A DNA stretch of 32,000 nt, from positions 3,102,651-3,134,650 of the forward strand of contig CP113000.1 of the NCBI GenBank assembly GCA_026625185.1, given 5' to 3'. The notes beneath the pieces are model-generated. The model was not told where the DNA came from, did not search any database, and saw only the letters and a list, made by a program, of their open reading frames with translations. Below are positions 1 through 32,000 of this stretch, piece after piece (within the stretch, counting starts at the first letter, position 1; each line of letters opens with the position of its first letter). The position numbers and the translations under genes were made by a program. Origin of the DNA: Thermodesulfobacteriota bacterium. Its GTDB lineage: Bacteria; Desulfobacterota; WTBG01; JAGOGO01.

Positions 1-280
1 GTCAGCGCCAACAGAAAAAACAGATAAAGCACTATCTGTACAACTTCATGGAGATGCATGTTTCATTCTCCGGTTAAAGTGAAAATAAATAAATCCGGCA
101 CGTTCAGTACGACAAAAACCTCTATAGCAACTATGCTTTATTAAGACACCCAACATAGTAATAACCATATAAGATCAAAGGGAAAAACGCAATAAGATTC
201 CTCGTGCCCATGATTTTCTTAAAAAATGTTCTTTCAGCTTGATTATGCTCACCTCCTGAAATACAGGAAGAAAATAAAAA

Positions 281-308
281 AGACTGCTGGCATGGCAGCA
301 GTCTTTTA
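281..308. terminator. Bidirectional rho-independent-type hairpin
   Basis: 9-bp perfect stem agactgctg/cagcagtct (281-289 / 296-304) with a 6-nt loop. An A-run lies upstream and tttt downstream, so it can terminate in either direction. Confidence 0.55.
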
Positions 309-619
309 TTCTCTGTCCAATGCCCTCCCAAATGCCTACGAGGTTAGCTGACGGGCTTGGGCTTGGAAGTGCCCTATTCTTCTCAATGAGAAATTAGCCC
401 CTGTTACTTGGGTCCCCCGCATCCATGGTTTCCATGGATCTCGGCGACATAATATTATTTATATTTTGATAAATTATCGATCGCAAAAATCAAAAAGTCA
501 AGTAGAAAAACAGCAACGAATTGCCTCAAATTAAATGTTACCCAAAGAGTGATTAAAAAGGGATCGTTGACTCATAAATAGATGTTGCCGAACATCGACT
601 TCCAAAAGGAGGGATAATT

Positions 620-1156
620 ATGAGTCCACGGTCCAAACGAGAGTATCGGGAGGCAGTTTATTTGCGGTATAAAAATGCCCCTCGTCGTGAAAAAACCGCC
701 ATCCTAGATGAATTCTGCGCTACCTGCGGATGTCACCGCAAACACGCCATCCGAGTCCTCAAAAGGTTCAAACGCTTTACCAAACCAAAGGGGAAAAGAA
801 GAGGAAAACCAACCATTTATCAGAATGAGGCTATCGGTAAACCCCTTAAAGAAATCTGGCTTAAAGCTAATCTGCCCTGTTCAAAACGCCTCAAGGTCAT
901 TTTGCCGCTCTGGCTTCCTGGATATGTTGAACTCTTCGGCCAACTCCCTGCGGATGTTACCAGTGCCTTGCTGAGAATCTCTCCTCCAACTATAGACAGG
1001 CTTCTTAAGCCTATTCGAATCCATTACACAAAACGGGGCCGCTCTACCACAAAGCCAGGAACTCTTCTACGAAAGAAAATCCTCATAAAAACCAACCAAT
1101 GGGATGAGTCACGCTGGGTTTACCCCTCGGCCCACTCCGATATAGTGATACCCTAA
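620..1156 (+). pseudogene. N-terminal fragment (~160 aa) of a DDE/rve-type IS transposase; catalytic core absent
   Basis: SD ggaggg sits before the ATG. The N-terminus is typical of integrase-core transposases (ILDEFCATCGCHRKHAIRVL, LPCSKRLKVILPLWLP, NQWDESR). The ORF ends before any DDE domain, and its last ~16 codons run antisense into the ugd 3' end. Confidence 0.6.
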
Positions 1157-2428
1157 TTCAGACATTCTTTCCGGTTCATAAATATTTCTCAAGTCTACGA
1201 TCAATGGCTGCGCCATGAGCTTTTTCACCTCTTTGAGATCAAGGTTCCTGAATTCGTTCCACTCCGTAAGAATAACGAGACCATCTACTCCTTTAACTAC
1301 CGAATAGGCATCTATTCCGTAAGTAAGATTTATAGAATTTACCGCCTTTTTAAACTCATCCATCCCCTCGGGATCATACGCTTTTACTTTTGCCCCTTTT
1401 TGCAGTAAGGCCTGAATAATATCAATAGCCGGAGATTCTCTCACATCACTGGTGTTGGGCTTAAAAGCAAGGCCTAAGATAGCGATCATCTTCCCTTCTA
1501 AGGATCCTACTGCTTTCTCAATCTTTTCCACCATTACCCTGCGCTGATTCCGGTTTACTTTAATGACTGATTCAACAATACTGACGGGGCTTCCGAGTTT
1601 TTTTCCCAAAAAGGCAAACGCGTGAGTATCCTTGGGAAAGCATGACCCTCCAAAGCCTGGACCAGGGTGAAGAAATTTCGAACCGATCCTTTTGTCCAAC
1701 CCCATGGCTTTAGCTACCTGATGCACATCTGCCCCGACCTTTTCACAAATATTAGCCACCTCATTAATAAAGGAAATTTTAGTAGCAAGAAAAGCATTGG
1801 AAGCATATTTAATTATTTCTGCGGTCTCCAAATTGGTAAAAACAAAGGGGGTCTCGATCAAGTAAAGCGACCGATAAATATCTTTCATAATTGCCAAGGC
1901 GCGGGGACTCTCCGCACCAATTACCACCCGGTCGGGCCGCATAAAGTCTTCAATGGCAGATCCTTCCCGGAGAAATTCAGGATTAGAAACAATATCAATG
2001 TTACTTCTTTTTTTTAGTTTTTTTTGAACCATCTTTTTAAACCAGTTATTTGTTCCCACCGGCACCGTACTTTTTAACACAAGAACTTTATAGTCATCAA
2101 TTATTTCTCCCAGACTCTCTGCCACTTCTTCCACTTGAGAGAGATCGGTTTGCCCTTGGCCATTATCCGGTGTTCCTACGGCAACAAAAATCACCAGGGA
2201 ACGATCCACGGCCGTCTCGAGGTTTGAGTCAAAAGATAGCCTCCCATTTTTCACGTTTCGTTGGACTAACTCCTCCAGGCCAGGCTCATAAAATGGGATC
2301 TCTCCTTTGTGGAGTTTTTGAATCCTTTCCCGGTCTTTATCAACGCAGATAACCCTCATACCAAAATCAGCGAGCCCGGCTCCTGAAACCAACCCCACGT
2401 ATCCCGTACCAATCATCGTAATGTTCAT
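1109..2428 (-). CDS. ugd: UDP-glucose 6-dehydrogenase
   Basis: 439 aa with N-terminal Rossmann motif GTGYVGLVSG, catalytic-Cys motif GGSCFPKD, and UDPG/GDP-mannose dehydrogenase architecture throughout. Confidence 0.9.
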   Translation of the reverse strand: MNITMIGTGYVGLVSGAGLADFGMRVICVDKDRERIQKLHKGEIPFYEPGLEELVQRNVKNGRLSFDSNLETAVDRSLVIFVAVGTPDNGQGQTDLSQVEEVAESLGEIIDDYKVLVLKSTVPVGTNNWFKKMVQKKLKKRSNIDIVSNPEFLREGSAIEDFMRPDRVVIGAESPRALAIMKDIYRSLYLIETPFVFTNLETAEIIKYASNAFLATKISFINEVANICEKVGADVHQVAKAMGLDKRIGSKFLHPGPGFGGSCFPKDTHAFAFLGKKLGSPVSIVESVIKVNRNQRRVMVEKIEKAVGSLEGKMIAILGLAFKPNTSDVRESPAIDIIQALLQKGAKVKAYDPEGMDEFKKAVNSINLTYGIDAYSVVKGVDGLVILTEWNEFRNLDLKEVKKLMAQPLIVDLRNIYEPERMSELGYHYIGVGRGVNPA

Positions 2429-2478
2429 GATTTTCTACCTCGTGCCGTTATAGGTTAAGAATTTTTCCCGTTAAGTTT

Positions 2479-3306
2479 TTATGCATAGCTGTGAAGACCA
2501 GTAAGAAGATAATTAACACCAAAATAAGTAAAAATAACGGCGACAAAACCAACGATCGAAAGAATCGCTGCCTTCTTCCCGCGCCACCCATGGGTGTATC
2601 GAGCATGGAGAAAGGCAGCATAAAAAAACCACGTAATAAGTGACCACGTTTCTTTAGGGTCCCAACTCCAGTAACTCCCCCAAGCATAGTTAGCCCAGGC
2701 AGCGCCAGTAATTATTCCTATGGTAAGCATGGGAAAACCAATGGCGATGGCCTTGTAGTTAACATCATCCAAAACACCTTCATCAGGTAATATCCCTTGT
2801 CTTTCCTTAAGCGCTACGGTGGCAATTAAATAAATAATACTGACCCCAAAGGAAACGGCAAAAGCAGCGTACCCGATAAAGCAGGTAATAACATGGTAGG
2901 TAAGCCAATTGCTCTGGAGTGCTGGAACAAGCGGTTGAATTTCATTGGAAAAAGAATCAGTGAGCGTGGTAAGGGCTAACAGTATAGAAGCAACCGGCGT
3001 AACAAATGCTCCCAGAGTTTTTATTTTTACTTTATATTCAATCACTAAATAAATAAAAATGATAACCAAAGCAAAAAATACCATGGACTCAAACTGATTT
3101 GAAAGAGGGATGTGCCCATACCCGAGCGCATAGGATTCTTTCCAGCGAAGGATGAAGGCGGCTATCTGCCCAATCAGTCCGCTTAAGGTTACCATAGTGG
3201 CAAGATTCCCGATTACTTTACTCCGAAATGCCAAATAGCAGATGTACAAAAACGTGCTTAAAAGATAAACAAAGGTAACAACGCTGAGTATCCTGGAACT
3301 CACCAT
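2479..3306 (-). CDS. ccsA: Cytochrome c biogenesis protein CcsA/ResC (System II haem handling)
   Basis: Polytopic membrane protein with the Trp-rich WWD-type motif WGSYWSWDPKETW and flanking His residues. It lies directly downstream of resB. Confidence 0.85.
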   Translation of the reverse strand: MVSSRILSVVTFVYLLSTFLYICYLAFRSKVIGNLATMVTLSGLIGQIAAFILRWKESYALGYGHIPLSNQFESMVFFALVIIFIYLVIEYKVKIKTLGAFVTPVASILLALTTLTDSFSNEIQPLVPALQSNWLTYHVITCFIGYAAFAVSFGVSIIYLIATVALKERQGILPDEGVLDDVNYKAIAIGFPMLTIGIITGAAWANYAWGSYWSWDPKETWSLITWFFYAAFLHARYTHGWRGKKAAILSIVGFVAVIFTYFGVNYLLTGLHSYA

Positions 3307-3401
3307 ACGCTATTTATTCTCCTTCTTCTGTGAGGAACAATCCAAAATAAGGAAGGGAACAGATCCATCCCCAGCACATTTCACATCACCCATTCGGCAT
3401 C

Positions 3402-4802
3402 TCAGATATTTTCAATTTCTGCCTTTAGCCTCTCGAACACTTTTTCAAAACCGATCCGGTTCTTACGAGCAGTCCCGGCCATTACCAGCTCGAGGTTATT
3501 TCCCACAGTCTTTGTTCTTATCCACACCTGTTGATGAGAAAAGAAAAAGGTACTGAGAATTCCAAGAATCATGAGAATACATCCCGCCCAGACCACGTTA
3601 ACCCCCGGGTCCTTTGTGACCTGAAGACCGGTATAGACTTTTGTTCCAATATCTTGAATCAAAAATTGATACTCACCTTTACTGCCATGAAAATCCGGGA
3701 ATTTTTGGAAGACCCAGGTTTGAGTCTGAAGCTCGTCGCCCTTAAATATCAATAACTCTAACGCGGGATTGTGCAGTGCAAAAGAGCGATTCATCACCGT
3801 TCCATTTTCATCCAAAATAAAATCAGGAAAAAATCGGTTTACTTTTATTCTCAGACCAGTTGTGGGGAGGGTAAAGCTTTCTCCCAAATTCACATGAAAT
3901 TCTCTGCCTGGTTCCTTACTTCTTTTTTTTCTAACCCGAAGGGTTATTTCTCCTCGTTGATCGGCAGCCTCTCCAAAGCTTTCTTGATAAAACGCAAATC
4001 CTTTATATTTTAAGGGGTGGTTTACTTCGATGATTTTGGTTAGGACTTCTTTTCCATCGTCAAAAATTGTAAGGGAACTTTTATAGTCTTTCGGCGCCCC
4101 ATTAGGATAGTAAGCAACATTAAAATCATCACACCTCACCATAAAACCAAGATCGAACATAAGGCCATTCGGTAATCGTACCTGATGGATACTAGCACCC
4201 TCGGGAATTTCAACATTTCCTTTCAACCCCCAGAATGTTCCCATCAGGCCCCCTATTAAGATAATCAGCACACTGATGTGAGTGATAAAAAATCCAAGAC
4301 GGGAGTATCGTGCTTTTTCACAAAAAAAATGCCTGATTCCATTTTCTGAATTCTCTTGAGGGGAAGGAAAATCTTTTTTTAAAATTCTAACGATCTTTTC
4401 TCTGGCGTCGTTAAGAGAAATTTTTTTATCGATTCTGGTCTTAAGGGTCAAATTTTTTATCTGATCATCAGTCAAGAGAGGGTTAACCTGGGTCAAAATT
4501 TTTAAAGTCCGGGAAACATTTTTAATTGAGCACGCAAGTAAATTGATGCACAGAAGAAAAAGCAAGAGGATGAACCACCATGAATGATAGAGATCAAAAA
4601 CACCAAGCGTCTTCAACATATTATAGGAAGCAGTATCATAATGCCTGAGATACTCACCTTCCGTAAGATTTTGAGGGAGCAAGGTGCCGATGATAGAAAC
4701 TGCAGCCAGAAGAAGTAAAAGCGCAATAGTAAGTTTAAGGGAAGTTAAAAAATCATTTTTCCTTTTTTTCGACCCTTCGGTTTTTCCCTTGTTGTGCTTC
4801 AT
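3402..4802 (-). CDS. resB: Cytochrome c biogenesis protein ResB/Ccs1
   Basis: N-terminal TM helices, a large soluble domain and a C-terminal TM helix, paired with ccsA. I moved the start to ATG 4802 (MKHNKGK...), which overlaps the upstream stop as TAATG. The track ORF began at 4847, inside the upstream gene. Confidence 0.75.
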   Translation of the reverse strand: MKHNKGKTEGSKKRKNDFLTSLKLTIALLLLLAAVSIIGTLLPQNLTEGEYLRHYDTASYNMLKTLGVFDLYHSWWFILLLFLLCINLLACSIKNVSRTLKILTQVNPLLTDDQIKNLTLKTRIDKKISLNDAREKIVRILKKDFPSPQENSENGIRHFFCEKARYSRLGFFITHISVLIILIGGLMGTFWGLKGNVEIPEGASIHQVRLPNGLMFDLGFMVRCDDFNVAYYPNGAPKDYKSSLTIFDDGKEVLTKIIEVNHPLKYKGFAFYQESFGEAADQRGEITLRVRKKRSKEPGREFHVNLGESFTLPTTGLRIKVNRFFPDFILDENGTVMNRSFALHNPALELLIFKGDELQTQTWVFQKFPDFHGSKGEYQFLIQDIGTKVYTGLQVTKDPGVNVVWAGCILMILGILSTFFFSHQQVWIRTKTVGNNLELVMAGTARKNRIGFEKVFERLKAEIENI

Positions 4803-5209
4803 TAAAACGTAATCTCCACTGCCCGAAAGGGACACATCGTCACACAAAGTTCACAGGCGATACATTTGTCCTTTTCAAATACTATTTTCATCTTTTTGCG
4901 GTCAACAGTAATAGCACCGGATCGACACACTCCCGAGCATGCGGTACATTGAGTACATCTATCCTCGAAAAAGGCAACATCAAGCGCTAATGGTTCAACC
5001 TTTACGCCCAAGCCTTTAAGAAATTCTTCTCCCAGTTTTAATTTTTCTTTTTTCCCTTTAAGTTCTACGATAAGCCTTCCCTCCTCTTTGGGAGTAACGC
5101 GGGCGCGAAGGATATTTAATTCCAGATCATAATCCTTAACCAGATGATAGGTAATTGGTTGATCAATTAAATTATTGGGAAAGGTAAGTAAGAGTTTCCT
5201 TTTTGCCAT
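4802..5209 (-). CDS. NIL-domain 2x[4Fe-4S] ferredoxin (partner of the COG1900 homocysteine biosynthesis protein)
   Basis: An N-terminal NIL-like domain is followed by two ferredoxin motifs, CTQCTACSGVC and CIACELCVTMCP. It sits immediately downstream of the COG1900 gene. Confidence 0.8.
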   Translation of the reverse strand: MAKRKLLLTFPNNLIDQPITYHLVKDYDLELNILRARVTPKEEGRLIVELKGKKEKLKLGEEFLKGLGVKVEPLALDVAFFEDRCTQCTACSGVCRSGAITVDRKKMKIVFEKDKCIACELCVTMCPFRAVEITF

Positions 5210-5229
5210 TTATTACACTCCCCCTTTTA

Positions 5230-6435
5230 TCACTGAAGAGGACGTTCTTGTAATGGTTTTAAATTCACCCCAGACTTTGAGTCAGGAAGCGTTGCCACTG
5301 ACTCCGTTAAAATAAATTTACTTTCTTTGATCCAGGACTTTAATAACAAAGCTATTTCTCGGGCTTTAAAATAAGACGAAAACCCTCCGGTCGGGATCTT
5401 TTTTCCTCTCAGTTCGATTGTTCCGCTCCTTAATTGCGCATAAGTAACTTCACTCAAGATATCTGATTCACGCTGAGGATACGCCTGACTGTAATCTACT
5501 ACCGGAGCGACTATCTCAGAATCTTTAACTGAAGTAGCCCGAAGCACCTCTTCGTCAAGAATTGGAATCGGAATCCCAATACCAACCGCAAGCGTACACC
5601 CATATCCTATAAAAGATGCTCCTCGAAGCCAGTGCGAATTCATACCTTTTAAATCCCCCAACACTGTCAGTGTTCCGGCTGGCCGATAGGGCACATGGTT
5701 CTCGCCCCGCAAAACAGTTGGGTTGTGTTGGGTACCATTCCAAACGACATACCCCACGCCACCCCCCAAAAAAATCCTCGTTCCAATTCCAATAGTGCGG
5801 TATTCCGGGTCATTCAGCAGAGGGGAAAGTTGTCCGGCACTTGAATAAGTGGCATTTCCCAAATTGGGTAAAAGCATGCCCATGTAAGTATAAATTACTT
5901 TATCAGAAATATTGACAGCAACATTATAATTCTGATAGGCATTACGGGGATTGAATAATACAGCCTCATTCATCTCTTTAAGAGACACCCAAGTTTCCAG
6001 CCTTTTCTTCGGGTAACAATCCGTTCCATACGCTTGTACAGACAACCGAACATCTTTACCAGCAACCAAATCTTCGATAACGTTCCCCCCCCCATATTCA
6101 AATCTTCCCGGAAAAACCGAATTGCGTGGGTCTTCCTCGGGTAAGGCAGTAGCCCCAAGATAAAAATCAGCTGCCGCAAGCCCCGCATAAGCAGGAACGT
6201 CATTAAGATGGACCTTCCCTCCCCCCAGTTTTATACGAGGTCGGGTATGTCCTACGTTGAAAAAAGCCCCGGAGGAACACATGGGTCCAAAGGTACCTGT
6301 TGTAACCACATCAACTTTTTGGGCAGCTTTTTTAACTCCCTCTTCAGCCACAAAATCAATGATCTCTTCAGCAGTTAAAACAACCGCTTCACCTTTCTTA
6401 ATTTTCTCATTTATCTCTTGAATAGTTTTAGGCAT
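5230..6435 (-). CDS. COG1900/DUF39 homocysteine biosynthesis protein (sulfur incorporation, methanogen-type route)
   Basis: ~400 aa with the DUF39-type sequence throughout (VVTTGTFGPMCSSGAFFN, GGGVGYVVWNGTQHN). I chose ATG 6435 as the start because it is preceded by aggag at good spacing; the track used TTG 6441. Confidence 0.8.
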   Translation of the reverse strand: MPKTIQEINEKIKKGEAVVLTAEEIIDFVAEEGVKKAAQKVDVVTTGTFGPMCSSGAFFNVGHTRPRIKLGGGKVHLNDVPAYAGLAAADFYLGATALPEEDPRNSVFPGRFEYGGGNVIEDLVAGKDVRLSVQAYGTDCYPKKRLETWVSLKEMNEAVLFNPRNAYQNYNVAVNISDKVIYTYMGMLLPNLGNATYSSAGQLSPLLNDPEYRTIGIGTRIFLGGGVGYVVWNGTQHNPTVLRGENHVPYRPAGTLTVLGDLKGMNSHWLRGASFIGYGCTLAVGIGIPIPILDEEVLRATSVKDSEIVAPVVDYSQAYPQRESDILSEVTYAQLRSGTIELRGKKIPTGGFSSYFKAREIALLLKSWIKESKFILTESVATLPDSKSGVNLKPLQERPLQ

Positions 6436-6599
6436 TAGCAATTTCTCCTGTGCGGATACGCTAAAATAAATAAAAACAGTTTACCTAATAACATGTTAGA
6501 AGAACAAAAGCAAGGGGCTACATGAAGTATCCTAAATATTTTATTAAATAATTATTATGAAAATTATAAAAAAAATTTTTTTTATTATTTTAAGATAAC

Positions 6600-6642
6600 T
6601 TGACAAATTTAAGAGATGTATTAGTAATAATAACTATTATTA
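6600..6642 (+). promoter_or_regulatory. Sigma-70-type promoter with an overlapping Fur/PerR-type operator palindrome
   Basis: TTGACA at 6600-6605 and a weak -10 (tagtaa/agtaat) about 16-17 nt downstream. An 8-2-8 inverted repeat TAATAATA-AC-TATTATTA (6625-6642) overlaps the -10/TSS region. It lies 21 nt upstream of the rbr ATG, and a Fur-family regulator is encoded 1.1 kb downstream. Confidence 0.5.
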
Positions 6643-6662
6643 ATATTAATTTTGAGGTGCCG

Positions 6663-7235
6663 ATGCAATTAAAAGGAAGCAAAACTGAAAAAATTTTAGT
6701 GACAGCAACTTGCTGGAGAATCACAGGCTAGGAACCGGTATTCTTTTTTTGCTTCTCAAGCAAAAAAAGAAAATTTTGAACAAATATCTTCCTTTGTTAT
6801 AGAAACTGCAGACAATGAAAAAGAACATGCCAAAAGATTTTTTAAGTTTCTTGAAGGCGGAGATGTGGTAGTTAGTGCCGGTTTTTCTGCCGGGATGATT
6901 GCCAGCACACTTGAAAATCTTGTGTCGGCGGCAATAGGGGAAAATCATGAGTGGAGCATTTTATATCCTGAATTTGCCAAGGTTGCAGACACCGAAGGCT
7001 TAACGGAAATTGCCAAGGTTTTAGAAATATAGCTCAGGCAGGAAAACATCATGAAAAACGTTATGGTGACCTTCTGAAAAATATTAAAGAAGAAAAAGTT
7101 TTTAAAAAAGATGTGGTTATTTTATGGAAGTGCCGCAACCGCGGGTATGTCCATGAAGGGATGGAGGCTCCCGAAGAATGTCCAGCTTGAGTTCATCCCC
7201 AGTCCTACTTTGAAATTTTAGGGAAAAATTGGTAA
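6663..7235 (+). pseudogene. rbr: Rubrerythrin, decayed (two frameshifts, Cys-to-Arg, Cys codon replaced by TGA)
   Basis: Manual three-frame reading gives MQLKGSKTEKILVTAT | AGESQARNRYSFFASQAKKENFEQ...ETADNEKEHAKRFFKFLEGG...EIAKV | RNIAQAGKHHEKRY...WKCRNRGYVHEGMEAPEECPA*VHPQSYFEILGKNW. The frame changes near 6710 and 7021. The first CxxC reads CRNR (Arg codon 7140-7142) and the second reads CPA-TGA (7188-7190). Confidence 0.75.
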
Positions 7236-7296
7236 AATATAAAAAATTGGATGAATGGATTCTTTCGCCTAAAAAAATTTCAAAAAGGAGAATCTC

Positions 7297-7482
7297 ATGA
7301 AAAATTCGTGGAAATGTAATCAGTGTGGCTACATTCTTCAACAAAATATCCCTCCCGCCAAATGTCCATCGTGCCAGAAAGATTGTACTTTTATTGACGT
7401 TAGTTGCTACACACCGGACTGTGGTGGACCCGGGTCAGGCAATATCGACCCGCAATTAATAAAAAAAGAACCTGAACGTTAA
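7297..7482 (+). CDS. Small rubredoxin-like / zinc-ribbon Cys-rich protein (rdl-like)
   Basis: Strong SD aaggag. The 61-aa product has CNQC...CPSC knuckles plus extra Cys (DCTF, SCYTPDC). Its position after rbr resembles rbr-rdl arrangements in PerR regulons of sulfate reducers. Confidence 0.6.
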   Translation: MKNSWKCNQCGYILQQNIPPAKCPSCQKDCTFIDVSCYTPDCGGPGSGNIDPQLIKKEPER

Positions 7483-7533
7483 GAAGGCATTCATTCTCTT
7501 AAAAAAATATTTTTTAAAAAGGGGAAACCGAAA

Positions 7534-7698
7534 ATGATGTGGATATGCCAAACCCCAAATTGTGGATATATCTATTCCCCTGCAAAAGGCGACAAAAAAG
7601 GAAAAATTCTCCAGGGCACTCCTTTTGAAAAATTACCGGAAGATTGGCGATGCCCTATTTGCGGAGCGTCCAAAAAAAGTTTCCTTCCGGTTGAATGA
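7534..7698 (+). CDS. Rubredoxin (54 aa; missed by the ORF track because it is short)
   Basis: MMWICQTPNCGYIYSPAKGD...FEKLPEDWRCPICGASKKSF carries the canonical CxxCGY...W.CPxCG rubredoxin signature. SD gggga lies upstream. The gene ends in TGA at 7696-7698. Confidence 0.85.
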   Translation: MMWICQTPNCGYIYSPAKGDKKGKILQGTPFEKLPEDWRCPICGASKKSFLPVE

Positions 7699-7751
7699 AA
7701 GTGAGTCAACCATACCTATAATTACCCTTTCTTTTCTAAAAAGAATATACG

Positions 7752-8147
7752 GTGAAAGCAGAGAAAAAAATTTTTATTACTAAACAGCGGCAGGTGATAT
7801 TAGAAGAACTCAAAAAAACGGTTTCGCATCCTACTGCTGATGAGGTTTTTTTGATGGTTCGCCAGCGGTTACCCAAGATTAGTTTAGGAACGGTATACCG
7901 CAATCTCGAGCTCCTCTCCGAAAATGGGGTGATTCAAAAGCTTGACTGGTCGGGCCGGCAAAAACGGTATGATGGAAATTTTGAAAATCATTACCACATT
8001 CGTTGTTTGAACTGTGGTCGCGTGGACGATGTTCTAATTAAGCCCTTTTCAGTCGTCGAAGAAACGTTTCGCGCAGTTAGTGATTATAAAATCATAGGGC
8101 ATCGGTTAGAAGTTTTAGGACTTTGTGCCAACTGTAAGAAACCTTAA
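7752..8147 (+). CDS. Fur-family transcriptional regulator (PerR-like by context)
   Basis: Winged-helix region HPTADEVF...ISLGTVYRNLELLSENGVI and C-terminal CxxC pairs (CLNCGR, CANC). The start is a GTG and is uncertain. Confidence 0.85.
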   Translation: MKAEKKIFITKQRQVILEELKKTVSHPTADEVFLMVRQRLPKISLGTVYRNLELLSENGVIQKLDWSGRQKRYDGNFENHYHIRCLNCGRVDDVLIKPFSVVEETFRAVSDYKIIGHRLEVLGLCANCKKP

Positions 8148-8166
8148 GTTTAAACGGAGGTTTGTT

Positions 8167-8403
8167 ATGGAAAAAGAAGTGAAGGTTTTCACGCTTCCCA
8201 CCTGACCCCATTGTAAAACAGCGAAAGAGTATCTTTCGCAAAAAGGTATCACCTATCAGGAGTTTGATGTGGGAAAAGATAAGGAAGCTGCCAAAGAAAT
8301 GATTAGAGTGTCGAGCGCTCGAAGTGTGCCGGTTATTGTCATTGGAACCGAGGTCATTGTCGGCTTTAATAATGCACGAATCGATGCCGCATTAAGCCGA
8401 TAA
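8167..8403 (+). CDS. Glutaredoxin-like protein (YruB/NrdH-like) with selenocysteine: active site T-U-P-H-C
   Basis: SD ggagg lies 8 nt before ATG 8167. The 78-codon frame is interrupted only by TGA 8203-8205, in MEKEVKVFTLPT-TGA-PHCKTAKEYLSQKGITYQEFDV...SVPVIVIG, which is the first Cys of the CPxC motif. A downstream hairpin follows. Confidence 0.75.
8221..8239 (+). promoter_or_regulatory. Candidate bacterial SECIS hairpin for the Grx-like gene
   Basis: Perfect 7-bp stem gcgaaag/ctttcgc with loop agtat, starting 15 nt after the UGA. Confidence 0.5.
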
Positions 8404-8457
8404 GGTCACGGATTGGGTGGTGCAGAAAATATAATTAATATTATCAAGGAGGGAAAA

Positions 8458-9141
8458 ATGGATCTCACTGCATTGTTTAAATTAAGTTATGGTGTTTATG
8501 TGATTTGCTCGAAAAAGGGAGATAAGATCAATGGCCAAACGGCGAATGCGGTAATGCAAATATCTTCAGAGCCGCCAACCATTGCCATAAGTATTAACAA
8601 ACTGAATTTGACTCACGAATACATTAAAGAAAGCAAGGTATTTTCAATCGCAATTCTCGCACAAGAAACTCCATTAAATTTTATTGGCACTTTTGGCTTT
8701 AAGTCCGGCCGAGATATTAAAAAGTTTGATGGGGTAAATTTCAAGCTTGGAACCTCCCAGGCTCCCGTGCTTTTAGATCATGCTCTTGCCTCAATAGAAG
8801 CAAAAGTAATTAAAGAGGTTGACGCTGGCACCCACACTATTTTTATCGGCGAGATCACCGATGCCGCTAACCTCAAACCGGGTGAACCTATGACCTATGC
8901 TTATTACCACGAGGTAAAAAGAGGAACTACACCCAAAACTGCTGCTACCTATGTTAAAGTAGAACAAAAACCGATTGCGAAGGGAAAATACCAATGTTCA
9001 GTCTGTGGGTATATCTATGATCCGGAAAAAGGCGATCCTGATAGCGGAACACCGGCTGGTACTGCTTTTGATGACCTTCCAGCCACCTGGACCTGCCCAG
9101 TCTGTGGAGCCAGTAAAAGCCAGTTTGAAAAGCTGGCTTAA
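8458..9141 (+). CDS. Flavin reductase-like domain fused to C-terminal rubredoxin (high-molecular-weight rubredoxin, Hrb-type)
   Basis: An N-terminal flavin-reductase fold ([22 protein letters not shown]...HTIFIGEI) is followed by the rubredoxin motif [16 protein letters not shown]...[11 protein letters not shown] set the start at ATG 8458, after SD ggaggg. Confidence 0.85.
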
Positions 9142-9179
9142 CAACAAAGCGTATAGACTTTAACAAAAGGAGGCCCGCC

Positions 9180-9749
9180 ATGATTATCTGGGGAGACTCG
9201 ATTGAAAAAGCTGTAAAAAAAGCAAAGGAAGAAAAAAAGCTGGTTTTATTAGATTTTTTTAACCCCGGGTGAGTCGGATGCCAACAGCTGGATGCTGTTT
9301 CTTGGAAAAATGAAAATGTGAGTAAGGTCGTCACGGATTGGTTCATCCCGGTAAGAATCCCCGGGGACAAACAAGGCGATCTTTTTGTTAAGTATTTGGT
9401 AACGTGGACTCCTACGATCGTCATTTTGGATGAAGAAGGAAGAGAGCATTATCGCTTTACCGGGTTTTTAACACCTGAAGATTTATGCGCCCGCATCATC
9501 ATGGATGGAGCTAAGACTGAGTTAACCTTAAAAAATTATGACCTGGCGTTAAAGCGCCTCACCGATGTCATTGAAAAATATAAAGGCACCTGTGCGGTGC
9601 CGGAGGCAATTTTTTATCTTGGGGTGGCGAAGTATCTTTCTAGTCATAACCCGAAGCCATTACGTGAAGGGTTGGATAGGCTCAGAAAAGAATTTCCACA
9701 AAGCGAATGGACTTTGCGGGCCAAACCCTACGAACTAATCAGTCTTTAG
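9180..9749 (+). CDS. Thioredoxin-fold protein (Thioredoxin_7/DUF255-like N-domain + helical C-domain) with selenocysteine: U-V-G-C
   Basis: SD aaggagg precedes ATG 9180. The frame is continuous with track ORF 9318-9749 except for TGA 9270-9272, in KKLVLLDFFNPG-TGA-VGCQQLD, the first position of the thioredoxin CxxC. A hairpin follows 10 nt later. Confidence 0.75.
9283..9299 (+). promoter_or_regulatory. Candidate bacterial SECIS hairpin for the Trx-fold gene
   Basis: Perfect 6-bp stem aacagc/gctgtt with loop tggat (GG in the apical loop), starting 10 nt after the UGA. Confidence 0.5.
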
Positions 9750-9854
9750 ATCATAATGAATTGCTCGACAGTATCGAAAAATTTTTTGATAAAACGCGTG
9801 CGGACTGCGTTCCTTACGCGCAATACCTATAATTTATGAGAAAGGAGACTACCT

Positions 9855-10229
9855 ATGCCTCAACAGTTATCCATTTATAAATGTGAAGTCTGTGGAAATA
9901 TCGTAGAGTTAATCCATGAGGGCCAAGGAGAACTGGTATGTTGCGGTAAGCCCATGAAACTTTTTGTCGAAAACACCGTGGATGCTGCCCACGAGAAACA
10001 TGTGCCGGTGATTGAAAAAACGTCAACCGGGGTGAAGGTCAAAGTGGGTAGCGTCGCCCATCCCATGGAAGAAAAGCACTATATTGAATGGATCGAAATA
10101 ATCGCGGACGGTAAAGCATTTCGCCAATTTCTTAAACCAGGTGATACTCCGGAAGCAACCTTTGCCATCCAGTCTACTAACATTATTGCACGGGAATACT
10201 GTAATTTACATGGATTATGGAAGGCTTAG
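9855..10229 (+). CDS. dfx: Desulfoferrodoxin (2Fe superoxide reductase)
   Basis: N-terminal desulforedoxin motif [11 protein letters not shown]...VCCGKPM, followed by SOR centre II residues ([26 protein letters not shown]). Confidence 0.9.
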
Positions 10230-10268
10230 GGGAACACGGGTGTTTCCAAAATTAAAGGGAGGATTACG

Positions 10269-10757
10269 ATGAGCATTTTTTTTAATCCTGATGAAGTCTT
10301 AGAAATGGCTGAACAAATTGAGAGAAACGGCGCACAGTTCTATCGCCACGCCGCACAAGAAGCTCACGATGGAGAGACCCGTGCGCTCCTGCAAAGTCTT
10401 GCTGCCATGGAAGATGGGCATCAAAAAGTATTCGCCAAGATGAGAGCAAATCTTAAAAAAGAGGAAATTGATTTTAATGCTGACGAACAAGCCTTGTCCT
10501 ATCTTAAGGCCTGGGCGGATGGACATGTTTTCGACATGAAATCTGATTCAACAACGCGCATGCAACAACATCACAAGAACATGGAAGATATTCTCACTGT
10601 TGCCCTGGGCCTGGAAAAGGAATCCATCGCCTTTTATCTCGGTATGAAAAATAGCGTCAATAATAACACCTATCGGGACAGGATTGACGAAATAATTAAA
10701 GAAGAAATGAAACATATTGTTTTGTTGAGCGCTCAATTATCATCGCTCAAAAAATAA
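10269..10757 (+). CDS. Ferritin-like / rubrerythrin-family diiron protein without a rubredoxin domain
   Basis: Four-helix-bundle-type sequence with two ExxH motifs (AMEDGHQKVF, KEEMKHIVLL). Confidence 0.7.
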   Translation: MSIFFNPDEVLEMAEQIERNGAQFYRHAAQEAHDGETRALLQSLAAMEDGHQKVFAKMRANLKKEEIDFNADEQALSYLKAWADGHVFDMKSDSTTRMQQHHKNMEDILTVALGLEKESIAFYLGMKNSVNNNTYRDRIDEIIKEEMKHIVLLSAQLSSLKK

Positions 10758-10783
10758 GTTTTGTAAAAAAAGGAGGATGAGGT

Positions 10784-11221
10784 ATGCCAAAAGCACTGGT
10801 TGTTTACGCAACTCGAACCGGAGATACCCAAACGATCGCTATGCGGATTGCTGAAGGGCTTAGGGCTTCCGGAGCAGAGGTTAAAGTCGTCGCTGTCAAA
10901 GAAATTACAAACTCGTCAGATTTGCAAGGATATGATGCTTATGTTTTTGGTTCTGCAACTTATCACGGCGAAATGATGGAAGCGATGAAAAAGATGCTCT
11001 TTATGGCAGAAAAAGCCAGTCTTGACGGAAAGATTGGCGGTGCTTTTGGGTCTTACGGGTGGAGCGGAGAAGCCCCAGACCGGATTTACCAGACCATGAA
11101 AAATATCTTTAACATGAAAATGGCTGATAATTCTTTACGCATCAAAAGTCCTATCTCCGCTGCTCATACGCCGGTGGCACAGACGTATGGCCGTGAGATT
11201 GGCCAAAAAATAAACGCTTAA
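10784..11221 (+). CDS. Short-chain flavodoxin
   Basis: Carries VVYATRTGDTQTIA (FMN phosphate loop) and GAFGSYGWSGEA. The 145-aa protein has SD aggagg. Confidence 0.8.
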   Translation: MPKALVVYATRTGDTQTIAMRIAEGLRASGAEVKVVAVKEITNSSDLQGYDAYVFGSATYHGEMMEAMKKMLFMAEKASLDGKIGGAFGSYGWSGEAPDRIYQTMKNIFNMKMADNSLRIKSPISAAHTPVAQTYGREIGQKINA

Positions 11222-11246
11222 TCGATAAATTTGTAGGAGGTGCGCT

Positions 11247-11432
11247 TTGACTACACCTAAATATTGTCCTGGGTTTGACCAAGTCAAACACCTGAGTTCT
11301 TTTACGTGTAAATGTCCTCATTGCGGGGAAGAAAAAGAAATCTTTTCCGACGAATTTGACAGAAAACACATCTGTAAGAAGTGCAAAAAAGAAATTGATT
11401 TTTCCCAATGCACTTTAGAAGGACATGTATAA
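11247..11432 (+). CDS. Small Cys-rich zinc-ribbon protein, function unknown
   Basis: TTG start 6 nt after ggagg. Motifs are CKCPHCG and CKKCKK. Confidence 0.5.
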   Translation: MTTPKYCPGFDQVKHLSSFTCKCPHCGEEKEIFSDEFDRKHICKKCKKEIDFSQCTLEGHV

Positions 11433-11460
11433 GAAATGACATGCCGCTTGAAAGGGGGTG

Positions 11461-13531
11461 ATGGGCCGTTAACCGTTTAGTACATAACAAAAGTCCTTAT
11501 CTCCTTCAACACGCACAAAATCCGGTAGACTGGTATCCGTGGGGAAATGAGGCTTTCCAAAAAGCTAAAGAGGAAGATAAGCCGATTTTTCTTTCCATCG
11601 GGTATTCCACTTGCCATTGGTGCCATGTCATGGCCCATGAATCTTTTGAAGATGCTGAGGTTGCTGCTTTTCTTAATCAACATTATGTCGCTATAAAGGT
11701 TGATCGTGAAGAACGTCCGGACATCGACCAGATTTATATGGTTGTGTGCCAAGCGCTCACCGGCCGAGGAGGGTGGCCGCTTTCGATTTTCATGACCCCC
11801 GATACAAAACCTTTTTTCGCCGGCACCTATTTCCCCAAAAAAGGAAGGATGGGGGTTTCCGGATTTCTCGAGATCATTAAACAAATTGCAAGGTTATGGG
11901 AAAAAGACCGGGGACTGATTACAACCTCCGGTGAAAAGATTACTCATGCTATCCAGCTTTTCGCACCACCGAAAGCTGAGAATATAACCCTGGATCAAGC
12001 CAAGTTAAAACTCGCATTTGAACAATTAGCCCAAAGCTTTGAACCACAATGGGGCGGTTTTAGTCCCGCCCCAAAATTTCCTGTTCCCCATAACCTAACC
12101 TTTCTTTTGCGCTGGTTTAAACGAAGCAATGATCCTCTGGCTTTAACAATGGTAGAAAAAACACTCATTAAAATGAGCCAGGGAGGCATTTTTGATCACA
12201 TTGGGTTTGGTTTTCACCGCTATTCGACGGATGAAAAGTGGCTGGTTCCCCATTTTGAAAAAATGCTTTATGATCAAGCCTTATTAGCTCTTGGGTACCT
12301 CGAAGCTTTTCAAATAACCCACAACAATGATTTTAAACAGACCGCGGAAAAAATTTTTACCTATGTTTTGCGGGATCTTACGTCGCCTGAAGGCGGATTT
12401 TATTCGGCTGAAGATGCGGACAGCGAAGGAGAAGAAGGCCGATTTTACGTGTGGACACCAAAAGAGATAAAAACGGTTTTAGGACCAGAACTCGGAGAAC
12501 TCTTTTGCCGTTTCTATAACATTACCCCTACAGGCAATTTTGAGTCCGGCCTCAGTATCCCCCATGAAACTACTCCTGTTAAAGCTTTTGCTGAGCAGGA
12601 AAGTATTGATTTTGCGGAACTTAAAACAAATTTGGAAATTGCCCGGGGAAAGCTTTTCGACGCTCGGGGAAAACGCATTCACCCTTTAAAAGATGACAAG
12701 ATCATCACATCGTGGAATGGACTTATGATCGCTGCGTTCGCGAAAGGATATCAAATACTTGGCGAACAAAAATATATTGATGCTGCTCGAAAAAGCGCTC
12801 AATTTATCTTGAAAAAACTACGAGATCCCGAGGGGAGAATTTTGAGACGGTTTCGGGAAAAAGAGGTTGCTTTTCCCGGTTATTTGGAAGATTATGCTTT
12901 TTTACTTTGGGGCCTTCTTGAATTCTATGAAGCTACTTTTGAGATTGACTATTTTGAAGAAGCAGTTATTATAAATAATGATATGATAGAATTTTTTTGG
13001 GATGAGAAAGAAGGGGGGTTTTTTTATTCCGGAAAGGGTAATGAGACTCTGATCGCGCAAACCAAGGAAGTGTATGACGGTGCCCTTCCTTCCGGCAATT
13101 CAGTTGCTGCGTCAACCATGCTGCGACTCAGTCGTATGACCGGCAATGTTGACTTAGAAAAAAAAGTGGATCGAATGGTGCAAACATTTGCTTCCCAAAT
13201 TTCTGCGTACCCTCTTAACTCAACTTATTTTTTGCAGGCGCTGGACTTCGCCTTAGGTCCGGCTCAAGAGATTGTCATTAAGGGGGACAAAAAAGATCAG
13301 ACAACACAGGCTATGATCATGGTGGTTCAAAAAAGTTTTCTTCCCCATAAGGTCGTGCTGCTCCAATCCGAAGGTTTTGAAGGAGAGCGACTAGCAAAAC
13401 TATCTTCTTTTATAACCCCAATGATTACGTGTAATCCAAAACCTACGGTATATGTTTGCGAACAGTTTAGTTGCAAAAAACCAATAACTGAGGTAGAAGA
13501 ATTAGAATCATTTTTAAGCACCTGTTTATAA
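11461..13531 (+). CDS. YyaL/SSP411-type thioredoxin-domain protein (DUF255 + six-hairpin domain); start codon unresolved
   Basis: The conserved N-terminus [61 protein letters not shown] begins at 11471, upstream of the track start (11630). No in-frame start lies between the TGA at 11459 and 11630. ATG 11461 is in the +1 frame. Confidence 0.8.
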
Positions 13532-13679
13532 ACCCGGGTAGAAAATTTCTAATGAGATTTTTCCCGTGTTAAAAAGTGTAAAAATTTTAAGGTTACCCTA
13601 CGTTCCACGGTAGATACTTGATATCTAACCTGGCAAGTGGGGCATTTCTAACTGGGTAAATTAACTTCACAAGGAAAAC

Positions 13680-13931
13680 ATGATGCAAGAAAAACAAAAT
13701 TTGTGTGAGAAAATAAAGTCTCTTTATCCGGAAATAGGAGCGTGTGGGATTGACGTCGACATTAATTTCGATGAAACCAAAAAGGCTTGGATCGTTGATT
13801 TAAAAAAGGGGGCCCATCATCTTAAAACTCATTTGGAATCACAGGATGCGGATGCGTGCATGGAAGGGAAACAATGTGTTTATCTGGGCACCCAGATTTC
13901 ACAGCTGGTAGAGAACATTAAAAAAGTTTAA
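13680..13931 (+). CDS. Hypothetical 83-aa protein with 4 Cys, first gene of the iscU/nifS block
   Basis: Clean ORF with aaggaaaaca upstream. I recognise no family. Confidence 0.45.
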   Translation: MMQEKQNLCEKIKSLYPEIGACGIDVDINFDETKKAWIVDLKKGAHHLKTHLESQDADACMEGKQCVYLGTQISQLVENIKKV

Positions 13932-13993
13932 TTATTGACCGAAAACTGCAATGAATTTTGTTTTTTGATTTTTTTTGAAACAGGAGGTTCAAC

Positions 13994-14512
13994 ATGTATT
14001 CTAAGACCGTCATGGATCACTTTAAAAACCCTCGCAACGTAGGGGAGATCCAAGGGGCTGATGGTGTTGGTGAAGTAGGAAATCCTATTTGCGGTGATAT
14101 GATGAAAATAACCATCAAGGTAGCTGATGACCGCATTAAAGACATCAAATTTTTGACTTTTGGATGTGGCGCAGCCATTGCGGTTTCCAGCATGGTAACC
14201 GAAATGGCGAAAGGAAAAACGCTTGAAGATGCAAAAAAGATCAGTAAGGAATCCGTCGCCAAAGCCTTAGAGGGCCTGCCAAAAAATAAACTTCACTGTT
14301 CTAACTTAGGCGCCGACGCCCTCCAAATGGCAATCAAGGATTACGAAAACCGCAAAAACGGGAAAGTTAAGGAGCAGGATACAACCGAAGGTTATCATTG
14401 TTACACCGAAGAAGAACATTGCAAGTGCCCTTATTGCGATTCGGAAATGCATGCCGGAGAAAAAACCTGTGCGATGTGTGGTCGAAAAATCGAGATTAAG
14501 CTGAGCATGTAA
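13994..14512 (+). CDS. IscU/NifU-N Fe-S scaffold with a C-terminal zinc-ribbon extension
   Basis: The three scaffold Cys motifs are GNPICGDMM, FGCGAAIA and LHCSNLG. The extra tail reads HCKCPYCDSEMHAGEKTCAMCG. Confidence 0.85.
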   Translation: MYSKTVMDHFKNPRNVGEIQGADGVGEVGNPICGDMMKITIKVADDRIKDIKFLTFGCGAAIAVSSMVTEMAKGKTLEDAKKISKESVAKALEGLPKNKLHCSNLGADALQMAIKDYENRKNGKVKEQDTTEGYHCYTEEEHCKCPYCDSEMHAGEKTCAMCGRKIEIKLSM

Positions 14513-14536
14513 CCTGTGATTGGGAGGATAACATTG

Positions 14537-15700
14537 ATGAACCCGATAAATTTTGATTATATTTCCAGTAATCCGCTCTTGCCGGAAGTTAAGAATGCGA
14601 TGATTGAAGCAATTAAAAAGGACTATGGTAATCCTTCTAGTGCACACCAATTAGGAGAAGAAGCCGCGGAAGAAATAGAAAAAGCTCGCGAAAAGGTGGC
14701 TAAGCTCATTAACGCCTCGCCCGATGAAATAATTTTCACCTCCTGTGGAACTGAATCGAATAACCATGCCATTAAAGGGGTAGCTTTCGCTAAAAAAGAT
14801 AAAGGAAAACATATTTTAACCTCGGACATTGAACACAATGCCGTTTTAAAACCTATCCGGACACTACGAACGTTAGGCTATGATACCACATCGGTTTCCG
14901 TTGACCAGTTTGGAAGAATAAAACCTGATGATGTGCTTAAAGCGATACGGGATGAAACAATTCTTATCAGCATTATGCATTCAAATAATGAAATCGGGAC
15001 CATCCAGCCTATCAAAGAAATCGCGAACATTGCTCGAGAAAAAAAGGTAACCTTCCATTGTGATGCTGTCGCCTCAGTTGGTGTTATCCCTGTGGACGTG
15101 CATGACCTGGGGGTTGATTTATTCAGCTTTGCTGCCAATCAATTCAATGGCCCTTCAGGGGTGGGCGGGCTTTATATCCGTAAAGGAACGAGCCTTTGGC
15201 CTTTACTTGATGGAGGTGGACAGGAAAATAAAAGACGCGGAGGAACAGAAAACCTGATTGGGATTATCGGCATGGGAGTTGCGGCGGAGATTACCCGAAA
15301 AGACATGGAATCCCGTCTGACACACTTCAAGATGATAAAAGAAAGGTTGACGAACGGGTTAAAGGAAAATATTGACGATATTATTTTTAACGGACACCCG
15401 GAATATGCTTTACCCAACCTTATTTCTTTATCCATTAAGTATATCGAAGGAGAAAGCATTGTTTTAATGCTGGATGAAAAAGATATTGCGGTGGCAACAA
15501 AATCAGCCTGCGCCTCGGGGTCGCTTCGTGCTTCTCATGTGCTCATCGCCATTGGAAGAGATTACGCTGATGCCCAAGGAACACTGGTGATAACGTACGG
15601 TCGTGATACTAGCGAGACTGACGTTGACCGATTTTTAGAAGCACTGAAAAAATCGGTTGATACGCTGAGAAAAATGTCTCCACTTTATCAAAAGAAATGA
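14537..15700 (+). CDS. Cysteine desulfurase (NifS/IscS class V aminotransferase)
   Basis: Carries SSAHQLGEEA, the PLP-Lys region and the active-site loop ATKSACASGS. The likely start is ATG 14537 (MNPINFDY). The gene ends in TGA. Confidence 0.9.
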   Translation: MNPINFDYISSNPLLPEVKNAMIEAIKKDYGNPSSAHQLGEEAAEEIEKAREKVAKLINASPDEIIFTSCGTESNNHAIKGVAFAKKDKGKHILTSDIEHNAVLKPIRTLRTLGYDTTSVSVDQFGRIKPDDVLKAIRDETILISIMHSNNEIGTIQPIKEIANIAREKKVTFHCDAVASVGVIPVDVHDLGVDLFSFAANQFNGPSGVGGLYIRKGTSLWPLLDGGGQENKRRGGTENLIGIIGMGVAAEITRKDMESRLTHFKMIKERLTNGLKENIDDIIFNGHPEYALPNLISLSIKYIEGESIVLMLDEKDIAVATKSACASGSLRASHVLIAIGRDYADAQGTLVITYGRDTSETDVDRFLEALKKSVDTLRKMSPLYQKK

Positions 15701-15727
15701 TATCGGCACCAAAGGGACGCAGCTACC

Positions 15728-16693
15728 ATGTATATTTTGGGCATCCAGGGCAGCCCTCGAAAACAAGGAAACTCCAGCACGTTGCTTTCTGCTTTTTTAG
15801 TGGAAGCTCAACAGCTCGGTTCGGAGACCGTTACCCTTGACGTTGCGAGCAAAAAAATACACCCCTGTATCGGCTGTGGCAACTGTGAGCGGGAAGGGTT
15901 CTGCGCTCTTCAGGATGACATGCAAGAGGTGTATCCGCTGTTCTGGAAAGCAGATCTTATCGTGGTTGCCACTCCGATATTTTTTTACCATGTCCCGGCG
16001 CACTTAAAAGCCTTGATTGACCGATGCCAAACCCTGTGGTCAAGAAAATATATCCATAAAATTTCTGATCCCGGGCATCAGTGGAGAAAAGGTTATGTGC
16101 TTTCCGTGGGCGCAACCAAAGGGATGAATCTCTTCGAAGGGTTAACGCTCACCATGAAATATGTTTTTGACGCTGTTGGCGCTGATTTCGGTGGGAGCCT
16201 TACTTTTAGGAAAATTGAAAAGCCCGGGGACATTATTCAACACCCTAGTGCCCTGCAGGAGGTCAAAAGAAAAGCTGAATTTTGGGTCAACCTTTTTCTC
16301 AAACGGAAAAAAATTCTTTTTCTTTGCATTGAAAATAGTTGCCGGAGTCAGATGGCGCAAGCTTTTACTCAACTTTATGGAGGAGATAAGGTTGAGGCAG
16401 AAAGCGCCGGAAGCACCCCCGGAGAAAAAATACATGATCTGATGGTTGCGGTGATGAAGGAAAAAGGAATCGATATGGCTTTTCGCAAACCTAAATCATT
16501 CACCCAACTTGCACCTTCATTTACACCGAATTTAATAGTATCAATGGGATGTGGAGGAGAATGTTCGTTTTTTCCTTCTGCTGGCCGGCAGGATTGGAAT
16601 CTCCCCGACCCTACTCATCAACCCATTGCGGTTATGCGCACCGTAAGGGATGAAATCGAAAAAAAGGTAAAGAACCTTTTGATAACCCTTTAA
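15728..16693 (+). CDS. Fusion protein: iron-sulfur flavoprotein (Isf/NADPH-FMN reductase-like) + LMW-PTP/ArsC-type arsenate reductase domain
   Basis: The N-half has ILGIQGSPRKQGNS and a compact cluster motif CIGCGNCEREGFC. The C-half has the CX5R P-loop LFLCIENSCRSQMA and downstream MGCGGEC. Confidence 0.8.
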   Translation: MYILGIQGSPRKQGNSSTLLSAFLVEAQQLGSETVTLDVASKKIHPCIGCGNCEREGFCALQDDMQEVYPLFWKADLIVVATPIFFYHVPAHLKALIDRCQTLWSRKYIHKISDPGHQWRKGYVLSVGATKGMNLFEGLTLTMKYVFDAVGADFGGSLTFRKIEKPGDIIQHPSALQEVKRKAEFWVNLFLKRKKILFLCIENSCRSQMAQAFTQLYGGDKVEAESAGSTPGEKIHDLMVAVMKEKGIDMAFRKPKSFTQLAPSFTPNLIVSMGCGGECSFFPSAGRQDWNLPDPTHQPIAVMRTVRDEIEKKVKNLLITL

Positions 16694-16732
16694 TAAATCC
16701 GGGAAATCAATCTATACAAAAGGAGGACCATA

Positions 16733-16891
16733 ATGGATAAATATGTATGCTCAGTGTGTGGTTATGTCTATGATCCTGCTAAAGGAGATCCGGAGCAGGG
16801 AGTGAAGCCAGGAACACCATTCGCAGATCTTCCCGCTGGTTGGGGCTGTCCGGTCTGCGGCGCCGCAAGAGATCAATTTGAAAGGGAATAA
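16733..16891 (+). CDS. Rubredoxin (52 aa; missed by the ORF track)
   Basis: SD aggagg. The sequence [52 protein letters not shown] is a canonical rubredoxin. Confidence 0.85.
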
Positions 16892-16912
16892 TCTCACGTA
16901 CGAAAAATTGTT

Positions 16913-18028
16913 ATGAATGAAAATAAAACTTATGGTGGTGCGATCAAGGAATTAACCATTCTTCAAGGCGCAGTCCAAAACACCAACGAGGCTTTTGTAA
17001 CCATTGATCAAGACCACCAAGTAATATTTTTTAACCAGGCAGCAGAAAAAATTTTTGGGTACCGTCGGGAAGAAGTTATCGGACAAAACCTCAACTGCAT
17101 CTTGACTCCTCGGTGCAGTCAAAATCACCAAAAAGCGGTAGAGCGGTATATAAAAACCAAAAATCCGGTCCTGATCGGCCATGAGACTGAGTTTATAGCC
17201 GCCCGCAAGGACGGGGAAACATTTCCCGCCTCTATTTCTTTTTCTGTTTCCGAGGTGGAGGGAAAACTTTATTTTACCGCTTTAATCAGGGATGTGACCG
17301 AGACCAAAACCTTACAGGAACAGCTTTTACAATCCGAGCGTTTAGCCGCGCTCGGTCAGTTGGTGGCGGAAATTACTCATGAGATTAAAAACCCGCTTAT
17401 TCTTATCGGCGGTTTCGCTCAACAATTAAAAAAAACTATCACCGGAGAAAAAGAACTTTCCAAGCTGACTATCATTGTCGAAGAGATCAGGCGGTTGGAA
17501 AGTCTCCTTCTTGAACTTCGCGATTTTTATCTTCCGAAAAATTTGGCGTTTGAAACGCTTAATATCAATGAGCTGTTGGAAGAAGTCTATCTTATCACCA
17601 AGGATAGTTGGGAAAAGAAAAATATCCGGACGACTCTCCAGACGGAGAGAAAGGAAAATTTAATTGAAGGTGATAAGGAAAAGCTAAAACAGGTTTTACT
17701 CAATTTAGTAAAAAATGCGGTTGAGGCCATGGAAGAAGGTGGTAACCTTTCAATTCAGTCCGGTGTAACCGATACTATGGTTGAGGTAAAAATAGTTGAT
17801 GACGGTCCCGGGATCTCAAAAAGTAATCAAGAAAAAATATTTAATCCTTTTTTTACCACTAAAAAACATGGGAGCGGCTTAGGACTGCCGATCTGCAAAA
17901 GAATTATCGGAGATCATCCCAACTCTTCCCTCAGCTTAACCAGTGAAGATGGTAAGGGGACAGTGGCAAAAATAATCTTCCCCGCTCAAAGCCCCACACG
18001 CAAGCCTCTTACCGCAGATAATAGCTGA
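16913..18028 (+). CDS. Cytoplasmic PAS-domain sensor histidine kinase
   Basis: A PAS region (FVTIDQDHQVIFFNQAAEKIFGY) is followed by the H-box EITHEIKNPL, N-box LLNLVKNAVEA, and the motifs DDGPGI and GSGLGLPI. No TM segments were seen. Confidence 0.85.
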   Translation: MNENKTYGGAIKELTILQGAVQNTNEAFVTIDQDHQVIFFNQAAEKIFGYRREEVIGQNLNCILTPRCSQNHQKAVERYIKTKNPVLIGHETEFIAARKDGETFPASISFSVSEVEGKLYFTALIRDVTETKTLQEQLLQSERLAALGQLVAEITHEIKNPLILIGGFAQQLKKTITGEKELSKLTIIVEEIRRLESLLLELRDFYLPKNLAFETLNINELLEEVYLITKDSWEKKNIRTTLQTERKENLIEGDKEKLKQVLLNLVKNAVEAMEEGGNLSIQSGVTDTMVEVKIVDDGPGISKSNQEKIFNPFFTTKKHGSGLGLPICKRIIGDHPNSSLSLTSEDGKGTVAKIIFPAQSPTRKPLTADNS

Positions 18029-18065
18029 TGCTTTAATATAATCGTTATGTAACCTCAAGGAGAAA

Positions 18066-19247
18066 ATGATGAAACCCGTAAAAATAACCGAAGGGATTTA
18101 CTGCTTACCCGCCATTGACTGGAATATCCGGGATTTCCACGGTTATGCTACCGAACAAGGGACAACGTATAACGCTTATCTGATAATGGATGAAAAGATC
18201 ACCTTGGTTGACACCGTGAAAAAAGAATTTGCTGATGACCTCCTTGAAGGCATCGGGCAAATCGTTGACCCGAAAAAGATTGATTATGTTATCAGTAACC
18301 ATACGGAAATGGACCACTCCGGTGGGCTTCCAAGGGTGATGCATAAAATTGGCGAAAACAAACCCATCTATTGCTCCAAGATGGGTTATAAAAATCTTCC
18401 TCGGCATTTCTCTCCGAATCTCAACTATCAGCCGGTTGAAAATGGAGGAGAATTAAAGGTGGGCAAAAGAACCCTGGCCTTCCTGGAAACCAAAATGCTT
18501 CACTGGCCGGACAGCATGGTAACATACGCCAAGGAAGATAAAATTCTTTTTTCCAGTGATGCCTTTGGACAGCACTATGCCGGATTGGAGCGGTTTGATG
18601 ACCAGATCGGAGAAACGATTATGACCTATGCCCGGAAATATTTCGCCAATATCCTTCTTCTCTATTCCGATTTGATACTCAAACTGGCAGAAAAAATAAC
18701 CGCCCTCGGATTGGTTATTGACATCATCTGCCCTGATCATGGCATTATCTGGCGAAAAGATCCGGGCAAAATTATTAATGCCTACGTTGAGTGGAGCGCT
18801 CAAAAGCCAAAGAAAAAAGCGCTGGTCATTTATGACACCATGTGGCAAAGCACTCGCAAAATGGCGGAAGCCATCGTTGAGGGTCTGGGGGATGAAGGGG
18901 TTGACGCTCAGTGCATGCACCTGAGGTCGTTTAACCGCAGCGATATCATAACCGAAGTTCTTGATGCCGGTGCTATTGTTGTTGGCTCTCCAACTCTTAA
19001 TAATGGACTTTTCCCCACGGTCAGTGATTTCTTAACCTATATGAAAGGATTCAAGCCGAAGAACAAAATTGCTGCTGCATTTGGCTCCTACGGGTGGAGT
19101 GGAGAGGCGGTAAAAATAATAACTAAAGCGTTTGATGAAATGAAATTCAATGTGATAGATCCGGGTCTGATGGTCCAATATGTTCCGAACCAAGAAACAT
19201 TTGAGGCCTGTTTCCAACTGGGGAAAAAGATCGGCAGGGCACTTTAA
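18066..19247 (+). CDS. fprA: Flavodiiron protein (FprA / rubredoxin:oxygen oxidoreductase type)
   Basis: A metallo-beta-lactamase-like domain with the diiron motif NHTEMDHSG is joined to a C-terminal flavodoxin domain (ALVIYDTMWQSTRKMA, AAFGSYGWSGEA). Confidence 0.9.
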   Translation: MMKPVKITEGIYCLPAIDWNIRDFHGYATEQGTTYNAYLIMDEKITLVDTVKKEFADDLLEGIGQIVDPKKIDYVISNHTEMDHSGGLPRVMHKIGENKPIYCSKMGYKNLPRHFSPNLNYQPVENGGELKVGKRTLAFLETKMLHWPDSMVTYAKEDKILFSSDAFGQHYAGLERFDDQIGETIMTYARKYFANILLLYSDLILKLAEKITALGLVIDIICPDHGIIWRKDPGKIINAYVEWSAQKPKKKALVIYDTMWQSTRKMAEAIVEGLGDEGVDAQCMHLRSFNRSDIITEVLDAGAIVVGSPTLNNGLFPTVSDFLTYMKGFKPKNKIAAAFGSYGWSGEAVKIITKAFDEMKFNVIDPGLMVQYVPNQETFEACFQLGKKIGRAL

Positions 19248-19586
19248 CTCGCTGAATTGTTATAAAGTTTAGCTTTTCCACTAAATTTAGCTAATTTTTA
19301 GACCATAACGTATTTAATAGTAAAAACCAATCAATATTCGCTTAGGTCAATAATAACGGAAACTCAGGTATATAATTGGAGAAGAGAAGCTCCATGGCCC
19401 CGTAAAATAAAAAGGAAGGCCTTATTGCCAGATAAAAATGTGATGGGCCTTTTTTTGTTTTGCCGAGGGTAGAAAAAAGTGTGAATCCGGTCAATGTGTC
19501 GTAACGGATCAAGGGTGTTATATAAAAACAATACAAACATTATTACCCGGCTCTCAGCGCATATAATCCATTTTAGGTGGCTGGCA

Positions 19587-20312
19587 ATGCAAACCAAGTT
19601 TTTTGGTCTTTTGTTAGCTTCCGCGGTGTGGTTCTCCTGCGCACCCATCAACAGCGCACGCCCAGACCTCAACAGCTCTAACCAAGAATCAAAAAAAAAT
19701 GCCGATTACAAATGGTCACACCTCCAGAGCATTAATGATACTATCGCGCATGCCGAGTATCTAAGGGAGATTGAACGGCAAGTAATTATCGAAATAAACT
19801 TGGTGCGAACTGACCCATCTGAATACGCACGCAAATACCTGGTGCCAATGCGATCCTACTATCACAACAAACTATTGCAGTATCCCGGTGAGTTTGCCAT
19901 TTCAACCGTGGAAGGCCGGCGCGCGCTTGACGACTGCATCAAAGAACTTCAAACGTATAAGTCGCTGCTGCCATTGTCTCCAAAGAATGGGCTCACGCTT
20001 GCGGCGCGTGACCACGCGAAAGACCTGGCAACAACAGGAAAAACTGGCCACACAGGGAGCGATGGTTCGACAATGGTAGACAGGCTTAATCGCTATGGCA
20101 GATGGAAAATTTCTATTGGTGAGAATATAGCCTATGGTCATGAAGATAGTAGAAAAATAGTGACCTCATTGCTCATTGACGATGGAGTATTATCACGGGG
20201 ACACAGAAGAAACCTGCTTGACGAGACCTTCAAGTTCGTTGGTGTCGCAGTTGGGCGCCATCGAATCTATAAATGCATGTGCGTCATAAATTTTGCCGGC
20301 GCATATAATTAG
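19587..20312 (+). CDS. CAP/SCP (PR-1-like, YkwD-type) domain lipoprotein
   Basis: SD aggtgg precedes ATG 19587. The signal peptide has a lipobox-like sequence, MQTKFFGLLLASAVWFSCAP. CAP-type motifs are GHTGSDGS, GENIAYG and RGHRRNLL. Confidence 0.7.
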   Translation: MQTKFFGLLLASAVWFSCAPINSARPDLNSSNQESKKNADYKWSHLQSINDTIAHAEYLREIERQVIIEINLVRTDPSEYARKYLVPMRSYYHNKLLQYPGEFAISTVEGRRALDDCIKELQTYKSLLPLSPKNGLTLAARDHAKDLATTGKTGHTGSDGSTMVDRLNRYGRWKISIGENIAYGHEDSRKIVTSLLIDDGVLSRGHRRNLLDETFKFVGVAVGRHRIYKCMCVINFAGAYN

Positions 20313-20374
20313 GCGACTGGTCTAAGATTTGGGATGTTTTTTAATTAAATTCATTAGAAATGGAGGAACCAATT

Positions 20375-20593
20375 ATGACGGCTAATAGCACATACCAAAT
20401 AATAGAGATAGTCGGAACAAGTAAAACTTCTTGGGAAGAAGCCGCGAAAATTGCTGTTGAAACCGCTGGTAAATCTCTTCGAGACCTAAGGATTGCTGAG
20501 GTTGTAAAGCTGGATATAGCAGTTGAAGATGGAAAAGTCAGTAAATACCGGGTAAGAATGAATCTTTCGTTTAGGTATCACGGGGAGAAATAG
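20375..20593 (+). CDS. Dodecin (flavin storage/binding protein)
   Basis: YQIIEIVGTSKTSWEEAAKIAVETAGKSLRDLRIAEVVKLDIAVEDGKV..YRVRMNLSF matches the dodecin family pattern. I set the start at ATG 20375, 8 nt after ggagg. Confidence 0.8.
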   Translation: MTANSTYQIIEIVGTSKTSWEEAAKIAVETAGKSLRDLRIAEVVKLDIAVEDGKVSKYRVRMNLSFRYHGEK

Positions 20594-20737
20594 GTTTTAG
20601 AGAAGTAAATCATTTTCTGGATTAAGGAAGAGTAAAATACTTTCGGATGCGGTTTGGATAAGGCTTTTTTTAGTAAAGGCTCGTGAAAGAGTATAGGTTT
20701 AATGAATCATCATGCGCTGGAACTTCCCCTGCCCTCC

Positions 20738-20786
20738 CTCTTTTCTAAAGAGACTACTTATTCGCCCCCTCTTTTCGAAAGAGGGG
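20738..20786. repeat. Two tandem related hairpin units (CCCTCTTTTC-NA-AAGAG core)
   Basis: Unit A is ctcttt-tct-aaagag (20738-20752). Unit B is cccctcttt-tcg-aaagagggg (20766-20786, a 9-bp perfect stem). Neither has a flanking T-run. Confidence 0.4.
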
Positions 20787-20808
20787 ATAAATTAGTTTAC
20801 TTCATTAA

Positions 20809-21276
20809 TTTGTCATCGGAATAGTAATCGGCATCACCCTGGAATTCCAATTCGGAACCAACTGGGACCGGTACTCGAAGTTTGTGGGAGATATTTTTGG
20901 TTCTCTCCTTGCTATTGATGCGACTGCCGCATTTTTTCTCGAATCAACCTTTATTTCCGTGTGGGCTTTGGGATGGAAACGACTCTCTCCCAAAGCCCAT
21001 ACCCTAACTATCTGACTGGTGGTAATAGCATCCAACCTTTACGACGTGTGGATCCTTATTGCCAATTACTGGATGCAATATCCGGTTGGTTTCGTCATCA
21101 GAATTGGTCAGATTGAATTGACAGACTTTCTGGCGGTCATAATCCAGACCTTAAAAATCATGCTGGGGGTTCCGCTCATTTTTGTCCCGCTTATCATCGC
21201 CTATCAGGCCTTGGCATATAATTTTTTTAAAGGCAAAGCCAAAGAACAAGCACTCGCCTACGAAGAACCCTACTAA
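20809..21276 (+). pseudogene. cydAB: Relic of cytochrome bd oxidase genes: cydA internal fragment fused to the cydB C-terminus
   Basis: Reading gives ..GIVIGITLEFQFGTNWDRYSKFVGDIFGSLLAIDATAAFFLESTF..GWKRLSPKAHTLTI*LVVIASNLYDVWILIANYWMQYPVG. This is CydA helices II-IV, with TGA 21013-21015 at a conserved Trp. It then jumps to a CydB-like tail, PLIIAYQALAYNFFKGKA...EEPY. There is no N-terminus and no start codon. Confidence 0.7.
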
Positions 21277-21316
21277 GCAATTACGGTTGTAAACCGAAAA
21301 ACAAATTTCCCGTACG

Positions 21317-21346
21317 AAGGGTCAAGGAAAAATTTCTTTGACCCTT
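21317..21346 (+). terminator. Hairpin terminator-like element
   Basis: 11-bp stem aagggtcaagg/ctttgaccctt with one G-U pair that works only on the + strand. The loop is 8 nt and is followed by ttgtgtcatcattt. Confidence 0.45.
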
Positions 21347-21392
21347 TGTGTCATCATTTGAAAATAACCCGATTGCCGTTTATAATACCTTC

Positions 21393-22853
21393 ATGAAAAA
21401 AATGAAGCTTAGCATCTTTACCAGACTTATAATCAGCTACCTGGCAATTATCCTGCTTATTATCTGCCTGGGAGTCTACGCGGTTTTAAGCCTCAACTAT
21501 GTTAACCAAAGTATGGATTATATCATTTCTGTGGATGGCGTCACCATAAGGCTGACCACTGAGCTTTCAGACACCCTTTTAACCCAGCTGGAGTTAGAAA
21601 AAAAATATTTTGTTTTAAATGACCGTGATTTCTATGAACATTTTGGGAAGTCAGAAGAATCTTTCCTTAAGGTCTATAACCAGCTGGAAAAAACTGTCGA
21701 TACACCCAAAAAAAGAACACTGGTAAAAGAGACAAAAGATGCCTATATTTTCTATTGTTCCCTTTTCAGGAAACAAGCATTGTTACCGCTCCGCAAATGG
21801 GATAAAAAGGGCTATAAAATCTACCAGGGAAAAAGGGAGGAGTTGATAGCCGAAATAGATCAAAAGCTTAAAGAGATTGTCATGATGGCTGATGCTGACC
21901 GGGAAATAAGGACGCAGGCAACCAGAGCGAAAAGCATTCAGGTTATCAGGGTTACCATTATCACGCTGGCTGTTGCCTTTTTGATGGTAATTTTTATATC
22001 CGTCCTTAACACCAGAAGCATAAGTCACCCTATCCTCCTTTTGAAAGAAAAGACCAAGGAGGTGGCCAAAGGGAAATATCCTCAACCTTTACATATTGCT
22101 TCCCCGCCGGAAATCGGTGATCTGACTTCGGCCTTTGCTACTATGATCGAGCGGCTGAGAGAGCTGGATGATATGAAGATAGACTTCATCAGCCATATAT
22201 CCCATAAGCTTCGCACCCCTCTCACGGCCATACAGGAGGCATCGGGTATGCTTCTTGACGGAGTCTTTTCTGACGCCCCGGAAAGAGAATATGAACTTTA
22301 TTCCATTATCAAAGAAGAGTGTAAGCGGCTGATTGATGAGGTCAACCGAATCCTTGACCTTTCCCGAATGGAAGCAGGGATGATGGATTATAATTTTGAA
22401 ACCTCTGATATTACGCCCATCATTCGGAAGACGGTATTGAAATTGACGCCTCTGGCCCAAAAAAAAGGAATTGATTTTGAGATGAAACTCAGAGATAAGC
22501 TTCCCCTGGTAAGGATGGATCCAGAAAGGATTACCCAGGTGGTAGAAGAGCTACTGGGAAACGCCCTCAAATTTACGGCAAAAGGGGGGACCATCACCAT
22601 TTCCGCCTTGATAAGTAAACAGAGCATGCTTCAGGTATTGGTCGCAGATACCGGTTGCGGCATCCCGGAGGAGGCCCTGGAACGGGTGTTTGATAAATTT
22701 AAACGGATAGAACGAGGCCGCGCTGCAGAGAGAGGAACCGGATTGGGGCTTTCTCTGGCCAAACACATTATCATTGTTCACGGAGGTCAAATATGGGCCG
22801 GAAGCGAGCCGGGAAAAGGGAGTACCTTTTCTTTTACCTTGCCGCTATCATGA
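21393..22853 (+). CDS. Membrane sensor histidine kinase (two TM segments, periplasmic domain, HAMP-like linker)
   Basis: TM1 is LIISYLAIILLIICLGVYAVL and TM2 is VTIITLAVAFLMVIFISVL. H-box FISHISHKLRTPL, N-box LLGNALKFT, then DTGCGIP and GTGLGLSLA. The likely start is ATG 21393. The gene ends in TGA. Confidence 0.85.
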   Translation: MKKMKLSIFTRLIISYLAIILLIICLGVYAVLSLNYVNQSMDYIISVDGVTIRLTTELSDTLLTQLELEKKYFVLNDRDFYEHFGKSEESFLKVYNQLEKTVDTPKKRTLVKETKDAYIFYCSLFRKQALLPLRKWDKKGYKIYQGKREELIAEIDQKLKEIVMMADADREIRTQATRAKSIQVIRVTIITLAVAFLMVIFISVLNTRSISHPILLLKEKTKEVAKGKYPQPLHIASPPEIGDLTSAFATMIERLRELDDMKIDFISHISHKLRTPLTAIQEASGMLLDGVFSDAPEREYELYSIIKEECKRLIDEVNRILDLSRMEAGMMDYNFETSDITPIIRKTVLKLTPLAQKKGIDFEMKLRDKLPLVRMDPERITQVVEELLGNALKFTAKGGTITISALISKQSMLQVLVADTGCGIPEEALERVFDKFKRIERGRAAERGTGLGLSLAKHIIIVHGGQIWAGSEPGKGSTFSFTLPLS

Positions 22854-23257
22854 TCTGGACTTTGGTTCTGGGAGGGTGCATCATTAAAGAAAAGCCCCTT
22901 CAATCTGATTCAGAGGACCTTATGATAAGAGGCGAATACAGCCGCGCACTGGAAAAAAATCGACAACTATTGGGAAATTATCCCCGTATGGGGGACCGGG
23001 CTCTTTTTCAGATGGGTCTCATCTACTCCCATCCAAAAAATCCAAACAGAAATTTGAAAAAATCTTTGGGATATTTTCAAAGGATATTTAAGGAGTACCC
23101 GAAGAGCGACCTGAAAAATCAGGCCGGCATATGGGTACTTTGCCTGCATGAGGACATAGCTAAGGACAAAAAGATAAATGACCTGCAACAGCAGATAAAA
23201 AAATTGAAAGAGATCGATTTAGGCATCCAGGAAAAAAATAAGAAATCTTTACCATAG
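22850..23257 (+). CDS. Small lipoprotein with helical/TPR-like and coiled-coil regions, encoded between the kinase and the regulator
   Basis: ATG 22850 overlaps the kinase stop (ATGA). The lipobox is MIWTLVLGGC and the C-terminal coiled coil is KKINDLQQQIKKLKEIDL. Confidence 0.6.
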   Translation: MIWTLVLGGCIIKEKPLQSDSEDLMIRGEYSRALEKNRQLLGNYPRMGDRALFQMGLIYSHPKNPNRNLKKSLGYFQRIFKEYPKSDLKNQAGIWVLCLHEDIAKDKKINDLQQQIKKLKEIDLGIQEKNKKSLP

Positions 23258-23264
23258 ACCGGAC

Positions 23265-24626
23265 GTGATGATGAACAAGATACTGATTGTTGACGACGAT
23301 GTAAGCATTCTCAAGGTCATACGGCTGAGGCTGGAGTCTGAAGGATATTTGGTAACCTCCCTTGCCGAGGCCCATGATGCAATAGAAAAAACCAAAGAGG
23401 AGGAATTTGATCTGGCACTGGTAGACCTTAAACTCGCCCGGAAAGATGGTATTGAACTCATGGAGACGTTACACCATATTCACCCGGAAATGCCGGTCAT
23501 TATCCTTACCGCTTACGGCACCATTGAAAGCGCGGTTAACGCGATGCAAAAAGGGGCTTACAGCTACCTCACCAAACCTTTTGACCATCGCCAACTTCTT
23601 CTGCAGATAAAAAACGGTATTGAGCGTAACCGGCTTTTCCGGGAGGTGAAAAGGCTTAAGGAAATGGTCGGGGAACGGTATGAATTCAAGAATATCATCG
23701 TCAAGAGCGAAAAAATGAAAGAAGTGCTGGAGCAAGTAGCCCGTGCCGCGGAAACCGACTCGAATGTTTTCATTCAGGGTGAAAGCGGAACCGGGAAGGA
23801 ACTTATCGCCAAAGCACTGCACCTGGCAAGCTCGAGAAAAGACAGCCCTTTTCTGGCCATCAACTGCGCGGCCATCCCGGAAACGCTGCTGGAGAGCGAG
23901 CTTTTCGGTTTTACCAAAGGCGCCTTTACCGGGGCGGTCTACGCCAAAAAGGGGCTCTTTGCTCAGGCCAATGATGGCTCTATGCTTTTGGATGAGATAA
24001 CTGAAACCCCGCTGCCCATGCAGACGAAGTTGTTGCGGGTGATAGAAGAAAAAGAATTTCATCCTCTGGGATCGGAAAAGCCTATTAAAGTGGATGTAAG
24101 GATAATAGCTGCCTCAAATAAAAATCCGGAGAAAGAAGTCTTAGAAGGAAATTTCCGCAGCGATCTCTTCTTTCGTCTCCATGTCATACCTATCCATCTA
24201 CCTCCTCTGAGAGAGAGAAAAGAGGATATTCCACTTCTGGTAACTCATTTTTTGAAAAAATGTTCCGAAGAGATTAAAAAGGAAATTAAGGGGATTTCAC
24301 CTGCCGCCATACAAAAGCTCCTCGCCTATTCATGGCCGGGAAATGTGAGGGAACTGGAAAACACTATTGAATATGCGGTGGCCATGACCACCCGGGATGT
24401 GATTGATGAAGAACTGATTCTGCAGACCAAAAAGGGTGCTGAAACCAATTTGAAATCCTTGAAAGAGGCCAAAAAGGATTTTGAAAGAAACTATATCGTT
24501 AACCTCTTGGTGCTTACCGAAGGTAACGTAAGCAAAGCTGCTGAACTCGCCGGAAAATACCGGGCTGATTTTTATGAACTCCTGAAAAAACATAATCTTA
24601 ATCCATCGGATTTTAAAGGTTCTTAA
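23265..24626 (+). CDS. Sigma-54-dependent response regulator (NtrC family)
   Basis: REC domain (ILIVDDD, VDLKLARKDG), AAA+ Walker A GESGTGKE, the sigma-54 contact motif GAFTGA, and a C-terminal Fis-type HTH (NVSKAAELAGKYR). Confidence 0.9.
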   Translation: MMMNKILIVDDDVSILKVIRLRLESEGYLVTSLAEAHDAIEKTKEEEFDLALVDLKLARKDGIELMETLHHIHPEMPVIILTAYGTIESAVNAMQKGAYSYLTKPFDHRQLLLQIKNGIERNRLFREVKRLKEMVGERYEFKNIIVKSEKMKEVLEQVARAAETDSNVFIQGESGTGKELIAKALHLASSRKDSPFLAINCAAIPETLLESELFGFTKGAFTGAVYAKKGLFAQANDGSMLLDEITETPLPMQTKLLRVIEEKEFHPLGSEKPIKVDVRIIAASNKNPEKEVLEGNFRSDLFFRLHVIPIHLPPLRERKEDIPLLVTHFLKKCSEEIKKEIKGISPAAIQKLLAYSWPGNVRELENTIEYAVAMTTRDVIDEELILQTKKGAETNLKSLKEAKKDFERNYIVNLLVLTEGNVSKAAELAGKYRADFYELLKKHNLNPSDFKGS

Positions 24627-24634
24627 TGATTTGC

Positions 24635-24724
24635 AGGAAATTCCCTTCGCTTAAAAAATAATAATTTCAAAGCGATAACTTTTTGCTCCGACACTCCTTG
24701 TCACCTTTGAAGGAAAATCCCTTC
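24635..24724 (+). promoter_or_regulatory. Candidate enhancer (UAS): two copies of a 14-mer AGGAAAWTCCCTTC
   Basis: aggaaattcccttc (24635-24648) and aggaaaatcccttc (24711-24724) match at 13 of 14 positions. The second copy lies inside an 18-bp palindrome TGAAGG-N6-CCTTCA (24708-24725). They sit 75-160 bp upstream of the -24/-12 element. Confidence 0.45.
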
Positions 24725-24797
24725 ACACCCCTCTGCAAAAACTTTTTAATACAAAATTAAATTTTAAAATTCAACAAGTTGCATTGCATAAATGAAT

Positions 24798-24813
24798 TGG
24801 TATTGTTCTTGCT
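24798..24813 (+). promoter_or_regulatory. Sigma-54 (-24/-12) promoter
   Basis: TGGTATTGTTCTTGCT has GG and GC separated by exactly 10 nt, as in the consensus TGGCAC-N5-TTGCW. It lies 64 nt upstream of ATG 24877. A near-consensus IHF site, attcaacaagttg (24769-24781), is just upstream. Confidence 0.6.
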
Positions 24814-24876
24814 TGTTATGATTTTTGCCTTAATACATTAACCAAAACACCTCATAGAATTCCCCAGGAGGTAACA

Positions 24877-25365
24877 ATGAAAAAACTATTTTTTATGGCT
24901 CTGGTATTGGCAATCATTATTAGTTGTGCAAATGCACAAAGGTGGGTTCAGGATAACCCCAAAACTGCTTTAGGAATAGCTGCTGGCGCCGCAACCGGGG
25001 GGTTGGCAGGTGGACTCATAGGACATCAGGTGGGACATACCGCCGGTGGACTCCTGATTGGTGCTGGTTTAGGGGGAGTGGCCGGGGGTCTGATTGGTAA
25101 TTCGGTAGAAGACCGGGGTTCTTCGTCTCATGCCAGGTCCCGTTCTTCTTCTTCACGGTACGACCCGGCGGTAGCCGACGTCCAGAAATCCCTCAATTGC
25201 AGGGGATATAACTGTGGGGCAGCAGATGGGATTATGGGTTCCAGGACCCGCCAAGCAGTCATGCGTTTTCAGAGAGACCACGGACTCCCCGTGGACGGAA
25301 TAGCCGGACCCGCTACCTGTGCGAAAATACGTGAGACAAAAAATTCAGAAGCCAGAAACCTTTAA
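24877..25365 (+). CDS. Lipoprotein with a glycine-zipper region, a Ser/Arg-rich linker and a C-terminal peptidoglycan-binding (PG_binding_1) domain
   Basis: SD aggagg. The lipobox is LAIIISC, the Gly zipper is GIAAGAATGGLAGGLIGHQVGHTAGGLLIGAGLGGVAGGLIG, and the PG-binding motif is GIMGSRTRQAVMRFQRDHGLPVDGIAGPAT. Confidence 0.75.
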   Translation: MKKLFFMALVLAIIISCANAQRWVQDNPKTALGIAAGAATGGLAGGLIGHQVGHTAGGLLIGAGLGGVAGGLIGNSVEDRGSSSHARSRSSSSRYDPAVADVQKSLNCRGYNCGAADGIMGSRTRQAVMRFQRDHGLPVDGIAGPATCAKIRETKNSEARNL

Positions 25366-25397
25366 ACCCGGTGCAGCTCCGTTTTCAGAAATGGAGT

Positions 25398-25811
25398 GAG
25401 GACATCATGAAAAGAAAAATACTAATTGCCCTGCTTGGACTCTCCCTAACCGGACTACATGGTTTATTCTTACCCGAAAAGGCATTTTCCGGAGATGTAG
25501 ATGTTCATATCGGAATAGGAGTGTCGGTTTTGCCTATGGTAATGATGCCTGCACCACCAGCGGTTGTTTTGATTCCCAACACGCCAGTTTACTATGCTCC
25601 TGATATGGGCATGGATATGTTCTTTTATTCCGGCTACTGGTACCGGAGACATCATAATTATTGGTTTAGAGCGGCGTATTATAATGGTCCCTGGATGTAT
25701 ATGTCCCCCAGACGTGTTCCTGCTGTCGTCATGAATGCACCTTATCATAAAATTCCTCCGGGACACATGAAAATCCCCTATGGTCAACTTAAGAAACATT
25801 GGGAAAAATAG
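25398..25811 (+). CDS. Exported protein of unknown function, rich in Tyr/Trp/Met/Pro/His
   Basis: ATG 25398 begins a signal peptide, MKRKILIALLGLSLTGLHG. The mature part contains VYYAPDMGMDMFFYSGYWYRRHHNYWFRAAYYNGPWMYM. I recognise no family. Confidence 0.55.
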   Translation, partial: EDIMKRKILIALLGLSLTGLHGLFLPEKAFSGDVDVHIGIGVSVLPMVMMPAPPAVVLIPNTPVYYAPDMGMDMFFYSGYWYRRHHNYWFRAAYYNGPWMYMSPRRVPAVVMNAPYHKIPPGHMKIPYGQLKKHWEK

Positions 25812-25894
25812 GGTAAGGAATATCCGGAGCACCGTAATGATTGTCGCAGGCGGGACTCCATAATCTCCTTCCCGTAGAAAGTGGCTTCAAAGAT

Positions 25895-25920
25895 TTCCTC
25901 TTACCTTTTTGAGGAATTTT
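25895..25920 (+). terminator. Weak rho-independent terminator
   Basis: 6-bp stem ttcctc/gaggaa with a 10-nt loop, followed by tttt. Confidence 0.35.
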
Positions 25921-26022
25921 GAGGTGGCACAGGGTGGCAACCGGAACAATAAAAAAATTTAACAATAAGGCTAATAAAAAATAAGAATCAACTTCATATT
26001 GAAAGCAAGGTCGGGGAGGAAG

Positions 26023-26436
26023 GTGAAGGTATTGATTGTGGATGATGACGAAGTATTGGGAGCTTTAATTAGGGCAATGCTCGAGAGAGAGAGCAATTAC
26101 CGGGTAAACACCGCTAAAGATGGACAGGAGGGATATCTGACCTACCTTTACTTCCAACCAAAAATCATTATTACTGATATCGAGATGCCGATAAAAAACG
26201 GTCTAGAAATGGTGCGCGACATCAGGGTGCATGACTCTGATGTAAGAATAATTTATATGAGTGGTGATATCGACCGGTTTTGGTCGCTTCTTGAAAACGA
26301 GAAAACCAAATATCAGGCGGGCTTTCTGAAAAAACCATTTTCCCGGTTTGAACTGGCAAGACTGCTTTCAGAAATCAGCGAAAAACCTTTTCCAAATTTT
26401 CGTTACGAGGGTGGATATACTCATTCATCTCCGTAA
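26023..26436 (+). CDS. Stand-alone response-regulator receiver domain protein
   Basis: Carries KVLIVDDDE, the phospho-acceptor context IIITDIEMP and LKKPF. The start is ambiguous (TTG 25999 or GTG 26023). Confidence 0.8.
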   Translation: MKVLIVDDDEVLGALIRAMLERESNYRVNTAKDGQEGYLTYLYFQPKIIITDIEMPIKNGLEMVRDIRVHDSDVRIIYMSGDIDRFWSLLENEKTKYQAGFLKKPFSRFELARLLSEISEKPFPNFRYEGGYTHSSP

Positions 26437-26625
26437 ACCAGATTCGGGCAACTTTCCACACCCGACTTTTTCTCGGTGAGGATGTTAGAAGGCAGAGAAA
26501 CTTGTTGAAAGCTTCTTCCTTCACTCACCGATGCTAACCTTCTATCCCCTGCATAAAGAGTTTGCGCACCCCGGCAAACTTCCTGACCCCCAGTTAAAAA
26601 GTCATCTCCAATGAGTTAAAGTCAT

Positions 26626-26654
26626 TTGAAAAGAGCTTGAGTGTTGTTTATAAT
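26626..26654 (+). promoter_or_regulatory. Near-consensus sigma-70 promoter placed for a leaderless archease-rtcB transcript
   Basis: TTGAAA (26626-26631), a 17-nt spacer, then TATAAT (26649-26654). The archease ATG at 26661 is 6 nt after the -10 box and has no SD. Confidence 0.55.
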
Positions 26655-26660
26655 AAATTT

Positions 26661-27080
26661 ATGAACGAACATATCCGGTTTATTGATCACACGGCCGATG
26701 TCGGGGTTATTATTTCTGGTCAAAGCTTACCGGAGCTTTTTCAGCATGCCGCCCGAAGCTTTTTTTCCGTTTTGACCGAGGTTGATCAAATTCAGGGAAA
26801 CGAAGCTCACAAGTTCTCGCTTGAGGCGCCGAATCTGGAAGAGCTCTTGGTTTCATGGCTTAATGAATTTCTTTTTCTTTTCGAAACCCAGGAATTGCTT
26901 TTCAGCCGTTTTGACATAAAAAACTTAAATCCAAATGGGCTGGAAGCGACGGTCTGGGGAGAAAAGTATACGCCGGAAAAACACCTCATCAAAAGAATAA
27001 TCAAGGCGGTTACGTTTCATAAACTCGCCATAACGGAAAAAAACGGCCAATGGCAGACCCAGATTATTTACGACCTTTAA
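26661..27080 (+). CDS. Archease (RtcB activator)
   Basis: MNEHIRFIDHTADVGVIISGQSLPELFQHAARSF... carries the archease HTAD motif at the usual N-terminal distance. It sits directly upstream of rtcB. Confidence 0.85.
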   Translation: MNEHIRFIDHTADVGVIISGQSLPELFQHAARSFFSVLTEVDQIQGNEAHKFSLEAPNLEELLVSWLNEFLFLFETQELLFSRFDIKNLNPNGLEATVWGEKYTPEKHLIKRIIKAVTFHKLAITEKNGQWQTQIIYDL

Positions 27081-27095
27081 GTTGAGGTTGTCATT

Positions 27096-28550
27096 ATGAC
27101 TGAAAAGATTAATGTAAAAGTTCAAAAAATTGATCCGTGGCGATGGTTGATTCCGCGGGAAGGCGCTATGAAAACTGACGGTTTGGTCTACGCGGATGAG
27201 AAGATGATCAAAGATATTCAGAAAGACCAAAGTCTCCTCCAAGTTGCCAATGTCGCTACCCTTCCGGGAATTCTCGGAAAATCAATGGCCATGCCCGATA
27301 TTCATTGGGGATATGGGTTCCCCATCGGTGGCGTGGCGGCTTTTGATATGGGAACCGGAGTAGTTTCTCCCGGTGGGGTTGGCTACGACATAAACTGAGG
27401 GGTACGACTGATGCGCTCAGGTTTGAGCCGCGACGACATTCAAAAAAAGATTCACCAACTCGTCGATACCTTGTTCAGGAATATCCCCTCAGGCGTAGGC
27501 TCACATCGGAAAGATCTGAAACTCAGTTATCAAGAACTTGACCGCGTCTTAGAAGAAGGAGCCCAATGGGCGATTAAGCAAGGGTACGGTTCCGCGGAAG
27601 ATAGAGAACACCTGGAAGCCTGCGGCTGCATTGACGGAGCGGATCAAAAAATGGTTAGTGACCGTGCCAAAGAAAGGGGTCGCGCCCAGTTAGGAACTCT
27701 CGGTTCAGGTAACCATTTTGTGGAAATCGGCTATGTTGAGGAAGTCTATGATGTAAAAGCAGCCCAAAAGCTGGGACTCGAAAAAGATGGAGTTACCGTT
27801 TTAGTGCACACCGGCTCCCGAGGATTGGGCCATCAGGTATGCGATGATTTTATACGGGTGATGCTTGAAGCGTCACGGCGACACGGGATTGAACTCCCCG
27901 ATAAGCAACTCTGCTGCGCTCCACTTGATTCTCCGGAGGGGAAACAATATCTGGCGGCTATGGCAAGTGCCGCTAACTTTGCTTTTGCGAATCGCCAGCT
28001 CATTTCCCACTGGACCCGGGAGTCTTTTGAACAGGTGTTTAAGGTGGGGCCAAAATTCCTCCAACTCGAAGTGGTGTATGATGTTTGCCATAATATCGCT
28101 AAAATCGAGGCCCATGATGTGCAAGGAGAAAAAAAGAAAGTATGTGTCCACCGCAAGGGAGCCACCCGGGCATTTCCCCCCGGCCATCCCGAACTCCCTT
28201 TCGACTACCGCGAGATAGGACAGCCTGTGCTCATTCCGGGTGATATGGGCCGGTATTCTTACGTGCTGCTGGGTACTGAAAAAGCTTACCAAGAAACCTT
28301 CGGGTCAACCTGTCATGGAGCGGGCCGGCTCATGAGCAGGCATGAGGCCAAAAGAAAGGCGCAAGGGAAATCAATTAGCAAAGAACTTGAAAGTAAAGGA
28401 ATAATTGTCCGCGGCGCCAGCCGGGAAACCCTGGATGAAGAAATTCCCGAAGCCTACAAAGATGTTAGCGATGTGGTGCAGGTCGTGCATGGGGCCGGGA
28501 TCAGTAAAAAAGTGGTTAGGTTAAAACCTATTGGAGTACTTAAGGGATAG
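27096..28550 (+). CDS. rtcB: RNA 3'-phosphate/5'-OH ligase RtcB with in-frame UGA (putative selenocysteine) at the metal-bridging Cys position
   Basis: Track ORFs 27096-27398 and 27411-28550 are in the same frame. Together they give a 484-codon RtcB carrying [41 protein letters not shown] and STCHGAGR. The only break is TGA 27396-27398, within [18 protein letters not shown], where RtcB proteins have DINCGVRL. Confidence 0.85.
27413..27431 (+). promoter_or_regulatory. Candidate bacterial SECIS hairpin for rtcB
   Basis: Structure gc-gctca-GGTT-tgagc-(c)-gc: a 5-bp core stem plus 2 bp across a one-nt bulge, with a G-rich tetraloop. It starts 14 nt after the UGA. Confidence 0.55.
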
Positions 28551-28639
28551 GGAAAGATGCGATTTAAACGTTTTCAGTCAAACTTGACTATTCAAAAAAA
28601 ATAGTTAAATTTATAACTAGTTGAAATAATTTTTCGTTT

Positions 28640-28697
28640 AAGCCTTGCACTCGTATTCCTCCAATCCTCTCTCCTCCCTTACGAGTGTGAGGCTTTT
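28640..28697 (+). other. Long hairpin with a 24-nt pyrimidine (CU)-rich loop; possible rtcB terminator or structured RNA
   Basis: 16-bp stem aagccttgcactcgta/tacgagtgtgaggctt with two G-U pairs that are valid only on the + strand. The loop ttcctccaatcctctctcctccct contains three CCTCC/CTCC anti-SD-like motifs. It is followed by tttt. Confidence 0.5.
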
Positions 28698-28732
28698 AAT
28701 TAGTTGCTAGGGAATAGTGGCTAGGTTTCTAT

Positions 28733-28942
28733 TTATTGTAACTTATCAGTCTCATTGATAATTTCAGTCAATTCTTTAAGAAATGCGTTGAGCCCTCTTT
28801 CGGGTACAATGATAAAACTCCTCTTATCACCGGATTTTTCCGTAATCTTTAGGTACCGACCGTTTGGGTTCTCTTTAACATCCAAGAAAAAAAGCTTACT
28901 TTCAATTTCAAACCTTCGACTTATTAATTCATTATCCATCAA
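28733..28942 (-). CDS. PUR-alpha-like (DUF3276-type) nucleic-acid-binding protein
   Basis: The 69-aa sequence SKLFFLDVKENPNGRYLKITEKSGDKRSFIIVPERGLNAFLKEL fits the bacterial PUR-repeat pattern. Confidence 0.6.
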   Translation of the reverse strand: MMDNELISRRFEIESKLFFLDVKENPNGRYLKITEKSGDKRSFIIVPERGLNAFLKELTEIINETDKLQ

Positions 28943-29116
28943 ACATTCCCTCCAAGCATAACATTTGAATACTTCAAAATTAAAAGGTTACTGACCATTA
29001 CCCCAAATTCTACATTTAAAGTTTTATTAATCTATCATAACTTTTTTAATCTTAAAATTATTTTTAAAACTAACTCTTTTCCAAAAACTCAACCAATTAC
29101 CTTTGAAAGAACAACG

Positions 29117-30994
29117 CTAAACCGTTCCTATCCTTTTCACGTACACCATAAGGATCGAAAGCGCTGCCGGAGTAATACCCGAAATGCGTGAAGCCTGTCC
29201 CAAAGAAACCGGCCGAATAGCAATTAGTTTTTCCTGGACTTCGCGCGATAGCCCGGGGATTTTCCGGTAATCAAAATCAAATGGCAGTTTTATATTTTCC
29301 ATCTTTTTAAATTTTTCGACGTGTTCCTCTTGGCGGTTAATGTAACCAGCGTATTTTATCTGGATTTCTACTTGTTCAATAACTACTGGTGATATTTCTT
29401 CCAGGATCGGATAACCGAGGACAGAAAGCGTTTTATACGATACCTCCGGGCGACGCAAAATTTCCTCTAACGTGGCGGGGTTTTTAATGGGAGCGGTTCC
29501 GAGACGCACTAAAGCCTCATTTGTCTGCGCGTCAGCCCTGATCTGGATAGAACGAAGCCGCGCAAGTTCCCCCTCAATCGCTTTTTTCTTTTTCCGGAAA
29601 TGCTCATATTCCTCATGAGTAAGCAATCCAAACTGGTAACCTTTTTCCCGAAGTCTCAGGTCGGCATTGTCTTCCCGCAGGATAAGTCGGTATTCAGACC
29701 GAGAAGTAAACATCCGATAAGGCTCTTTAGTGCCTTTGGTAACTAAATCGTCAATCAAAACCCCAATATATCCCTCTGAACGGTCAATAATGATAGGTTC
29801 GCGTTCTTGCGCGGTTAAAGCGGCATTAATGCCCGCAATAAGTCCTTGTCCCGCGGCCTCTTCATATCCGGTGGTGCCGTTAATTTGGCCCGCAAGAAAA
29901 AGATTGCGTATAAGTTTGGTTTCCAAGGTAGGCTTTAGTTGTAATGGATTAACATAATCATGTTCAATCGCATAACCCGGTCTTCTGATTTCAACCTTTT
30001 CCAGTCCCTCGATGCTTCTAAGCATTGCAATCTGAGTATCGTAAGGCAGGCTGGTTGCGACACCATTAGGATAGTATTCATTGGTTTGGATCCCATCGGG
30101 TTCTAAAAAGATCTGGTGTCGTTCCTTATCAGAGAAACGAACTATCTTATCTTCAATTGAAGGACAATATCTCACCCCAGTACCCTCAATAATCCCTGTA
30201 TAAAGAGGTGACCGATCAAATCCGGTCTGAATTATTTTGTGGGTTTTATGATTGGTATAGGTAATATAGCAAACTGCTTGATTATTCAGTTGATTAATTG
30301 TTGAAAACGAAAAAGGAATTGGTGCATCATCTCCCGCTTGAGGGGTAAGTCTTGAAAAATCAATGCTTTTCCCATCAAGACGCGGAGTGGTACCCGTTTT
30401 GAACCGTCCAATTTCAAAGCCCAGTTCTTTAAGCTGTTGAGGAAGAGCAATCGAGGGAAAATCTCCCATCCGACCAGCCGGAAAGTTTACTAAACCGATG
30501 TGAATAAGACCATTAAAGAATGTTCCGGGTGTTATTACTACCGACTTTCCAACGAAACCTTCTTCAGTGTGAGTCTTTATCCCATAGACCGTGCTGTTTT
30601 TTATGAGCACATGGTCAACCATGGATTGTTTAAGGTCTAAGTTTGGCTGTCTTTCTAAGACCGTTTTCATATAAAGTCGATAATCTTGCCGGTCTATTTG
30701 GGCTCGGGAGGAGCGGACTGCTGGACCTTTTTTAGTGTTTAACCGTCGAAATTGAATGCCCGTGTGGTCCGCCGCTTTTCCCATTTCTCCGCCTAATGCA
30801 TCAATTTCTTTGACTATTTGTCCTTTCGCAAGACCGCCGATAGCAGGATTACACGACATGAGGCCGGCATTGTCTATATTCATGGTGATCAGCAGAGTGG
30901 AACAGCCTATCCGGGAAGAGGCTAACGCAGCTTCACACCCCGCATGCCCCCCCCCAATAACAATAACATCATATTCTTTCGGATAAAAAATCAT
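29117..30994 (-). CDS. mnmG: tRNA uridine 5-carboxymethylaminomethyl modification enzyme MnmG (GidA)
   Basis: 625 aa with the FAD motif YDVIVIGGGHAGCEAA, plus SCNPAIGG, TGTTPRL and GQINGTTGYEEAA. Confidence 0.95.
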   Translation of the reverse strand: MIFYPKEYDVIVIGGGHAGCEAALASSRIGCSTLLITMNIDNAGLMSCNPAIGGLAKGQIVKEIDALGGEMGKAADHTGIQFRRLNTKKGPAVRSSRAQIDRQDYRLYMKTVLERQPNLDLKQSMVDHVLIKNSTVYGIKTHTEEGFVGKSVVITPGTFFNGLIHIGLVNFPAGRMGDFPSIALPQQLKELGFEIGRFKTGTTPRLDGKSIDFSRLTPQAGDDAPIPFSFSTINQLNNQAVCYITYTNHKTHKIIQTGFDRSPLYTGIIEGTGVRYCPSIEDKIVRFSDKERHQIFLEPDGIQTNEYYPNGVATSLPYDTQIAMLRSIEGLEKVEIRRPGYAIEHDYVNPLQLKPTLETKLIRNLFLAGQINGTTGYEEAAGQGLIAGINAALTAQEREPIIIDRSEGYIGVLIDDLVTKGTKEPYRMFTSRSEYRLILREDNADLRLREKGYQFGLLTHEEYEHFRKKKKAIEGELARLRSIQIRADAQTNEALVRLGTAPIKNPATLEEILRRPEVSYKTLSVLGYPILEEISPVVIEQVEIQIKYAGYINRQEEHVEKFKKMENIKLPFDFDYRKIPGLSREVQEKLIAIRPVSLGQASRISGITPAALSILMVYVKRIGTV

Positions 30995-31099
30995 CCTGTC
31001 GCACCTATGACAATGTTTTTTAATCAGCTTGATTAATTTTTAAATTTCAATATATTCAATAATATCAAAGAAATTTAAAAAAACAACGTTAAATTACTA

Positions 31100-31128
31100 T
31101 TGACAATTTAATAAATAACAACTAAAAT
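31100..31128 (+). promoter_or_regulatory. Sigma-70-type promoter upstream of dnaJ
   Basis: TTGACA (31100-31105), a 17-nt spacer, then TAAAAT (31123-31128). It lies ~157 nt upstream of the dnaJ ATG. No CIRCE element was seen. Confidence 0.45.
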
Positions 31129-31248
31129 TATTTGTTTAAATAAATCAAAGCAATCTAGTCTATTTTATTACTCTATTTTCCCAAGCACCCACTTCCCTTC
31201 TTAATTTTCTCAAAAAATATAGAAAATCAAAAATAAGGGGAGTGGTAA

Positions 31249-32000
<752 letters not shown>

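Follow-up and report, generated by a model that had tools for sequence, protein, structure and literature searches.

The closest described relatives of the gene reported here are the Cys-type RtcB ligases, such as PH1602 of Pyrococcus horikoshii, TTHA1785 of T. thermophilus, E. coli RtcB, and human RTCB. Cys98 of RtcB is a ligand of both Mn2+ ions, and ligase activity is abolished in alanine mutants (PMC10630183). The active-site cysteine is also prone to metal-catalysed oxidative inactivation (PMC10630183). In an engineered P. horikoshii RtcB, selenocysteine (Sec) has been placed at exactly this residue (U98); this is an artificial protein made with a UAG/EF-Tu system for reporter use (PMC4150793). 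The engineered Sec98 protein underwent spontaneous peptide cleavage (Haruna et al. 2014, PMC4150793), and thus Sec at the bridging site is not automatically benign.

Sec replaces a cysteine that coordinates the catalytic metal in the formate dehydrogenase FdhA (Mo/W) and in the [NiFeSe] hydrogenases (Ni), as we predict for the RtcB described below. Both are redox enzymes whose metals are soft or redox-active, whereas RtcB works as a nucleotidyl-transferase/ligase without redox chemistry and has a binuclear Mn2+ centre, and the families are unrelated. In the classical UxxC and CxxU thioredoxin-fold selenoproteins, Sec is redox-active. To our knowledge, none of the characterised RtcBs has Sec at the bridging position. 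Here we report an rtcB gene that very probably encodes a full-length, functional 3'-phosphate/5'-hydroxyl RNA ligase, with codon 101, a UGA, read as Sec.

The rtcB gene contains one in-frame UGA

The DNA analysed is a stretch of 32,000 nucleotides from a Thermodesulfobacteriota bacterium (the window). It contains an archease gene, encoding the RtcB activator, at 26637..27080 on the + strand (Pfam Archease, 3.1e-42). The stop codon of this gene is 15 nt upstream of the ATG of rtcB, and the pair is operon-like. The complete rtcB coding sequence lies at 27096..28550 (+) and comprises 484 codons plus a stop when the internal UGA is read through. It is a single frame that matches Pfam RtcB, and its sole internal stop is the TGA at 27396-27398, where the local peptide reads DIN-UGA-GVRL. 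Two open reading frames were listed for this region (27096-27398 and 27411-28550), and they share the frame. The preliminary description of this DNA had taken the two pieces as one rtcB frame split by the TGA, and our analysis confirmed the single frame at those positions. It had also proposed that the UGA replaces the cysteine of the DINCGVRL motif. In our alignments the stop falls on that cysteine in T. thermophilus TTHA1785 and on Cys98 of P. horikoshii RtcB; the equivalent residue of human RTCB is Cys122.

RtcB family membership and active site

When the stop was replaced, the full-length product matched Pfam RtcB (PF01139) over positions 1-426 of 426 with E = 1.8e-180 and 601 bits (cut-off 27), and it matched the T. 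thermophilus RtcB structure 2epg with E = 1.6e-183. The top NCBIfam match was the intein-containing RtcB (NF038162), a type that carries its intein at the Cys98 junction. We rejected this assignment, because the score of 753 bits is below the cut-off of 1150, only the two extein stretches were matched, and the product of 484 aa has no insert.

The other Mn2+ ligands and the guanylylation histidine are all present in the window rtcB, and their codons, all on the + strand, were located by alignment with P. horikoshii RtcB. The Mn2+ ligands are Asp98 (27387..27389, Asp95 in P. horikoshii), His207 (27714..27716, His203), His238 (27807..27809, His234), and His332 (28089..28091, His329), while His407 (28314..28316) corresponds to the guanylylated His404. 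The equivalents of D95, H203, H234, H329, and H404 were kept in 83 of 83 Sec copies among the matches listed. The codon for the bridging ligand is UGA and not a Cys codon, and a chalcogen ligand is retained if it is read as Sec. At this column, Cys was found in the two PDB homologues aligned and in 80 of the 80 full-length Cys forms aligned. The window RtcB has the same fold, length, other Mn2+ ligands, and guanylylated histidine as the Cys-type RtcBs named above, and an archease partner gene adjoins rtcB in both types. It is unlike them in that the bridging ligand is encoded by UGA, followed by a predicted SECIS hairpin.

The UGA recurs at the same codon in many species

We scanned one representative genome per species with the pattern VG[YF]DI-x-TGA-GV and obtained at least 120 matches. 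All 120 matches listed are RtcB genes with an in-frame TGA at the same codon, and all of these carriers are metagenome-derived or uncultured genomes. They belong to Thermodesulfobacteriota, Nitrospirota, Acidobacteriota, and several other phyla. Complete chromosomes with Sec-rtcB include OZ245365.1, OZ252293.1, and CP070669.1. An archease gene adjoins rtcB on the same strand in 99 of the 120 listed genomes. Among the matches listed, the frame stays open for 378-383 codons past the TGA in complete loci, with the exception of three that have an extra premature stop. Furthermore, 121 of 122 short homologous products stop exactly at ...GGVGYDIN.

The preliminary description had suggested looking for Sec/Cys pairs at the UGA column. 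Such pairs exist: syntenic orthologues with 92% amino-acid identity carry TGC at this codon. It had also considered that relatives with a Cys codon might lack the hairpin, while these TGC orthologues retain it. When proteins were searched with a query that covers the UGA site, Cys forms alone came back, with no U or X entry, a result of little weight since the search alphabet excludes U. From these comparisons, the window gene appears to be one member of a large Sec-RtcB clade that spans several phyla, with occasional reversion to Cys inside the clade.

A putative SECIS hairpin follows the UGA

A predicted bacterial SECIS hairpin, GCGCUCA-GGUU-UGAGC(C)GC, is located at 27413..27431 (+), as judged by folding and by comparison with relatives. 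It begins 14 nt after the UGA. The GGUU loop (27420-27423) starts 21 nt after the UGA, and the 7-bp stem consists of five contiguous pairs, a 1-nt bulge, and two pairs. The hairpin is part of the minimum-energy fold of the 61 nt at 27390-27450 (-10.1 kcal/mol), and its 19-nt core has an energy of -6.9 kcal/mol. The z-score of the fold is 0.18, and thus the window hairpin is unexceptional when taken singly and its evidential weight is comparative.

We applied the four bSECIS rules (PMC13188914), which are (i) an upper stem of 4-16 bp capped by an apical loop of 3-9 nt, (ii) a G in the first two loop positions, (iii) a distance of 16-37 nt between UGA and loop, and (iv) an MFE of -7.5 kcal/mol or lower. 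With its GGUU loop, 7-bp stem, and 21-nt spacing, the window hairpin satisfies rules i-iii. The core narrowly misses rule iv (-6.9 vs -7.5 kcal/mol), and the window sequence fails the four-rule scan. Likewise, no SECIS family of Rfam was found on the whole window at gathering thresholds, nor on 27370-27470 at E up to 10.

The family as a whole gives a clearer picture. All four rules are passed by 95 of 119 listed Sec copies vs 18 of 117 Cys controls, and a hairpin at -6 kcal/mol or better is present in each listed Sec copy. The Sec copies have their loops grouped around nt 24/25-28/29 (GGUC, GGUU, GGUCU), with the Nitrospirota copies at nt 31-39 instead, whereas those of the Cys controls are scattered. 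Hairpin models in a fixed register, where the loop is mostly GGUC or GGUU and 21 nt past the UGA, fit 108 of 119 listed Sec copies; they fit only five of 117 Cys copies, and among shuffles 75 of 2380.

The window hairpin belongs to class A. In the alignment of this class, 95% of cells are paired vs 22-41% in slid controls. Inside class A the hairpin is conserved, and no covariation was found. Synonymous sites are frozen in this class: Arg+6 is CGC in 51 of 51 sequences, whereas Arg+3 uses six codons, and Ser+7 is only UCN while Ser+10 is only AGY. Covariation was found in class B, at four of seven pairs and in 29 cells, which was matched by 0 of 500 shuffles, and in the Nitrospirota hairpin, at six of 16 pairs and in 17 cells. 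On these alignments, the hairpin is specific to the Sec copies and is backed by compensatory changes. The preliminary description had read the hairpin as a bacterial SECIS and had proposed running a SECIS predictor on it; its position and its support across the family hold, while the window copy alone is not unusual and passes the rules only in part. The Sec-rtcB family has three or four covarying hairpin variants, and the Nitrospirota form lies outside the consensus.

Probable Sec decoding in the host and other TGA genes of the window

The window also contains a thioredoxin-like gene at 9181..9749 (+; Pfam Thioredoxin_2/7), in which a TGA (9270-9272) is at the first cysteine of a CxxC motif (NPG-U-VGC). 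The gene has a Shine-Dalgarno (SD) sequence and an ATG at 9181, and a small hairpin follows the TGA. Its homologues are mostly N-truncated ORF calls that start just past the TGA codon, and CIGC is the motif of the true Cys forms. The UxxC type of PF13098 is among the selenoprotein families already listed (PMC13188914). Since this classical UxxC selenoprotein gene is in the same window, and its evidence is independent of rtcB, the host probably decodes UGA as Sec. Like the classical UxxC/CxxU selenoproteins, Sec-rtcB has an in-frame UGA at a Cys position, a hairpin, and Sec/Cys pairs; the predicted role of its Sec is different, as a metal ligand in an RNA-processing enzyme. No tRNA, and hence no tRNA-Sec, was found within the 32-kb window. 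No tRNA-Sec was found in the 8-kb flanks of the 120 listed Sec-rtcB loci either, where ARAGORN detected 10 ordinary tRNAs.

Two other TGA codons in the window were considered and rejected. The DUF255 gene has a normal CHWC motif, its TGA (11459) comes before the conserved N-terminus, and the frame of the ATG at 11461 is shifted by one base. The TGA at 21013 falls on a Trp position, and the cydA copy that carries it is a truncated remnant. Thus, of the preliminary claim that two further genes show the same pattern as rtcB, the thioredoxin-like gene stands as a credible Sec gene, while the TGAs at 11459 and 21013 are not Sec codons. The same description had placed rtcB beside an oxygen-defence island. 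This link is loose, as rtcB lies about 8 kb downstream of the end of the island, with signalling genes in the gap.

Alternative readings of the UGA

In one alternative, a suppressor tRNA, a near-cognate tRNA, or a reassigned code gives one of the standard amino acids (Cys, Trp, or Gly) at the UGA. Some ENA calls do render TGA as Trp in homologues of the thioredoxin-like gene. However, TGA is an ordinary terminator in the window, where it ends three of 18 Pfam-supported genes, and the carriers are not of code-4 or code-25 lineages. Trp and Gly are unable to ligate metals, and the column is uniformly Cys in the full-length Cys forms described above. Moreover, the downstream hairpin is of the SelB type: its loop contains GGU and lies at the canonical distance, and the hairpin is conserved and specific to the UGA copies. 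This alternative is very unlikely.

Another possibility is a split gene, in which translation stops at the UGA and restarts at the ATG at 27411, and the 100-aa and 379-aa pieces assemble or serve other roles. Gene callers give exactly these two ORFs. The preliminary description had stated that the downstream piece has no SD of its own, which is not quite right: a GAGGGG overlapping the UGA-GGG sits about 10 nt upstream of this ATG and could serve the restart. The GAGG is, however, an automatic result of a UGA followed by a Gly codon, and the Met belongs to the GVRLMRS motif, which is conserved in the Cys forms also. Among the 119 listed Sec copies, 70 have no ATG within 19 codons after the UGA, and 27 have no ATG, GTG, or TTG in this interval. 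The G-V-R-L codons, which occupy 27399..27410 (+) and fill the space from the UGA to the first codon where a restart is possible, would be untranslated in a split gene. Yet their residues are invariant in the 119 listed sequences, while four, four, six, and six synonymous codons are in use for them. Judged by this pattern, the codons just after the UGA are under purifying selection, which shows that translation continues past the UGA. A split product would also be without the essential bridging ligand. We therefore regard a split gene as highly improbable.

The gene might instead be a pseudogene, with rtcB inactivated by a nonsense mutation from TGC or TGT to TGA and a hairpin that the coding sequence forms by coincidence. 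The change from TGC to TGA takes only one base, the hairpin of the window sequence alone is statistically ordinary, close relatives with TGC have the same hairpin, and a further premature stop occurs in three of the 120 listed TGA copies. Against this, the TGA is found in at least 120 species of several phyla in which about 383 downstream codons, the catalytic residues, and the archease partner are kept. Purifying selection acts on the codons around the stop, and across the family the hairpin covaries and is specific to the TGA copies. A chance nonsense mutation at the catalytic cysteine had been called unlikely in the preliminary description, and the shared TGA with an intact downstream frame agrees with that view. 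By these comparisons, a pseudogene is effectively refuted.

A sequencing or assembly error at a TGC or TGT codon, for which there is only the generic risk of metagenome assemblies and nothing specific, can be dismissed, since the identical 100-aa N-terminal product occurs on eight contigs from six independent samples in different assemblies (including NCBI GCA_029216075.1) and hundreds of independent sequences have the same stop. At the level of the sequences compared, the TGA is real, and is neither a sequencing error nor the mark of a pseudogene.

Proposed function of Sec-RtcB

We strongly favour the reading of the UGA as Sec in a gene that is not broken, because the UGA and a downstream recoding hairpin are conserved in at least 120 bacterial species. 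This reading also draws on the translation of the flanking codons, the specificity and covariation of the hairpin across the family, the occurrence of Sec/Cys pairs, and an active site that is otherwise intact. For the steps that would follow, we infer SelB-dependent Sec insertion and coordination of Mn by Sec. The hairpin 14 nt past the UGA would recruit SelB with Sec-tRNA(Sec), and Sec would be inserted instead of termination. By homology, the selenolate would replace the thiolate of Cys98 and bridge the two Mn2+ ions together with Asp98, His207, His238, and His332, while His407 would be guanylylated. The archease, which is encoded directly upstream, may promote guanylylation and multiple turnover, again by homology.

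A benefit of Sec at this position can be suggested from the chemistry of the cysteine. Because oxidised selenium is more readily reduced back, the Sec ligase might resist irreversible oxidation in these mostly anaerobic or microaerophilic bacteria. This hypothesis parallels the [NiFeSe] hydrogenases, for which the proposed benefit of Sec is protection from irreversible over-oxidation (review text). It also addresses the same weakness as the protection of human RTCB by PYROXD1, namely the oxidative inactivation of the active-site cysteine (PMC10630183). PYROXD1 is a separate flavoprotein guardian, whereas the remedy proposed for Sec-RtcB is a chalcogen swap inside the ligase. In contrast to the engineered U98 protein, Sec-rtcB is natural, uses UGA with a predicted SECIS hairpin, and is evolutionarily conserved, as known from sequence.

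Sec-RtcB and the known selenoproteins

RtcB is absent from the 119 prokaryotic selenoprotein families in the May 2026 inventory (PMC13188914, Table 1), in agreement with the preliminary description, which had not placed it among the catalogued families. NCBIfam release 20 has no selenoprotein-specific RtcB model, and the deep-Sep, Peng 2016, and Kivenson 2021 supplements do not mention RtcB. Among the full-text papers covered by our literature search on RtcB together with selenoprotein or selenocysteine, only the engineered U98 RtcB and unrelated papers came up, and no natural Sec-RtcB. We tentatively propose that Sec-RtcB might be a widespread, undescribed selenoenzyme family. RNA repair or splicing would then gain its first selenoprotein, and a selenolate that bridges binuclear Mn2+ would be without precedent. 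In the same tentative sense, Sec may be a built-in guard against metal-catalysed oxidative inactivation, a role that PYROXD1 has in metazoa, and it may shift the metal preference.

At present, gene calls split rtcB into two fragments (100 aa and about 380 aa) in at least 120 species as well as in hundreds of metagenomic sequences, and the names given to the fragments are often generic ('uncharacterized conserved protein' or 'hypothetical protein', for example). On the Sec reading, they are due to be annotated as one selenoprotein gene and to be entered in selenoprotein catalogues and search models. The hairpin variants of Sec-rtcB would be useful for better models of the bacterial SECIS. RtcB serves as an RNA-ligation reagent, and thus an oxidation-tolerant variant could be useful. 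Since the cysteine is a known weak point under oxidative stress, a natural Sec variant would make it possible to ask directly if selenium protects the ligase or alters its metal chemistry. Sec-RtcB would extend selenium biology from redox enzymes to RNA ligation and repair.

Position of the in-frame TGA in rtcB

The window rtcB gene (27096-28550, + strand) forms one reading frame, with 484 sense codons before the terminal stop, and its sole interruption is TGA 27396-27398. The preliminary description had joined the two listed ORFs, 27096-27398 (100 aa) and 27411-28550 (379 aa), into one frame split by this TGA and had placed the TGA at the motif Cys of DINCGVRL; coordinates, frame, and position were all borne out. 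With the stop replaced, the product covered the Pfam RtcB profile end to end (E = 1.8e-180) and matched the RtcB structures of T. thermophilus (2epg, E = 1.6e-183) and P. horikoshii (1uc2/4dwq/7lfq, E ~3e-174), and the internal stop aligned exactly with the Cys of DINCGVRL (Cys98 in P. horikoshii numbering). The two Mn2+ ions of RtcB share Cys98 as a ligand; one is also bound by His234 and His329, the other by Asp95 and His203 (PMC10630183). The window RtcB retains the other metal ligands as well as the guanylylated His (D98, H207, H238, H332, and H407), and the same five residues are kept in all 83 full-length Sec copies, that is, rtcB genes with an in-frame TGA at the Cys98-equivalent codon. 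An archease gene (Pfam Archease, 3.1e-42) lies just upstream, its end 15 nt from the start of rtcB. Among the matches listed, 99 of the 120 loci have a same-strand archease gene adjoining Sec-rtcB, and at most of the others the upstream sequence is too short to judge.

Recurrence and carriers

The TGA in the window rtcB is real and recurrent. The identical 100-aa N-terminal product was found on eight contigs from six independent samples, including NCBI assembly GCA_029216075.1, and the 379-aa piece comes next on every one of them. The cluster of the C-terminal piece at 90% identity mixes 484-aa DINCGVRLMRS proteins with split products of 100 aa and 379 aa. In a protein search with the N-terminal piece, the best 120 matches were almost exclusively products of 97-100 aa, and 121 of the 122 short products among the matches listed end exactly in GGVGYDIN. 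Scanning one genome per species (185,579 species) with the DNA pattern V-G-[YF]-D-I-x-TGA-G-V gave at least 120 matching stretches. Among the matches listed, 120 of 120 stretches contain an RtcB gene with an in-frame TGA at the Cys98-equivalent codon, and wherever the locus is complete 378-383 further open codons follow, except in three copies. These three (L047, L074, and L076) have an extra premature stop 133, 86, and 324 codons past the UGA, respectively, and may be decaying copies or assembly errors.

Carriers among the matches listed are all MAGs or otherwise uncultured genomes, mostly from Thermodesulfobacteriota ('delta proteobacteria': Syntrophaceae, Syntrophorhabdaceae, Desulfarculaceae, Desulfobacterales, and others), Nitrospirota (Thermodesulfovibrionia and Ca. 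Magnetobacterium casense), and Acidobacteriota (Vicinamibacterales and Thermoanaerobaculia). Binatia, Eisenbacteria, Gemmatimonadales, Polyangiaceae, and Planctomycetota are represented by one record each.

Translation through the UGA

The four codons 3' of the UGA encode G-V-R-L in all 119 distinct sequences except for one G-V-R-V, with 4, 4, 6, and 6 synonymous codons in use at G, V, R, and L. Conservation of the peptide with varied synonymous codons is a signature of purifying selection on the translated product. A separately initiated C-terminal protein cannot account for this conservation, since start codons are often missing past the UGA: the fifth codon is ATG in just 36 of the 119 sequences, and within 19 codons ATG is absent from 70 of them, and all of ATG, GTG, and TTG from 27. 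The Met at 27411 is part of the conserved GVRLMRS motif, Cys forms included. The downstream piece had been described as lacking an SD, which was not strictly correct, as GAGGGG, overlapping UGA-GGG, lies ~10 nt upstream of ATG 27411; UGA followed by a Gly codon yields GAGG automatically. TGA is also an ordinary terminator in the source genome and ends 3 of the 18 Pfam-supported + strand genes of the window.

The hairpin behind the UGA

The hairpin GCGCUCA-GGUU-UGAGC(C)GC (27413-27431, + strand) starts 14 nt and its loop 21 nt past the UGA, and sequence and fold agree with the GGUU-loop element first proposed there. It is the comparative evidence, not the single-sequence fold, that carries the argument for this putative SECIS. 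On its own the window hairpin is unremarkable (61-nt fold, z = 0.18). Its loop and stem sizes, the G in the first two loop positions, and the 16-37 nt spacing agree with three of the four published bacterial SECIS (bSECIS) rules (PMC13188914), but its 19-nt core, at -6.9 kcal/mol, just misses the fourth (-7.5 kcal/mol). The SECIS check suggested in the preliminary description came out well for the family and only in part for the window: all four rules were passed by 95 of 119 Sec copies vs 18 of 117 Cys controls (Cys-form RtcB sequences from a metagenome scan using the same pattern with TGY for TGA).

The best single hairpin reached -8 kcal/mol or lower in 93% of Sec copies vs 50% of Cys controls, and -6 kcal/mol or lower in 100% of Sec copies. 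Mean fold-energy z-scores were -1.57 for Sec and -0.16 for Cys (Mann-Whitney p = 9e-7). One of four fixed-register pairing models fitted 108/119 Sec copies, 5/117 Cys controls, and 75/2380 shuffled Sec sequences, these controls being the fair comparison for hairpin fit. Apical loops in Sec copies lie at nt 24/25-28/29 from the U of UGA (GGUC, GGUU, GGUCU, CGGGUU, and CGUGUU), or at nt 31-39 instead in Nitrospirota, while those of Cys controls are scattered with no consensus.

In hairpin class B, R-S-G-L-E-R is exchanged for K-T-G-L-V-F in the peptide, and CGCUCC/GGAGCG for AAGACC/GGUCUU in the RNA. Four of seven pairs covary, with 29 cells changed on both sides, and 0 of 500 shuffles reached the score; 97% of cells are paired, a figure that is partly circular because the classes were defined by pairing. 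The Nitrospirota element (L018, L020, L021, L026-L028, L034-L036, and others; alignment A3) is a helix of 16 bp in which an A is bulged, capped by a 9-nt loop (nt 31-39 after the UGA). In this helix 6 of 16 pairs covary, with 17 compensatory cells. No covariation was found in the 53 sequences of the window's own class. In this class, Arg+6 is CGC in 51 of 51 whereas Arg+3 has six codons, Leu+9 is only YUG whereas Leu+4 has six codons, Ser+7 is only UCN, and Ser+10 is only AGY. These frozen synonymous sites reflect selection on RNA superimposed on the coding sequence.

Sec and Cys forms

The preliminary description had proposed looking in relatives for Sec/Cys pairs and covariation; in addition to the covarying class B and Nitrospirota hairpins, TGC orthologues were found. 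These syntenic orthologues, 92% identical in protein, have TGC at the Sec codon with the hairpin still there, and share the gene order archease, rtcB, small ORF, mnmG. In the window, a convergent 68-aa ORF with a Pfam PurA (PF04845) match lies between rtcB and mnmG (28733-28942, - strand), and it is kept in all close relatives (L001 4638-4844, L007 4854-5060, L129 4640-4846, and L131 4722-4928). A Cys form nested among Nitrospirota Sec forms retains a remnant of the long helix, which other Cys forms have lost. When 83 Sec and 80 Cys forms were placed on a rough neighbour-joining tree, Sec occupied one large part with a few Cys forms nested, and Fitch parsimony gave 7 changes with a Cys root. 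This is consistent with, tentatively, few Sec gains and several reversions to Cys.

Other in-frame TGAs and elements in the window

The thioredoxin-fold gene (9181-9749, + strand) opens with a good SD and an ATG. Its TGA 9270-9272 replaces the first CxxC cysteine (NPG-U-VGC), and a small hairpin comes next. Of its 116 homologues, most were called as N-terminally truncated ORFs, those of 158 aa starting directly past the Sec-position codon, while genuine Cys forms have CIGC. UxxC proteins of PF13098 figure among the listed selenoprotein families (PMC13188914). Judged from these features, 9181-9749 behaves as a classical UxxC selenoprotein split by gene callers and is a second candidate in the window, so that the host probably decodes Sec. 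Two ENA calls among its homologues (P0257 and P0260) have W at the Sec position, apparently because genetic code 4 was applied to the TGA on short contigs, an annotation artefact able to hide selenoproteins.

The DUF255/YyaL gene (start 11441-11630, + strand; ORF to 13531) lacks an in-frame start codon for its conserved N-terminus (...CHWC). The ATG at 11461, preceded by a strong SD (GAAAGGGGG), is out of frame by one base, as with an extra G, owing to a frameshift or to an assembly error. TGA 11459 was rejected as a Sec codon because it is upstream of the conserved N-terminus. In the truncated cydA (cytochrome bd subunit I) remnant (20809-21276, + strand), probably a pseudogene, TGA 21013 falls on a Trp position; in a 91%-identical relative (L007, 556-2299), cydA and cydB are both intact and immediately precede archease-rtcB. 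The window also contains a c-di-AMP riboswitch (318-456, - strand; Rfam RF00379, 90 bits, E = 4.5e-20). Within ~8 kb of Sec-rtcB genes (flanks L009-L128), none of the 10 tRNA genes is tRNA-Sec and 7 are tRNA-Leu.

Discussion

The May 2026 inventory of 119 prokaryotic selenoprotein families/subfamilies contains no RtcB, PF01139, or RNA ligase (PMC13188914), in agreement with the initial impression that RtcB was uncatalogued. There is no selenoprotein-type RtcB model in NCBIfam release 20, and the top NCBIfam match, intein-containing RtcB, was rejected, being far below cut-off with the exteins alone matched. Full-text literature searches found no natural Sec-RtcB. [quoted passage not shown] A groundwater-MAG study is cited in PMC13188914 for 'potentially novel candidate selenoproteins'. 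Natural Sec-RtcB is therefore probably, but not certainly, new to selenoprotein catalogues.

Comparisons of recurrence, codon, hairpin, and Sec/Cys pairs support the original reading of Sec at the metal-bridging Cys. The best-supported mechanism is that, judged from sequence signatures, SelB on the hairpin would deliver Sec-tRNA(Sec) to the UGA, and that, judged from homology, the selenolate would take the place of the Cys98 thiolate as common ligand of the two Mn2+ ions in an otherwise canonical archease-assisted RtcB. Sec might protect the ligase from oxidative inactivation. Cys98 was found oxidised in P. horikoshii RtcB purified aerobically, and in human RTCB PYROXD1 guards the same Cys from copper- and oxygen-dependent inactivation (PMC10630183). 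In [NiFeSe] hydrogenases, the advantage of Sec has been ascribed to shielding the metal site from irreversible over-oxidation (PMC13188914). The preliminary description had put Sec-RtcB beside an oxygen-defence island. An oxygen/ROS-defence and Fe-S cluster island is indeed annotated in the window (8413-19247, + strand), encoding a flavin reductase-rubredoxin fusion, desulfoferrodoxin, a rubrerythrin/ferritin-like protein, flavodoxin, rubredoxin, and a flavodiiron protein, together with NifU, NifS, an FMN reductase-LMW phosphatase fusion, a PAS histidine kinase, and the Sec thioredoxin-like protein. However, a stretch of ~8 kb containing signalling genes separates it from archease-rtcB downstream, and thus the genomic link is weak. 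Sec-RtcB would be a novel form of a known enzyme that relies on a known recoding mechanism. Found widely and seemingly absent from catalogues, it lets the effects of Sec on the chemistry and robustness of this important RNA ligase be tested directly.
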